Shown here piece after piece: positions 1 through 61,560 of a stretch of 61,560 nt of DNA. Where the stretch lies: assembly GCA_045634905.1 (NCBI GenBank), contig JAZRBC010000197.1, positions 1 through 61,560 of the forward strand, read 5' to 3'. The DNA comes from Akkermansia sp. GTDB taxonomy: Bacteria; Verrucomicrobiota; Verrucomicrobiia; Verrucomicrobiales; Akkermansiaceae. Within the stretch, counting starts at the first letter, position 1, and each line of letters starts with the position of its first letter. The notes under the pieces are model-generated. The model was not told where the DNA came from. It searched no databases and saw nothing but the letters and a program-made list of their open reading frames with translations. A program made the translations under genes and the position numbers.

Positions 1-2
1 TG

Positions 3-671
3 CTCAGCCACCGCGACGCTGTGGTGATTTTCCACGAGTTCGGGCACATGATGCACGTGATGCTCAGCAATACCGAACTGGAAGCCCACTCCGGCACCAG
101 CGTGGCCTGGGACTTCGTGGAGCTTCCCAGCCAGATTAACGAGAACTGGGCCTGGGAGCCGGAAGGTATCGCCACCTTTGCATTCCACTACGAAACTGGT
201 GATATGCTTCCCGATGAGCTGATTAACAAGCTCCGCGCCAGCCGCTACTTCCTGCCGGCTACCGACAACATGGGGCAGCTCTGCATCGCCAAGCTTGACC
301 TGGAAATGCACATGAACTACAACGAGAAGTTCAAGGGTAAGGATTTGGATACCTCCAGCCGTGAACTCCTCTCCCCCTGGCAGATTCGCTCCACCACGCC
401 GGGCAACTCCATCATGCGCCGCCTGCGCCACTGCATCACCGGCGGTTACAGCGCCGGCTACTACTCCTACAAGTGGGCCGAGGTACTGGCGGCAGATGCC
501 TACTCGCGCTTCCGCAAGGAAGGCGTGCTGAACCGCCAGACCGGCGAGGACTTCCGCAACGAAATCCTCTCCCAGGGCGACAGTAAGTCCGCCGCTGAGC
601 TCTACCGCAACTTCATGGGGCGCGAACCCAACCCCGATGCCCTGCTCCAGACTCAGGGGCTCTGCAAATAA
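3..671 (+). CDS. prlC: M3 family oligopeptidase (oligopeptidase A-like), C-terminal part; 5' end outside window
   Basis: HEFGH zinc motif, WDFVELPSQxxENW and GYSAGYYSYKWAE motifs of M3A peptidases. Confidence 0.9.
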   Translation, partial: LSHRDAVVIFHEFGHMMHVMLSNTELEAHSGTSVAWDFVELPSQINENWAWEPEGIATFAFHYETGDMLPDELINKLRASRYFLPATDNMGQLCIAKLDLEMHMNYNEKFKGKDLDTSSRELLSPWQIRSTTPGNSIMRRLRHCITGGYSAGYYSYKWAEVLAADAYSRFRKEGVLNRQTGEDFRNEILSQGDSKSAAELYRNFMGREPNPDALLQTQGLCK

Positions 672-746
672 CTGAAGACTTTCCGAGCGGTATTCATATG
701 AATACCGCTCGTGTTTATTCGCAATCCGAGGAAACGCAGAGGACTC

Positions 747-1073
747 ATGAACATACGCCCCATTCTTTTGCTCGTCATCATTCTCACTACCGCCGGAATC
801 GGCTGGTTGGTATCGCCGTTGTTCTATACGGACCTGCACGTGATGAATCTGGCGGGGAAACTGTGTCCCTGCTCATTTGAAGAGCTTGAAAAGCGGGCCG
901 ACGGCTCCTGCTGCATCCGGGTCACAGATGGCGCAGGAGAGCTCATCTGGGTCAGTCCGGCCACGCTGACGGAGGGGGCTTTAAGCATTGAAGCCTACGT
1001 GCTGCCATGGTTCGGCAGGAAAGCAGTCAGGATTCAGGCAGATGGCTCCGCCATAGTTCCTGCGGCCGAATAA
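747..1073 (+). CDS. Hypothetical membrane-anchored protein
   Basis: ATG at 747 followed by hydrophobic stretch ILLLVIILTTAGIGWLV; fills gap between prlC and gluQ. Confidence 0.55.
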   Translation: MNIRPILLLVIILTTAGIGWLVSPLFYTDLHVMNLAGKLCPCSFEELEKRADGSCCIRVTDGAGELIWVSPATLTEGALSIEAYVLPWFGRKAVRIQADGSAIVPAAE

Positions 1074-1075
1074 CC

Positions 1076-1948
1076 CTACACCTGCCAGATACCGCCGCGT
1101 GATAAAGCAGTTTCCAGGGAATCAAGCACCTGGCGCGGGGTGAAGCCGGATTCACGCAGCGAAGCGATAGAGCGCGCACCGTCCCGCTTGGCCAGGCGTT
1201 TACCCGCATTGTCCCGCAGCAGGGCATGGTGGCAATAGACGGGCACCGGCAGCCCGAGCACAGCCTGCAGAGCCCGGTGAATATGGGTGGACTCAAACAA
1301 ATCGGCCCCACGCGTCACATGAGTCACCCCCTGGGCGGCATCATCCACCACCACAGCCAGATGATAGCTGGCTGGAAAGTCCTTGCGGGCAAGCACCACA
1401 TCACCATAAACGGCAGGAACACAACGCTGAGTACCCCGGTGCATGTCGTGCCAGGTGGGACAGCCGACAAGGTCCTGCACCCTGCGCATGTCAAGCCGCC
1501 AGCTGTGCGGCTGACCTGCTGCAAGGCGTTCCGCCACCTCATCTGCGGGTAGCTGACTACAGGTGCCCGGGTAGAGATACCCCAGAGTGGCATGAGGAGC
1601 ACGCCCCATTTCAGCCAGCTGAGACTTGATTTCTGAGCGAGTGCAGAAACAGGGATACAGGAGTCCCATATCCTTCAGCTGAGCAAGCACCTCCCGGTAT
1701 ACTCCGAAGCGCTGCGTCTGCACAAGAACCTCCCCATCGAAGCGGAGGCCCAGCCAGCTCAGATCCTCGTACATGAGTTCCAGATACTCCGGGTGCTGGG
1801 CCCGGGTATCGATATCTTCCACCCGGAGCAAACAGCAGCCGCCGTGCGCGTCGGCAAGGCGGCGGGCCTGCAGTGCCGCCAGCAGGTGCCCCACGTGCAG
1901 GGGCCCGCTGGGACTGGGCGCAAAGCGCGTGACCACCGGGCGCGGCAT
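1076..1948 (-). CDS. gluQ: Glutamyl-Q tRNA(Asp) synthetase
   Basis: RFAPSPSGPLHVGH, LRVEDID, YPCFCTR, YHLAVVVDDAAQGVTHVTRGADL, LAKRDG; 290 aa without anticodon-binding domain. Confidence 0.93.
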   Translation of the reverse strand: MPRPVVTRFAPSPSGPLHVGHLLAALQARRLADAHGGCCLLRVEDIDTRAQHPEYLELMYEDLSWLGLRFDGEVLVQTQRFGVYREVLAQLKDMGLLYPCFCTRSEIKSQLAEMGRAPHATLGYLYPGTCSQLPADEVAERLAAGQPHSWRLDMRRVQDLVGCPTWHDMHRGTQRCVPAVYGDVVLARKDFPASYHLAVVVDDAAQGVTHVTRGADLFESTHIHRALQAVLGLPVPVYCHHALLRDNAGKRLAKRDGARSIASLRESGFTPRQVLDSLETALSRGGIWQV

Positions 1949-3936
1949 CAGAACCTGGCTTTCAGAATAATTTCCGTAACCCGCTTAGCACCTTCTCCCG
2001 CCATAGTCGAGCGTGGATAGAGGCAGAGAGCACGGAAGTAGTTCGAAAGTGCGGAACCGTATTCGCGACGCGTCTCGCTGGCTCTGCCGTCCTCCAGCGC
2101 TTTCACAAACTCGTGGGCTCCCAGAGCAAAGCGATTGAGCGCGTCGCGGTACTTGGAATCCTCCTTGTATCGGGCGTCTTCCTCACCGCGTTCGAGCAGC
2201 ATCTCATAGGCCATGCAGGGGCCCATGGTCGAATCCTGCTGGGCAGCAACATCGAGCTGAGCCAGCATACCATCAATGGTGCCGATGAGGGTGATAGCCT
2301 CCTTATACTGCTGCTTGAGCTCGGGGTCGATGGCCACAACCTCGAATTTATCCTGCTCGTTGTAAATCGTGCGGAATTCCTTGCGACCGATAAGCGTGCG
2401 GAACTCATCACGAACCGGGTCCTGATTATCCAGCGCCTCGAGCTGCTGGCGCCCCTTCTCCAGATTCGGGTTCTTCGGCCAGATTTCACCGGCCTTTGTG
2501 ATTTCTGCATTGAAGGTTTCATCATCGCCGGCTTTCATGGCCTTGGCCGCGTTGCGCAGGTGTAAATCACTCTGAGCCTTGCGCCCGGCGCAGTAGCTGG
2601 TCAGCATGGAATCATCAAAATCCGGATCAAGAGCCTTCATTTTCGAGGCCACCTCTTCCAATGCACCGTAATCACGGGCATTGAGAGTAGAAAGAGCTTT
2701 GCGGCGCAGCGACCAGAACTCAGCAATGCGGCGGCGACCCTCTACAGGGAACGTGGCTACACTCTGCATGTATTCGCCAATAGCCACCGCTTCGATAAGA
2801 TGCTGCGTAGCATCAGACAACTTATTCTGGGCGAGCATATTGGCTACAGCTTCCATATTCTGGTCAACCTCGCGGCGCATATTGGCCGCCAGAGTTGCCA
2901 TGCTGTTCACAGTGGGGGGCAGACCTGCACCACCTTCAAACAGCTTGGCCGCCTCTGAATCCTTGTTCAGTTTCAGCGTGGTATCACCGTCGCGGAAGAT
3001 GTGGCGATACGCGTGTGCACCAATCAACGCATGGTCGAAGCGGCGCTGCAACAGCATGGAAACAATAGTGCTCTGGAAATTTATCTTGGAAAGTTCGGTA
3101 GCGGCTATGCTGTCCGCATCATTCTTCACGCCCGAAGCCTCCAGAGTGGCAATCTTCTTGGTATTGTGAGCTATGCTGAAAGTATTGGCCACACTGCTGT
3201 CCACGTTGCCGGTGCCCTTCTTCTCACTCACGCTCGCGTTGGCACGATTGCCACGGTTGGTATTGCGAGTGGTCAGGATGTTGGTTTTCTGTACCAGTTT
3301 GTCAATATCCTTCTGCATCTCCGCATTCTTACGATTACGGTCGCGATTGGCATACTGCACCGAAAGAGCACTGGCCATGGCGCTGGCCAGTGTGCCGGAC
3401 TGCCCGCCATCACCAGGGTAATCGTTCATATCATAAAGCCTGTTGCCAATCTGCACCAGAGTCTCACTACCGATTTCGCGGCGGGAGCGGGCGGATTTCT
3501 GCGTGAGCTTCAGAATAGAGTTCATCTTCTTCCGGTAGCGCTTTGCTTCGGAGCTGTCATCCGGGTTCTGCTGCAGATACTTCTCAAACCGAGCGCGCAC
3601 AAGCGCGTTGTTCCCCACGTCAATCTTGGCACCATTGTAAGTCATGGTGTCGCTGGCGGGGTCAAGCAGCGGCAGTTCCATTCCCAGAACCTGGGGGTTC
3701 GGAGTCTCTCCACTATCCTGATTGACGTAGGACTGCCCAATCTTCGGGGCCTGCCCGTTCTGACCAAGCTGCGGCTGGTTCAACTGCAAAGTCGGCTGCT
3801 GAGTCTGCTGTGCCGCCTGCTGCACCTGCTGGGGCTCCACGCCTGGATTCTGCCCACGCGGTTTTCCCAGCTGAGCCTCTGCCTGAGGAGCCAGCATCGC
3901 CCCGCACAATACCGATGTATAGAGAATTTTTTTCAT
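1948..3936 (-). CDS. Secreted helical hypothetical protein (662 aa)
   Basis: Signal peptide ending AEA, Gln-rich linker, long helical/TPR-like body; tight coupling to neighbours. Confidence 0.8.
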   Translation of the reverse strand: MKKILYTSVLCGAMLAPQAEAQLGKPRGQNPGVEPQQVQQAAQQTQQPTLQLNQPQLGQNGQAPKIGQSYVNQDSGETPNPQVLGMELPLLDPASDTMTYNGAKIDVGNNALVRARFEKYLQQNPDDSSEAKRYRKKMNSILKLTQKSARSRREIGSETLVQIGNRLYDMNDYPGDGGQSGTLASAMASALSVQYANRDRNRKNAEMQKDIDKLVQKTNILTTRNTNRGNRANASVSEKKGTGNVDSSVANTFSIAHNTKKIATLEASGVKNDADSIAATELSKINFQSTIVSMLLQRRFDHALIGAHAYRHIFRDGDTTLKLNKDSEAAKLFEGGAGLPPTVNSMATLAANMRREVDQNMEAVANMLAQNKLSDATQHLIEAVAIGEYMQSVATFPVEGRRRIAEFWSLRRKALSTLNARDYGALEEVASKMKALDPDFDDSMLTSYCAGRKAQSDLHLRNAAKAMKAGDDETFNAEITKAGEIWPKNPNLEKGRQQLEALDNQDPVRDEFRTLIGRKEFRTIYNEQDKFEVVAIDPELKQQYKEAITLIGTIDGMLAQLDVAAQQDSTMGPCMAYEMLLERGEEDARYKEDSKYRDALNRFALGAHEFVKALEDGRASETRREYGSALSNYFRALCLYPRSTMAGEGAKRVTEIILKARF

Positions 3937-3939
3937 GGC

Positions 3940-4380
3940 TTATTCCGTCTCCACTTTTTCGACTATCATGATGCCCTTCACATCCAGACCCTGGTCATCC
4001 TTGCCATTAAGGCAGACCACATCAAACACGAATGAATCTCCGCGTGTAAGGTTGACACGACCGGTCACTCCGCTGCGCACGAGGAGAGGAAGGCGCTCCT
4101 GTTTGTTGTTCGGCAGAGAAACCGCCACAAGGCGGTCATTGCCAAGACTTTCAATATTCTCCACTCTTGCTTTGAGTCTGTACCGGTTGCCGGTGAGACG
4201 GGAAGCATCCACGCGGTAATCAGCCACGCTGAAACGTGTCTCTGCAGCACTGGCGGGAGAATCAGATGGTTTCATGGCCACCGCTGCACCGATAGCCAGC
4301 AGCAGCACCAGACCGGCACCCCCCAGAATCATGGGAAGCTGCGATTTCTTATTCTTGGAAGAGCGTCTTTTTCTTGCCAT
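3940..4380 (-). CDS. Single-TM protein with beta-rich (OB-fold-like) extracytoplasmic domain
   Basis: Basic N-terminus, one TM helix, alternating beta-strand pattern. Confidence 0.7.
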   Translation of the reverse strand: MARKRRSSKNKKSQLPMILGGAGLVLLLAIGAAVAMKPSDSPASAAETRFSVADYRVDASRLTGNRYRLKARVENIESLGNDRLVAVSLPNNKQERLPLLVRSGVTGRVNLTRGDSFVFDVVCLNGKDDQGLDVKGIMIVEKVETE

Positions 4381-4399
4381 ATGTCAATAGATTGTCAAA

Positions 4400-6127
4400 T
4401 TATTCCCAGCGTGTGCGGCGCACGCCGATATAGGTGAGGATGATACCGAAAATAACATGTCCGAGCAGTACCAGGAGACAGGGAAGCCGGTCAGAGAAGG
4501 TGGTCTGTACAATACTGTTCACAGCCTTGAGTACTTCTGATTCCAGACCGCCATTCACGCTGCCGCTCCAGGCCCAGTATGCAGAAATGAACGGCTGGGT
4601 CAGTTTCTCCACAAAATCCGGCAATGCCAGCACGGCACCCGAAAGCGGCAGCTGGAAGCCAACGAGGTAGATGCTGAGCAGAGAAGCCTGGTCCGGGGTC
4701 TTGCAGTTGGCCGAGATGCCAAGGCAGACCGAGGTCATGGCCGCGTTTGCCAAGAGAAGGAAAATGAGATGATTCATTACATCTCCTCGCAGCGGCCAGC
4801 AGTACTGCACAAAAGCAAACATCCACAGACTCTGCACCAGCACCAGCACGCTCAGGAACACGAGTTTCGATGCAAGGTAGGCACCTACCCCGGTTCCTGC
4901 AAACTTTTCCTTCTCCATAATCAGGCGCTCACCAGCCACCTCGCGGGAGGCGTTGTTGGAGCCCATAAGTCCGAGGAGAATCACCTGGAACATGATGATA
5001 CCCGACACCGCAGAGCCCACTCGTGCACGGACTTCTGCCTGTTCCTGCTGGGCCTGCACCTCAGCCGCGAGGTCAGTGCCCATGCTATCCGTCAGGTGCA
5101 GCAGCTGGTCCTGACCCTTGCTGGAGAAAAGCGCCACCAGAATCGGGAAAATCACAATCATGGCCACCTGCAGCCAAAGCTGGGTGCGATCCCGGAAAAG
5201 AATGGTGAAGCGGCGTTTAAGCAAGGTGCTGAACTGCGTGAAGAATGACGGCTGCGGCACTTCATCAGATTCATCATCGGCCACAGCGGCAGGCGGTGTA
5301 ATACCGGCAGCACTGAACTTCTCCAGGTGTTTCTTTTCCAGTCGCTGGTAATAATCCAGGCGGTGCTTGAGCCAGCTCTGGCGCCATTCATCGGGTTCTC
5401 GCATGGCCAGCTTGGGATAAACCTGCTCAAAATCCTGCTCGCCGAAGTAATGCACCATCAGCTCAGGGGAGCCGTGATATGCCAGATTACCACGGACCAT
5501 GACCATGATGCTGTCGTAAAGCTCCATCTGTGCCAGGCTGTGCGTTACAGAGATGACGATACGGCCATCCTTCATGCTCAGCTGGTGCAGCAGCTCCACA
5601 ATCTCCCTCTCGGAACGGGGATCCAGGCCGCTCGTCACCTCGTCGCACAGTAGGATGCGAGGACGGCTCACCAGCTCCATGGCCAGGGCAAGGCGACGTT
5701 TCTGCCCGCCGGAAAGCAACTTGACCGGGCGATCGGCTATCTCGCTGAGGCCGGTTTCCTCCAGCACGCTGTCTATGATATCGTCCAGCTCATCGTCATC
5801 AGCATCCACCCTGAGTCTGGCAGAACTCTCCACGTTTTCATCCACCGTCAGTTCTTCATAGGCAATACTGAACTGTGGCACATAACCAATTTCATATGGT
5901 TCAAAATCACCATCTTCTGCCAGGTCGCGACCCTCCCAGAAGAAGCTGCCGGAAGTCGTTTCCTTGATGCCAGCTATGGCTTTCAGCAGCGTCGTCTTAC
6001 CACAACCAGAGGGCCCGACAATGGCAACAAAATGCCCGCGGGGAATACAGAAATTCACATCGCTGAGCAAAAAAAGGCTCTCTCCGTCGTTATCGACCTC
6101 CAAACATATATTGCGCGCTTCCAGCAT
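4400..6127 (-). CDS. ABC transporter, fused ATPase + ABC-2 type permease (NBD-TMD order)
   Basis: GPSGCGKT, LSGGQ, ILLCDE, H-loop, about six C-terminal TM helices. Confidence 0.92.
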   Translation of the reverse strand: MLEARNICLEVDNDGESLFLLSDVNFCIPRGHFVAIVGPSGCGKTTLLKAIAGIKETTSGSFFWEGRDLAEDGDFEPYEIGYVPQFSIAYEELTVDENVESSARLRVDADDDELDDIIDSVLEETGLSEIADRPVKLLSGGQKRRLALAMELVSRPRILLCDEVTSGLDPRSEREIVELLHQLSMKDGRIVISVTHSLAQMELYDSIMVMVRGNLAYHGSPELMVHYFGEQDFEQVYPKLAMREPDEWRQSWLKHRLDYYQRLEKKHLEKFSAAGITPPAAVADDESDEVPQPSFFTQFSTLLKRRFTILFRDRTQLWLQVAMIVIFPILVALFSSKGQDQLLHLTDSMGTDLAAEVQAQQEQAEVRARVGSAVSGIIMFQVILLGLMGSNNASREVAGERLIMEKEKFAGTGVGAYLASKLVFLSVLVLVQSLWMFAFVQYCWPLRGDVMNHLIFLLLANAAMTSVCLGISANCKTPDQASLLSIYLVGFQLPLSGAVLALPDFVEKLTQPFISAYWAWSGSVNGGLESEVLKAVNSIVQTTFSDRLPCLLVLLGHVIFGIILTYIGVRRTRWE

Positions 6128-6216
6128 AATCTGTTATCGTGTCTCTGTAATTTAGCAGAAAGCACCTGCGGATGCAAGCCCAGGGTGCCGAAAACATATG
6201 TTTTTTTGCTCTGGCT

Positions 6217-7062
6217 TCAAGGCAGGAGAGAGTTAAGCACCTCACGCAGCTCCGCATTGCCGTAAAAATCATGTTCCCGCAGACGGGCAACCTGCTCCCT
6301 GAGCGCCGGAGTGAGAGCCCCGTACATTGATTTAAGAGCATTGATAGCATCAACCGCACCCAGAGGATCATCCTCCTTGTACAAAAGAATACGCTCCGAT
6401 ATTTCCTTGTACCTGGTTCCCAGTTCCTTCAATTCCACGGGGGCCTCACCGGCTGATGAGGCATCAGAAACAGCACCCAGCATGCGACCGACGCGCAGCA
6501 TGATGGTTCGCTGCTCCTCGGCGGCAAGTCGCAGCTGCTCGTCAGTATCGGCCTGTTTCTGCTCCTCATTACTGTATCCGAGCTTGAGGTAAGCATGCAG
6601 CTCCGGAGATGACGGCATGTTCTCCATCTTACGCACTCGCCGGTATACTTCCAGGTGGCGTTTCTGCTGACAGAGTGTAATACCGCGGTACTTACTGATG
6701 AGCGGGACAAAGCCTTCCACATCTGCAAAAGTACTCCCCTGCTCCGCCAGACGATTCTGCAACGCGGCCCGTAACGCGTCAATGGCCGCGCGTTCCTCGC
6801 GATTTCGCTCGGTCAGTTCAGCAACTGCCGCAGGTCGGGCCGATGCAGCATCTACTGTCTCCAGATTCCTCACGCGCTGATACAGGGCTTCATTATACGC
6901 CACGGAGCGTTCCAGAATCTCCTCCAGAGCAGCATGTTCCTCACTCTCCCGCGGGGGCGACGGCATCGCCCCGCCCCCACGACGACGGTGCACAACTGCA
7001 GCACCAGCAACACCAGCGAGCAGCAACCCCGCCCCCATCCACGCTAAACTCTTTATCTTCAT
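6217..7062 (-). CDS. Membrane-anchored hypothetical protein with two helical repeat domains
   Basis: N-terminal hydrophobic segment; C-terminal domain resembles ORFs at 14856 and 15263. Confidence 0.7.
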   Translation of the reverse strand: MKIKSLAWMGAGLLLAGVAGAAVVHRRRGGGAMPSPPRESEEHAALEEILERSVAYNEALYQRVRNLETVDAASARPAAVAELTERNREERAAIDALRAALQNRLAEQGSTFADVEGFVPLISKYRGITLCQQKRHLEVYRRVRKMENMPSSPELHAYLKLGYSNEEQKQADTDEQLRLAAEEQRTIMLRVGRMLGAVSDASSAGEAPVELKELGTRYKEISERILLYKEDDPLGAVDAINALKSMYGALTPALREQVARLREHDFYGNAELREVLNSLLP

Positions 7063-7161
7063 ATCACACGAAAAGCAGCAAAGAATACACTATCGCCCTA
7101 CTCTATCCTATTTCGAGGCTGAGAGTCAAGCATGTTTCCTGTTTTCAGACGATTTAGCGGC

Positions 7162-8211
7162 TCAAGCCAGCAACTCAAGCAGCCGACAGACCCTGGGTCC
7201 GGGAAGGTTGCCCAGTTCCATGCGCTCCATGACATAGGCAAAAGACAAGTGCCGCGATGGAGAACAAAAAGCATGACTGCCACCAGCCCCCGCATGACCA
7301 AAACCACCGCCGGGAAACAGATGAGCAGGCTCACACATGGCACCACAGGTAAACGAAGTGTGTTGCTGCAGCGTATTGTCCCACCCACTGCAGCGAGGGA
7401 CAGACAGCCACTCACGCACCGCTGGCGGCACGAAGTCGCTCATCAGATACTGGTAAAACTGAGCCAGGCCTCTGGCACTGGCCACACCTCCCTTGGCCGG
7501 GCTGGCGCATTGCCATGCCCCGGGGGTACTCATCTCACGGGGCGTCCCGAACCCCTCAATACTGTGAAATGCGCGATATACGGAAGACCGGGTGTCAAAA
7601 TAAGCGCGGTAGAAGGCATCCTGCGCCATATATCCGGGGAGGATGCGCGGAGCCTGCAGCGGTGCAACACGGTGAAATTCGCTCTCCGGCAAGCCGATGA
7701 AAAAATCCAGATTCAGAGGGCGGCGGATGCGTTGCTCCCAGAACGCCCCGACCCGCATACCAGTGAGCTGCAGCATCAGAATATCCACCAGAGGCCCGAA
7801 AGTCTGGGGATGGTAGCCATGCTTCGGGGGCAGCCAGGCCGGAACACTACGTTCTATAGCCGCACGGCAGGCATCCAAGTCAGTCAGAGGGGCAGTTTCT
7901 GCCAGCGCTGCCAGCCCGCACTGATGAGAAAGAAGTTCGGCCACTGTGCAGCGGGGCGCCGGGAAAGCCGGCCAGAGTTCGCCTACCTCCAGCTCAGGTC
8001 CGCGACCGCAATCATGCAAGGCCAGCAGGAGACACAGCGCAGATGCCGGCTTGGTGGCAGAAAAAACAGGAACCAGGGTATCCCGGGTCCAGCGGTCGCC
8101 TGCACATATGGTCAGCACTTCCTGCCCATGACTCCAGACCGATACAGACGCACCACCTGTGAGCGATTCGTGGAACCTGCGAGACAATTCACCAACCCAA
8201 TCAGCCTGCAT
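7162..8211 (-). CDS. Serine hydrolase, beta-lactamase/esterase family
   Basis: FSATK (SxxK), LLSHQCGL, HGYH, FGHAGAGGS; ATG at 8211 overlaps tsaA end. Confidence 0.88.
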   Translation of the reverse strand: MQADWVGELSRRFHESLTGGASVSVWSHGQEVLTICAGDRWTRDTLVPVFSATKPASALCLLLALHDCGRGPELEVGELWPAFPAPRCTVAELLSHQCGLAALAETAPLTDLDACRAAIERSVPAWLPPKHGYHPQTFGPLVDILMLQLTGMRVGAFWEQRIRRPLNLDFFIGLPESEFHRVAPLQAPRILPGYMAQDAFYRAYFDTRSSVYRAFHSIEGFGTPREMSTPGAWQCASPAKGGVASARGLAQFYQYLMSDFVPPAVREWLSVPRCSGWDNTLQQHTSFTCGAMCEPAHLFPGGGFGHAGAGGSHAFCSPSRHLSFAYVMERMELGNLPGPRVCRLLELLA

Positions 8212-8860
8212 ACGGAGTAATGGAAGATACGATGGCGCACTTATCCACCACACGGAAATGAACCTCGAACGGTTTGAGAATCAAATGGTAGACACGGGAT
8301 GAATCCTGCTGGTACGCCGGGCGGGGATCCTGAGCCAGCGTTTCCTGCAGGGCGGCCACCCATTCCGGCGTGGCGTGGTGTGGCAGCTTCTCCGGCAGCA
8401 CTACGGCCAGCGGCTCCCACGGAGTTTCCGTAAACCCTGCAGCGGCTGAGGGGAGAGCATCGGAATAAGGCACATAGGGCTTGATATCGAATATGGGGGT
8501 GCCATCCACCATATCGGCTCCGGATACCCGCAGAACGGGCCCCGGCTCAACCGAAACAAGTTTCACCACAGACAGTCCCAGGCCATTGGGGCGAAACGGG
8601 GAGCGCGTAGCAAACACGCCCAGGCGTGTATTACCACCCAGCCGCGGCGGTCTTACTGTGGGGTGCCAGGTGGTACCATTGCAGTGAAACTGCCAGATAA
8701 GCCAGAGGTGAGAAAACTGCTCCAGCCCGCGCACGCAGTCATCGTGGCGGTATTCCGGCTCAAAAACAATCTCACCAATGACATGCGGAGCAAGATTTCC
8801 TTGCCGGGGCACGCCGAATTTTTCAGCAAAGGGGCTGCGGATATAGGCGATGGGCTGCAT
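8201..8860 (-). CDS. tsaA: tRNA (t6A37) N6-methyltransferase TrmO
   Basis: KFGVPRQ, FSHLWLIWQFH, VRPPRLGGN, GVFATRSPFRPN, DGTPIFDIKPY, LAQDPRPAY; start could be 8869. Confidence 0.93.
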   Translation of the reverse strand: MQPIAYIRSPFAEKFGVPRQGNLAPHVIGEIVFEPEYRHDDCVRGLEQFSHLWLIWQFHCNGTTWHPTVRPPRLGGNTRLGVFATRSPFRPNGLGLSVVKLVSVEPGPVLRVSGADMVDGTPIFDIKPYVPYSDALPSAAAGFTETPWEPLAVVLPEKLPHHATPEWVAALQETLAQDPRPAYQQDSSRVYHLILKPFEVHFRVVDKCAIVSSITPYAG

Positions 8861-8861
8861 C

Positions 8862-9332
8862 TCACACATTGAAGAAATCGCGCAGCACCTGCTCATAGAC
8901 TTCGCGCTTGAAATCAGGAAGTGCACTCAAGTCCACTTCGGCAGGAAGCACCCATTTGTAATCGCGGAACTCCTTGTTATCCAGCCAGGGTTCAGCCTGG
9001 TCACTATGCATCAGGCAGAGGAAGTAGTGCTGTTCCTGGCCGGCGTACGGGATTCCGCGTTTCAGCAGCACGCGTTCACGCTCCTTGGGCGGGTAATTAT
9101 AGCGGTACGGGCCACGGGCCGCAACCACCTCGTATTCATTCGGGCGGAACCCCGTTTCCTCCATACCCTCGCGGCAGGCAGCATCCATGGCCGATTCCCC
9201 CTTCTTGATACCTCCCTGAGGAAACTGCCAGGCACCGGCGGGTTTCACTCGTTCACAGAGCAATACCCGGCCATCAGCTCGTTGATAGATAATGGCGGCA
9301 TTCGGGCGGTAAAGTTCAGAGGAACCTGGCAT
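8862..9332 (-). CDS. NUDIX hydrolase, RppH-like
   Basis: YRPN, WQFPQGG...REGMEETG Nudix box, GQEQHYF, FKREVY; start chosen downstream of promoter at 9362-9390. Confidence 0.85.
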   Translation of the reverse strand: MPGSSELYRPNAAIIYQRADGRVLLCERVKPAGAWQFPQGGIKKGESAMDAACREGMEETGFRPNEYEVVAARGPYRYNYPPKERERVLLKRGIPYAGQEQHYFLCLMHSDQAEPWLDNKEFRDYKWVLPAEVDLSALPDFKREVYEQVLRDFFNV

Positions 9333-9361
9333 ATGGATAATTCTGGTGTGTGTACGTGCGC

Positions 9362-9390
9362 ATTCTAACACCGTTTCCGGCACATTGCAA
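9362..9390 (-). promoter_or_regulatory. Sigma70-type promoter for NUDIX-tsaA-esterase
   Basis: TTGCAA-17-TAGAAT on minus strand. Confidence 0.65.
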
Positions 9391-9404
9391 GAATATCTTG
9401 CCAC

Positions 9405-9433
9405 TTGACCCGTCACGCCGCATGTGCTAAGAT
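9405..9433 (+). promoter_or_regulatory. Sigma70-type promoter, leaderless geometry
   Basis: TTGACC-17-TAAGAT with extended TG; ATG 6 nt after the -10. Confidence 0.65.
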
Positions 9434-9439
9434 GCCGGC

Positions 9440-10102
9440 ATGAAACGATTTCTGCTCACCTCTCTGCTGCTGCTCGGCAGCTCGCTGCAATTTTCCTGCA
9501 CTCAGCTGCAGCAGGACCAGAAGCAGAATGAACAAAAGGAGGAAACCGCCGCTGAAATACCGCCGCCCCTCTACCTGGGGTCGGTGCACCAGGTGTTCAC
9601 TAACGATAAATTTGCCCTGCTGCGCATCATCGGTCCCCTGCCCCCGGAAGGAACGGTACTCATCACACACCCTGCCGATGGTTCAACCGAACGGGTGGGT
9701 AATCTGATTGTTTCATCGGCTCAGCATGCGCGCAACAACATCATCGCTGCAGATATCCGCGCCGGTGTGGTAGCCAAGGGGGACCGCGTTTTCAGATACC
9801 GCAGCATCACCTCCGCTGAGGAGCAGGAAGAGGAAACGCCGGCTCCCACCACCCTGAGTGGCGATGAACTGGACCTCGGCTACGTGCCGGATGGGTTGAA
9901 ACACCTGATGGAGCGGAACAACCTGCAGGACGAGACCCGGGAAGAAGCGCAGGATTCCACTCCTGACACAGAGCCGGAAAACGTGACGAATACCGATTTC
10001 AGCGAGGAAGAACCTGCGCCACAACCCATCACGCCCGCTAACCAGGGCTTGCCGAAATTTGACGATATCCCCGATGACATCAGCGGATGGGATTCCATGT
10101 AA
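9440..10102 (+). CDS. Putative lipoprotein with small beta domain and acidic tail
   Basis: Signal peptide ending QFSC; acidic, Pro-rich C-terminus. Confidence 0.75.
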   Translation: MKRFLLTSLLLLGSSLQFSCTQLQQDQKQNEQKEETAAEIPPPLYLGSVHQVFTNDKFALLRIIGPLPPEGTVLITHPADGSTERVGNLIVSSAQHARNNIIAADIRAGVVAKGDRVFRYRSITSAEEQEEETPAPTTLSGDELDLGYVPDGLKHLMERNNLQDETREEAQDSTPDTEPENVTNTDFSEEEPAPQPITPANQGLPKFDDIPDDISGWDSM

Positions 10103-10120
10103 AGCACACATTTCCGACAT

Positions 10121-10990
10121 ATGAGACTTCAATATTACGTAGACGAAGAGGGAGAAAGCACCATTGGGCTCTGGGTCCCCAAACGCGGGTGCTTCATTGA
10201 TGTGACAGCTCAGGATGACCAGCTGTGGGCAGCCATGCTCCCCGGTGGAAAAAAGCTGCGCAAGGAAATTGAGACATGGATTTCCAAGGGTGCAGCAGAC
10301 GGAGTGCCGGTGGATACTGATGGACTGGTCATTTCCAGCGCTCTTCATGTTCAGCCCTGCACCCTGGCCTGCCTTGGTAAATGCTATGCTGAGCATGCCC
10401 GAGAATTCAGCGGCGATGCCCCCACCGAACCCTCGCTTTTCCTGAAAGCCACCTCAGCCATCTCCTCTGACCTTTCCTATGTATTGAACCCGGAGGGTGC
10501 CCGGAAGCTCGACTACGAAGTAGAGCTGGCAGTCGTCATCGGTGATACACTGCACCGCGCAACCGAAGCTGAAGCCCGCCGCGCCATTGTCGGCTACACC
10601 CTGATGTGCGATTACTCTGAGCGCTCCTACCAGCTGGAGCATGGCGGCCAATGGACCAAGGGAAAAAGCTATGACACATTTGCGCCATTCGGCCCGGTGT
10701 TCGTGACCAAGGACGAAATTCCCAATCCGGACAATCTGGAGCTCGTACTGAAAGTAAACGGAGAAATACGCCAGAAAGCCAACACCTCAGAGCTCATCAT
10801 GCCTGTGGCGCAGCTGGTGGCTTACGTATCGCAGTTCATGACACTGAATCCCGGCGATGTCGTTTCCACGGGCACTCCCGGCGGCGTGGCACTGGGGATG
10901 AACCCGCCACGCTACCTGAAGCCTGGCGATGTGGTGGAATTCAGCTGCCCGGCCATCGGCACCGTGACCCAGGTGGTGGAGGCCGAATAA
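10121..10990 (+). CDS. Fumarylacetoacetate hydrolase family protein
   Basis: LDYEVELAVVIG, WTKGKSYDTFAPFGP, PGDVVSTGTPGGV. Confidence 0.93.
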   Translation: MRLQYYVDEEGESTIGLWVPKRGCFIDVTAQDDQLWAAMLPGGKKLRKEIETWISKGAADGVPVDTDGLVISSALHVQPCTLACLGKCYAEHAREFSGDAPTEPSLFLKATSAISSDLSYVLNPEGARKLDYEVELAVVIGDTLHRATEAEARRAIVGYTLMCDYSERSYQLEHGGQWTKGKSYDTFAPFGPVFVTKDEIPNPDNLELVLKVNGEIRQKANTSELIMPVAQLVAYVSQFMTLNPGDVVSTGTPGGVALGMNPPRYLKPGDVVEFSCPAIGTVTQVVEAE

Positions 10991-10996
10991 AAAAGG

Positions 10997-11024
10997 TTGA
11001 TATTTGAAAAATACCGACTATAAT
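10997..11024 (+). promoter_or_regulatory. Sigma70-type promoter
   Basis: TTGATA-16-TATAAT upstream of epimerase. Confidence 0.55.
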
Positions 11025-11054
11025 AACGCCCGCACAAATACTTGACTTAGCGAC

Positions 11055-12086
11055 ATGAAAATACTCGTTACCGGAGCTGCAGGTTTCATCGGTTACCACA
11101 CAGTAAGCCACCTTCTGAAGCAAGGCTACCGTGTGGTCGGTATAGACAACCTCTGCAACAACAAGGATATCAGCCTGAAAACCCAGCGTCTTGCTCTGCT
11201 GGGCATTGATATCAAGCAGGCAGCAGACGGGACACGGCAGGAAGGCCGCGATGGCTTCCAGTTTATCCGCATGGATGTGCTGGACAGGCGCGCGGTGGAT
11301 GAGCTCTGCCGGGAAGAGCAGTTCAGCACCATTCTTCACCTGGCGGCCCTGACCGGCAGCACCAAGGCCCGCACCAATCCTGGTGTTTTCTGTGACACCA
11401 ACGTGACCGGCACCATGAATATGCTGGAAGCAGCCCGCCACAACGGGGTGCAGCATTTCCTGTTTTCCTCCAGCTCCTGCGTGTATGGCGACACCGCTTT
11501 ATCCCCTCTGAAAGAGGATGACCACGTTGATACACCACTCAATATGTATGCCGCCTCCAAGCGTGCGGCAGAGCTGCTGTGCTACAGCTATGCAAAATCC
11601 TACGGAATGCCTGTGACGGTTTTCCGTCTCTTCACCGTGTTCGGCCCCTGGGCCCGGCCGGATTCCATTCCGATGCAGCTGGCTCACCGCATCATGAAAG
11701 GCTCCGAAATCCGCGTGCTGAACAATGGTCACATCATCCGCGATTTCACGTTTATCGACGACCTGATGGAAGGACTGGATGCGGCGCTCTCCAGTCAGCC
11801 TTTAAGTGCGAATGGAGTCAATTATGCGCTGTATAACGTGGGACGCGGCAAACCAGTGTCGTTCCTTACATTTGTGCAGGCGCTGGAATATGCTCTCAGT
11901 CGCACGGCGGAAGTAGTGCTGGACCCGGCCTCTCCCCTACAGCTGGGAGAACACATAGAAATGTATGCCGACACCTCCAGAATGGAGCGCGAGCTCGCCT
12001 ATTCTCCGGTGTGGGATTACGAAGAGGCAATTCCCCGTTTTGCGGATTGGTTCCTCGCGAACTACAACAAGACATTCCGCATGTAA
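11055..12086 (+). CDS. NAD-dependent epimerase, UDP-glucuronate 4-epimerase-like
   Basis: TGAAGFIG, SSSSCVYG, YAASK, RLFTVFGPWARPD, RDFTFIDD. Confidence 0.88.
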   Translation: MKILVTGAAGFIGYHTVSHLLKQGYRVVGIDNLCNNKDISLKTQRLALLGIDIKQAADGTRQEGRDGFQFIRMDVLDRRAVDELCREEQFSTILHLAALTGSTKARTNPGVFCDTNVTGTMNMLEAARHNGVQHFLFSSSSCVYGDTALSPLKEDDHVDTPLNMYAASKRAAELLCYSYAKSYGMPVTVFRLFTVFGPWARPDSIPMQLAHRIMKGSEIRVLNNGHIIRDFTFIDDLMEGLDAALSSQPLSANGVNYALYNVGRGKPVSFLTFVQALEYALSRTAEVVLDPASPLQLGEHIEMYADTSRMERELAYSPVWDYEEAIPRFADWFLANYNKTFRM

Positions 12087-12123
12087 ACAGCTCTCAATTT
12101 CACCAACAAAACCGAACAGATAC

Positions 12124-13164
12124 GTGTCCCCCTATTTATATCAACTTGCCAAGAAGATGCTGTTCTGCCTCGACCCGGAAACAGCACACAAACTCACACT
12201 TGCCGGGCTCCGTACTGCTGAGCACCTGCATCTCCTGCCCGCTATGATGGGCAAACCCGTGGAGGACCCCGTGACGGTGATGGGGCTCAAATTCCCCAAC
12301 CGCGTGGGTCTTGCAGCCGGCATGGATAAGGAAGCCAATACAGTGGCAGCATTCGGCCACCTGGGTTTCGGCTTTGTGGAAGTAGGAACCCTGACTCCGC
12401 GACCGCAGCCCGGCAACCCGAAGCCCCGCCTCTTCCGCTGTATTCCTCAGCAGGCCATTATCAACCACATGGGAATCAACAACCCCGGGGTGGATGAAGG
12501 TGTGGAGAATATCCGCAACACCCGCCGTTTCAATGGAATCCTCGGGGTCAACATCAGCAAGAACAAAGTAACACCGAACACCGAGGCACACCAGGATTAC
12601 CTGGCCTGCCTGCGTGCCGTCTGGGACGTGGCTGACTACGTAGCCATCAATTTTTCCTGCCCGAATGTCCCCAACCTGCAGGAACTCGCCAAAGCCGACA
12701 GTGCTGCAGATCTGCTCTCACTCATGAAAAGTGAGCAAGCCAACCTCACCAACGATACTGGTCGCTACGTGCCGCTGGTCATGAAAGTCTCCCCGGACAT
12801 GAGCGAAGCACAGATTCGCGACCTTGCCCACGTGTTCCAGGATTGCCAGCTGGACGGTCTCATCTGCACCAATACCACTACCACCCGCACCGGCGTGGAG
12901 GATTCTCCGCATGCAAGCCAGAGCGGCGGCATGTCAGGCAAGCCCCTGTACAACCGGGCAAATGAAACGCTGGCCGCCTTTGCTCAGGAGCTCAAGGGCA
13001 GCATCCCCATCATCGGCGTAGGCGGTATCACCACAGCAGAAGACGCAGTGAACAAAATCAAGGCAGGTGCCTCCCTTGTGCAGCTGTACAGTGGCTTTAT
13101 CTACAATGGCCCGCCACTGGTACACGCAGCCGCCCGCGCCATCAAGGAGCAGTGCCGCGCCTGA
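12124..13164 (+). CDS. pyrD: Quinone-dependent dihydroorotate dehydrogenase
   Basis: DPETAH, VGLAAGMDK, QPGNPKPRLFR, NFSCPN, GGMSGKPL, GASLVQLYS; GTG start at 12124. Confidence 0.95.
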   Translation: MSPYLYQLAKKMLFCLDPETAHKLTLAGLRTAEHLHLLPAMMGKPVEDPVTVMGLKFPNRVGLAAGMDKEANTVAAFGHLGFGFVEVGTLTPRPQPGNPKPRLFRCIPQQAIINHMGINNPGVDEGVENIRNTRRFNGILGVNISKNKVTPNTEAHQDYLACLRAVWDVADYVAINFSCPNVPNLQELAKADSAADLLSLMKSEQANLTNDTGRYVPLVMKVSPDMSEAQIRDLAHVFQDCQLDGLICTNTTTTRTGVEDSPHASQSGGMSGKPLYNRANETLAAFAQELKGSIPIIGVGGITTAEDAVNKIKAGASLVQLYSGFIYNGPPLVHAAARAIKEQCRA

Positions 13165-13189
13165 TTTTTGCAGAAAACACCACTTCTAT

Positions 13190-13222
13190 ACAGCGCTTCC
13201 GGGTAAGGAAGCGCTGTTTTTC
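13190..13222 (+). terminator. Intrinsic terminator after pyrD
   Basis: acagcgcttcc-gggtaa-ggaagcgctgt followed by T run. Confidence 0.8.
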
Positions 13223-13254
13223 CATTTTTTCATCATCCATGGCTCATTTGTTGT

Positions 13255-13283
13255 TTGCCAAAACCTGAGCTATGTGCTAGTAT
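13255..13283 (+). promoter_or_regulatory. Sigma70-type promoter
   Basis: TTGCCA-17-TAGTAT with extended TG. Confidence 0.55.
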
Positions 13284-13318
13284 GACGTCTGAGAATTAGC
13301 TTTCACCCCACACGAAAC

Positions 13319-14839
13319 ATGAAGAAAACACACCTCATCCTTTCGTTGCTCGCTCTGTCAGCCGCGTTTGCCCAGGCTGCAGAGTACACCATCACTCTGA
13401 CCTCTGCAGAACGCTTTACTGATTGCACGGTCATCTACAAGAGCAGCAGCACCACCAAGTTCCGGGGCAAAGACAAGGCTGGCAAGGTAGTCACCAGAGA
13501 AGTACCCACCAGCAACATCATTGTGATGCGTGAAGTGGTGAAGGAAGAAGAAGAACCGGCGGAAACCACAGAAGCGCCCGAGACTCCGGCAGCCCCGGAG
13601 ACGAGCACCGACCAGGCTCCCGCCAGTCCTGCAGCTGCCGAAGCCAAGCCCGGGGAGGAACAGGCCCCCATTGCCGATGGCAACGTAGCACAGCGTGAGG
13701 GTGAGGAAAAAGCCAAGGATGCCACCCTCCGCCTGCGTGAGAAAATGGCCAGTATCGACGCCATTCTCTCCAGAATCACCAAACCCAGCCGTTCCCTGCA
13801 AAGCCAGTGCAGCAACGTGAAGACCCGAGTCGGCCGGATGCTGCCCGATATGGACAAGAAAGCACTGGAGGTCATCAAACTTCAGGAAGAGTTCAACAAA
13901 GCCGGTGCCGCAGACTATTCCTTTGACAAGGTAAGCGTGGAGCAGCGCGACCAGTATGTGCGCGATGCCGAAGCTGCCTACAACGCCATGGTGATTGACA
14001 TGAAAGAAAAGAAGCGCCGCCGCAAGGTGGCGGGTCTCGACAAGTTCGAAATCATGCGCGAGCGCTACCAGGGAATTCCCCAGTACAAGGAAGCATACGA
14101 CAAGTACATCAAGACCCTCTATAAACTGCAGAAATCGTGGACCAAGAGTCTTGAACGAGAAGAAGCCACCCGCAAGCGTCTGGTGCCGGCTAAACGCACC
14201 GCCATGGAAAAGCTTGACGAACGCCAGTACAACGAACTGGCTGCACAGCTCAGAGAGGACGGCGATGATATTGCCACGGTCTGGTTCATTCCCCAGAACC
14301 GCAACCTGAAGATGCTCCGCATCAGCGTGAACAAGGTGAAGGATGCCATCCGCCGCAATGAGGATCGCCCCATTGACAAGCAGGCCGGAACAGTCCCCTC
14401 TCTGCTCACCCAGTTCTGGAACAACATGGACGAGGTTCGCATGAGCATGGTCAGCGGTGATCTCGAAGGCGCTGAAAAACTCCTTCAGCAGAACGCCGCC
14501 TACAATATCATCCGCGGTCTGAAACGTGAGCTGCTGCCCACCGAATATAAGCAGCCGCTGCTGGACCAGTATAAGGACACACAATCAGAAATCCGCAATC
14601 GCAAGCGCGCCAACGTCACACTGAAACTCGCACTGGAACGTGCCACGAAGAATCTGGACACTCTGACCTCCAACGCGGAAGCTCAGATTGACAGCGCTCT
14701 TGAAGCTGCTCAGCGGGAACTCGACACAGACGCAGGAGAAAACACCATGGAAGTGGAGCAGCCGGCGCAGGAACCTGCTGCACAGGAAGAGCAGCCCCAG
14801 GCAGCCACCGATGCGGCACCCGCTGCTGAGAACAAGTAA
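13319..14839 (+). CDS. Secreted coiled-coil hypothetical protein (506 aa)
   Basis: Signal peptide ending AQA, small beta domain, Pro/Ala/Glu linker, helical body. Confidence 0.85.
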   Translation: MKKTHLILSLLALSAAFAQAAEYTITLTSAERFTDCTVIYKSSSTTKFRGKDKAGKVVTREVPTSNIIVMREVVKEEEEPAETTEAPETPAAPETSTDQAPASPAAAEAKPGEEQAPIADGNVAQREGEEKAKDATLRLREKMASIDAILSRITKPSRSLQSQCSNVKTRVGRMLPDMDKKALEVIKLQEEFNKAGAADYSFDKVSVEQRDQYVRDAEAAYNAMVIDMKEKKRRRKVAGLDKFEIMRERYQGIPQYKEAYDKYIKTLYKLQKSWTKSLEREEATRKRLVPAKRTAMEKLDERQYNELAAQLREDGDDIATVWFIPQNRNLKMLRISVNKVKDAIRRNEDRPIDKQAGTVPSLLTQFWNNMDEVRMSMVSGDLEGAEKLLQQNAAYNIIRGLKRELLPTEYKQPLLDQYKDTQSEIRNRKRANVTLKLALERATKNLDTLTSNAEAQIDSALEAAQRELDTDAGENTMEVEQPAQEPAAQEEQPQAATDAAPAAENK

Positions 14840-14855
14840 CATCTCGCGTCTTACC

Positions 14856-15266
14856 ATGTTCAGAACAGGCTTAGCAGCCTTAGCCCTGATGATGCCGCTT
14901 GCGTATGCAGCTCCGGCCAAGGAGCTGCCCGCGGCTGTCGATAAAGCCTTTACAGAATATGCTGCGCTACCGGGCAAGCTGATTCCCGCGCTCAGCATGG
15001 CACAGGATAAGGCCAGCGCTGATGCCGCAGCAGAAAAGCTCCGCCTGGCCCTGCCAGCCATCTATGATGCCCGTGAGCTGCTGCACCACATGCCGCAGCT
15101 CACGCCTGCCCAGAATGAACAGGTGAAACAGACATATGGCCACCGCATGCGGGTAGAGTGGGCAAAGCTGTACGAGCAGATAGCCCGGGTACGAGAAGCC
15201 AGGTGCTACCAATCCGTTGCTCTGGCGCAGGCTTTCCGCCTCATGTGCATGATGATTGAGAAATGA
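14856..15266 (+). CDS. Small secreted helical protein
   Basis: ATG 14856 with signal peptide ending AYA; ATGA overlap with next gene. Confidence 0.75.
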   Translation: MFRTGLAALALMMPLAYAAPAKELPAAVDKAFTEYAALPGKLIPALSMAQDKASADAAAEKLRLALPAIYDARELLHHMPQLTPAQNEQVKQTYGHRMRVEWAKLYEQIARVREARCYQSVALAQAFRLMCMMIEK

Positions 15267-15712
15267 AGCTGATTCCATATCTGATTATTCCGGTACTCAC
15301 CTGCTGTCTTCCGGAGGCAGCCGCCAATGTGGTGAGCGATTCTCCCCAGCCTGAGAGCAATTCACAGCAGCCGGCCCTGCCGGAGAGCGAACAGAGAATC
15401 CGCAGTGGCATTGTCATTCTCGGCACTCTGTGTCAGAGCATGGCTGCCGTGCAGGATTACAATACCGCAGAAGCCGCTGTACCTCAGATAATGCGCCTGC
15501 GCGATGAACTCCTCCAGTGGACCCGCTCCTTCAATAATCTGCCCCCTCTTGCCGAGCACGAGGAGCAGGTTTACGAAGACCGCTATCTCCCCATGATTCG
15601 CAAAATCAACAGGATTCTTGAAACACAGGCAGACCGGCTCGCCGCTGCTGAATACTATGGTTCCAGAAATCTGGCTGCTGCCCTGGTGCACATGGCTCAG
15701 GTAGGCCACTAA
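15263..15712 (+). CDS. Small secreted helical protein, paralog of upstream gene
   Basis: Signal peptide; VQD..TAEAA and RL....YYGS..L motif. Confidence 0.75.
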   Translation: MKLIPYLIIPVLTCCLPEAAANVVSDSPQPESNSQQPALPESEQRIRSGIVILGTLCQSMAAVQDYNTAEAAVPQIMRLRDELLQWTRSFNNLPPLAEHEEQVYEDRYLPMIRKINRILETQADRLAAAEYYGSRNLAAALVHMAQVGH

Positions 15713-15733
15713 TTTTCACACAACTCTATTACT

Positions 15734-16978
15734 ATGGCTACGATACGTCCCTTTGCCGCCATCCGCCCGCCGAAGCAATATGCCGAGCAGGTATCCTGCC
15801 TGCCCTATGATGTCATGAATCACAGCGAAGCCTGTGCCATGGCTGCCGGCAATGCCTCATCCTACCTCCACATCTGCCGCGCGGATATTGATACCAGCGA
15901 AGCAGAAATTCACGAACCGGTCACCTACGGGAAAAGCCGCGATAACCTGCAGGATTTTCTGCGCAAAGGTATTCTGATACGTGAAGACAAACCCTGCTAC
16001 TACATATATCGGCAGATGATGTGGGGACGTGTGCAGACCGGTATTGTCGGCTGCGCCAGCGTGGATGAGTATCTGGACGGCACCATCAAGAAGCACGAGC
16101 TTACCCGCAAGGAAAAGGAACTTGACCGCATTAACCACTTCGATACCTGCTCCACCCAGACCGAACCTGTATTCCTTGCCTACCGCAAGCACGAAGGCAT
16201 TTCCGCCACGATTCGGGAGTGGATTAAATTTCACAAGCCTGAATACGAGTTCACGAGTGAAGACGGTGTAACTCACCTGCTCTGGCCGGTGACGGATGAC
16301 GATGCAATCTCCGCCATTCGCCAGGGCTTTGCCGAGGTGCCGGTGCTTTACATTGCCGACGGCCACCACCGCACAGCCAGCAGCGCCGCAGTGTCTGCCA
16401 AGCGCCGTGCCGAGCATCCGGAATTCACCGGCGAGGAAGAGTTCAACTATCTCATGGCCGTGACCTTCTGCGATGAAGACCTCTTCATCATGGACTACAA
16501 CCGCGTGGTGTTTGACCTGAATGGCCTGAGTGAAGCTGCGTTCCTCTCCACAATTGGTGAGAAATTCGAAGTCAGACCGGCTGCCACCGAAGCACCGCAT
16601 GCCCCGAGACACAAGCACGAATTCGGCATGTTCCTGGGCGGAAAGTGGTACAGCATTACCGCAAAGGCAGGCACCTTCGACGCTACGCACCCCATCGACA
16701 GCCTGGACTGCGCCATTCTGCAGAGCAACCTGCTTGCACCGGTTCTGGGTATTACAGACCCCCGCACCAGCGAACGCATTGACTTTGTAGGCGGTATCCG
16801 TGGTCTCGAGGAACTGGAGAAACGAGCCGGAGAAACAGGCGTTGCCTTCTCCCTCTATCCCGTCACGATGGACGACCTCTTCAACGTGGCCGACAGCGGG
16901 GAAATCATGCCCCCGAAATCCACCTGGTTTGAGCCCAAACTGCGCAGTGGTCTCTTCGCCCACGAAATTGAACGCTAA
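15734..16978 (+). CDS. DUF1015 family protein
   Basis: LPYDV, IKKHELTR, LYIADGHHR, MPPKSTWFEPKLRSGL. Confidence 0.93.
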   Translation: MATIRPFAAIRPPKQYAEQVSCLPYDVMNHSEACAMAAGNASSYLHICRADIDTSEAEIHEPVTYGKSRDNLQDFLRKGILIREDKPCYYIYRQMMWGRVQTGIVGCASVDEYLDGTIKKHELTRKEKELDRINHFDTCSTQTEPVFLAYRKHEGISATIREWIKFHKPEYEFTSEDGVTHLLWPVTDDDAISAIRQGFAEVPVLYIADGHHRTASSAAVSAKRRAEHPEFTGEEEFNYLMAVTFCDEDLFIMDYNRVVFDLNGLSEAAFLSTIGEKFEVRPAATEAPHAPRHKHEFGMFLGGKWYSITAKAGTFDATHPIDSLDCAILQSNLLAPVLGITDPRTSERIDFVGGIRGLEELEKRAGETGVAFSLYPVTMDDLFNVADSGEIMPPKSTWFEPKLRSGLFAHEIER

Positions 16979-17001
16979 CCCCCCCTTCTCTATCAATCAT
17001 T

Positions 17002-18570
17002 ATGAAAATTCTTATTCCGACCAAGCTCGACAAAGCCGCAGCTGCCACACTGAATGCAGCAGGCTACGACGTTGTGCAGGATGACGCTGCGCCCATTGAG
17101 GAACTCGTGGCGGCAAACCCGGATGCAGCCGGTATCATCGTGCGTTCTGAAAAGGTGACACCCGCCATCATCGATGCCCTTCCCGGTCTCAAGTGCGTCA
17201 TCCGCGCCGGCGCCGGGTACGACAACATCGACTACGTGTACGCCCGCACGAAGAACATTGATGTGATGAACACCCCGGGAGCCAACTCCAACGCCGTGGC
17301 AGAAGAGGTGATTGCCATGATTCTGGCTGCCTATCGATATGTGGTGCCGGCAGATCAGACCACTCGCGCCGGTGAGTGGAACAAGAAAAAATACATGGGG
17401 CGCGAGCTGACCGGCAAAACGGTTGGCATCCTCGGTCTCGGCAACATCGGTCGTCTTCTCGTGAAGCGCCTGCAGGGCTTTGAATGTAAGGTTCTGGGCT
17501 ACGATCACTTCCTTTCCAAACAGCGAGCCCTCAACATCGGTGCCACCCCGACGGAAATGGATGAGATTTTCTCCACGGCAGATATCATCTCCCTGCACGT
17601 CCCCGGTGGTCCGGCCACGCGAAATCTCATCAATGCTGAACTGATTGGCAAAATGAAGGAGGGTTCCATGCTCATCAACTGCTCTCGATACGGAGTGGTG
17701 GATGAAGATGCCATCCGCGCAGCCAGAGCCGCAGGCAAAAACATCATCTACTGCACAGACGTGCATCCCAAGGATGCCGCAGCCATGCAACCCAGCGCCG
17801 ATGTTGCAGACCTGCTGCTGCCCCACCTGGGAGCCAACACCAGAGAAGCCAACAAGAACGCCGCCATGCAGGCTGCCCGGCAGATGATTGACTACTTTGT
17901 CAGCGGTGATACCGCCTGCGTCATCAATGCCGAACGCCCCGCAGGCCTGCATCCTGCCCAGCTCCAGCTTGCCGCCATGCTTGGCAGACTTTGCTACCAG
18001 ATGGGCGGCTGCAAACCCATCCGCAAGATTGAATGTACCTTCTACAACAATCTGCGTTCTTACCGCAAATGGTTCACCCCGTGGATTCTGCAGGGAGCCG
18101 TTCCCGGTGCGGAACGCGGGCTCATGCCCGCTGCCGCGGAAACCTCATTCCGCGAGCACGGCATTGTCTACAAAGCACGCGAGCCCAAAGACGACAAACT
18201 GTACGATGATGCCCTGACCCTCGATATCCACATGGAAGTGGACGGGCACCAGATTGTGAGCAGCGTGCGTGGTATGGTGGTAGACGGGACACCGGTTGTT
18301 TCCCGAATCGAGGAATTTGACCATCTCTACGCAGCCCTTGCCGGTAATACACTGGTACTTCGCTACGCCGACCGCCCCGGTGTTGTGGCAGCCATTGGTC
18401 AGGCTCTTTCCCTGGCGGGTATCAACATTGATAACATCGTGGCTCCTACCGACCACAAGAGCGGAGATTCCCTGGCAGTCATCAAGACCAACCTGCCTGT
18501 GCACGAAGACCAGGTTCAGGCCATTGCCAAGACCATTTCTGCTAAACTTGCCTTCACCATTTCAATGTAA
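17002..18570 (+). CDS. serA: D-3-phosphoglycerate dehydrogenase with C-terminal ACT domain
   Basis: RAGAGYDNID, NTPGANSNAVAE, GLGNIG, PHLGANT, DRPGVV ACT motif. Confidence 0.9.
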   Translation: MKILIPTKLDKAAAATLNAAGYDVVQDDAAPIEELVAANPDAAGIIVRSEKVTPAIIDALPGLKCVIRAGAGYDNIDYVYARTKNIDVMNTPGANSNAVAEEVIAMILAAYRYVVPADQTTRAGEWNKKKYMGRELTGKTVGILGLGNIGRLLVKRLQGFECKVLGYDHFLSKQRALNIGATPTEMDEIFSTADIISLHVPGGPATRNLINAELIGKMKEGSMLINCSRYGVVDEDAIRAARAAGKNIIYCTDVHPKDAAAMQPSADVADLLLPHLGANTREANKNAAMQAARQMIDYFVSGDTACVINAERPAGLHPAQLQLAAMLGRLCYQMGGCKPIRKIECTFYNNLRSYRKWFTPWILQGAVPGAERGLMPAAAETSFREHGIVYKAREPKDDKLYDDALTLDIHMEVDGHQIVSSVRGMVVDGTPVVSRIEEFDHLYAALAGNTLVLRYADRPGVVAAIGQALSLAGINIDNIVAPTDHKSGDSLAVIKTNLPVHEDQVQAIAKTISAKLAFTISM

Positions 18571-18600
18571 GCAGTTTAACACTGTAAATAACAGAACGCG

Positions 18601-18630
18601 AAAGCCGGCGGGAGTAATCCCGCCGGCTTT
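18601..18630 (+). terminator. Intrinsic terminator after serA
   Basis: aaagccggcggga-gtaa-tcccgccggcttt perfect stem. Confidence 0.8.
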
Positions 18631-18681
18631 CTGCTGAACATAACATTTTCCTTGTTCTCAGAATCTTTATCTGGTACACTC

Positions 18682-20859
18682 ATGAGCGTGACTGCCGCAC
18701 TGAAATACTACTGGGAACGTCTCGCCCCCTTCATTGGTGTCTATGTTTTCTTCGAACTGGTGGAGCTATTTGTCCTACTGGCCACAGGATGCTCACAGCC
18801 GACAGAAGAAGACCTTCTCGAATCTATTCTTACATTCATCAATGAAAACGCAGCATGCCTGGCATTTACCCTGCTGCCCTATCTGCTCTATCTGCTGGTT
18901 CTCCCACGCGATTTCCACGGTGGGAAATACGACCGGCGATTCACACTTATCATTTTCTCCCTGTTCTGTCTGCTCAACTGGCTGGAAGAATTCGTCGAAA
19001 TCGTATCAGCTGATTCGTTCCGACTGCTCACGAGAGACTTTCTCATGAATCCGGCTCAAGGCTGGCAGGAAATGCTTGAGCTCCCCTACTGCGAGTGGAT
19101 TGCTTCAATTCTGCTTGTTGAGCTGGCAATCACTATCTGTATTTTAAAGAAACGCCTCATGCCCGGCACCACAGCTCCGGGCTACTTATGCCGGGCCATC
19201 GTACCAGCCACCGTTGCGGGAGCCGGTTTCCTTTTTGCACAGCAAGCGCAGACGATGGATATTGTGGCGGATGTACCGACTCTGTACGATGCCGGCTTAT
19301 TCCACATATTACTGGGCATCTACAATCTGGATGCCATGCCTGATTTAGCGCATATCTATTCTTCTCCCTGCATGATTCTTGGGGGAGTCGTCCTCTTTAT
19401 CACTGTATCCTGTGCCCTGATACGCCAGAACTTTCCACAGTTGCAACTCAAGCGGAACATTTCTTCCTCTGCTACGGATAATCTGCTTCCTCTGATGCTG
19501 ATTTTCCTTGCAGGCATCCTGCTCTGTCGTCTGTTGAGCCTCGGCATCTATCCGCTCATGGATACCACGGAAGCCAGATATGGGGAAATGGCCCGGAAAA
19601 TGGTGGAGACCGGCAACTGGCTCCAGCCTCAGTTTGAATACGGTGTTCCCTTCTGGGGTAAACCGCCGCTGTCATTCTGGGGCAGCGCCGCCACGATGCT
19701 GCTTTGCGGCGTCAATGAATTGGGAGCACGCCTTGCACCGTATCTGGCCACCTGCGGTATCGGGCTATGCTTCCTGCTCTGGCCTTTCCAGGAGCGGCGG
19801 TGGGAGCAGTCCGTGGGGTGCATCATTGTGCTGTTCAGCTCCGCCATGGGCTTTGTTGCTGCCGGCGCAGTCATGACGGATGCTTTCCTGGCTTTCGGAA
19901 CCACGCTGAGTCTCATCTCATTCTACCGCGCTGTCAATGATACGGAAGTCAGGCGCATATGGGGATATCTGTTCTTTCTGGGGCTTGCCATCGGGCTTCT
20001 GAGCAAAGGCCCGCTTACTCTGGTGGTATGCGGTGTCCCCATCTTTGTCTGGACCTTATGGCAGAAACAATGGTACAGCATCTGGAAACGCATCCCATGG
20101 ATTACCGGTACGGCACTCATGCTTCTGCTCACGATTCCGTGGTACCTCGCTGCAGAACAAGCCACACCCGGATTCCTGCGCTACTTCATCATCGGGGAAC
20201 ATATTGAACGTTTCCTGGTCAAAGGATGGGATGGTGATTTGTACGGCAAGGGGCACTCACGAGCCATCGGTACTATCTGGCTCTATGGGGTGGAAATGTT
20301 CCTTCCCTGGGTTCTGCTTGTACCCTTCATCATCCGGAAAAAGGTGAATTCCTTCAGCAAGGCATCCACCAGCTTCCTCTGGTGCTGGGCATTGAGCACA
20401 CCGGTATTCTTTACGGTTGCCAGAAATATCCTGCCCGCCTACATTTTACCAGCTGTACCAGCATTCTGCATACTTCTTGTCCGGCGGCTGTGGGCTCTTC
20501 GTGCCGCAGAAAACCGGGATTACCGGCAATTCCTCTTTTCCGCATTTCCTGTACTGCTGATTGTGTGCCTGTTTGGTGCCGGCCAGGGATTTGAGCATAT
20601 CCGCTACCGCTGCCAGCAGAAACTGCTGCTGAAATGGGACGGCACCTCGCCGCTATATTACGTTGATAACAAAGTCCCCTACTCCGCTCAGTTCTACTCA
20701 GCCGGCAAAGCGGTCTGTCTCACAGGAAAGGCCGGTGAACTCACACCCGGAAGCTACCTTGCCGTGCATCGGACACTCGTCAGCTCAACCATCACCACGC
20801 CGGAATCCTGGGAACTCATGGCCGAAGACGGTTCCTGGAAACTGTTCCGCAAACGCTGA
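18682..20859 (+). CDS. ArnT/PMT-like GT-C glycosyltransferase with extra N-terminal membrane domain
   Basis: DTTEARYGEMARKM, FWGKPPLSFW, RL, LLSKGP, PWY, multiple TM helices; alternative TTG start 18652. Confidence 0.85.
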   Translation: MSVTAALKYYWERLAPFIGVYVFFELVELFVLLATGCSQPTEEDLLESILTFINENAACLAFTLLPYLLYLLVLPRDFHGGKYDRRFTLIIFSLFCLLNWLEEFVEIVSADSFRLLTRDFLMNPAQGWQEMLELPYCEWIASILLVELAITICILKKRLMPGTTAPGYLCRAIVPATVAGAGFLFAQQAQTMDIVADVPTLYDAGLFHILLGIYNLDAMPDLAHIYSSPCMILGGVVLFITVSCALIRQNFPQLQLKRNISSSATDNLLPLMLIFLAGILLCRLLSLGIYPLMDTTEARYGEMARKMVETGNWLQPQFEYGVPFWGKPPLSFWGSAATMLLCGVNELGARLAPYLATCGIGLCFLLWPFQERRWEQSVGCIIVLFSSAMGFVAAGAVMTDAFLAFGTTLSLISFYRAVNDTEVRRIWGYLFFLGLAIGLLSKGPLTLVVCGVPIFVWTLWQKQWYSIWKRIPWITGTALMLLLTIPWYLAAEQATPGFLRYFIIGEHIERFLVKGWDGDLYGKGHSRAIGTIWLYGVEMFLPWVLLVPFIIRKKVNSFSKASTSFLWCWALSTPVFFTVARNILPAYILPAVPAFCILLVRRLWALRAAENRDYRQFLFSAFPVLLIVCLFGAGQGFEHIRYRCQQKLLLKWDGTSPLYYVDNKVPYSAQFYSAGKAVCLTGKAGELTPGSYLAVHRTLVSSTITTPESWELMAEDGSWKLFRKR

Positions 20860-20901
20860 CGGAACCGGAGTTCCCCGAGAAACCTGGAACAGCTGCCAGC
20901 T

Positions 20902-22098
20902 TTAGAGCACATCGCCCCATTCGGGGGCAGGCTGCGGCTCGCCGAGTCCGCAGATACGGTCTATCATGGCATCCCATTTCTCCTGCCCCTGCAGGATATC
21001 AATCTGGATGCGGAGGAAATAAATGGGCACCTCCATCTCACCGGGACGAAGGAAGCGCACCGCATCCTTCTCTGTGGTGACAATCATATCCATGGCGCGT
21101 TCCGCGCAGCGCTCCACAAAGGCATCCAGGTCTTCCTGGTCGAACCAGTAGTGATCCGGATAGCTGCGGCGGATTTCCACGTTGGCACCCAGAGACTCCA
21201 CCAGCCCTTCAAAACTTTCCGGGCGGGCGATACCGCTCAGACAGGCAACATATTTACCTTTCAGAGCTGAAAGCGGCAACTGCTCACCCGTAAAGATATT
21301 TTCCAGCAGCACCGGCGCGTGATTCGTCACAATGATGTCGGCAACCTTGTTGTATTTGCGGATGGTGGCAATCAGCTCATCCTGGGGCTTGCCCTCACTC
21401 TTTGTCAGGATGATGTAACTGGCACGCCTGAGACTGGCTCTGGGCTCGCGCATGGTACCTCGCGGCAGCAGAGCCCCGGTTCCGAAGGGGAAGCCGCAAT
21501 CCACCAGCACAATATCAATCTCATGCCTGAGCTTCAGGAACTGCATCCCGTCATCCAGAATCAGCGTATTGCTCCCCAGCTGCTCAATGGCAAAGATACC
21601 GGATTTCACACGGTCCTTGTCAACCAGTACGGCCACGTTGTCCAGATTCCGGGCAAGCATGAACGGCTCATCTCCCGCATAGAGAGGGCTGAGGTAGCGG
21701 GTTACACCATCACTCGCAATCTTGGGGACGCGCTTGACGCGTTTCCCATCTTTATCCAGCCAGACCTGGGGTTTCTCCAGATCATGGCTCTTATATCCGC
21801 GGGTCAGAATAGCGCACTTGCGGCCACGGGATGCCAGGCTGCGAGAAAGCAGCTCTACCACCGGAGTCTTGCCGGTACCACCGGCTGTGATATTGCCCAC
21901 GCTCACGACAAAGGTTCCCAGGTAGTGCACGGTCTTGATGCGCCTGCGGAACAGGAAAAGGCGCACCTGGACCAGCACCCAGAAGAAAAGCGAGGCAAAG
22001 CGCAGCAGGCAACGCATCATCCACGCGCGGAAACCGCGGGCGCGCCCGAATACTACTTCGGTCCCCCATTCGGCAAACTCCTCCGCGCGTGTTTTCAT
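20902..22098 (-). CDS. lpxK: Tetraacyldisaccharide 4'-kinase
   Basis: VSVGNITAGGTGKTP, LTRGY, GDEP, ILDDGMQ, LLPRGTMRE, TTEKDAVR. Confidence 0.95.
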   Translation of the reverse strand: MKTRAEEFAEWGTEVVFGRARGFRAWMMRCLLRFASLFFWVLVQVRLFLFRRRIKTVHYLGTFVVSVGNITAGGTGKTPVVELLSRSLASRGRKCAILTRGYKSHDLEKPQVWLDKDGKRVKRVPKIASDGVTRYLSPLYAGDEPFMLARNLDNVAVLVDKDRVKSGIFAIEQLGSNTLILDDGMQFLKLRHEIDIVLVDCGFPFGTGALLPRGTMREPRASLRRASYIILTKSEGKPQDELIATIRKYNKVADIIVTNHAPVLLENIFTGEQLPLSALKGKYVACLSGIARPESFEGLVESLGANVEIRRSYPDHYWFDQEDLDAFVERCAERAMDMIVTTEKDAVRFLRPGEMEVPIYFLRIQIDILQGQEKWDAMIDRICGLGEPQPAPEWGDVL

Positions 22099-22106
22099 AT
22101 GCTGTT

Positions 22107-22135
22107 ATCTTACCAGCCCGCTGTCATCAAGTCAA
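22107..22135 (-). promoter_or_regulatory. Sigma70-type promoter for lpxK, near-leaderless
   Basis: TTGACT-17-TAAGAT on minus strand; ATG 8 nt later. Confidence 0.6.
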
Positions 22136-22137
22136 CA

Positions 22138-23505
22138 TCAGAACTCGCAATTGCGCGGCGTACGCGGATAGGGAAGAACGTCGCGGATGTTCTGCACTCC
22201 GGTTACAAACATGATGAGACGCTCAAAGCCGACACCGAAACCAGCGTGAGGCACCGTACCGTAACGGCGGAGATCATTGTACCAGTAGTAGGCATCCATA
22301 TCCATGCCCATACGCTCGATATTGGACTCCAGCACCTCCAGGCGCTCCTCTCGCTGACTGCCACCAATGATTTCACCAATACCTGGCACCAGCACATCCA
22401 TTGCGGTAACGGTCTTTCCATCGTCATTGAGGCGCATGTAGAAGGGCTTGATTTCCTTCGGGTAATTATACACAATGACCGGGCACTTGAAATGCTTTTC
22501 CGTGAGGAAACGTTCGTGCTCACTCTGCATATCCATGCCCCAGTAGGGCTTGTACTCGAACTTCTCACCGCTTGCCTGCATAATCTCAATAGCCTCGGTG
22601 TAAGAGCAGCGCACAAAGGGCTTCTCCGCCACCTCTTCCAGACGTGCGCGCAGGCCTTTGTCCACAAACTTGCAGAAAAATTCGAAATCTCCGCTGGCAT
22701 CATTCAGCATGGTCCGGGCAATATGCTTGATGAACGATTCGGCAATATCCATATCGCCATAGATATCGCAGAACGCCATCTCGGGTTCAATCATCCAGAA
22801 CTCGGCAGCGTGACGGGAGGTGTTGCTGTTTTCTGCTCGGAAGGTGGGACCGAAGGTATAGATATTGCTCAAAGCGCAGGCAAAAGTCTCGCCCTCCAGC
22901 TGACCGGATACAGTGAGATTCGCAGGCTTACCGAAAAAGTCATTATCATAGCTCTTGTTTTCCGCCAGCGGATCCAGGGTGGTCACATGGAACATCTCGC
23001 CGGCGCCCTCGCAGTCACTGGCAGTAATGATGGGTGTGTGCACCCACACAAAATCGCGCTCCAGGAAGAACTGGTGAACCGCGGCAGCCATACGCGAACG
23101 CGTACGGAAAATAGCACCAAAGAGATTGGTGCGCGGACGCAGATGCGCAATGGTACGCAGGAACTCCGGCGAATGCCCCTTTTTCTGCAAGGGGTAATTC
23201 TCCGGAGCGCCACCTACCAGGCGGATTTCAGTAGCCTGAATCTCCCACTTCTGCTTGCCGGGGCTTTCCACGAGGCGGCCGATAATACTCACCGAAGAAC
23301 CGGTAGTCATGCGGCCGATATCCTCGTAACCGGGTATACCGGCATCTGCCACCACCTGAATGGAAGCCAGGCTGGTTCCATCATTCACCTCCAGGAACGA
23401 AAAAGTCTTAGAATCGCGACGGGTACGAACCCATCCTTCCACCAGAATCTGCTCCACAGGAGCCTCACTGGACAACGCATGCTTCACCAATGTACGCTGT
23501 ATCAT
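22138..23505 (-). CDS. asnS: Asparagine--tRNA ligase
   Basis: [47 protein letters not shown]. Confidence 0.97.
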
Positions 23506-23562
23506 AATATCTGCACAGATTCTACCACTCACCCACCCTCAAGGCGAGCAAAAAGTGCAGCA

Positions 23563-23591
23563 TTGACAAATCTCACGCTCCGGCGTATGCT
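23563..23591 (+). promoter_or_regulatory. Sigma70-type promoter, leaderless geometry
   Basis: TTGACA-17-TATGCT; ATG 7 nt later. Confidence 0.7.
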
Positions 23592-23598
23592 CGATGAC

Positions 23599-24051
23599 AT
23601 GCAGGCCGAAAATAAAGCACTTCATTTTTTTCACCAGGGGTTTAATTGTGCCCAATCTGTTTTTGCCGCATTTGCTGACCAGGTGGGATTGGACGAAAGC
23701 TCCGCTCTCCGGTTTTCCTCGGCTTTCGGCGCAGGGCTTGGACGCATGAGGGGCACCTGTGGTGCTTTTTCAGGGCTTTGTATGGTGGCTGGATTCTGCA
23801 AAGGCAACCTCTCCGGCGAACCGGCAGAAAAAGAAATCATCTTTGCGCTGACTCGGGAACTTGCTGAGGATTTCAAATCCGAATTCGGCACCCTTACCTG
23901 CCGCGAGCTGCTTCATCTTGACTCCGAAATGGAAAATTCTGCCCGCCCCAGTGACAGGACTTCTGAATATTACGCATCCCGCCCCTGCGAACGCTGTGTT
24001 GCCTTCTGTGCAAGGAAGGCCCAGCAGCTCTTAGACCAGAAACAAAAATAA
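23599..24051 (+). CDS. C_GCAxxG_C_C family putative redox protein
   Basis: GFNCAQSV, TCGAFSG, LTCRELL, PCERCV; real part of the 910-aa ORF-track entry. Confidence 0.9.
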   Translation: MQAENKALHFFHQGFNCAQSVFAAFADQVGLDESSALRFSSAFGAGLGRMRGTCGAFSGLCMVAGFCKGNLSGEPAEKEIIFALTRELAEDFKSEFGTLTCRELLHLDSEMENSARPSDRTSEYYASRPCERCVAFCARKAQQLLDQKQK

Positions 24052-24097
24052 TTTATATTTAACAAGTAAAAAAATCGTTATTTTTACGTTTTTCCAC

Positions 24098-24126
24098 TTG
24101 ACGCGCCCCGAAAAAAACGTTATACT
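24098..24126 (+). promoter_or_regulatory. Strong sigma70-type promoter driving a candidate sRNA
   Basis: TTGACG-17-TATACT preceded by A/T tracts (UP-like). Confidence 0.75.
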
Positions 24127-24130
24127 TCGC

Positions 24131-24234
24131 ACGTCTTCGGGGCCGGACGTAAAACAGGTTCCCGGGCTCGAAAGGGTCCGATTCATAGGGTAGTTGGGCA
24201 CCCAGGAGCTTCGGCTCCTGGGTGACTTCCTTTT
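24131..24234 (+). ncRNA. Candidate small non-coding RNA (~105 nt), family unrecognised
   Basis: Own promoter, hairpin cgggctc-GAAA-gggtccg, terminal cacccaggagc-TTCG-gctcctgggtg plus pyrimidine tail; no plus-strand ORF. Confidence 0.6.
24199..24234 (+). terminator. Intrinsic terminator with UUCG loop
   Basis: 11-bp perfect stem, C(UUCG)G loop, cttcctttt tail. Confidence 0.75.
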
Positions 24235-24315
24235 CCGGGGAATGGCTTGAGCCGCCCCGCTATTCCTTTCTTTATCATAGGATATATATTTATTGAGAAC
24301 AGGTTAACATTTGTC

Positions 24316-24343
24316 TTGCAATCTTGGGGAGCTATGATACAAT
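24316..24343 (+). promoter_or_regulatory. Promoter for amino-acid ABC operon
   Basis: TTGCAA-16-TACAAT with extended TG. Confidence 0.55.
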
Positions 24344-24379
24344 CCGCGCGCGGGGCGCTACAACCCCGGGTGCTACATC

Positions 24380-25912
24380 ATGAACAAATGCTTTCATATT
24401 GCAGCAACTCTGGTTGCTTTTCTCTACCTCGGCATGACATCCGCAGGCGCAGCGGACAATACGGATTCTTCCGTCCCTGCTGCGCAACCCAGTACCGGGA
24501 GCATTGCCTGTTTTGAAGATCTGCGCGGCCGCATACTTGCCGTTCCTTCCTCTACCGTGCAGGATATTTACGTAGAGGAGCACTACCCGGATATCAAGCT
24601 CGACCGCTTTGATACCGAGGCTGATATGATGCTTTCACTGCAGCAGGAGAAATGCGACGGTGCCATCATGGATGATGTCATCTGCTACGCTCTCGTGAGA
24701 AAGACCGAAGGCGTGACCATTCTGCCCGACAGCCCTGTTCCTCCCTGCCAAATGGGGGCCGTCTTCGGCAAACACAATGCCGAGCTCTGCGAACAGTTCA
24801 ACACTTTCATCAGGCAACTGAAAGCAAGCGGCGAACTCCAGCAGATTATGGAACGCTGGATCAAGAATTTCGACACGGCCGAAATGCCGGAGCTGAAGCT
24901 GCCCACACAGGGCACCCCCATCCGCGTGGCCATGGAACCCTGCACAGAACCCATCGTCTTCATCAAAAATGAAAAGATAGCCGGGTTCGATGCCGAGCTG
25001 ATTCACCGCTTCTCAGTATTCATCAACCGGCCGGTGGAAATCGTGGAGATGGAATATGACTCCCTGATTGCCTCCACCACCACCGGCAAGGCAGACATGG
25101 CGGCATCCGGTATTCTCATTACTGAAGAACGCGCGGAAAGCGTACTCTTCTCCGAACCGTACTACGACAGCCATTCCCGCGTGGCGGTATTGACCAAGAA
25201 TGCCCACCCCTCCATCATCTCTGACACCACCAGCTCCGAAGAACTCGGCTTCTTCGGCGGAATCAAGCGCAGTTTCTACCGGAATATCATAGAAGAACGG
25301 CGCTACATGCTTTTGTGGGACGGCCTCAAGGTCACGGTCTACATTTCCTTCTTCTCCGCCCTTCTGGGTACTGTACTCGGGGCATTCGTGTGCTACATGC
25401 GCATGAGCAAATCCCGGATTTGCAGCAATATCGCCAAGGCATATATTGACATCATGCGAGGCACCCCGGTACTGGTGTTCCTGATGATGATGTGCTACGT
25501 AGCCTTTACGCAGTTTGATAACACCCCGGTTGCCATCATCACCTTCGCCATGAACTTTGCGGCCTATGTCAGCGAGATGTTCCGCACCTCCATCAGCAGC
25601 GTTGACAAAGGACAGACGGAAGCCGGCATTGCTCTGGGCTTCTCCCCGGTAAGAACATTCTGCTACATTGTGCTGCCACAGGCAGTGCGCCGAGTGCTGC
25701 CGGTCTACAAGGGCGAACTGATATCCCTCATCAAGAATACATCCATTGTCGGTTATGTGGCGGTTGCAGACCTGACCCGCGCCTCCTACATCATCCGCGG
25801 ACGCACATTCGACCCGTTTTTCCCGCTGCTCATGGTGGCACTCATGTATTTCGTGATTGCCTGGTTGTTCGCCTATGTACTGGATCGCATCGGCCGGAAA
25901 ATCTGCAGATAA
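24380..25912 (+). CDS. Polar amino-acid ABC transporter, fused substrate-binding domain(s) + permease
   Basis: Signal peptide, family-3 SBP motifs (GFDAEL, ITEER..FSEPY), RGTPVLV, AAYVSEMFR, GQTEAG. Confidence 0.92.
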   Translation: MNKCFHIAATLVAFLYLGMTSAGAADNTDSSVPAAQPSTGSIACFEDLRGRILAVPSSTVQDIYVEEHYPDIKLDRFDTEADMMLSLQQEKCDGAIMDDVICYALVRKTEGVTILPDSPVPPCQMGAVFGKHNAELCEQFNTFIRQLKASGELQQIMERWIKNFDTAEMPELKLPTQGTPIRVAMEPCTEPIVFIKNEKIAGFDAELIHRFSVFINRPVEIVEMEYDSLIASTTTGKADMAASGILITEERAESVLFSEPYYDSHSRVAVLTKNAHPSIISDTTSSEELGFFGGIKRSFYRNIIEERRYMLLWDGLKVTVYISFFSALLGTVLGAFVCYMRMSKSRICSNIAKAYIDIMRGTPVLVFLMMMCYVAFTQFDNTPVAIITFAMNFAAYVSEMFRTSISSVDKGQTEAGIALGFSPVRTFCYIVLPQAVRRVLPVYKGELISLIKNTSIVGYVAVADLTRASYIIRGRTFDPFFPLLMVALMYFVIAWLFAYVLDRIGRKICR

Positions 25913-25939
25913 ACTGAACGCACCCCTTTTACGAGAACG

Positions 25940-27010
25940 ATGATTCAAATAAAACACCTCCAGAAAAGTTTCGGTAAACTTGATGTTCTGCTGGATGTCA
26001 ATCTGAACATTAAACGCGGTGAGATTATCTCCATCATAGGCCCGTCAGGCACCGGCAAAAGCACCTTCCTGCGCTGCCTCAACCTGCTTGAACAGCCCAC
26101 GGGGGGCAGTATCATCATCGACGGGGAAGAAGTTCTCACCGGGCATGTCAACGCCTCCCGGCTCCGGCAGAAAATGGGCATGGTCTTCCAGTCCTTTAAC
26201 TTGTTCAACCATCTCTCCGTACTGGACAACGTGTGCATCGGCCCGGTAAAACTGCTGGGTAAAAGCAGAGCAGAAGCAGAAAGCAAAGCCCACGACTTGC
26301 TGAAGATGGTAGGCATGGCGGAAAAAATAAATGCTATGCCCTCTGAGCTCTCCGGTGGTCAGAAGCAACGCGCTGCCATCGCACGCTGCCTTTCCATGGA
26401 TCCGGAAATCATCCTCTTCGATGAACCGACCTCGGCCTTGGACCCGACTATGGTCAGCGAAGTGCTCTCCGTCATCCGTTCCCTGGCCCGCCAGGGCATG
26501 ACCATGGCCATTGTCACTCACGAAATGTCCTTCGCACGGGATGTCAGCACGCGAGTCGTGTATATGGATGAAGGAACCATATACGAGGAAGGAACTCCGG
26601 AGGAAATCTTCGAGCACCCGAAACGGGAACGCACCCAGGTGTTTGTAAACCGGATTCGCGATTTCCATTATGCCTTCCACAGCCCGGATTACGACCGCTT
26701 CCAGCTCAAATCCGAGTGGCAGACATACTGCAACAAATATTTCCTGACGCGCGAAAGCATGCGCAAGGCACAACTTATCGGCAATGACCTGTTCCGCATG
26801 CTTCCCCTGAACAAAGGAACCGTGGATTTTTATTTCCGCTACTCCGAGCAGACCCGAGAAATGAGCATGGAAGTGCTCCTGCCGGTAGGGGTGGAACCTG
26901 TCGGGCTGGCAAATCGTCCCGTCATCTGCGAACTCTGCTGCGGGGTTGACTGCACCCGGGAGGAAAAACGCGTGCGGTACAAGCTGCGCCTGAAACACAA
27001 AAACCTCTGA
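25940..27010 (+). CDS. Polar amino-acid ABC transporter ATPase with C-terminal extension
   Basis: [36 protein letters not shown]. Confidence 0.93.
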
Positions 27011-27050
27011 GCCTTTAGTAAACAGATATTGTCAACGGACTACAAAACGC

Positions 27051-27079
27051 TTGACATTACGCCGGAGGCAACATATACT
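27051..27079 (+). promoter_or_regulatory. Promoter of nusA-infB-rbfA
   Basis: TTGACA-17-TATACT followed by GC-rich discriminator. Confidence 0.8.
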
Positions 27080-27113
27080 ACGCGCGTACAAGTTCCGGTC
27101 CGTTACGAGATTG

Positions 27114-27141
27114 GGGCGGGTCTAGGACCCGCTCTTTTTTT
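27114..27141 (+). terminator. Leader terminator/attenuator upstream of nusA
   Basis: gggcgggtc-tag-gacccgctc followed by 7 T, between promoter and ATG. Confidence 0.7.
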
Positions 27142-27183
27142 GTACACGGCTCAGTATCAAACTCCAGCATAACACTGACAACA

Positions 27184-28473
27184 ATGGCCACTACTGACAT
27201 CTCCGCCCTGATTGATTACTACGTCCGCGAGAAAGACCTGACCCGCGAGCGCGTCATTCAGGCTCTTGAAGCTTCTTTCATCACCGCCTACTACAAGATG
27301 GTGCCGGGTTCTGACCGCATCAGCAACCTGCGCGCTGTAGTGAACCCTCAGAAGGGCACGGTGAAAATCAAAGCAGAAATGACGGTAGTGGAGGATGAAC
27401 AGCTCGTTGACAAGTTCAACGAAGTGCCCCTCTCTGTCGCTCAGGCTGCCGGCTCCAAAAAAGGCAAGGAATACCTCCCCGGTGATACCATCAGCGTCAA
27501 CATCACTCCCAAGGATTTCGGCCGCATCGCCGTGCAGACGGCTCGCCAGACCATGCAGCAGCGCATCCGCAAGGCTGAGCAGGAAATGCTCGCCGAAGCC
27601 TTCCGCGACCGCGCCGGTGAAGTTGTGACCGGCACAGTGAAGCGCTATGACAAGGGCGACGTGATTGTGGAAGTGGAGAAGTACGAAGGTCTGGTACCGC
27701 TCCGCCAGCGTATCCCCGGAGAGGAATACAACAGCGGCGACAAGATGCGTTTCTACGTGGTGGAGGTGCGCGATGGTGTCCGCGGTCAGGAACTCATCCT
27801 CTCCCGCAGCCATCCGAACCTGGTGCGTCGGCTTTTCGAGAACGAGGTGCTGGAAATTGCCGAGCACACCGTTGAAATTCTGACTGTCGTGCGCGAAGCC
27901 GGCTACCGCACAAAGATGGTCGTACGCAGCAACGACCCGAATGTGGACCCCATCGGTGCCTGCGTGGGCATGCGCGGTGCCCGCGTGAAGAATGTGGTGA
28001 ACGAACTCAACCACGAAAAGGTCGATATTCTCGAATACACCGATGACAAAGCCGCCATGGTGACCGAGTCGCTCGCCCCCATCGAACCCATCAAGGTGAA
28101 CGTGGACAACGCCGCCCGGGTAGTCACGGTGGTGGTGGAAGACGACAAGGCCGCAGCCAAGGCAAAGGGCCGCAAGGGTCAGAATGTGCGCCTCACAGCC
28201 CGCCTCATCTCCACCCCCGATGAACGCTGGGATGTACGCGTTGAGGCCTACGACGAGAAGGCACAGGCCAAGACCCTGGCCAACGAAGGAGCCAGCGAAC
28301 TGGCTGCCGCTCTCGGTATCTCCAACTCCATGGCCGCCGCCATGGTGGCTGCAGGTTTCACCACGGTTGAAGGCATCGCCAACTATGCCGATGAAGAAAC
28401 TCTGGTGGAAGCACTCGGTATTTCTGAGGACGAAGCGGCTGATATCATGACCAAGGCCAAGGCCAGCTGCTGA
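27184..28473 (+). CDS. nusA: Transcription termination/antitermination factor NusA
   Basis: FGRIAVQTARQ, LSRSHP, REAGYRTK, DPIGACVGMRG, GQNVRL. Confidence 0.97.
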   Translation: MATTDISALIDYYVREKDLTRERVIQALEASFITAYYKMVPGSDRISNLRAVVNPQKGTVKIKAEMTVVEDEQLVDKFNEVPLSVAQAAGSKKGKEYLPGDTISVNITPKDFGRIAVQTARQTMQQRIRKAEQEMLAEAFRDRAGEVVTGTVKRYDKGDVIVEVEKYEGLVPLRQRIPGEEYNSGDKMRFYVVEVRDGVRGQELILSRSHPNLVRRLFENEVLEIAEHTVEILTVVREAGYRTKMVVRSNDPNVDPIGACVGMRGARVKNVVNELNHEKVDILEYTDDKAAMVTESLAPIEPIKVNVDNAARVVTVVVEDDKAAAKAKGRKGQNVRLTARLISTPDERWDVRVEAYDEKAQAKTLANEGASELAAALGISNSMAAAMVAAGFTTVEGIANYADEETLVEALGISEDEAADIMTKAKASC

Positions 28474-28510
28474 ACCCGGCATCACGACAAACGAACTGAT
28501 TTTCTGACAC

Positions 28511-30592
28511 ATGGCAAATAATGATGACAAGAAAGCCCCTGTGCTTGACCTGATCGGGGGCAGCAAAAAGAAAAAAGCAGCAGCTCCCCAGGCTGCTCCT
28601 GCCAAAGCCACCCCGGCTCCGGCCAGCAAGAAGCAGGCGCCCTCCGCGCCCAGAAAGGAAGCGCTGGACCTGCTTTCTCCCAAAAAGCAGGCTCGCAAGC
28701 AGCCGGCTCCTGCAGCTCCGGCCCCGGCCCCTGCGCCTAAACCTGCACCCCAGCCCAAAGTGGAGCCCGCTCCCGCCCCTGCTCCGGCAGAAGCGGATGA
28801 AAGCAGCAAGGTGATGAACATCAAGGCCCCCATCTCCGTGGCCGACCTGGCTACGCTCATGGGTATGAAGCCTTTCAAACTGATTGCCGAACTCCTCCCC
28901 ATGGGTGTGTTTGCCAACCCCGGCACCACGCTCGATAGTGACCAGGTGGCCGCACTCTGCGAGAAACACGGGTTCACCTACGAACGCGTACGCCGCGAAA
29001 AAGGCGCAGGCGTGAAGGCTCCGGTGGAGGAAATCAAGGAACCCGAAGCCGTTGCTGTCGAGGAAGAACCCGAGGACGTTCTCAAGGTGCGCACGCCCAT
29101 CATCACTGTGATGGGTCATGTGGACCATGGCAAAACCTCCCTGCTCGACTATATCCGCCGCACCAAGGTGACAGCCGGTGAGGCCGGTGGCATTACCCAG
29201 CACATTGGTGCCTACACTGTGCAGCACGCCGATAACACGCTGACCTTCATCGACACCCCCGGCCACGCCATCTTCACTGAGATGCGAGCCCGCGGCGCGG
29301 ACGTGACCGATATCGTCGTGCTTGTAGTAGCTGCTAACGATGGTATCATGCCCCAGACCAAGGAAGCCATCATGCATGCCAAGGCTGCCGGCAAGACCAT
29401 CATCGTTGCCGTCAACAAGTGCGACCTGCCCACGGCTGACCCGATTCGCGTACGTACGCAGCTGATGGAAAATGACCTGATGCCCACTGATTTCGGCGGT
29501 GAAATCGAATGCGTGGATGTCTCTGCCCATACCGGTGCCGGCATTGATGACCTGCTCGACCTGCTCTGCCTGCAGGCCGAAGTTCTTGAGCTCAAGGCTA
29601 ATCCCCGCGCCAACTGCCGCGCCTCCATCATTGAGGCCCGTATGGAACAGGGCAAAGGCAGCTCCGCCACCGTTATCGTGCAGAGCGGCACCCTCAAGGT
29701 GGGTATGCCCTTCATCTGCGGTCCGTTCTCCGGCAAGGTGAAGACCCTGCTCGACGACCAGGGCAAACGCATCAAGAAGGTCACCCCCGGCATGCCTGCT
29801 GAAGTTTCCGGCTTCCTCGAAACCCCGAATGTGGGTGACGAACTGGTCGAAATGGAAAACGAGCGTGCAGCCCGCAAGCTCTCCGATGAGCGACAGGAAG
29901 AACTGCGCCAGCAGCGTCTGACAGCCCCCCGCCGTTCCCGCATGGAGGACATCCTCGCCATGATGGGCGATGGTGCCCAGAAGGCCGTGCTGAAGCTCTA
30001 TCTGAAGGGCGACGTTCAGGGCTCTGTGGAAGCCATCAAGAAGGCAATCATGGACATTGAGAGTGAAAAGGTGGAATGCCAGTTCATTGGTGCTGCTGCA
30101 GGCCCCATTTCCGAAAGCGATGTTCTGCTTGCCTCTTCCTCCGATGCCGTTATCCTCGGCTTCAATGTGAAGGTGGAAAGCAATGCCGTGAAGGCCGTGA
30201 AGCGCGAGGGCGTGCAGGTGAAGATTTACTCCATTGTGTACGAACTTATCGACCAGGTGAAGGACGCCATGCTCGGTCTGCTGGAACCCGAAACCCGCGA
30301 AACCGTCCTCGGTCACGCAGAAATCAAGCAGGTATTCAAGCTCAACAAGGGCAAGGCCGCCGGCTCCTTCGTGACGGATGGCAAGATGAACCGCACCGCC
30401 GAAGCCCGTGTGCTTCGCGATGGCCAGGTAGTGTTCGACGGCAAGATGTCTACCCTGCGCCGCTTCCAGGACGAAGTGGAGGAAGTCAAGGCTGGTCTGG
30501 AGTGCGGTATCCGCCTTGCAGACTACAACGACTACGAAGTGGGCGATATCATCGAGTGCTACTCCCTGGAAAAAATCAAACAGACATTGTAA
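28511..30592 (+). CDS. infB: Translation initiation factor IF-2
   Basis: [38 protein letters not shown]. Confidence 0.98.
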
Positions 30593-30598
30593 ACAATC

Positions 30599-30985
30599 AT
30601 GGCTACACGACGTCTTGACAAAGTGAATGAGTTGATGAAGCGGGAAATCGGTACCTTCATCCAGAAGGAATACGAATGGTCCGGCACCATCGTCTCAATC
30701 CTCGATGTCGAGATTACAGAAGACCTCAAGGAAGGTCGCGTGTGGGTGGGCGTTGTGGGCCGCATGGCCCCCGCCCAGGTGATTGATAAGCTCAACCGCA
30801 AGCGCGGCGAAATTCAGAAAGCCGTAAGCAAGCGGGTTGTGCTCCGCAACACACCCAAACTCACCTTCAAACACGACAACTCTGCGCAGCGCGGAGTAGA
30901 CCTCGTCAATCTTCTGGACGATATCGAAATGAATCTGCCCAAGGCACCCCCGCTGCCAGAGGGCGAAACCGACCCGGAAATCTAA
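30599..30985 (+). CDS. rbfA: Ribosome-binding factor A
   Basis: RRLDKVNELMKREI, DLKE, LRNTPKLTFKHD; follows infB. Confidence 0.95.
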   Translation: MATRRLDKVNELMKREIGTFIQKEYEWSGTIVSILDVEITEDLKEGRVWVGVVGRMAPAQVIDKLNRKRGEIQKAVSKRVVLRNTPKLTFKHDNSAQRGVDLVNLLDDIEMNLPKAPPLPEGETDPEI

Positions 30986-31010
30986 TCTTCCCCACCACCC
31001 ACTACCCCGA

Positions 31011-34000
31011 ATGGCAGGCACGCTCACCATCAGACGCGTTGGTCATATTCTTCCCATACTGTGTCTGGTGGTGCTGCTTCTGCTGATTGGCATCATCACG
31101 TGGCTGAGTACAGCAGGATTGCCGGATGCAGCTTTGCGGCGCATTGAGCAGGAAGTCACAAAAGCTACCGGACTCCCCATTCAGATTAGCAAAATCAAGT
31201 TATCCCCGCGTTCCGGTCTCAGTCTGAAAGCGGAGGACACCTGCCTCACCCTTCCTCAACAGGATGCCCCTGCTGCCACAATCTGGATTCGCAAAACGCA
31301 GGTTACCTTCAGTATAACCCGTCTCCTGTCCGGCGACTTCAGGCCGGCCCACCTGCAAGTTCTGCGCCTGAAGGCAGAACTGCCGCTGAGTGATGCCAGG
31401 AATGATTCCATCATCCTCAGCCCGCTGAATCTGTACATTAATCTTCCCGGCAGCAAGAGCGCAGTAAGAGCAGAACTCAACGCGCAGCTTCAGGGAATCT
31501 CGCTTCAGGGAAAACTCTCACTGGCATCTCTGCCGACTTTCTCTGACGCAGCGGACACGACCGATGCCGGAGATACAGACACACAGGAAACTCTGAAAGA
31601 AACGCTGGCGGAAATCCGCCCCTGGCTGCGGGATTTCAAGCAGCTGGTGGATAAACAGAAATGGGAACAGGCGCCGCCGCATCTCAATATCTCCGCCGCC
31701 TACAACCAGGAGTGGAAACTCTCACTCGAAGCGCAGGTTCCCAGCTGCATCCTCGGCAATTTTCATTTCACCGAGGCTCAGTTAAAATCCTCCTTTGAGA
31801 AAAGCGAGCTCCGGATTCACGACCTGAGTTTCCGTACTGTGTCCCCTGAATCGAGTGTGCAACTTCAGGCCAGCTACGATACTCGCTCCAGAGAGCTGTC
31901 CTTCGCCTCCACCAGCTCGGCCCCCTTTGTCCAGATTGTCAACGACTACTTCGAAGCAGAAGACCTGCCCATCATCAGCAATCTCCGCTCCAGAGAGGGC
32001 AACACCCCCAGAATCGAACTGAACGGCTCCGCGTCCTTCAGCGAGGATTTTGCGCTCAACAGCATTACGGTGCGAGGCCTGCTCGAACAGAAAGGCCTCG
32101 TATTCGGCAATGTCGAGGCGAACCACCTTCTTCTCACTTTCTTCCTGCGAGATGGCAGCTTTAATCTGGATCAATGCAGGATAGACTTTCCGAATGGCCA
32201 TCTTCAGGGCGCAGCGCAGGCCGCAAATGGCACCGGTCGCGCAGAGCTTCAGCTTTCCCTGCCAGCAGAAACCATACTGAATCTGGCACGCAACATCACA
32301 GGCGACTCCACCCTCTCCCTCCCCCATGGACTTTCATTCAACGGAAATCTGGAAGCTCACCTGGGGTGCGAAATGAAAACGCAACCGTTTGAGGCGGGCA
32401 AAAGCCGGCTTGAAGATCTGGTTCCCACGCTGAGCAATTGTGAGCTTCAATTCCGCACAGCGGATATCACGCTCCACGAAACACAGATTCTTTCACCCAG
32501 CCTGCACCTGAAACTCGCGGGCATTGATTACCAGGACGACTTCAACGTGGCACAGGCGAGTCTCAGAATCAAGGCCGAGTCTGCCCGGGAAAAAGAAGAA
32601 CAAATCGCGCTTGACCTGGTGAACCTTGACCTTCAGCTGGCTCAGATTCATGCAGACCGGGCATTAACCGCCCTGCAACTCGGCCGCACAGAGCTCAAGC
32701 TCCAGACAGGTGCCCTGCAGCTGCTCAACACCAGCCTGAACGACCTGGACCTGCATACCTGCATGGATAAGCTGGAGCTGCAGTTCGACCAACCGGTTGA
32801 AAGTCTTGCCACCTCTGCGCTTGACCTGCAGGCTGACCTGAAACGCCTGGAGGTGGACAAAACCTCCGCCGAAGGAATATCGCTCAAGGTCAATATTCCC
32901 ACAGGACTTGATGTCTCTGAAACCTGGCATAACATGCAGCATGATACCCATGCCCTCGCCACGATTCAGCGACTTTCCGGGGCAGATAATTTCAGCGCTA
33001 CCGATACGCGGTTGGAGCTCAGGAATAATGGACGGAATTCCATGCAGCTGCAGCTGACCAGCAATCTGGGGGAGAAACTGCTCGAACTCTGCACCTCTGC
33101 ACTACTCACAGAGAAGAATCTGCTTCAACTTTCCGGAATCAGGCTTCAACTGCCGGCCTCGGAACTCAGACCGCTGCTTGGCGGTGAACCTCTGCAGGAA
33201 CTCCGCCTGCCGAAGCAGTTGAATCTGCAGGGAGATGCACTCATCGACCCGGAATCCGGCAGAGTACTCAACAGCCATTTCAACCTTCAGGTTCCCGAAC
33301 TCGTGCGCGTGTGCAACAATGTCTTTGTGCACAAGGGAATGGAAATTCCCCTCAAACTGGATATCGCCGGCGACTTCGCCACCGCCGGGAACGGCGACAT
33401 GGTGTACCAGGCCGATATTACAGCCACACATGCAGATGGTACGCTGGATATCCATGTAACGGGCAACCCGCTGAAAGAATGCCGCATAACCGGCACAAAC
33501 ACTATCCCGGTCAGCACCGTCAATGCCTTGATTGACGATGCAGATGCCCACTGGATTATGCGAGACTTCCGCTGTGTTCCGGGCGTAACGCGCAATGTCA
33601 TCACCGACATCGACACCACCATCCGCTATGACCGGGGTATCTATGTACGCTCCCTGTGCAAAGCCAATTTGTACAACATGGACTTCCAGCTCGGTGCCAT
33701 CCGGGACAAAGAAGATGCTCAGGGTAACCCCACCGGCGAGGAATTCCTGCGAACAGACCTCGGTCGCGACCCCTTCACTCGCATCAAGGAAGGACGCTGC
33801 GATGTGGAAGTCATCGTGCAACTGGATTGCACGGATGCTGAAGGCAAAGCACTGGCCGATATCATCGATATCAACCTGCTCAACCCTGACCTTCTGTACG
33901 ATAACCGCCCCTGGCTCCGCCATGCAGGAATCAGGAAAGGCGCCGCTACCAGCCGGATAACGGGCGAAGCGGTCCGCTTTGATATTGAGAAGTGCATCAT

Positions 34001-35084
34001 CTCGCTGCACAAGCTGAAAGGCTCCTGCTACCCGGCATACGCCATCGGCATGTACTACGCACCTCTCCATGACTTTCTGGCAGATATCGTTCTGGAGAAG
34101 CCGGCCGATATTGAGACCGATTACTGCGTCTTCCCCATCTCCAGCTCGTGCGAAGTCCCCATGCAGGGACTCATCCGCGCGGCATCCTCACAAGGGGCCG
34201 GATTCAAATTCCTCGGCACCACCATTCCGCTGCGTAACTTCAGCGGATTCATCAACATCAGCGATTCGGACGTTTATCTTGACCGGCTCAACGCCCAGAG
34301 CTGGGGCGGTGTGTTGAATGGCGCTCTGCGCATCGGCTTTTCGGGGCCGCATACCACGCTCGATGGTTACTTTGCCGCGAATAACCTCAACCTCAAGGAT
34401 ATCGTTGCCTCATACGGAACGGAGTTCACCCCCGCCACCTGTAATGGTTTCATTCGTTTCCAGGCACCTAAGCCGGACCTGGATTCCATTCAGGCATATG
34501 GAGAAGTTCATCTGCAGGATGGTGATCTCATGGAAATGGCTCTTTTCCGCCCTATCGAAGCACTCATCACTGATATGCCGGCGCAACTGGAAAAGCTGCA
34601 GAACTCACTGCCCGGGGGCGAAAAAATCAAACTGCCCAGCTGGTCATCTGACTTCGTGGATTTTGTGTGGGATACCAGCGGGAAAGCAATCGGTTCAGTA
34701 GGCCGCTCAGCACTCCAACTACCGTTTGCGAACCATTTCCTGCGCTACGGCATCAAAGATGCGCACTCCCGTTTTGATATTGTGAAGGGGCATCTCATCA
34801 CTCGCAATATGAAAGCCAGCGGGTATAATCTGGACATAGGGGTCCAGCTTGATATTGACCTGAACACCCTGACCTTCCGCGGAGATTTGTGGCCCCATAT
34901 CTCCAGCGTGCCTACTGTACTCATCTCACCGGTCACACTGCTTTCCGATTTCCTCATTGATATTAACCTTTACGGAGACCTGCTCGACCCGCAATGGGAA
35001 TTCGGACTCAGCAAAAAACTGAAAAGTGACAAGAGCAGCCTGAGCTCTGAACCGCAGGAAACTGCACCCCCCAGTAAGCAATAA
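31011..35084 (+). CDS. Large AsmA-like (YhdP/TamB-type) periplasm-spanning protein
   Basis: 1357 aa, N-terminal TM anchor, amphipathic beta pattern throughout, C-terminal INLYGDLLDPQW resembling AsmA C-termini. Confidence 0.7.
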   Translation: MAGTLTIRRVGHILPILCLVVLLLLIGIITWLSTAGLPDAALRRIEQEVTKATGLPIQISKIKLSPRSGLSLKAEDTCLTLPQQDAPAATIWIRKTQVTFSITRLLSGDFRPAHLQVLRLKAELPLSDARNDSIILSPLNLYINLPGSKSAVRAELNAQLQGISLQGKLSLASLPTFSDAADTTDAGDTDTQETLKETLAEIRPWLRDFKQLVDKQKWEQAPPHLNISAAYNQEWKLSLEAQVPSCILGNFHFTEAQLKSSFEKSELRIHDLSFRTVSPESSVQLQASYDTRSRELSFASTSSAPFVQIVNDYFEAEDLPIISNLRSREGNTPRIELNGSASFSEDFALNSITVRGLLEQKGLVFGNVEANHLLLTFFLRDGSFNLDQCRIDFPNGHLQGAAQAANGTGRAELQLSLPAETILNLARNITGDSTLSLPHGLSFNGNLEAHLGCEMKTQPFEAGKSRLEDLVPTLSNCELQFRTADITLHETQILSPSLHLKLAGIDYQDDFNVAQASLRIKAESAREKEEQIALDLVNLDLQLAQIHADRALTALQLGRTELKLQTGALQLLNTSLNDLDLHTCMDKLELQFDQPVESLATSALDLQADLKRLEVDKTSAEGISLKVNIPTGLDVSETWHNMQHDTHALATIQRLSGADNFSATDTRLELRNNGRNSMQLQLTSNLGEKLLELCTSALLTEKNLLQLSGIRLQLPASELRPLLGGEPLQELRLPKQLNLQGDALIDPESGRVLNSHFNLQVPELVRVCNNVFVHKGMEIPLKLDIAGDFATAGNGDMVYQADITATHADGTLDIHVTGNPLKECRITGTNTIPVSTVNALIDDADAHWIMRDFRCVPGVTRNVITDIDTTIRYDRGIYVRSLCKANLYNMDFQLGAIRDKEDAQGNPTGEEFLRTDLGRDPFTRIKEGRCDVEVIVQLDCTDAEGKALADIIDINLLNPDLLYDNRPWLRHAGIRKGAATSRITGEAVRFDIEKCIISLHKLKGSCYPAYAIGMYYAPLHDFLADIVLEKPADIETDYCVFPISSSCEVPMQGLIRAASSQGAGFKFLGTTIPLRNFSGFINISDSDVYLDRLNAQSWGGVLNGALRIGFSGPHTTLDGYFAANNLNLKDIVASYGTEFTPATCNGFIRFQAPKPDLDSIQAYGEVHLQDGDLMEMALFRPIEALITDMPAQLEKLQNSLPGGEKIKLPSWSSDFVDFVWDTSGKAIGSVGRSALQLPFANHFLRYGIKDAHSRFDIVKGHLITRNMKASGYNLDIGVQLDIDLNTLTFRGDLWPHISSVPTVLISPVTLLSDFLIDINLYGDLLDPQWEFGLSKKLKSDKSSLSSEPQETAPPSKQ

Positions 35085-35102
35085 CCCTGAGCTTCTTCCG
35101 CC

Positions 35103-36506
35103 ATGGACCAGCACCTGCTGCTGACCGCGCTTCTGTTTCTCCTGCATGCCACAGGCGCAGGTCTGGCGCTGCATGCCCTCTGCCGTCCGCACTCGCCACA
35201 GGGCACTATTGCATGGATGCTGGCTCTGCTGCTGCTGCCTTCGGCAAGTATTCCGCTTTATCTGGTGCTGGGCGCAGCACGCATCCGCCGCCACACCACC
35301 AGCAGGCACAGCAGAGGAATACTGCAAAGAGCTCTGCGCGACTCCGGAGCCTGGCAGCCCCCTTCCACCCTGCTGAGCAACACCATTGCTCACTGCACAG
35401 GCTATGCCCCCTGCTCCGGCAACAGCGTGAAGCTCCTGCAGGATGGGAATGATACATACCGCAATCTGCTTCAGGCCATACGGCGGGCACAGCGCAGTAT
35501 CCTGATTGAGTTCTTCATCATCCGTAACGACATAGTCGGCAACACTCTCCGCAAAGTGCTCGAAGAACAGGCTCGGGCTGGAGTTCAGGTCTACATCATA
35601 TACGACGAAATCGGCTCCCACAAACTCCCCGCCGGTTACCTGCGAGCATTGAAAAAGGCCGGGGCCCGTATTGCATCATTCAACGGTAGGAGATTCTGGC
35701 TGAGCTCCATTCTCCGCATCAACTACCGCAACCACAGAAAACTGGTCGTCATCGATTCAGAACTCGCCTATCTGGGCAGTCTCAACATCGGACTCGAATA
35801 TACACAGGCACCCGGCCGGCTCTACTGGCGTGATACCTTTGTTTCACTCCGGGGGCCTGTGGTCAATCAATGTCTCCTGAGTTTCCACGATGACTGGCAC
35901 CGGGCCACCGGCAGCAGTCTGCTGCACCTGCTCCAGCCCCAGAAGCAGAGCGGACAGAACTGCTGCCAGCTTATTCCCAGTGGACCGGATGACGGGCCGA
36001 TGAATACCTGGCAGCTCACTATCATGGAGCTGGCCGGCTCTGCCCGCCACCGGCTCTGGCTTGCCAGCCCGTATTTTGTTCCGAATGCCGCGGTATTTCA
36101 CGCGCTGCAGGCGGCAGCACTGCGCGGGGTGGATGTCCGGGTACTTATTCCCCGCAAGGGCGATAACCGTGCGGCCCAACTGGCTATGCTCACTTTTCTC
36201 CCCGGCATGCTGGCTGCAGGGGTACGTATGCTGGCCTATGAAAAAGGATTCCTGCACGAAAAAATCTGTGTGGCCGATTCAGCCACCAGCTGCCTGGGTA
36301 CGGCCAACCTGGATGAACGCTCCCTGGGACTGAACTACGAACTCACCCTCCTTATGGAGGATGAACAGACCACCGCAGAAGTTGCACACATGCTCAGCCT
36401 CGACATGGAACAGGCTACTCCCTTTACCCACGCCGACTGGTATAAAGTCTCCGTACTCACCAGGCTTCTGGCCAACTGCTGCAGGCTCCTTTCTCCGGCA
36501 TTATAA
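35103..36506 (+). CDS. cls: Cardiolipin synthase (PLD family)
   Basis: Two N-terminal TMs with IAWML, two HKD motifs (HRKLVVID, HEKICVAD), SGPD, SPYFVP. Confidence 0.9.
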   Translation: MDQHLLLTALLFLLHATGAGLALHALCRPHSPQGTIAWMLALLLLPSASIPLYLVLGAARIRRHTTSRHSRGILQRALRDSGAWQPPSTLLSNTIAHCTGYAPCSGNSVKLLQDGNDTYRNLLQAIRRAQRSILIEFFIIRNDIVGNTLRKVLEEQARAGVQVYIIYDEIGSHKLPAGYLRALKKAGARIASFNGRRFWLSSILRINYRNHRKLVVIDSELAYLGSLNIGLEYTQAPGRLYWRDTFVSLRGPVVNQCLLSFHDDWHRATGSSLLHLLQPQKQSGQNCCQLIPSGPDDGPMNTWQLTIMELAGSARHRLWLASPYFVPNAAVFHALQAAALRGVDVRVLIPRKGDNRAAQLAMLTFLPGMLAAGVRMLAYEKGFLHEKICVADSATSCLGTANLDERSLGLNYELTLLMEDEQTTAEVAHMLSLDMEQATPFTHADWYKVSVLTRLLANCCRLLSPAL

Positions 36507-36542
36507 AGCACGCGCGATTTCCCTCAGGAAACCGCGCGCTTT
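36505..36542. terminator. Probable bidirectional terminator between convergent genes
   Basis: cgcgcgatttcc-ctca-ggaaaccgcgcg flanked by aaag/cttt. Confidence 0.55.
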
Positions 36543-36572
36543 CAGAACAGAATAATCTTCCGGCAGCAGCTC

Positions 36573-37028
36573 TTAACCGCGACGGCGGCGAGACGTGGTC
36601 TTCTTCTTCGCCACGGCGCGCTTACGCGTGGTGGTCTTCTTCTTGGCAACCGCGCGCTTGCGAGAGCTTGTCGTCTTGCGGCTGCTGGCTACCTTGCGGT
36701 TGCTGCGGGCGGAGCTGCGGCGAGCCACCGAACTGCGGCGCTGCACACTCTTGCTGGAACGCGCCACAGCAGAACGAGGCACGTAGGCAGGCACCGGAGT
36801 GCGGGATGTGCGGATTGCCGCGGCCAGAGCCTTGCGCTGGTCATCGGCGCTGTAATTGCGACCCTGCTGGTCGGCAAAATACTTCCGGTAGGCCGGGTCA
36901 ACCTGGTTGATATTGGTGACCGCGTCCGGGAAGTTGTAGTACTTCATATCGGCCCCGCTCTGGCAGGCTGTCAGCAGACATGCCAGCATGGCGAGAAGAC
37001 CAAGAATGAATGAACGAGAACTGGACAT
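36573..37028 (-). CDS. Lipoprotein with Arg/Lys/Ser-rich histone-like C-terminal tail
   Basis: Lipobox LTAC; tail with repeated RKRAVAKKKTT; alternative starts 37085/37091. Confidence 0.75.
   Translation of the reverse strand: MSSSRSFILGLLAMLACLLTACQSGADMKYYNFPDAVTNINQVDPAYRKYFADQQGRNYSADDQRKALAAAIRTSRTPVPAYVPRSAVARSSKSVQRRSSVARRSSARSNRKVASSRKTTSSRKRAVAKKKTTTRKRAVAKKKTTSRRRRG
36595..36662 (-). repeat. Imperfect 36-bp tandem duplication encoding RKRAVAKKKTT twice
   Basis: gtggtcttcttctt recurs at 36-bp spacing with synonymous divergence. Confidence 0.75.
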
Positions 37029-37214
37029 AACAACACGAGGGGAAATCTTTGAAATGGCAGGCTGAACCGGCAGTACATTCTGCATGACCACCTATCCCGC
37101 CACACCTATACTATCACAATTACCGCACCGCTGACAATATTAAACTTTTCTTTACAATCATTTTTTATCTGTATGACTTGATTTTTCTTCAAAACCCGTT
37201 AAAATAGCCCCTCT

Positions 37215-37790
37215 ATGAGCCCTGATAAAGCAGATTTCCGTGAATCATTGTGCCAGGCCTTGCATCTTTTTGCTCAAAAACATCCTGAACAGAAAATAAC
37301 AGCCGACAAGATGCTGAACTTTGTACGCAGCACACCGGAATGCTTTCAGCGAAGCAACCGCGAGGGACACATGACAGGCTCTGCCTGGTTGCTGAATCCA
37401 ACCGGCAGCAAAGCCCTGCTCACCCTGCACCACAAGCTGGGCCGTTGGATGCAGACCGGTGGCCACGCAGACGGAGATGCGGATTTACTTCGCGTAGCGC
37501 TCAGAGAAGCAGCGGAAGAAAGCGGCATAGATGGCATTACCCCGGTCAGCACAGAAATCTTCGATATTGACATCCACCGCATCCCCGCCAATCTGCAGAA
37601 AGGGGAACCCGAACACTACCACTACGATGTGCGTTTTCTTCTGCGCGCACCACACGAGCATTTCACCGTTTCCCCGGAATCAGATGCTCTGGCCTGGTGG
37701 GGAGAAGAGGATTTCCGCGCACGTGCGGCGGAGCTGGACTCCTCTGTATTGCGCATGGCCGCGCTTGCTCCCGGACTGGCCGGAGAATAA
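37215..37790 (+). CDS. NUDIX hydrolase
   Basis: GHMTGSAW, WMQTGGHADG...REAAEESG, FDIDIH, HYHYDVRF. Confidence 0.92.
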   Translation: MSPDKADFRESLCQALHLFAQKHPEQKITADKMLNFVRSTPECFQRSNREGHMTGSAWLLNPTGSKALLTLHHKLGRWMQTGGHADGDADLLRVALREAAEESGIDGITPVSTEIFDIDIHRIPANLQKGEPEHYHYDVRFLLRAPHEHFTVSPESDALAWWGEEDFRARAAELDSSVLRMAALAPGLAGE

Positions 37791-37818
37791 TCAGTTGGAA
37801 AAAGGAGAGAGAATCCGC

Positions 37819-37847
37819 TTGCCAAAAGTTGCGCATTCGTGTATAAT
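37819..37847 (+). promoter_or_regulatory. Promoter of purM-purF
   Basis: TTGCCA-17-TATAAT followed by GC-rich discriminator. Confidence 0.75.
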
Positions 37848-37876
37848 GCGCGCGCATCCAAGCGATGATTCAAGCT

Positions 37877-38875
37877 ATGTCCGGCAATCTCACTTACAAG
37901 CAGTCCGGCGTCGACACTATTGAGGCGCAGTCTTTTGTTTCTGATATCAGCTCCCACGTGAAGCGCACACAGAAAAACCGTCAGCTCTGCAATGCTTTCG
38001 GTCTTTTTGCCGCCGCTTACGACCTGTCCTCCTACAAGGAGCCGGTGATTGTGACCGGTACGGACGGCGTAGGCACCAAGACGGAGATTCTCTTCGACAT
38101 GGACATGCTGGAAACAGCCGGCAAGGACCTGGTGGCCATGAACGTGAACGACCTGCTCACCACCGGTGGTGACCCGCTCATGTTCCTCGACTACCTCGGC
38201 ATCTCCAATCTGGAAGTCGAGCGTCCCCGCATCACCCGCCTTGTAGCCGGCATGTGCGATTACCTGGAAAGCTGCAACTGCATTCTTGCCGGTGGCGAAA
38301 CCGCCGAAATGCCCGGCGTTGTACCCGAAGGGCTGGTGGAACTCGCCGGCTTCAGCATCGGCTGCGTGGAAAAGAGCGAGATGATTGACCCCAGCCAGGT
38401 TGCTGTGGGCGATATTCTCATCGGTTACCCCAGCGATGGCTTCCACGCCAACGGCTGGAGCCTCGTGCGCCGCGTGCTGGCTCAGAACCCCGACCTGCTC
38501 ACCAAGGAAGAGCTGCGCGACCTGCTGGCCCCCACCCGCCTGTACCACGACGTGGTGTACGATATGCGCAAGCTCGGCATCACCCCAAAGGCCTACGCCC
38601 ACATCACCGGCGGTGGTCTGCCCGAAAACCTGGAGCGCTTCCTCGGCGAGAAGGGTGCTGACCTCGAAATCCCCTACTGGGACAACGCCCCCGTTCAGAA
38701 GGTTCTGAAGTTTGTGGACGCTGAAGACCGTTTCCACACCTTCAACATGGGCATCGGCTGGGTTGCCATCGTCTCCCCCGACCAGGTCGAGCAGGCCCTC
38801 ACCGCCGGCCCCGGCGGCACCGTCATCGGCACGATGCGCGAGGGCAAGGGCATCAAGGTGAGCGTCCGCAAGTAA
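37877..38875 (+). CDS. purM: Phosphoribosylaminoimidazole synthetase
   Basis: YKQSGVD, TDGVGTK, DLVAMNVND, GGETAEMPG, HITGGG, TFNMGIG. Confidence 0.97.
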   Translation: MSGNLTYKQSGVDTIEAQSFVSDISSHVKRTQKNRQLCNAFGLFAAAYDLSSYKEPVIVTGTDGVGTKTEILFDMDMLETAGKDLVAMNVNDLLTTGGDPLMFLDYLGISNLEVERPRITRLVAGMCDYLESCNCILAGGETAEMPGVVPEGLVELAGFSIGCVEKSEMIDPSQVAVGDILIGYPSDGFHANGWSLVRRVLAQNPDLLTKEELRDLLAPTRLYHDVVYDMRKLGITPKAYAHITGGGLPENLERFLGEKGADLEIPYWDNAPVQKVLKFVDAEDRFHTFNMGIGWVAIVSPDQVEQALTAGPGGTVIGTMREGKGIKVSVRK

Positions 38876-38899
38876 CCGTACCGGAAAGGAGACACACAC

Positions 38900-40798
38900 A
38901 TGTCCGCAGCCATCCGCCTGCTCAAACCCCTCTCGTACTTCGAAGAAAAGTACGGGAATCCTGAGTGGGCATTCAACAAGCTTTTCCTCCTGCTGGAGAA
39001 GCAGCGCAACCGCGGTCAGGACGGTGCCGGGTTCGGCAGCATCAAGCTGAACATGCCGCTGGGTGAGCCCTACGTCTTCCGCTCCCGTGCGGTAGGCGGC
39101 TCTGCGCTCACAGATATCTTCACCACGCAGCAGCGCAACCTGCGCCACATGCGTGAGGACGGCATCATCGATGGCTCAGATGCCATCACCTTCAAAAAGC
39201 ACTTCAACTTCGGTGGTGAGGTGCTCATGGGGCACATGCTCTACGGCAGCAGCGGTGTGCAGTACGAAGAAGGCAACTGCCACCCCTTCCTGCGCCGCTC
39301 GAACTGGCCCACCCGCACCCTGATGCTGCAGGGCGACTACTCCATGACCAACGTGGAGGAGCTGCACGAGAAGCTCATGGCCCGCGGCCAGCACCCCGTG
39401 TTCGACACCAACACGCAGGCCATTCTGGAGGAAGTAGGCTACTACCTCGACGAAGCCCACACCGACAAATACCGCGAACTGCGCAAGCAGAACGTGGACG
39501 GCCGTGAGATTCCCCAGATTATCTCTGCTGAGCTCAACCTCTTCGACGTGATTGGCAAAGCCAGCAAAGACTGGGACGGCGGTTATGTCATCATGGGTGC
39601 CGTAGGCAACGGCGACTTCTTCTGCCTGCGCGACCCGCACGGCATCCGCCACTGCTACTACATCCATACGGATGAGTTCATCGCCATTGCCAGCGAGCGG
39701 GCTCCGCTCATGAGCGTCATGGAGGTGGACGAAGACCAGGTGCACGAGCTGTCCGCGGCTAACATGATTCTCGTGAAGGCCGATGGTCAGGTGAGCATCA
39801 AGGAGTACACCACTCCCGGCAAGTTCACCCCCTGCTGCTTCGAGGATATCTACACCTCCCGCGGCAACGACCCCGTCATCTACCGCGAGCGCAAGGCCCT
39901 GGGTGCCAACCTTACGGAACAAGTCGTGGCCAGCCTTGATAAGGATGACTTCTCCAAGGCGGCCATCACCTTCATCCCCAACACGGCCGAAGTCTCCTAC
40001 TACGGTCTGCTGGAGGGTCTGCGCGCCTACCGCCGCAACAAGGTGACCCAGGCCATGGTGGATGCTTTCCGCAACGGCACCATGAGCGAGGAGCTCATCA
40101 ATGAGCTCATTCTCCGCCGCTGGCCCCCCGCTGAAAAGATTGCCCACAAGGACATCAAGCTCCGCACCTTCATTTCGGAAGCCAGCAGCCGCAAGCAGAT
40201 GGCCTCCATGGTGTATGACCTGACCTACGGTGCCGTGGGTGAGGACGAAGTGCTCGTGGCCATTGACGACTCCATTGTCCGCGGCACCACGCTCAAGATG
40301 AGCCTGCTGCGCCTGCTCGCCCGTACCAAGGCGCGCAAGATTGTCATCGTATCCTCCGCACCGCAGGTGCGCTACCCGGACTTCTACGGTATCGACATGT
40401 GCGAAATGGGGCAGTTTGTTGCCTTCCTTGCCGCCATTAACCTGCTGCACCGCAAGGGGCTCTCCAACATCGTGACCGATGTGTACAACGAGTGCCGCTA
40501 CCAGCTCACCCAGCCTGCAGAGAAACGCACCAACCCGGTGCGCCGCATCTACAGCAGCCTGACGGACGACGAAATCACCGCCGAAATCTCCCGTATGGTC
40601 ACGCCCGAGGATTCTCCCTGTGAAATCCAGTGCGTATACCAGACGCTGGAAGGCCTGCACAGCGCCATCGAAGCTCCCTGCGGAGACTGGTACTTCAGCG
40701 GCCACTATCCCACCCCCGGTGGTTATACCCTCATCAACAAAACCTACATCGAATGGTACGAAAAGACCCGCGGCATCGTGGGTGAGTTCGTGCTGTAA
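38900..40798 (+). CDS. purF: Amidophosphoribosyltransferase (long type) lacking N-terminal Cys
   Basis: NRGQDGAG, RDPHGIR, FEDIYTSRG, IDDSIVRGTT PRPP motif, RYPDFYGIDM; next to purM. Confidence 0.9.
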   Translation: MSAAIRLLKPLSYFEEKYGNPEWAFNKLFLLLEKQRNRGQDGAGFGSIKLNMPLGEPYVFRSRAVGGSALTDIFTTQQRNLRHMREDGIIDGSDAITFKKHFNFGGEVLMGHMLYGSSGVQYEEGNCHPFLRRSNWPTRTLMLQGDYSMTNVEELHEKLMARGQHPVFDTNTQAILEEVGYYLDEAHTDKYRELRKQNVDGREIPQIISAELNLFDVIGKASKDWDGGYVIMGAVGNGDFFCLRDPHGIRHCYYIHTDEFIAIASERAPLMSVMEVDEDQVHELSAANMILVKADGQVSIKEYTTPGKFTPCCFEDIYTSRGNDPVIYRERKALGANLTEQVVASLDKDDFSKAAITFIPNTAEVSYYGLLEGLRAYRRNKVTQAMVDAFRNGTMSEELINELILRRWPPAEKIAHKDIKLRTFISEASSRKQMASMVYDLTYGAVGEDEVLVAIDDSIVRGTTLKMSLLRLLARTKARKIVIVSSAPQVRYPDFYGIDMCEMGQFVAFLAAINLLHRKGLSNIVTDVYNECRYQLTQPAEKRTNPVRRIYSSLTDDEITAEISRMVTPEDSPCEIQCVYQTLEGLHSAIEAPCGDWYFSGHYPTPGGYTLINKTYIEWYEKTRGIVGEFVL

Positions 40799-40892
40799 GA
40801 TACCCATCCTGCCCGCCGGGGCGGGGAACACCGCCAAGGTACCCCGCCCCCCCCGGCAGGAAAAAGCCCAACCCACCCTATGCCCTACCACC

Positions 40893-41495
40893 ATGAACGA
40901 AGCCTCCAGAGAATCGCATGCAGACGTGCCGGACGAGCAGCTCATTGAGCAGACGCTTGCCGGGCGAACCCGCGCATACGATGAACTCATCCGGCGCCAC
41001 AGCCGCAAGCTCAACGCCATGCTTATCCAGATGCTCAACAGTGAAGCAGATGCCTACGATGTAGCGCAGGAATCCTTCCTGAAAGCATTTCATTCCCTGC
41101 GTTATTTCAAGGGTAACAGCTCATTCTATACCTGGCTCTATTCCATCGCCCTGAACAACGCCCGCAACTTTCTTCGCAAACGCAAGCGCGAACGCAGTTT
41201 CAGCCTTGATAACGATGAGAACGGCAACCCGCTCGAAAAAGATGCCGAGCTGGCAGATGCCAATCTGGAGTCAGACCCCGTGCGCAAAGCACAGGTGAAA
41301 GACCTGCGCAGCAAGCTGGCTCGCGCCATTTCCCAGCTCTCCCCTGCCCACCAGGAAGTCGTGAATCTCTGCGATATCCAGGGCCTCTCCTACCCTCAGA
41401 TTGCCAAGCTCATCAACATCTCCGAAGGCACCCTGCGCTCCCGCCTTCACTACGCCCACCGCCAGCTTCAGGGGTTGCTGGCCGATGAGGTTTGA
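40893..41495 (+). CDS. ECF sigma-70 factor
   Basis: DVAQESFLKAF, FYTWLYSIALN, GLSYPQIA, GTLRSRLHYA. Confidence 0.93.
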   Translation: MNEASRESHADVPDEQLIEQTLAGRTRAYDELIRRHSRKLNAMLIQMLNSEADAYDVAQESFLKAFHSLRYFKGNSSFYTWLYSIALNNARNFLRKRKRERSFSLDNDENGNPLEKDAELADANLESDPVRKAQVKDLRSKLARAISQLSPAHQEVVNLCDIQGLSYPQIAKLINISEGTLRSRLHYAHRQLQGLLADEV

Positions 41496-41508
41496 GTTTT
41501 CCCGCGCT

Positions 41509-41835
41509 ATGAAACGTCTGCTTCTCATAGCCACCTGCATTCTCTGTGCCTGTTCCGACGTCATTGAAGTAGCCCCCGACTGGTTGGAAAACAGCCTTGC
41601 CATAGATTGCAGTCAGCTGGAGATTGCAGATGCTGCGCATCACCTGGATTACGGAATCGTTACCGTGTCGCTCAAGCAGCATCCGGGAACAGATTTCTGG
41701 GCTGCTCTGGAAAAGGCGGGCTGGCAGAAGCAGAACCGCGATGGCTCCGCACGCTGGATAAACGATAAAATCACCCTGGAATATCTCGAATCAGAGAAAG
41801 TTCTCCATTTCAGAGTTCTCCACAGCGCAAATTGA
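41509..41835 (+). CDS. Small lipoprotein
   Basis: MKRLLLIATCILCAC lipobox. Confidence 0.65.
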   Translation: MKRLLLIATCILCACSDVIEVAPDWLENSLAIDCSQLEIADAAHHLDYGIVTVSLKQHPGTDFWAALEKAGWQKQNRDGSARWINDKITLEYLESEKVLHFRVLHSAN

Positions 41836-41892
41836 GAAGCGGAGAATGGCACGCCTGCCGGTCACGGATGATGACTGTTTGACCATGAATTC

Positions 41893-41923
41893 AAAAAGCC
41901 TGCCTCCATCTCGGGAGGCAGGC
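41893..41923 (-). terminator. Intrinsic terminator for rplY (possibly bidirectional)
   Basis: gcctgcctcc-atctcg-ggaggcaggc preceded by A5 on plus strand. Confidence 0.75.
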
Positions 41924-41951
41924 CTTTCAAATAGATTTGTTCCGCTAAGAA

Positions 41952-42506
41952 TCAGGGCTTGATTACGGAAGCCAGCACCACGGTACCGTTGAAGGGAGTG
42001 GTCACGTTGGCGGGCATCGTCACCTGAGCCAGACGGAAGGATTCCTTCATGCCTACGTTGGTGATGTCGGCCTGGATGCAGCAGGGGATATCCTTCACAG
42101 CGCACTTCACGGGCATTTCGTGCACAATCTGGTGCACCACACCACCCATGGCGGTACCCACGGGAGTACCCACAAGCTTCACCTGCACGCGGGTCTTCAC
42201 CACAGTGTCGGGAGTCACGGCGCAGAAGTCAACATGGTTCAGGGAGTCGGTCAGCCAGTTGCGCTGCACGTCCTTCACCAGAGTCAGGATGGTCTGACCG
42301 TCGAGGTCGAGGTTCACGAGAATGGAGTCAGTATCCACAGAAGCGAAGAGGGCGCGCACGTCGGCAGCCTTGATCTGCACGTTGATGTTGCCTTCCACAG
42401 CAGCACCGTACACCACGCCGGGCAGGAAACCCTGAGCACGCAGGGCGTTGAGCTTACCGGTACCGATGGCCTCGCGCTTCGTGGCCTTGAGGGAATATGT
42501 CGTCAT
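41952..42506 (-). CDS. rplY: 50S ribosomal protein L25 / Ctc
   Basis: LRAQGFLPGVVYG, VKDVQR, HVDF, GTPVG..GG, DIP..I.ADIT. Confidence 0.93.
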   Translation of the reverse strand: MTTYSLKATKREAIGTGKLNALRAQGFLPGVVYGAAVEGNINVQIKAADVRALFASVDTDSILVNLDLDGQTILTLVKDVQRNWLTDSLNHVDFCAVTPDTVVKTRVQVKLVGTPVGTAMGGVVHQIVHEMPVKCAVKDIPCCIQADITNVGMKESFRLAQVTMPANVTTPFNGTVVLASVIKP

Positions 42507-42624
42507 AGTTGTATTTCTTTCTATGTCTTGAAATTGTGGTTTGTTTGGAGTTCTTCCGACGTCGGTGCGCTTGCGTCACCCGCCGGGTGGTCTCACCATG
42601 CCAGCGAAAGCAAGGTGGACGCAC

Positions 42625-42652
42625 AGAATACGCTTTATTTCGGAAAAGTCAA
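42625..42652 (-). promoter_or_regulatory. Promoter for rplY
   Basis: TTGACT-16-TATTCT on minus strand. Confidence 0.6.
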
Positions 42653-42682
42653 GCGAATTCAGCCAAACCTGCCAGTTTTCGC

Positions 42683-42711
42683 TTGAAAAATGAGTCATTT
42701 ATCTCTAAAAT
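42683..42711 (+). promoter_or_regulatory. Promoter for small lipoprotein, near-leaderless
   Basis: TTGAAA-17-TAAAAT; ATG 8 nt later. Confidence 0.6.
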
Positions 42712-42719
42712 GCCGCGGT

Positions 42720-42899
42720 ATGCGATTATTTCTACTGAATGCAGCACTAATGAGTCTGGCGCTGAGCGGGTGTCAGCAGCTTTCCCAGCAGGTTGTCGAG
42801 CCTGTACCGCCCCCTGCCCCGGAGACACTCTGCAAACCGCTGCCGCCGGAGCTGCAGCCGTACTATACCCTGCCCGCACCCCGTGAACCACGCGGCTGA
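42720..42899 (+). CDS. 59-aa Pro-rich lipoprotein
   Basis: MRLFLLNAALMSLALSGC lipobox; own promoter. Confidence 0.65.
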   Translation: MRLFLLNAALMSLALSGCQQLSQQVVEPVPPPAPETLCKPLPPELQPYYTLPAPREPRG

Positions 42900-42966
42900 C
42901 CGGTTCACGTCAACACATGCGATTTTCATTGACAACCACAACAATTTTTCATAATATCTCCGCACC

Positions 42967-43293
42967 ATGAAGAAGCGACTCCGCAAGAAATACCGCGTCG
43001 GGGAGTTCCAGGAACTCTGCTTTGAATTCACCTTTGAATACAAGGGCGACGTAGCCGCCACCGAGTGTGAGCAGTTCCTGCATGCCCTCATTGAGGAATG
43101 CATCGAGGCCAACGGCCTGGATTGCGAAGGCAATATCACGGACGACGGCTGCAGCATCATTGCCAAGGCTGTGGATCCCACCCAGACCAGCAATGCACAG
43201 CGCGAAGCAGTAAAAGCCTGGCTCGAAGCCCGCAGCGATGTGGAAATCAAGAGCTTCGGCGAACTGCAGGATGCCTGGTACTCCTGCTGCTGA
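42967..43293 (+). CDS. yggL: YggL (DUF469) family 50S-binding protein
   Basis: RLRKKYRVGEFQEL.F, IEANGL, QREAVKAWL, ELQDAWY. Confidence 0.9.
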   Translation: MKKRLRKKYRVGEFQELCFEFTFEYKGDVAATECEQFLHALIEECIEANGLDCEGNITDDGCSIIAKAVDPTQTSNAQREAVKAWLEARSDVEIKSFGELQDAWYSCC

Positions 43294-43367
43294 TTGATAC
43301 CAGTTTCAGAAATGGCCATGGCAGACGGCCTTGTAGTCTGCCCGACACCTTCTTTATATAATTCAGA

Positions 43368-44516
43368 ATGAACGAGAACGAGCCCACGCAGAAGAAGCAG
43401 GTCATTTACGCCAAGGGACTCAAAGGCGTGATTGCCACGGAGACAGGTCTGAGCGACGTGCGCGGTGAAGAGGGACACCTCCTCTACTGCGGTTATGAGA
43501 TTGAAGACCTGGTGGATCTTTGCAGTTTCACCGAAATCATCTACCTTCTCCTCAATAAACGACTTCCCAACCGCGAGGAACTGGAAGGTCTGCAGCAGCG
43601 CCTTCGCAATGACCGCGAACTCCCGCAGCCGATTCTCGACTTCTTCAAGACAGCCACCAAGACGGCACGCCCCATGAGTGCCCTGCGCACCGCCGTTTCC
43701 ATGCTCGGCATGTACGACGACCGCACCAAGGACCCCAGCCAGATGAAGGAAATCGGCCTCTCGCTCATTGCGAAGCTGCCGGTCATGGCCGCCTACTACT
43801 ACCGCATCTGCCAGGGGCTGGACCTGCCCCCCATCCGCACCGACCTGGGTGAGGCAGAGCACTTCCTGTGGCTGCTCAAAGGCACCGAGCCCGACCCGGC
43901 CGAAGCCCATATTCTGGATGTAGCCTATATTCTGCATGCGGACCACGGCATGAATGCTTCCACCTTCTCCGCCCGCGTGACCGCTTCCACTCTGTCGGAC
44001 ATGTACTCGGCCATCACGGCAGCTATCGGCTCACTGAAAGGCCCGCTGCATGGCGGTGCCAACGAAGCCGTTATCGAAATGCTCAAGGAGATCGGAGAGG
44101 AAGAGAATGTGGAGGAATACATCAACCGCAAACTGGCCAACAAGGAAAAGATTTTCGGCATAGGCCACCGCGTGTACCGCACGCTCGACCCCCGCGCTCC
44201 GCTCCTGCGACGCATCGCCATCCGCCTTACCCAGACCATCGGTGAACCCAAGTGGATTCGAATGAGCGACCGCATCGCCAAGATTATGCGTGCCCGCAAG
44301 AACCTCAACGCGAATGTAGACTTCTACTCCGCCACGGTGTACTACAGTCTGGGCATCCCGACCCGCATGTTCACCACGCTGTTCGCCATAGCACGAGTGG
44401 CCGGCTGGGTGGCACAGATTCTGGAGCAGCTGGAGGACAACACCCTCTACCGCCCGCTGGCAGCCTACAAGGGACCGGATGCCCCCTTGCTGGTGCCCAT
44501 GATTGACATGCGATAA
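43368..44516 (+). CDS. gltA: Citrate synthase (short type)
   Basis: HADHGMNASTF, GPLHGGAN, GIGHRVY, DPRA, NVDFYS, ARVAGW. Confidence 0.93.
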   Translation: MNENEPTQKKQVIYAKGLKGVIATETGLSDVRGEEGHLLYCGYEIEDLVDLCSFTEIIYLLLNKRLPNREELEGLQQRLRNDRELPQPILDFFKTATKTARPMSALRTAVSMLGMYDDRTKDPSQMKEIGLSLIAKLPVMAAYYYRICQGLDLPPIRTDLGEAEHFLWLLKGTEPDPAEAHILDVAYILHADHGMNASTFSARVTASTLSDMYSAITAAIGSLKGPLHGGANEAVIEMLKEIGEEENVEEYINRKLANKEKIFGIGHRVYRTLDPRAPLLRRIAIRLTQTIGEPKWIRMSDRIAKIMRARKNLNANVDFYSATVYYSLGIPTRMFTTLFAIARVAGWVAQILEQLEDNTLYRPLAAYKGPDAPLLVPMIDMR

Positions 44517-44524
44517 TAGATTTC

Positions 44525-44556
44525 GCCCCGCTTTCCGGAAGAAAGCGGGGCTTTTT
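44525..44556 (+). terminator. Intrinsic terminator after gltA
   Basis: gccccgctttc-cggaa-gaaagcggggc plus T5. Confidence 0.8.
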
Positions 44557-44574
44557 ATCTGTTCAGAACATGTG

Positions 44575-45705
44575 TTATTCCACCATACCGGTATCAGGCA
44601 TAGGCTCGGGCTCCAGATACTGAAGATGAGGAGCCAGGATAAAAGCCAGATACTGCTCATGCGTAGCGTAAAGCGGGAAACTCAGGAGGAGAGCCTCGGC
44701 TGAGGCAGAAGCAGCGGCGCTCTGACCTTCCTCCATAACCGCACCGGAATCATGAGCAGCCACCGCTGCATCGACATACATCCGCCAGGCGTTTTCCGCC
44801 TCCAGGAAATACTTCTTTGAGAGCTCCTGAACTGCAGCATAGTGCGATTGCTCTACTGCGCCGGGAAGCGGCACTCCGGAAACAAGCGCACTTCCCCGCT
44901 CAGTGCCGAAACACTCGCAGATCTGCTGAGCACAGAGGTTCAGATACCCCAGCCACAATCGGGTGGCACGGGTAGCAGCCTCTGCACGGGCTGCATCAGT
45001 GTGAGCACTTTCATGCGCCAGCTCGTGCACCATGAGCGGGGCCACCGGAGTGCTCAGCAGCTCATCTTCATCACCGGCGTGCAGGTCAACCGTACCTTCC
45101 TCGGCTTCCTCACTGCCCTGTGGATGCGCTTTATGCGGATGCTCCTCCTCCTGCTCCTCATTTTCCAATCCCCAGGGGACAGCAAAGAGAATACTCTGAA
45201 AATCCTGTCTGAACTCACGGCGCAGCTCATTGCAGAAATGGCGTGCGCTGCTCTTCACGGTATCCGAATCGAGCGAGCACGCAGCTATACCCAGCTGAGC
45301 CATCACAAAACGCATCTGCGCCTCATAACATTGCCGCGCTGCATTCAGCATGTTCTGGGCTGCAGCACGGGTTCTGAGCCGCTCCTCAGCATCGGCCTCA
45401 TTTGCCTGCTGCCAGAGATTCAGCACGGCATCCACCTCAGCCTGCAGCTCATTCCAGAAACGCTTATCGTCCTCCGAGGGTCCGGTATAACCACGGCGCG
45501 CCGCTTCCAGCCTGCGGCGACAGGCGGCTCGCTCCATCGCCACCGCTTTTTTCTCGGCAGCGTTGCGGGCGTTGCGCTCGCGGGCATTCAGGTAGTTGTT
45601 GAAATCAGCCAGACGGTCAGCATAGAACTGAGCCACAGCATCCTGCTGCCCCAGGGCCGCAGGGGCCAGAGCAAAGGCCATGAGCATGTGGTAGATTCTA
45701 TGCAT
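44575..45705 (-). CDS. Secreted helical hypothetical protein
   Basis: Signal peptide ([11 protein letters not shown]); promoter TTGCCT-16-TAGACT 6 nt before ATG 45705. Confidence 0.7.
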
Positions 45706-45846
45706 GCACACAGTCTACCACATGCCCCGGCCAAGGCAAGGAAAAAGCCCGGAATCATCCTGAATCTGTGGCATACGCGGCAGTATGCAGCATTTCTCAC
45801 TTTCCCGCACCTGCGCGATGTGCTAGAGTTGCCATCAACACACGTT

Positions 45847-46458
45847 ATGGACACCCCTAAAAACTACTACATACCCACCGTCATCGAGAAGACGAGCCAG
45901 GGCGAGCGCGCCTACGACATCTATTCCCGCCTCCTGCTCGACCGCGTCATCTTCATCGGCACCGAAATTGACGACACCGTGGCCAACTCCGTGATTGCCC
46001 AGCTGCTTTTCCTGCAGATGACTGACCCGAAAAAGGATATACATATCTACATCAATTCCCCCGGTGGTTCCGTAACGGCTGGTCTGGCTATCTACGACAC
46101 CATGCAGTTTGTCTCTTGCGATATCAATACCTACTGCATCGGTATCGCAGCCAGCATGGCCTCTGTACTACTGGCGGCCGGCACCAAAGGCAAGCGCTTC
46201 TGCCTGCCGAACTCCCACGTGATGATTCACCAGGTGCGCGGTGGTGCCCAGGGCACTGCAGCAGATGTGGAACGCACCATCAAGTTCATGTTCAGCCTGG
46301 ATAAGCGACTCACGGGCATCCTTTCCCAGCACACCGGCAAGGATTTCGACACCGTGAAGCAGGACCAGGACCGCGACAACTACATGACCGCCGAGGAATC
46401 CCTCGCCTACGGTCTGGTGGACCGCATCCTGGAGCACACGCCCGCACAGAAGAAGTAA
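45847..46458 (+). CDS. clpP: ATP-dependent Clp protease proteolytic subunit
   Basis: DIYSRLL, YINSPGG, AASM, MIHQ, DRDNYM; real part of the 538-aa ORF-track entry. Confidence 0.97.
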
Positions 46459-46473
46459 CCCGACCTGCCCTCA

Positions 46474-47802
46474 ATGGCCAAGAAAACCAAAATCTGTTCC
46501 ATCTGCGGCGGCGCCGAGAACGATGGGCGGCCTATGCTCTCGCTGGAAGGCACCCACATCTGCTACCAATGCGTGGAAGGCATGACCTACCACATGTTCC
46601 GCTCTGAAATGGGAGATGTGGCAGCGGACCGCATACTCGCCCTCATCAAGGGCACGCATCCGGAGCTGCTGCCGCAGGATAAGGCAGATGACTCCCCCGT
46701 ACTGGAGGTGCAGACCATCGACCAGGATGCCCTGCCCACCCCTGAGCAGATGCACAAGATGCTCGATGCCTACGTCATCGGCCAGGAGCGGGCCAAGCGC
46801 ACGCTCTGCGTAGCGGTGTACAACCACTACCTGCGCCTGCGCCAGCCCAAGACAGATGACGGCGTGGAAATCGAAAAGAGCAACATTCTCATGGCTGGTT
46901 CCACCGGCAGCGGCAAGACCCTGCTGGCCAAGACCCTGGCCCGGATTCTGGATGTTCCCTTCTGCATCGTGGATGCCACCACTCTGACGGAGGCCGGCTA
47001 CGTGGGCGAGGATGTGGAAAATATCGTACTGCGCCTGCTCCAGGCTGCCGATATGAATGTGGCCAAGGCCGAGCGCGGTATCATCTACGTGGACGAAATC
47101 GATAAGATTGGCCGCAAGACGCAGAATGTGAGCATCACCCGCGACGTATCGGGCGAAGGCGTGCAGCAGGCGCTGCTCAAGATTGTGGAAGGCACGGAAT
47201 GCAATATACCGCCCAAGGGGGGCCGCAAGCACCCGAATGAGCAGTATATCCGCGTGAACACGGAGAACATCCTCTTCATCTGCGGCGGTGCTTTCGTGGG
47301 GCTGGAAGGCATCATCCGCAAGCGCATCGGCTCCTCCGCCATGGGCTTTGCCGCGGTAGAGGAAGACCGAGACGCCAAGGAATACACCGAAGAGGAGATT
47401 CTCTCCAAGGCTATGCCGGAAGACTTCTTCATGTTCGGCATGATTCCCGAGCTCATGGGGCGTCTGCCTATCTTCACCCCGCTTACCACCCTCACGGAGG
47501 AGCAGCTCATGCACCTGCTTACCGAGCCGAAGAATGCTCTAGTGAAGCAGTATACCAAGCTCATGGCCATGAACAACGCCAGGCTGAAGGTAGAAGAAGC
47601 AGCCCTGCGCGCCATGGCAAAGCAGGCCATCGAGCGTGGCACGGGGGCACGCGCCCTGCGTGGTATCTTCGAGAACCTGATGCTGGATGTCATGTACAAG
47701 GTGCCCAGCGACAAGACCATTGATACCGTGACCATCACCGAGGATGTGGTGCTGGGCAAGGCCGAACCGAAAATCAAACGCCGCAAGGCAAGCAGTAAGT
47801 AA
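46474..47802 (+). CDS. clpX: Clp protease ATP-binding subunit
   Basis: C4 zinc domain, [37 protein letters not shown]. Confidence 0.97.
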
Positions 47803-47804
47803 GT

Positions 47805-48854
47805 ATGCTGGTACTGGGAATCGAGTCGAGTTGCGATGAAACCGCCGTGGCCCTCATGGAGGACACCGGCAGCGGTCAGCCGCAGCTGCTCAGCTCCGTC
47901 ATCTCCACCCAGATTCCCCTGCACCGCATGTATGGCGGTGTGATTCCTGAGCTGGCCTCCCGCAATCACTCCGCCAACCTTCCTGCCGTGCTGGCCGAAG
48001 CGCTGGAAAAAGCAGGCCGCAGCATTCACCAGGTGGATGTGTTCGCCAGCACTGCCGGCCCCGGACTTGTCGCAGCCCTGCTGGTGGGCAATACTGCGGC
48101 CAAGGCCCTGGCGCTGGCCGCGCACAAACCCTTTGTGGCAGTCAATCATCTGGAGGGGCATATGCTCTCTCCGTTCATCACTCACCCGGCAGGACTGGTA
48201 CCCCACCTGAGCCTGGTGGTAAGTGGTGGCCACAGCCTGCTCATTGATGTGAAAGGCCCCGGCGACTATACCCTCATGGGCCGCTCGCGTGATGACGCCG
48301 CCGGTGAAGCCTTTGACAAGGTGGCCAAGATGCTCGACCTTCCCTATCCCGGAGGGCCGGAAATTGATAAGCTGGCAGAAAAAGGCGACCCGGAACGCTT
48401 CAAGCTCCCGCGTCCCATGATGCACGAGGACCACCTGGACTTCTCCTTTTCGGGGCTCAAGACAGCTGTACTCTACACCCTGCCCAAGCTGGTGGAGAGC
48501 GGCAACCCGCATGACCTGGACGAACAGACCATGTGCGATTTATGCGCAGGGGTGCGCCAGGCCATCATCGATGTGCTGCTGCACAAAGCCATGAAAGCGC
48601 TGCGCAGAAGTCGTCACAAGGTACTTGCCGTTTCCGGTGGTGTTTCCTGCAACAGCGGCCTGCGCCGCCAGCTCAGGGAGATGTGCGACCGCCGCCGCAT
48701 AGAGCTCATTCTGCCACCGAACAGCCTGACCACCGACAACGCCGCCATGATTGCCTTTGCCGGTATGCTCCGGGCCCGAAGCGGTGATTTTTCGCCACTT
48801 GACACACCCGTTGACCCGAACATGAAACTCGCTGGTGTCCAGCTCCGCAAATAA
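47805..48854 (+). CDS. tsaD: tRNA N6-threonylcarbamoyltransferase
   Basis: GIESSCDET, GGVIPELASRNH, NHLEGH, VSGGHS, DDAAGEAFDK, TDNAAMI. Confidence 0.97.
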   Translation: MLVLGIESSCDETAVALMEDTGSGQPQLLSSVISTQIPLHRMYGGVIPELASRNHSANLPAVLAEALEKAGRSIHQVDVFASTAGPGLVAALLVGNTAAKALALAAHKPFVAVNHLEGHMLSPFITHPAGLVPHLSLVVSGGHSLLIDVKGPGDYTLMGRSRDDAAGEAFDKVAKMLDLPYPGGPEIDKLAEKGDPERFKLPRPMMHEDHLDFSFSGLKTAVLYTLPKLVESGNPHDLDEQTMCDLCAGVRQAIIDVLLHKAMKALRRSRHKVLAVSGGVSCNSGLRRQLREMCDRRRIELILPPNSLTTDNAAMIAFAGMLRARSGDFSPLDTPVDPNMKLAGVQLRK

Positions 48855-48856
48855 CC

Positions 48857-49744
48857 ATGGGTCTCAGAGAAAAGCTCAACGAAATTCTGCCCACGCTCCT
48901 GCCGGAAACAGCAGACAACGCTATTAAGGGAAAGGAACTCATCGCACGCGTACGCGCGGTGCTGGGCGATGCGTATTCCGACCACTCCCTGCGCTCCCAG
49001 TTCTCCTTCATGGTGCTGGATGCAGAATCCTGCCTGGCACGCGTGGAGAACGGCCAGGGCTACTACCTGCGAAGTGAGGGCGAAGAACCGAGTCTGCAGA
49101 ACGTCTTTGGCGGCAATGCCGAAGGCGAAACCATGCTGCACAAGGCCATGGCTCTGGCGGTGCGCCTGTACGATACAGCCGGCCAGGGGGTGTTTGTCTA
49201 CCCGGTGGACGGCGAGGAAAGCTGGGCGCACCCCGATTTAGTGGCGGTGCAATGGCCCTCCGGCGCATGGGATGCCGAAGGGGCCTATATCATGGAAGGC
49301 GATGAGACAGAGCTTTCCTTCCGAGCTATCTGCGTGGGCTTTGCTGAGGACGAGGAGAGCTGCCGCCAGGCATTTTTCCGAGCGCTGGCCTGCGGCCAGT
49401 GGGCGCAGGAATGCGAACTGCTGCTGCTGCCCGGCGCAAGCAATGAGGAAGAATTGACTGACCTGGCCGCTCGCTACGGCGTAGGTATACGATGCCTGGA
49501 TGCCGATGAGGAATCTCTGGAGAACATGCCGCGCGCCGATGAGATTTTCCGCCTGAGTACAGATGAAGCCCGCACCCTGCTGGCAAGTCTGCCACAGACC
49601 ACCCTGGCCCGTCCGCGGCACCGTCTGCTTTCCGAGCGGGCTGCAGCTGCCATGCCGGATGCCGCAGTCGTGCTCCAGTGGGCGCACGGGTGTGCCGCGC
49701 GGGGCCGGGTCGAATCCTACGAACACCGCGTAGCTGTAAATTGA
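48857..49744 (+). CDS. HrgA/COG2958-like protein: N-terminal wHTH plus degenerate PD-(D/E)XK fold
   Basis: WAHPDLVAV, RQAFFRA...WAQE, RYGVGI resemble HrgA-family W.HPDIVG, FQAVSNSSWANEG, FGIGV. Confidence 0.6.
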   Translation: MGLREKLNEILPTLLPETADNAIKGKELIARVRAVLGDAYSDHSLRSQFSFMVLDAESCLARVENGQGYYLRSEGEEPSLQNVFGGNAEGETMLHKAMALAVRLYDTAGQGVFVYPVDGEESWAHPDLVAVQWPSGAWDAEGAYIMEGDETELSFRAICVGFAEDEESCRQAFFRALACGQWAQECELLLLPGASNEEELTDLAARYGVGIRCLDADEESLENMPRADEIFRLSTDEARTLLASLPQTTLARPRHRLLSERAAAAMPDAAVVLQWAHGCAARGRVESYEHRVAVN

Positions 49745-49745
49745 T

Positions 49746-50339
49746 ATGCTGAGAATGATGTTCAGACGTCTGGCTGGCAGACGAGCTAACAGGTTGTTCC
49801 TGCTGGCGGGTGTGCTGCTTACCCTCGGCGCCCTCTACCAGCTTCTCCGCACCGCCATGTACGTGAACGAAAGCGTAGTCGTCACCGCCACAGTGACTGA
49901 CGTGCGGCAGATGCCCTTTGAATCCACCGCTCAGGCATGGCAGAACGGGAACCTGGCCTGGGGGGGAGATACCTCTTACCTGGCCATCGTCCGGTATACG
50001 CTGCCAAACGGCATGGTCATCAATCGGCTGATGACCGATGCAGACGATACGGACTACACCATCGGGCAGCAGATTGAAGTCATCACCCCGGAGCTGGACC
50101 CGAGCCAGGCGCATGTGTACAAGTGGAAATTCATCTGGGGCTGGGAGTGTATGCAGCTGAGTGCCGGCGCGCTGGCGCTCCTGCTCTGGCTGGCTCTCCG
50201 CGAACGCAAGACGAAAGCCGCCGCCGCACCGGCCAGCCGGGCCCCGCGTAAGAAATCCGGCAGTGCAGGCCGCAGGAAAAAAGCTGCAACAGAAGCGGCA
50301 CCACGCAAGCGGGCTCCCCGCAAGAAAAAACAAGCCTGA
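49746..50339 (+). CDS. DUF3592-like membrane protein with basic tail
   Basis: TM - ATVTDV...VRYTLPNG...YTIGQQIEV..P..PSQA - TM architecture. Confidence 0.7.
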   Translation: MLRMMFRRLAGRRANRLFLLAGVLLTLGALYQLLRTAMYVNESVVVTATVTDVRQMPFESTAQAWQNGNLAWGGDTSYLAIVRYTLPNGMVINRLMTDADDTDYTIGQQIEVITPELDPSQAHVYKWKFIWGWECMQLSAGALALLLWLALRERKTKAAAAPASRAPRKKSGSAGRRKKAATEAAPRKRAPRKKKQA

Positions 50340-50350
50340 TTTTTTTTGCC

Positions 50351-52078
50351 ATGGCGCAGATGCATTCGCGAATCCCCGTGAGCCACATGCAGCGCGGCGA
50401 GCTGCTGGTGTTCGAAGCCATGGCCCACCTGCCACATGACTGGGTCATCTTCCACAGCTGTAAGGAGGACTACCGGGAAGACGAGCGCTATGTCCATTTC
50501 GAAGCGGATTTTGTTCTGCTGATACCGGGGCGGGGAATCGTGGTTATCGAAGTGAAGGACTGGCCGGAAATGCAAGTGCAGAACGGTCGCTGGCAGAGCA
50601 GAAAAAACAGCGGGGAACCGTGGAAAACGCACACTCAATCGCCGCTGGAACAAGCCAATATAGCCCTGCAGAAACTCATGCGCAGTCTCGCGCGCTGTGG
50701 CTGCATTCCGCAGAATCCGAACCGCTGGCCTGAGCACCGCCATCTGGCCGTACTCACCAGGGTAACTCCCGTGCAGCTGGAAGGGCACAATATCCCCTTC
50801 GGTTCACTCTATCTCTGCGGCACAGACGATTTGCAGCAGCATATCGAAGCGCTGTTCATCCGGCAGGCTTCCGGGCAGATGTCGCAGGCGCGAGTGCAGA
50901 AAATTGCTGAAGCTCTGGCCCCGAGCGTTCTTTTCCGCATGAGTCTGGAAAATTACCTGCAGGAAATGGATGCTTCCGCAGGCCATATACTCCGCCTCCT
51001 GCCGGCTCTTCATGAAAGCACAGGCGGTATCCGGGTGGAAGGCTGCGCCGGTACCGGCAAAACCGTCATCGCCTGCGCAGAGGCTGCCCGGCAGGCTTCC
51101 GGATTGCCGGCAACCGGGCAGCACCGTATCCTGATGCTCTGCTTCAACCACGCCATGGCCTATGAACTGCAGCAGCACCCGCTGCTTGCAGAGCACGCAG
51201 ACAAGGTGCTGGTGAGTACATTCCACGATTTCTGCATCACCCACATTCTCGAGCCCGGAGGTCTGGCCTATCTGGTCAACTACACGCGAGACGGTGATCG
51301 CCTGCCCGCCGCCGCTCTCCAGGAAATAGAGAAGCATATCCCGGATTTACCTCACTATGATGCCATCTTTGTGGACGAAGCTCAGGATTTCCGGGAAGCC
51401 TGGTGGCGAATCATCCGCGGCCTGCTCATTCCCGGTGGAAAGTTCTACATCTTTGCGGATAAACACCAGGACTTATATGACCGCTATGACCAGCTGCCGG
51501 AGCTGTGCACGCGCATACGCCTGAGCACCAACCTGCGCAATGCTCAGCAGATTGCAGGATTCAGCCGCGCCCTGCTCCCGGAGGACGCAGGAGAAATCGG
51601 CATTCTGCCCATGACCGGGGCGGGCATCCACCTTTCACCTCCTGCAGATACCCCGGAAGAACGAGCCGGGGAGGTCAGTCGCATCATCGCCCATATCCGC
51701 AGCACACAACCCGGCATCCGCTCACGAGATATCGTGGTGCTCTCTCCCTGGCGGACCAGCCACCCGCGCTGCAGCCTGAACCTGATTCCGGAGCTGGCCA
51801 CTGCACCAGCCGATGAATCACCGGCAGAAGCCGCCGAGAGACGCGCCGCCTGCCGCCGCCCGGATGCCGCAAAGATTTTTGCATCCACCATCAAATCCTT
51901 CAAGGGCCAGGAAGCAGCCTGCATCATTGTAACAGATATCATCGGTCTGGGGGAAAGCCGTGGCTTCGACATGAAGGAACTCTACACAGCCTGTACGCGG
52001 GCTCGTTACGGTCTCTACCTAGTCTCCACCTCTGCCGGCTGGCAGCTCGTCAATACCTTTGCCGCGTCCCGCACATGA
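50351..52078 (+). CDS. NERD nuclease domain fused to superfamily I helicase
   Basis: EADFV...VIEVK; GCAGTGKT, IFVDEAQD, NLRN, TIKSFKGQE, LYTACTRAR. Confidence 0.88.
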   Translation: MAQMHSRIPVSHMQRGELLVFEAMAHLPHDWVIFHSCKEDYREDERYVHFEADFVLLIPGRGIVVIEVKDWPEMQVQNGRWQSRKNSGEPWKTHTQSPLEQANIALQKLMRSLARCGCIPQNPNRWPEHRHLAVLTRVTPVQLEGHNIPFGSLYLCGTDDLQQHIEALFIRQASGQMSQARVQKIAEALAPSVLFRMSLENYLQEMDASAGHILRLLPALHESTGGIRVEGCAGTGKTVIACAEAARQASGLPATGQHRILMLCFNHAMAYELQQHPLLAEHADKVLVSTFHDFCITHILEPGGLAYLVNYTRDGDRLPAAALQEIEKHIPDLPHYDAIFVDEAQDFREAWWRIIRGLLIPGGKFYIFADKHQDLYDRYDQLPELCTRIRLSTNLRNAQQIAGFSRALLPEDAGEIGILPMTGAGIHLSPPADTPEERAGEVSRIIAHIRSTQPGIRSRDIVVLSPWRTSHPRCSLNLIPELATAPADESPAEAAERRAACRRPDAAKIFASTIKSFKGQEAACIIVTDIIGLGESRGFDMKELYTACTRARYGLYLVSTSAGWQLVNTFAASRT

Positions 52079-52227
52079 AAATCCTCCCGCTGCTCCTCAT
52101 CGTCACCTCGACTCTGCTCAGCTCTTGCCGCGGCATGGCCCAGGGCCCCTACAAGAATTACCGCATCAGCCATGACGAAGCCATTCCCGTCTGCCAGATG
52201 GGTGGAGCCCCGTGGAACAGCCACTGA
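52075..52227 (+). CDS. 50-aa lipoprotein (absent from ORF track)
   Basis: MKILPLLLIVTSTLLSSC lipobox; ATGA overlap with helicase stop. Confidence 0.65.
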   Translation: MKILPLLLIVTSTLLSSCRGMAQGPYKNYRISHDEAIPVCQMGGAPWNSH

Positions 52228-52254
52228 ATCAATGCCGCGATTTCCAATGACACA

Positions 52255-52285
52255 CGAGGCCGGTTCCCGACTGGAACCGGCCTCG
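52255..52285. terminator. Hairpin between convergent genes
   Basis: cgaggccggttcc-cgact-ggaaccggcctcg perfect 13-bp stem; no clear T tract. Confidence 0.6.
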
Positions 52286-52307
52286 CGGCATTGATATAAC
52301 AGGAGAT

Positions 52308-55268
52308 TTACTTCGCCTCAGGAGCAGTAATCTGCACCGGTACCTTTACTTCGGGAAGGCCTTCGGCCTTGATGGTCACGGTGGCTGTACCGCTCGCTCC
52401 AGGAAGCGAACGCACTACCGCCAGAATACGGCCGTTGAAGAACTTCTGCTCCGGGTCCTGCATGCAAGTGTGGTCTATGGGGTTACCATTGCAGAAGCCG
52501 GCCAGCACAGCGGGGCCCTCGATGCTGAAGCTCACCTTGCGGCAATCCGTGGGAACCACATTCCCCTGAGCATCTGTCAGCGCAAGTGAGATGTAGCTGA
52601 GGTCATGCCCGTCACCAGCAATGGTGCTGCGGTCAACCTGAGTCATCACGGCGGCAGAGTCGCCCGTAGTCACACGCTTGGCGGTAGCCCAGGGCTTGCC
52701 GTCCTTCTTCACCACCACCTCCACGGTACCGGGTTCATAAACGACATCCTCCCAGGAGAAACGGTACTGGTTTCTGCTCACCACAAGGCTCTTATCCTTC
52801 TGGGTGAAGGTAGGGCCATCGCCGCGGCGGCGTACACCCTGGCTCTTGCCATTCACGAAGAGTTCCGCTTCATCGCCACTGGTGAACACCATCACCGGGG
52901 TCTTCTGCCCCTCACGGCCCTTCCAGTTCCAGTGCGGCAGGATATGGGCCATCTTCTTCTCCGGATTCCACTGGCTCTGGTAGAGGTAGTAGATATCCTT
53001 CGGGAAACCGGCCAGGTCAATGAGGCCGAAGTAGGAGCTGCGGCTCGGAGCCTTGTTGCCCATAGCCTTCAGCTGCTCCATAGCGGCCTTCTTCTCTGCC
53101 TCGCTGGCACCGATGAAGTTACCGATGTTGGAAGCATCCTGGTTGTAGGGTGTGGGCTCACCGATGTAGTCGAAACCGGTCCACACGTACTCACCCGCCA
53201 GGTCAGGAGCCTTGGTGTGGGCGTGCATCTCGATATCCGGGCAGGAACCCCAGCCGGTGGAGGAAAGAGCATAGCTGCTCACCTGGAAATAGCGGGCACC
53301 GCTGTGAACATCCCATTTCATCGGGAAGAAGTAGGTATCGCGGGTGGACACACAGCTGCAGGTCTCCGAACCGTAATAGGGCTGCTCGGGATGCTTCACA
53401 CGGAAATCCCCATAAAGATGCGGCTTGTAGTTCAGGCCATACACATCCATGGTGTCGGAGAAACCATTCTTGTAGGCTCGCATATCATTGCAGCCCACAG
53501 TGTAGGGACGAGTGGTATCATACTTGCGCACTTCGTCACGCAGGTTGACAGCGGTCTCCAGATTCTTCTTGTGCTTCGCGGGGTCATTGTGCCCCTGCTC
53601 CGGAATTTCGTTGCCACCGCTCCAGGCAATGATGGAGGGATGGTTACGGTCGCGCAGCATGAAGTTACGCACGTCCTTCTGCCACCACTCCGGCCAGTAG
53701 AGGTGGTAGCCGTTCACCTTGTCGTACTTCTGGTTCTTCCAGATATCGAAGAGCTCATCAATGACCAGAATACCGTGCTTGTCGCAGAGGTCGAGAACCT
53801 CGGGTGCGGGCGGGTTGTGGGTCATGCGGATGGAGTTGCAGCCCATTTCCTTGAGAATCTCAATCTTGCGCTCATAGCCACGGGCATGGAAGGCAGAACC
53901 GAGGGCTCCCAGGTCATGGTGCTCGCACACACCCTTGAGCTTCACTTTCTCACCGTTCAGGTAGAAGCCGTCCTTCTTCCACTCCGCAGTGCGCACACCG
54001 AAGGAGCTTTCCTTGCTGTCCACCTGTTTACCATTCACCAGAATGCTGGTCTGCATGGCATACAGATGCGGGTTTTCCATACTCCACAGCTCAGGATTAT
54101 AGAGGCGGATTTCCTGTTCTACCGTGCCGGTTGTGCCGGGTTCCAGGGTAATGGTGGCGGGCTGAGCCTGCATTCCTTCAACAGACTGCTGCACGGTGAT
54201 TTCAGCTTCCTCGCTGCCTGTATTCTCCACCGTGGTCTGCACCTTCACCTGGGCATAGTCCTTCCTGATTTCAGGGGTGGTGATGAAGGTAGGCCACTGG
54301 GCAAGGTGCACAGGTGAAGTCTTTTCCAACCACACGTGGCGGTAGATACCGGCACCGGGATACCAGCGGGTGGAAAGCGGCAGGTTGCTGGCCATCACAG
54401 CCACCAGGTTGTCCTTGCCGGCTTCGAGGTAGGGAGTGATATCCACTCGGAAAGAATTATAGCCGTATGCCCACTCCCCGGCCTTCCTGCCATTCACATA
54501 CACCTGAGGATTAGCCATCACACCGTCGAAATCCAGGTAATAGCGATCCTTCTTTGCACTGAAATCAGCGGGTACGGCAAAGCTCTTGCGGTACCAGCCC
54601 CAGCCATTCCAGGGCAGCTTGCCGGTTTCATTCGGCTCATCCATGAGGAAGGGACTCTCAATAGCCCAGTCGTGCGGCAGCTGCACATTCTTGAAGTCGG
54701 ATTCATCGGCACCAACCTCAGCATAGGCCGTAGCAGGAAGCCCCTTCTGCACATGCAGCGGCTGGTTGTCCATGCCGGTGAACATCACCTCACGGATACT
54801 GGCCCAGCTGGCAATATGGGTACCGCCCACGCGAATCTTGATGGATTTCACGGGCTTGCCGCCCAAATCGATGAAGGAAGCAGCCTGGTGGCCTACGTTG
54901 ATAATCTGCTGAGTTTCAGAATCACCGTGGTCAATCTTGACAATGGCGGTCAGGTTATTCCGCTGTTCCCAGTAAATGACAGCCATCTTGACGGGATCCT
55001 TGAAACCGGGACGGATGAGAAGATAATGCCCGTCGTACTGATCCTTGGCGCACCAGCGGGTCATCAGGTCGCCATCCACCGCATAGGAAGCTGGGTGCGT
55101 GCCTTGGTGAGAATCCGCATACACTGGAACGCCTGCCTCAGCAGGGTCTCCGGGGCCACAATACTTGAACTTCCAGCCAAAATCAAAAGATTCCCGCTCG
55201 CCGGCACCGGCACTTGCCACACTAAAAGCCAGCAGCGGCAGTATGTATTTAGATTTCATCATACTCAT
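52308..55268 (-). CDS. GH2 beta-galactosidase with inserted CBM32/F5-8 type C domain
   Basis: Signal peptide, LPHDWAIE, EYGY-like AYGYNSF, RWYPGAGIYR, HHDLGALG, NHPSIIAWSGGNE, WTGFDYIGEPTP. Confidence 0.93.
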   Translation of the reverse strand: MSMMKSKYILPLLAFSVASAGAGERESFDFGWKFKYCGPGDPAEAGVPVYADSHQGTHPASYAVDGDLMTRWCAKDQYDGHYLLIRPGFKDPVKMAVIYWEQRNNLTAIVKIDHGDSETQQIINVGHQAASFIDLGGKPVKSIKIRVGGTHIASWASIREVMFTGMDNQPLHVQKGLPATAYAEVGADESDFKNVQLPHDWAIESPFLMDEPNETGKLPWNGWGWYRKSFAVPADFSAKKDRYYLDFDGVMANPQVYVNGRKAGEWAYGYNSFRVDITPYLEAGKDNLVAVMASNLPLSTRWYPGAGIYRHVWLEKTSPVHLAQWPTFITTPEIRKDYAQVKVQTTVENTGSEEAEITVQQSVEGMQAQPATITLEPGTTGTVEQEIRLYNPELWSMENPHLYAMQTSILVNGKQVDSKESSFGVRTAEWKKDGFYLNGEKVKLKGVCEHHDLGALGSAFHARGYERKIEILKEMGCNSIRMTHNPPAPEVLDLCDKHGILVIDELFDIWKNQKYDKVNGYHLYWPEWWQKDVRNFMLRDRNHPSIIAWSGGNEIPEQGHNDPAKHKKNLETAVNLRDEVRKYDTTRPYTVGCNDMRAYKNGFSDTMDVYGLNYKPHLYGDFRVKHPEQPYYGSETCSCVSTRDTYFFPMKWDVHSGARYFQVSSYALSSTGWGSCPDIEMHAHTKAPDLAGEYVWTGFDYIGEPTPYNQDASNIGNFIGASEAEKKAAMEQLKAMGNKAPSRSSYFGLIDLAGFPKDIYYLYQSQWNPEKKMAHILPHWNWKGREGQKTPVMVFTSGDEAELFVNGKSQGVRRRGDGPTFTQKDKSLVVSRNQYRFSWEDVVYEPGTVEVVVKKDGKPWATAKRVTTGDSAAVMTQVDRSTIAGDGHDLSYISLALTDAQGNVVPTDCRKVSFSIEGPAVLAGFCNGNPIDHTCMQDPEQKFFNGRILAVVRSLPGASGTATVTIKAEGLPEVKVPVQITAPEAK

Positions 55269-55359
55269 AGATACACTCTATTCTAGCATTATATTTCGTG
55301 GTGTAAATAAAAAAATCCGGATGAGCCCTCCACGTCGGTCAAAAATGAGGAATTATGTC

Positions 55360-55387
55360 TTGCAAATTTCCCCTTATCAGATATAAT
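55360..55387 (+). promoter_or_regulatory. Sigma70-type promoter
   Basis: TTGCAA-16-TATAAT. Confidence 0.6.
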
Positions 55388-55412
55388 CAATGCAACGCAT
55401 TTTTCTATCATC

Positions 55413-56336
55413 ATGAAAGTACTCATCACCGGCGGCGCCGGCTTCATCGGGTCTCATATTGCTGAGCATTATCAGGGTATCGCAGAGGAAATCCGCGTGC
55501 TGGACAACCTGCGTACCGGCTACAAGAAGAATCTGGACGGTCTTGACGTGACCTTCATCGAAGGTTCCATCACTGACCGCGAACTCGTAGCCAAAGCAGT
55601 GGAAGGCGTGGACTACATTTTCCACATGGCTGCCATGGTTTCCGTGCCGGAGTCCATGCAGAAGCCCCGCGAAACTGTTGACCTGAACGTAAACGGCCTG
55701 CTCACCGTGCTGGAAGAAGCGTCCAAGGCCGGCGTGAAGAAGGTAGTGCTTGCCTCCTCTGCCGCCATCTACGGCGATAACCCCATCGTCCCCAAGGTGG
55801 AGACCATGTACCCCGAGCCCAAGAGCCCCTACGGCATCACCAAGCTCGACGGTGAGTACTACATGGAGATGTTCCGCACGACCGGCCAGGTGAATACTGG
55901 CTGCTGCCGTTTCTTCAACGTGTTCGGTCCCCGTCAGGATCCGAAGGGTGCCTACGCCGCCGCTGTGCCGATTTTCATGGAAAAGGCCATCAAGGGCGAA
56001 GACATCACCGTATTCGGTGATGGCGAGCAGACGCGCGACTTCATCTACGTGAAGGACATTGTGGGCGGCCTTACCTTTGTGGCTGAGCACCCCGAAGTGA
56101 CCGGCGTGTACAACGTGGGCTACGGTGGTCAGATTACCATCAACGACCTCGCCAACATCATCATCGATGCCGCTGGCTCCAGCTCCAAGGTGGTGCACCT
56201 GCCCGAGCGCCCCGGCGATGTGAAGCACTCCCGCTCCTGCGCTGATAAGCTGCGCAACGCCGGCTGGGCTCCCAAGCACACGCTGGAAGAAGGTCTCAAG
56301 ACCACGCTTGAGTACTTCACGAGCGTCACCAAGTAA
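55413..56336 (+). CDS. NAD-dependent nucleotide-sugar epimerase (UDP-Glc/GlcNAc 4-epimerase-like)
   Basis: TGGAGFIGSH, SSAAIYG, YGITK, FNVFGPRQD, GDGEQTRDF. Confidence 0.92.
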   Translation: MKVLITGGAGFIGSHIAEHYQGIAEEIRVLDNLRTGYKKNLDGLDVTFIEGSITDRELVAKAVEGVDYIFHMAAMVSVPESMQKPRETVDLNVNGLLTVLEEASKAGVKKVVLASSAAIYGDNPIVPKVETMYPEPKSPYGITKLDGEYYMEMFRTTGQVNTGCCRFFNVFGPRQDPKGAYAAAVPIFMEKAIKGEDITVFGDGEQTRDFIYVKDIVGGLTFVAEHPEVTGVYNVGYGGQITINDLANIIIDAAGSSSKVVHLPERPGDVKHSRSCADKLRNAGWAPKHTLEEGLKTTLEYFTSVTK

Positions 56337-56352
56337 ACCCTCTCTATCCCAC

Positions 56353-56383
56353 GCCGGGGTTCCTGTCGGAACCCCGGCTTTTT
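56353..56383 (+). terminator. Intrinsic terminator
   Basis: gccggggttcc-tgtc-ggaaccccggc plus T5. Confidence 0.82.
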
Positions 56384-56405
56384 ACTACCCAGACTCCATC
56401 CCTCC

Positions 56406-57092
56406 ATGTACGACGACGACTTCCGACCCCGGCAGAAAGCTGCAGATTTAGAAAAACTGGCAGCTGAACGCCTTGCAGAACTCCAGGCTGCCGGAGAGGA
56501 GCTGCACCCTGTGGTAAACAAGACTCGTAAGCTCGCCAGTAACTTCTGGGGCAGCGCGTGGATGAAACAACTCGCTCTCTGTGAGTCAGGCGGCATGTGT
56601 CTGGCACCGGGGCGCACTCTGTTGCGTCACGGCTGCGTACTCGACTTACATATCGCGCCCTGTTGCATCAGAGCACGCGTGAGCGCTGAGGAATTATACG
56701 AAGTCGAGCTCCGGCTGAATCCGCTGAGCGATGAGAAACAGGAGAATCTGGCCGACAGTTGCTGCGGGCACATTGATTCACACATGGCTTTGCTCGAAGG
56801 AAAGGTGGATGCCGCCGTGCTGGAGCTGCTCTGCCACCCCGAAACCGGGCTTCTCCCAACTCCGTCCGACTGGCACATGAGCTGCACCTGCCCGGATTGG
56901 GCCGAACCATGCCCTCACGCCGCAGCTGCCATCTACGCAGCCGGCTGCCTCATCGATTCCGACCCTCAGCTACTCTTCACGCTGAGAGGTATAAAGCCTG
57001 ATGCCCTGCTGCAGTCCGCCTCAACCACTGAAATCAATACAGAGGCACTCTCTGCCCTGTTTGACATTGAACTGGACTTACCTGCCGACTAA
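56406..57092 (+). CDS. SWIM zinc-finger protein
   Basis: CTCPDWAEPCPH, FWGSAW, DPQLLFTLRG. Confidence 0.85.
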   Translation: MYDDDFRPRQKAADLEKLAAERLAELQAAGEELHPVVNKTRKLASNFWGSAWMKQLALCESGGMCLAPGRTLLRHGCVLDLHIAPCCIRARVSAEELYEVELRLNPLSDEKQENLADSCCGHIDSHMALLEGKVDAAVLELLCHPETGLLPTPSDWHMSCTCPDWAEPCPHAAAAIYAAGCLIDSDPQLLFTLRGIKPDALLQSASTTEINTEALSALFDIELDLPAD

Positions 57093-57140
57093 TCACTACT
57101 GCAACGCTCGGAAAAATATGACAGATCAGATGTTTTCAGC

Positions 57141-57169
57141 TTGCGTATTCTGGAATCATTCGATATAAT
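57141..57169 (+). promoter_or_regulatory. Promoter of fur-like/sufCBD operon
   Basis: TTGCGT-17-TATAAT. Confidence 0.65.
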
Positions 57170-57218
57170 ACGCGCATACCGACTTATGATTAGTTCCAAA
57201 TCAAGTAATCCCCGAACC

Positions 57219-57614
57219 ATGGCCACGAGTCTGGTACGCCGTGCAGGAGTACGGATGACCCGCCAGCGGCGCGCAGTGCTGGAAACCATTCTGGCCTCGC
57301 ACGACCACCCCACCGCGGCCCAGATATACGAACGCACCAAGTCGAACACACCGGGCATTTCTCTGGCTACGGTATACAACTGTCTTGAAACCATGGCAGA
57401 ATCAGGTATCATCAACCACCTGAATTTCGACAACGGCCCCGCACGATTCTGCCCGAATCTGACCCCGCATGTGCACCTGCTGGACGACACCAGCAACCGG
57501 GTGCTCGATGTCCAGCTCAAGCCGGGACTTAGGCCCGAAGATGTCTTTGATTTACCCGAAGGCACCTGCGTGACACGCATGGACGCTTGCCTACACGGCA
57601 AATTTCCGCTATAA
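57219..57614 (+). CDS. Fur-family regulator (PerR/Irr-like)
   Basis: RMTRQRRAVL, DHPTA..IY, ISLATVYNCL, HVH; alternative start 57186. Confidence 0.88.
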   Translation: MATSLVRRAGVRMTRQRRAVLETILASHDHPTAAQIYERTKSNTPGISLATVYNCLETMAESGIINHLNFDNGPARFCPNLTPHVHLLDDTSNRVLDVQLKPGLRPEDVFDLPEGTCVTRMDACLHGKFPL

Positions 57615-57626
57615 TCTCCCGCAGCA

Positions 57627-58376
57627 ATGAGTCTGGTCATCAAAAATCTTCATGCGCGCGTCAAGGACGGAGCGCCTATCCTCAACGGTATTAATCTGGA
57701 AATCCCTAAGGGGGAAGTACATGCCATCATGGGGCCGAATGGTTCCGGCAAATCCACCCTGTCAAAAGTGCTCTGCGGCCACCCGGATTATGAGGTGACA
57801 GCCGGCACAGCCGAGCTCGACGGGCAGGATTTATTCGCCATGAGTGTGGACGAACGCAGCCGCGCCGGCCTCTTCCTGGCCTTCCAGTACCCGGTGGAGG
57901 TACCGGGAGTCACCAATGCCAACTTCATGCGTGCCGCACTCAAGGCCCGGCTGCCTGAGGGTGAGGAAGTAGATGCCGTTTCCTTCTACAAGGAACTGCG
58001 CGGCAAAATGAAGCAGCTGGGCATGGACCCGAAATTCACCTCCCGCGCGGTGAATGAAGGTTTTTCCGGCGGTGAGAAGAAGCGCAACGACATTCTGCAG
58101 ATGATGATGCTCAATCCCAGCTACGCTATTCTGGATGAAACGGACAGCGGACTGGATGTAGATGCCCTCCGCATCGTCTCCGATGGCGTGAATGCCATGC
58201 GAGCCCCCTTCCGCAGTTTCCTGGTCATCACCCACTACAAGCGCCTGCTCGACTACATCCGCCCGGATGTGGTGCACGTGCTCTACCAGGGGCAGATTGT
58301 GCGCACAGCCGGGTTCGAGCTGGTGGACCACATCGAACAGCACGGCTTTGATTTCCTGAAGACCGAGGAGGCCTGA
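57627..58376 (+). CDS. sufC: Fe-S assembly ATPase SufC
   Basis: [48 protein letters not shown]. Confidence 0.97.
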
Positions 58377-58377
58377 T

Positions 58378-59778
58378 ATGGACGAATCAACCTTCCAGGT
58401 GGATACGCGCGGTGCATTCTCCATGCCGGAGAATCATAAGTTCGATGCAGGCTACGGTCTCACCGAGGAAACCATCGACTACATCTGTGATGCCAAGGGA
58501 GAGCCGGACTGGCTGCGCCAGTTCCGCAAGGACGCGCTCAGAAAATTCAACGAGATGCCCATGCCCTACCACTGGGCACCCGAGGGAATCAGCAATGTGG
58601 ATTTCGAGAACTTCCGCTACTACCTCTCGCACGGTGCTACCCCCAGCCGCAACTGGGATGAGGTGCCGGAGGATATGAAGCGCACCTTCGAGCGTCTGGG
58701 CGTGCCGGAGCAGGAACGCGCTTTCCTGGCCGGTGTGGATGCCCAGTATGACTCGGAGACAGCCTACACCAATATGCGTGAGGAGCTGCAGAAGCAGGGG
58801 GTCATCTTCGTGAACTCCACGGAAGGGCTCAAGGAATACGAGCACATTTTCCGCCCCTGGTTCGGCAAGGTCATTCCCGTGGGTGACAATAAATTCTCTG
58901 CCCTGAACCACGCTGCCTTCTCCGGAGGGTCCTTCATCTATGTGCCCAAGGGCGTGAAGCTCGCCCAGCCGCTGCAAGCCTATTTCCGCATCAATTCCGA
59001 GAGCATGGGCCAGTTCGAGCGCACCCTCATCATTGCCGATGAAGGTGCCGAGCTCATGTACATGGAAGGTTGCACCGCCCCGCAGTACGACAGCGCCACC
59101 CTGCACTCCGGCGTGGTGGAGCTGGTCGCCCTCAAGGGCGCCAAGATTCAGTACGTGACCGTTCAGAACTGGTCTACCAACGTGTACAACCTCGTGATTC
59201 AGCGAGGTCTGGCCATGGAGGATGCCGAAATCCGCTGGATTGACTGCAACCTGGGCTCCGGCCTCACCATGAAGTACCCCGCCGTGGTGCTGCAGGGTCG
59301 CCGCGCCCGCGGCGAGGTGGTCAGTATCTCGCTGGCACACAGCGGCCAGCTGCAGGACACCGGTGCCCGCATGATTCATGCCGCCCCCGAAACCACCTCG
59401 AACATCGTGGCCAAATCCATTTCCGTGGGTGAAGGCCGCGCCAGCTACCGAGGTGAAGTGAAGGTACTCAAAGGCATGAAGGGCTGCAAGAACAACACCG
59501 AATGCGATGCTCTGCTCATCAATGCCGCCAGTCGCACCGATACTTACCCCGCCATCACCGTGAATGGCAACGCCAGCGCCGTGCAGCATGAGGCCTCTGT
59601 ATCCCAGGTGGATGAGGAGATGCTCTTCTACCTGCAGCAGCGAGGTCTCACCCGCGCCCAGGCTATGAGTCTGGCAGTAAACGGCTTTATCAACGACCTG
59701 GTGAAGGAATTTCCCATGGAATACTCCGTGGAACTTCGCCGCCTCATTGACCTGGAGATGGAAGACTCCATCGGCTAA
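58378..59778 (+). CDS. sufB: Fe-S assembly protein SufB
   Basis: [46 protein letters not shown]. Confidence 0.97.
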
Positions 59779-59799
59779 CCCCCAACACCTCACACCAAT

Positions 59800-60927
59800 A
59801 TGGATTTTCCCCAGAATATGAGCATGGAAGAAGCCTTTGCCCTGGCAGAAGCAGAGGCCAGGCTCAACGCAGCACTCGCCGAAAGCAAAGCCCGTTTCCA
59901 GAACGCCGAGATTCCCAACCGACTGAATGAAGACTGGCGCTTCGGGCGTCCGCACAAGTACGCCAAGGAGCTGGCAGAGCTGCTGCAAAGTAACACTCCC
60001 GGCACAGGCTCTGCAGAAGTTCAGGGATGCGATGAGGAAGCAGTCCGCATCAGTTCAGATGACGACGACCTGAGACAGACAGAAATGCTCATGCCCACCA
60101 TCGGGTCCGATGCTTTGCTCGGTCTGCACCTCGAGCGTTTCGGCAGCGGCTATGCCCTTTATCTCGAAAAGAGCTACGATTCACCCATCATCATCAACTA
60201 TCGCAGCTCCGGGCTTTACACTCCCAGCACTTTCATCATGGCGGCACCCGGTGTGCGTGCTCATATCATTGAAAACATCCACTGCGAGAACGGAGCCACT
60301 GTCTTTGCAGCCCGTAACATCCAGGTCGCTGAGGGAGCAAAGCTCAAGGTTGAACTACATGCCTTCTGCCCCGGCGTGGAACAGGTGCAAGGGCGCTGCA
60401 TGGTCATCACCAATGTGCAGAACATGGGTGGAGAGGTGCGCCACCTCACCAATTTCCTGAATCTCGATTGGGCTCGTGAAGAAACGGTGGCAGAAATCTA
60501 CGCCGAAGGCTCAGATACCCAGCTCTATTCCTCCAACACTCCGCTGGAACACATGGTACTCGACCAGCACACACGCCAGGTACACCATGTGGGCAAGGCC
60601 GTGAGCAATCTGCTGTACAAAAACGTACTGGAGGACAGGACAACCGCCACCTTTGCAGGCAATATCTATGTGGCCCCCGGTGCACATAACACCGATGCCT
60701 ACCAGAACAACCGCAACCTCATGCTCAGCGAGGATGCCACAGTAAACTCCCTGCCAGGCCTGGAAATTCTGGCCGACAAAGTGCGCTGCTCCCACGGCAG
60801 CGCCTCTGGTCCCATGGATGAAGAGCAGCTCTTCTACCTGCTCTCCCGCGGCATACCGCGTTACAAAGCCCATCAACTCATCGCTCTCGGCTTTGTGGAG
60901 GAAGTAGATAACAAGTTCAACGCCTGA
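59800..60927 (+). CDS. sufD: Fe-S assembly protein SufD
   Basis: EDWRF, PGLEILADKVRCSHG, QLFYLLSRGI. Confidence 0.9.
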   Translation: MDFPQNMSMEEAFALAEAEARLNAALAESKARFQNAEIPNRLNEDWRFGRPHKYAKELAELLQSNTPGTGSAEVQGCDEEAVRISSDDDDLRQTEMLMPTIGSDALLGLHLERFGSGYALYLEKSYDSPIIINYRSSGLYTPSTFIMAAPGVRAHIIENIHCENGATVFAARNIQVAEGAKLKVELHAFCPGVEQVQGRCMVITNVQNMGGEVRHLTNFLNLDWAREETVAEIYAEGSDTQLYSSNTPLEHMVLDQHTRQVHHVGKAVSNLLYKNVLEDRTTATFAGNIYVAPGAHNTDAYQNNRNLMLSEDATVNSLPGLEILADKVRCSHGSASGPMDEEQLFYLLSRGIPRYKAHQLIALGFVEEVDNKFNA

Positions 60928-60964
60928 TTTCTCCTGGATTTTCCTGTATTCCACCCCCCGATTT

Positions 60965-61560
60965 ATGAATAACGTCCTCCGCTCCGTCTGCGCCGGGCTC
61001 TGCACCATTGGTCTTGCCTGCGCCCAGCCGTCACAGTCCATCAACGAACAGCCTGCCTTCATCCCTGCTCCTTTTCAATACACCTGCTCCCTGAACCAGC
61101 CGGGGTTCCTGCTGACCGAAGGAATCAAGGTTGATATCGCCACCAGCCACAGCGAGCTGGGGCGTGCCGCCATCCGCGCGCTCATGGCCGCAGGTCTGGA
61201 GATTCTTCCCGAAGAGATGGAGGGTGAGCTTCAGGTGCAGATTAATGCCAGCCTTGCAGCCACAGAATATACCCTGCAGGTTACGCCGCAAGGTATCAGC
61301 ATCGAGGTCGGCAGTGCCGAGGCGCTGTTTGCCGCAGCCCAGACCCTGGCTCAGGCGGTGGTGAAGGATACCGCCGGCCAGCCAGCCCTGCCGGATATGC
61401 GGGTGAAGGATGTCCCCCGCCTTGAACACCGCGGCATCATGCTGGATTGCAGCCGCCACCCCATCAGCGTGGCAGATATCAAGCGTATCCTGGACCTCAT
61501 GGCGCGCTACAAGCTCAACCGCCTGCACTGGCACCTCACCGATGACCAGGGCTGGCGCAT
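60965..61560 (+). CDS. GH20 beta-N-acetylhexosaminidase, N-terminal part (runs off window; absent from ORF track)
   Basis: Signal peptide, IPAP, VKDVPRLEHRGIMLDCSRH, KLNRLHWHLTDDQGWR. Confidence 0.92.
   Translation, partial: MNNVLRSVCAGLCTIGLACAQPSQSINEQPAFIPAPFQYTCSLNQPGFLLTEGIKVDIATSHSELGRAAIRALMAAGLEILPEEMEGELQVQINASLAATEYTLQVTPQGISIEVGSAEALFAAAQTLAQAVVKDTAGQPALPDMRVKDVPRLEHRGIMLDCSRHPISVADIKRILDLMARYKLNRLHWHLTDDQGWR

Follow-up and report, generated by a model that had tools for sequence, protein, structure and literature searches.

What is encoded by the short stretch that separates a C_GCAxxG_C_C gene from an amino-acid ABC gene in Akkermansia, and what would the start-codon-complementary tract that it carries recognise? 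The locus lies in a window of 61,560 nt, the whole stretch of DNA that was analysed, which is contig C197 of a 2.05 Mb genome that is 96% complete (G000). Akkermansia itself is a much-studied gut commensal. A first-pass annotation had described a stand-alone small RNA with a single-stranded tract, and had envisaged this as a trans-acting translational repressor suited to mRNAs lacking Shine-Dalgarno sequences. The anatomy proved largely sound, and the tract is predicted to pair with a few particular mRNA start regions rather than with leaders in general.

Judged by its sequence features, the region 24132-24234 constitutes a predicted non-coding RNA gene that stands alone, having its own promoter and terminator. 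The sigma70-type promoter, TTGACG-17-TATACT, was found where it had been reported, at 24098..24126 on the plus strand, with a consensus score of 10/12. It precedes a predicted small RNA of about 103 nt (24132..24234, plus strand), delimited by homology, tract conservation and the spacing of stem 1 from the -10 box. Within it, on the same strand, are a predicted H-type pseudoknot (24132..24162), a GAAA-capped hairpin (24163..24180), an invariant tract UUCAUAGGGUAGUUGG(G) at 24182..24198, which constitutes a predicted pairing seed with CAU (anti-AUG), and an intrinsic terminator (24199..24234) consisting of a UUCG hairpin of 11 pairs (24199-24224) and a U tract; both the GAAA-capped stem and the terminator had been correctly recognised. 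Of 113 tract-bearing stretches, a few of them chance matches, 103 have a loose promoter-like pattern upstream. Among 83 copies, 82 have stem 1 beginning 5-6 nt past the -10 box, such that the knot would sit at +1, and we infer transcription from about 24132.

The suggestion that this RNA is not simply the leader of the next gene was borne out. The downstream amino-acid ABC gene (24380-25912) has, as proposed, its own promoter-like site at 24316..24343 (plus strand), outside the RNA. Moreover, neighbouring genes differ from clade to clade and occur in both orientations, with the downstream gene convergent in 8 of the 48 loci scored by rough ORF calls, and the constant placement upstream of related genes that marks a riboswitch or cis-leader was not found. 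No conserved coding frame was detected, the minus-strand frame varying from 2 to 216 codons across homologues, with changing sequence, and the plus strand of the locus carrying only short TTG/GTG frames. Contigs assembled from public runs (X1-X4, X6, X7 and X9) read through the sRNA promoter and, since they come from relatives and span the promoter, they are uninformative on sRNA expression. A map of Akkermansia transcription starts forms part of PMC4782308.

The RNA folds with an energy of -46.9 kcal/mol (z -2.55), and 3 of 200 shuffled sequences folded as well. Bases in the 5' hairpin loop pair with a segment past an A-rich linker, yielding stem 1 (24132-24136/24145-24149), stem 2 (24139-24144/24157-24162) and an A-rich loop (24150-24156). 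For 26 diverse copies, pairing amounts to 90% in stem 1, with double changes at 4 of 5 pairs, and to 84% in stem 2, with double changes at all six, while the corresponding values are 79% and 6/7 for the GAAA hairpin and 83% and 10/11 for the terminator stem. Every stem therefore covaries across related genomes, the check that the first-pass annotation had recommended, and the count made on 25 closer copies agrees. The covariation score was 0.534, whereas shuffling gave 0.246 and slid partners did not exceed 0.243; such scores are inflated by the relatedness of the copies. Covariation of both crossing stems is the signature of an H-type pseudoknot, which is thus predicted to form the 5' end of the RNA, beginning at the predicted +1. 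The earlier described acgtc...gacgt hairpin is indeed present at its reported place, but it constitutes stem 1 of this covarying pseudoknot rather than a mere hairpin. The GAAA hairpin is dispensable in some copies and is missing, for example, from homologues L045, L103 and L164.

The claim that the tract is single-stranded was correct in part. Its UUCAU end is open, at a cost of 0.05 kcal/mol, but opening the whole tract requires 4.5 kcal/mol (median 4.4 kcal/mol over 83 copies) because the 3' part can pair with the 3' flank of the terminator.

Conservation of the tract in relatives, on which the original proposal depended, is extensive. The 16-nt tract TTYATAGGGTAGTTGG is present exactly in 117 of 154 Akkermansia genomes, compared with none of 154 for the reversed control, and it is the only long invariant part of the RNA, for which BLAST detected clear homologues throughout the genus. 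The layout was unusual at two inspected tract matches, in G169 and at the second match of G001. Some genomes carry tandem copies; L033, L093, L151, L162 and G024 (L624, L625) represent genomes with a pair of diverged copies, which are often arranged in tandem and of which one sometimes has a single C-to-T change in the tract. Genome G097 carries a decayed copy with an eroded tract (L598) while retaining both a sibling RNA, described below, and a perfect site at the ECF start. In a single clade (L032, L036, L046, L047, L049 and L050) a gene for a KhpA-type KH-domain protein follows 80-115 nt downstream of the RNA. Contigs bearing the titles Elusimicrobiaceae and Eubacteriales (L091 and L104) carry intact copies and are probably mis-binned Akkermansia DNA. 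Outside the genus, model R1 yielded one weak match in 77 genomes and model R2 four weak matches in 118, of which only L601 appeared plausible by eye. This locus (L601:1460-1630 in G178, E 0.008) shows a promoter-like site, a TTCAT...TAGGGTTGTTG tract and a terminator, and is a possible distant homologue.

Searches of catalogues gave no assignment to a known family. In the whole window no Rfam 15 family reached its gathering score, and matches at E<=10 were at chance level only; five further homologous or sibling loci gave no Rfam match, and ARAGORN found none. These results accord with the earlier statement that the RNA does not resemble tRNA, SRP, 6S or tmRNA. The SRP RNA of G000 is located elsewhere in the genome, and 6S RNA (RF00013) was not found in this 96% complete genome. 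A search of literature listings, covering few subscription papers, yielded no account of a conserved regulatory RNA in Akkermansia. The RNA family is real and apparently uncatalogued.

A sibling RNA was identified in seven genomes that lack the exact tract (G028, G153, G154, G157, G160, G162 and G172), with a GAAGGAGAGAG core, a tract of the form TTTCAT...AGGTAG...AGTTGG and a terminator, and it too gave no Rfam match. G097 carries both RNA types, G000 has a diverged sibling copy (L626, contig C4, about 13215-13365), and the other sibling loci are L413, L544, L545, L600, L603, L605, L616 and L620. In place of a sigma70 promoter, 8 of 9 sibling copies are preceded by (T)GAAC, 17-19 nt and GTC or ATC, which we take to be an ECF-like promoter, and transcription of the sibling RNA may be ECF-dependent. 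Eleven TGAAC-N17/18-(G/T)TC matches also occur upstream of starts in G000 (on contigs C17, C21, C28, C104, C211, C218 and others), several of them before genes for secreted proteins, and these could constitute an ECF regulon. The idea that the sibling tract is a diverged replacement in the clade without the exact tract was abandoned; the sibling family is also present in G000 and, therefore, no compensatory evolution is claimed. The seed itself is invariant and, with regard to compensatory change of seed and target, comparisons with sibling-type tracts were few and their outcome mixed.

The genomic setting corresponds to that originally envisaged. For 1,591 gene starts of G000, based on our own rough calls, strong pairing with the 16S tail occurred at 2.5%, as against 4.7% of upstream control windows. 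This Shine-Dalgarno poverty agrees with PMC10798248, which describes Verrucomicrobiales as lacking Shine-Dalgarno use, and with PMC10783764. Hfq, which a host of an Hfq-dependent sRNA should encode, was not found in G000 (96% complete). The tract had further been read as the complement of the typical C/A-rich leader plus AUG, and this did not survive. Its mean duplex energy over 1,575 rough gene starts was -10.5, compared with -10.7 +/- 0.8 for shuffled tracts, 25 of 40 of which paired as well, and a global anti-leader role was rejected. Two other possibilities were discarded. An rRNA mimic or binder is not indicated, no match to the tract or its complement with fewer than three mismatches being found in 16S rRNA (of G063), where the best duplex was -14.4, and avoidance of the complement in mRNA was not seen, the complement occurring 4 times where permutations average 5.4.

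Complementarity to start regions is real only at particular leaders, where it is conserved within clades. All three non-self matches to CCYRACTACCC in G000 fall in leaders, while 60 permuted motifs average 0.25 and none reaches three. Genus-wide, among the 30 matches listed, 10 of 19 non-self matches (11 self matches having been dropped) lie in leaders, as against 0 of 30 for the reversed motif; the ten represent three families, ECF sigma, BatA-domain protein and AAA ATPase, within which kin are not independent. Host leaders are C-rich, and twelve other gene families from the same loci gave no signal (z -1.1 to +0.9); polyprenyl synthase leaders score z -4.5 (9 leaders), and z-scores of target families are inflated since these were chosen on their hits. 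Net predicted pairing energies after opening costs range from -10 to -21 kcal/mol. Targets vary from clade to clade, none being found that spans the genus; in G063, three pattern searches yielded no site in common with G000. The leader of a ClpX-like gene in the window (46450-46476) also pairs with the tract, at -19.5 kcal/mol, and a BLAST-flagged gene on contig C56 (E 0.5) was taken as chance.

Likely targets in G000, judged by predicted pairing, are the genes of an ECF sigma factor, a 67-aa protein, an AAA ATPase and a GYF_2 membrane protein. The ECF sigma gene lies within the window (40893..41495, plus strand), with a predicted target site in its leader (40867..40882, plus strand) that ends in an out-of-frame upstream ATG (40880-40882). 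The leaders of 30 close orthologues pair with a mean of -20.9, compared with -11.9 for shuffled tracts, none of 300 being as good. In 20 distant tract-bearing genomes one of 300 shuffles was as good, and in 20 genomes without the exact tract 59 of 300 were; the difference between distant leaders with and without the tract falls short of significance (Mann-Whitney p 0.097), and clade is a confounder. Within 26 leaders the 8 nt ACCCTATG are 96-100% conserved, with conservation dropping to 38-96% in the spacer behind. Perfect 11-nt sites occur at differing spacings in G061, G010, G097, G015, G138, G012 and G170, and the leaders of G063, G007, G026 and G103 have no site. That G097 retains a perfect site despite having only a decayed sRNA copy counts against the pairing interpretation. 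Opposite CAU, 29 of 32 leaders present an out-of-frame ATG, which lies 13 nt (26 leaders) or 16 nt (3 leaders) upstream and keeps to one frame throughout. This ATG (window 40880-40948) opens a frame of 15-34 codons that overlaps the ECF sigma start.

The second candidate is an orphan 67-aa ORF on contig C132 (L454:1501-1830, minus strand), flanked by genes for a polyprenyl synthase and a RecQ-like protein; it was found in 29 genomes, all from a single clade. The ORF has a promoter-like site of its own, and its structured leader, some 130 nt long, gave no Rfam match. The protein is basic with a hydrophobic C-terminus and matched no family, including toxin families. CCYGACTACCC is present in the leader at 30 of 30 loci (29 genomes), varying only as C or U opposite G (0/200 shuffles), and a second site extends over the AUG (0/200 shuffles). 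Of the two, the distal site is predicted to occupy a hairpin loop, some 110 nt away from the start. Alternatively, a G-rich stretch of the same leader could pair with both sites within its own mRNA.

For the AAA ATPase (C147 in G000), a perfect 17-nt complement of about -30 kcal/mol occurs in five genomes, in 5 of the 21 leaders read (30 loci), and another 5 of the 21 have no site (above -9 kcal/mol). In L563, L566, L567, L570 and L571 an upstream GTG opens a three-codon frame, the stop of which overlaps the ATPase ATG, inside the perfect complement. The best duplex in G000 lies at the AUG of the GYF_2 membrane protein gene (C98), with 16 bp and -28.4. Of 70 orthologue leaders, only 2 keep this site in register, an exact 11-mer being present at a shifted position in four more and also in G102, G104, G123 and G128, and GYF_2 was rejected as a conserved target since the site is mostly lost among orthologues; the pattern reads as site turnover rather than a fixed target.

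The reading that we favour, and consider rather likely, is that of a conserved Akkermansia non-coding RNA with a predicted 5' pseudoknot, the tract of which would pair in trans with a few mRNA start regions, probably repressing their translation. Features expected of a trans-acting sRNA are present at the sequence level: an own promoter and terminator, lack of a conserved frame, a conserved accessible seed and conserved distant sites, the last being clade-wide only. Of the components of this reading, base pairing in trans by the tract appears highly probable, and repression as its main outcome is reasonably probable. The open UUCAU would provide a toehold on AUG or GUG, from which GGGUAGUUGGG could zip onto CCCRACUACCC-type sites located 2-29 nt upstream of the start. 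The resulting duplex would cover the ribosome landing zone of mRNAs without a Shine-Dalgarno sequence and, being long and G/C-rich (-19 to -30 kcal/mol), would form without need of Hfq, while the pseudoknot at +1 would shield the 5' end.

The same pairing could have an opposite or mixed outcome, either with a decoy upstream start being masked, such that translation of the main frame is raised or retuned, or with the 67-aa leader acting as an RNA sponge. The out-of-frame ATG facing CAU in 29 of 32 ECF leaders, at constant frame, the GTG of the three-codon frame facing it in five AAA ATPase leaders and, for the sponge, the remote location of the distal 67-aa site in its predicted loop are all in accord with this. 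We nevertheless consider it unlikely, given that the duplexes still fall within what is established as the ribosome footprint of the main start, that frame constancy is based on three length changes and that the GYF_2 and proximal 67-aa sites face the real AUG directly. A broader scheme, also speculative and unlikely, would have a two-member sRNA family wiring an ECF sigma circuit via start-codon choice, with the sigma70-driven RNA masking decoy AUG or GUG codons of the ECF sigma and AAA ATPase mRNAs, the ECF sigma factor transcribing the sibling RNA, and the 5' pseudoknot replacing Hfq as stabiliser. About equally doubtful is that a protein, rather than mRNA, is bound via the tract or pseudoknot, as sponge or scaffold, and that the leader matches are incidental C-rich motifs. 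With no target common to the whole genus, the fixity of all 16 nt is left without explanation by pairing, and protein binding would account for it more easily; in the G063/G007 group, a KhpA-type KH gene is found about 80 nt downstream of the RNA. However, a sponge should copy the mRNA motif and not complement it, the variation within sites is wobble-neutral, and the KH linkage is limited to one clade.

That the main job of the RNA is to silence the 67-aa protein, as an unlinked type I antitoxin-like RNA, seems to us improbable. The target would be an orphan small protein, basic and C-terminally hydrophobic, with distal and proximal sites in a long leader, a layout characteristic of tisB/IstR-type systems, but the two genes are on different contigs, the ORF occurs in 29 genomes as against 117 for the tract, and the protein matches no toxin family. 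Least credible, and already largely refuted, is the view that the element acts in cis on the next gene, as riboswitch or attenuator, or that it marks where a minus-strand gene for a small protein begins. A pseudoknot followed by a terminator is riboswitch-like and the minus strand does read as a leader plus ATG; nevertheless, the genes downstream bear no relation to one another from genome to genome and are convergent at 8 of 48 loci, the terminator is kept, the next gene possesses a promoter-like site of its own, and the minus-strand frame changes in sequence and ranges from 2 to 216 codons.

In a Shine-Dalgarno-poor host without detected Hfq, translational control by sRNAs becomes directly testable through a family whose seed is fixed, whose candidate targets are named and which yields predictions at the level of single bases. 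Decoy start codons and a 5' pseudoknot are suggested as design features.

Among known RNAs, SRP, 6S, tmRNA and tRNA are likewise small, structured and stand-alone, and no model of these matched; the Akkermansia RNA lacks the length and rod fold of 6S. Type I antitoxins such as IstR-1, acting on tisB, resemble it with regard to one candidate target, a small protein with a hydrophobic tail whose mRNA has a long leader containing a distal site, but here the genes are not adjacent, the pairing is short and the RNA ranges far beyond the protein, such that neither adjacency nor co-distribution was observed. RyhB and MicA are named as trans-acting base-pairing sRNAs in PMC4355289. They share with the Akkermansia RNA a length of about 100 nt, an own promoter and terminator, a conserved seed and several start-region targets, predicted in our case. 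It differs from them in occurring in a host without detected Hfq or Shine-Dalgarno use, in its internal, 3'-proximal seed and in its covarying 5' pseudoknot.

Chlamydia and Akkermansia both belong to the PVC superphylum, and the first-pass annotation had likened the RNA to chlamydial IhtA. This likeness extends to function, in a similar predicted aim at start codons, but fails for the structure by which IhtA is defined. According to PMC4355289, IhtA consists of three stem-loops, loop 1 of which carries a 7-nt seed, and repression by IhtA has been demonstrated. The Akkermansia RNA, unlike IhtA, carries a 16-nt linker seed after a pseudoknot and would form duplexes of 11-17 bp, some facing an upstream start codon; there was no sequence match between them in Rfam scans and they are not homologous. 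What they have in common, with the IhtA features taken from PMC4355289 and the Akkermansia pairing being predicted, is that both are trans-encoded, make G/C-rich contacts over the start codon and act on more than one target.
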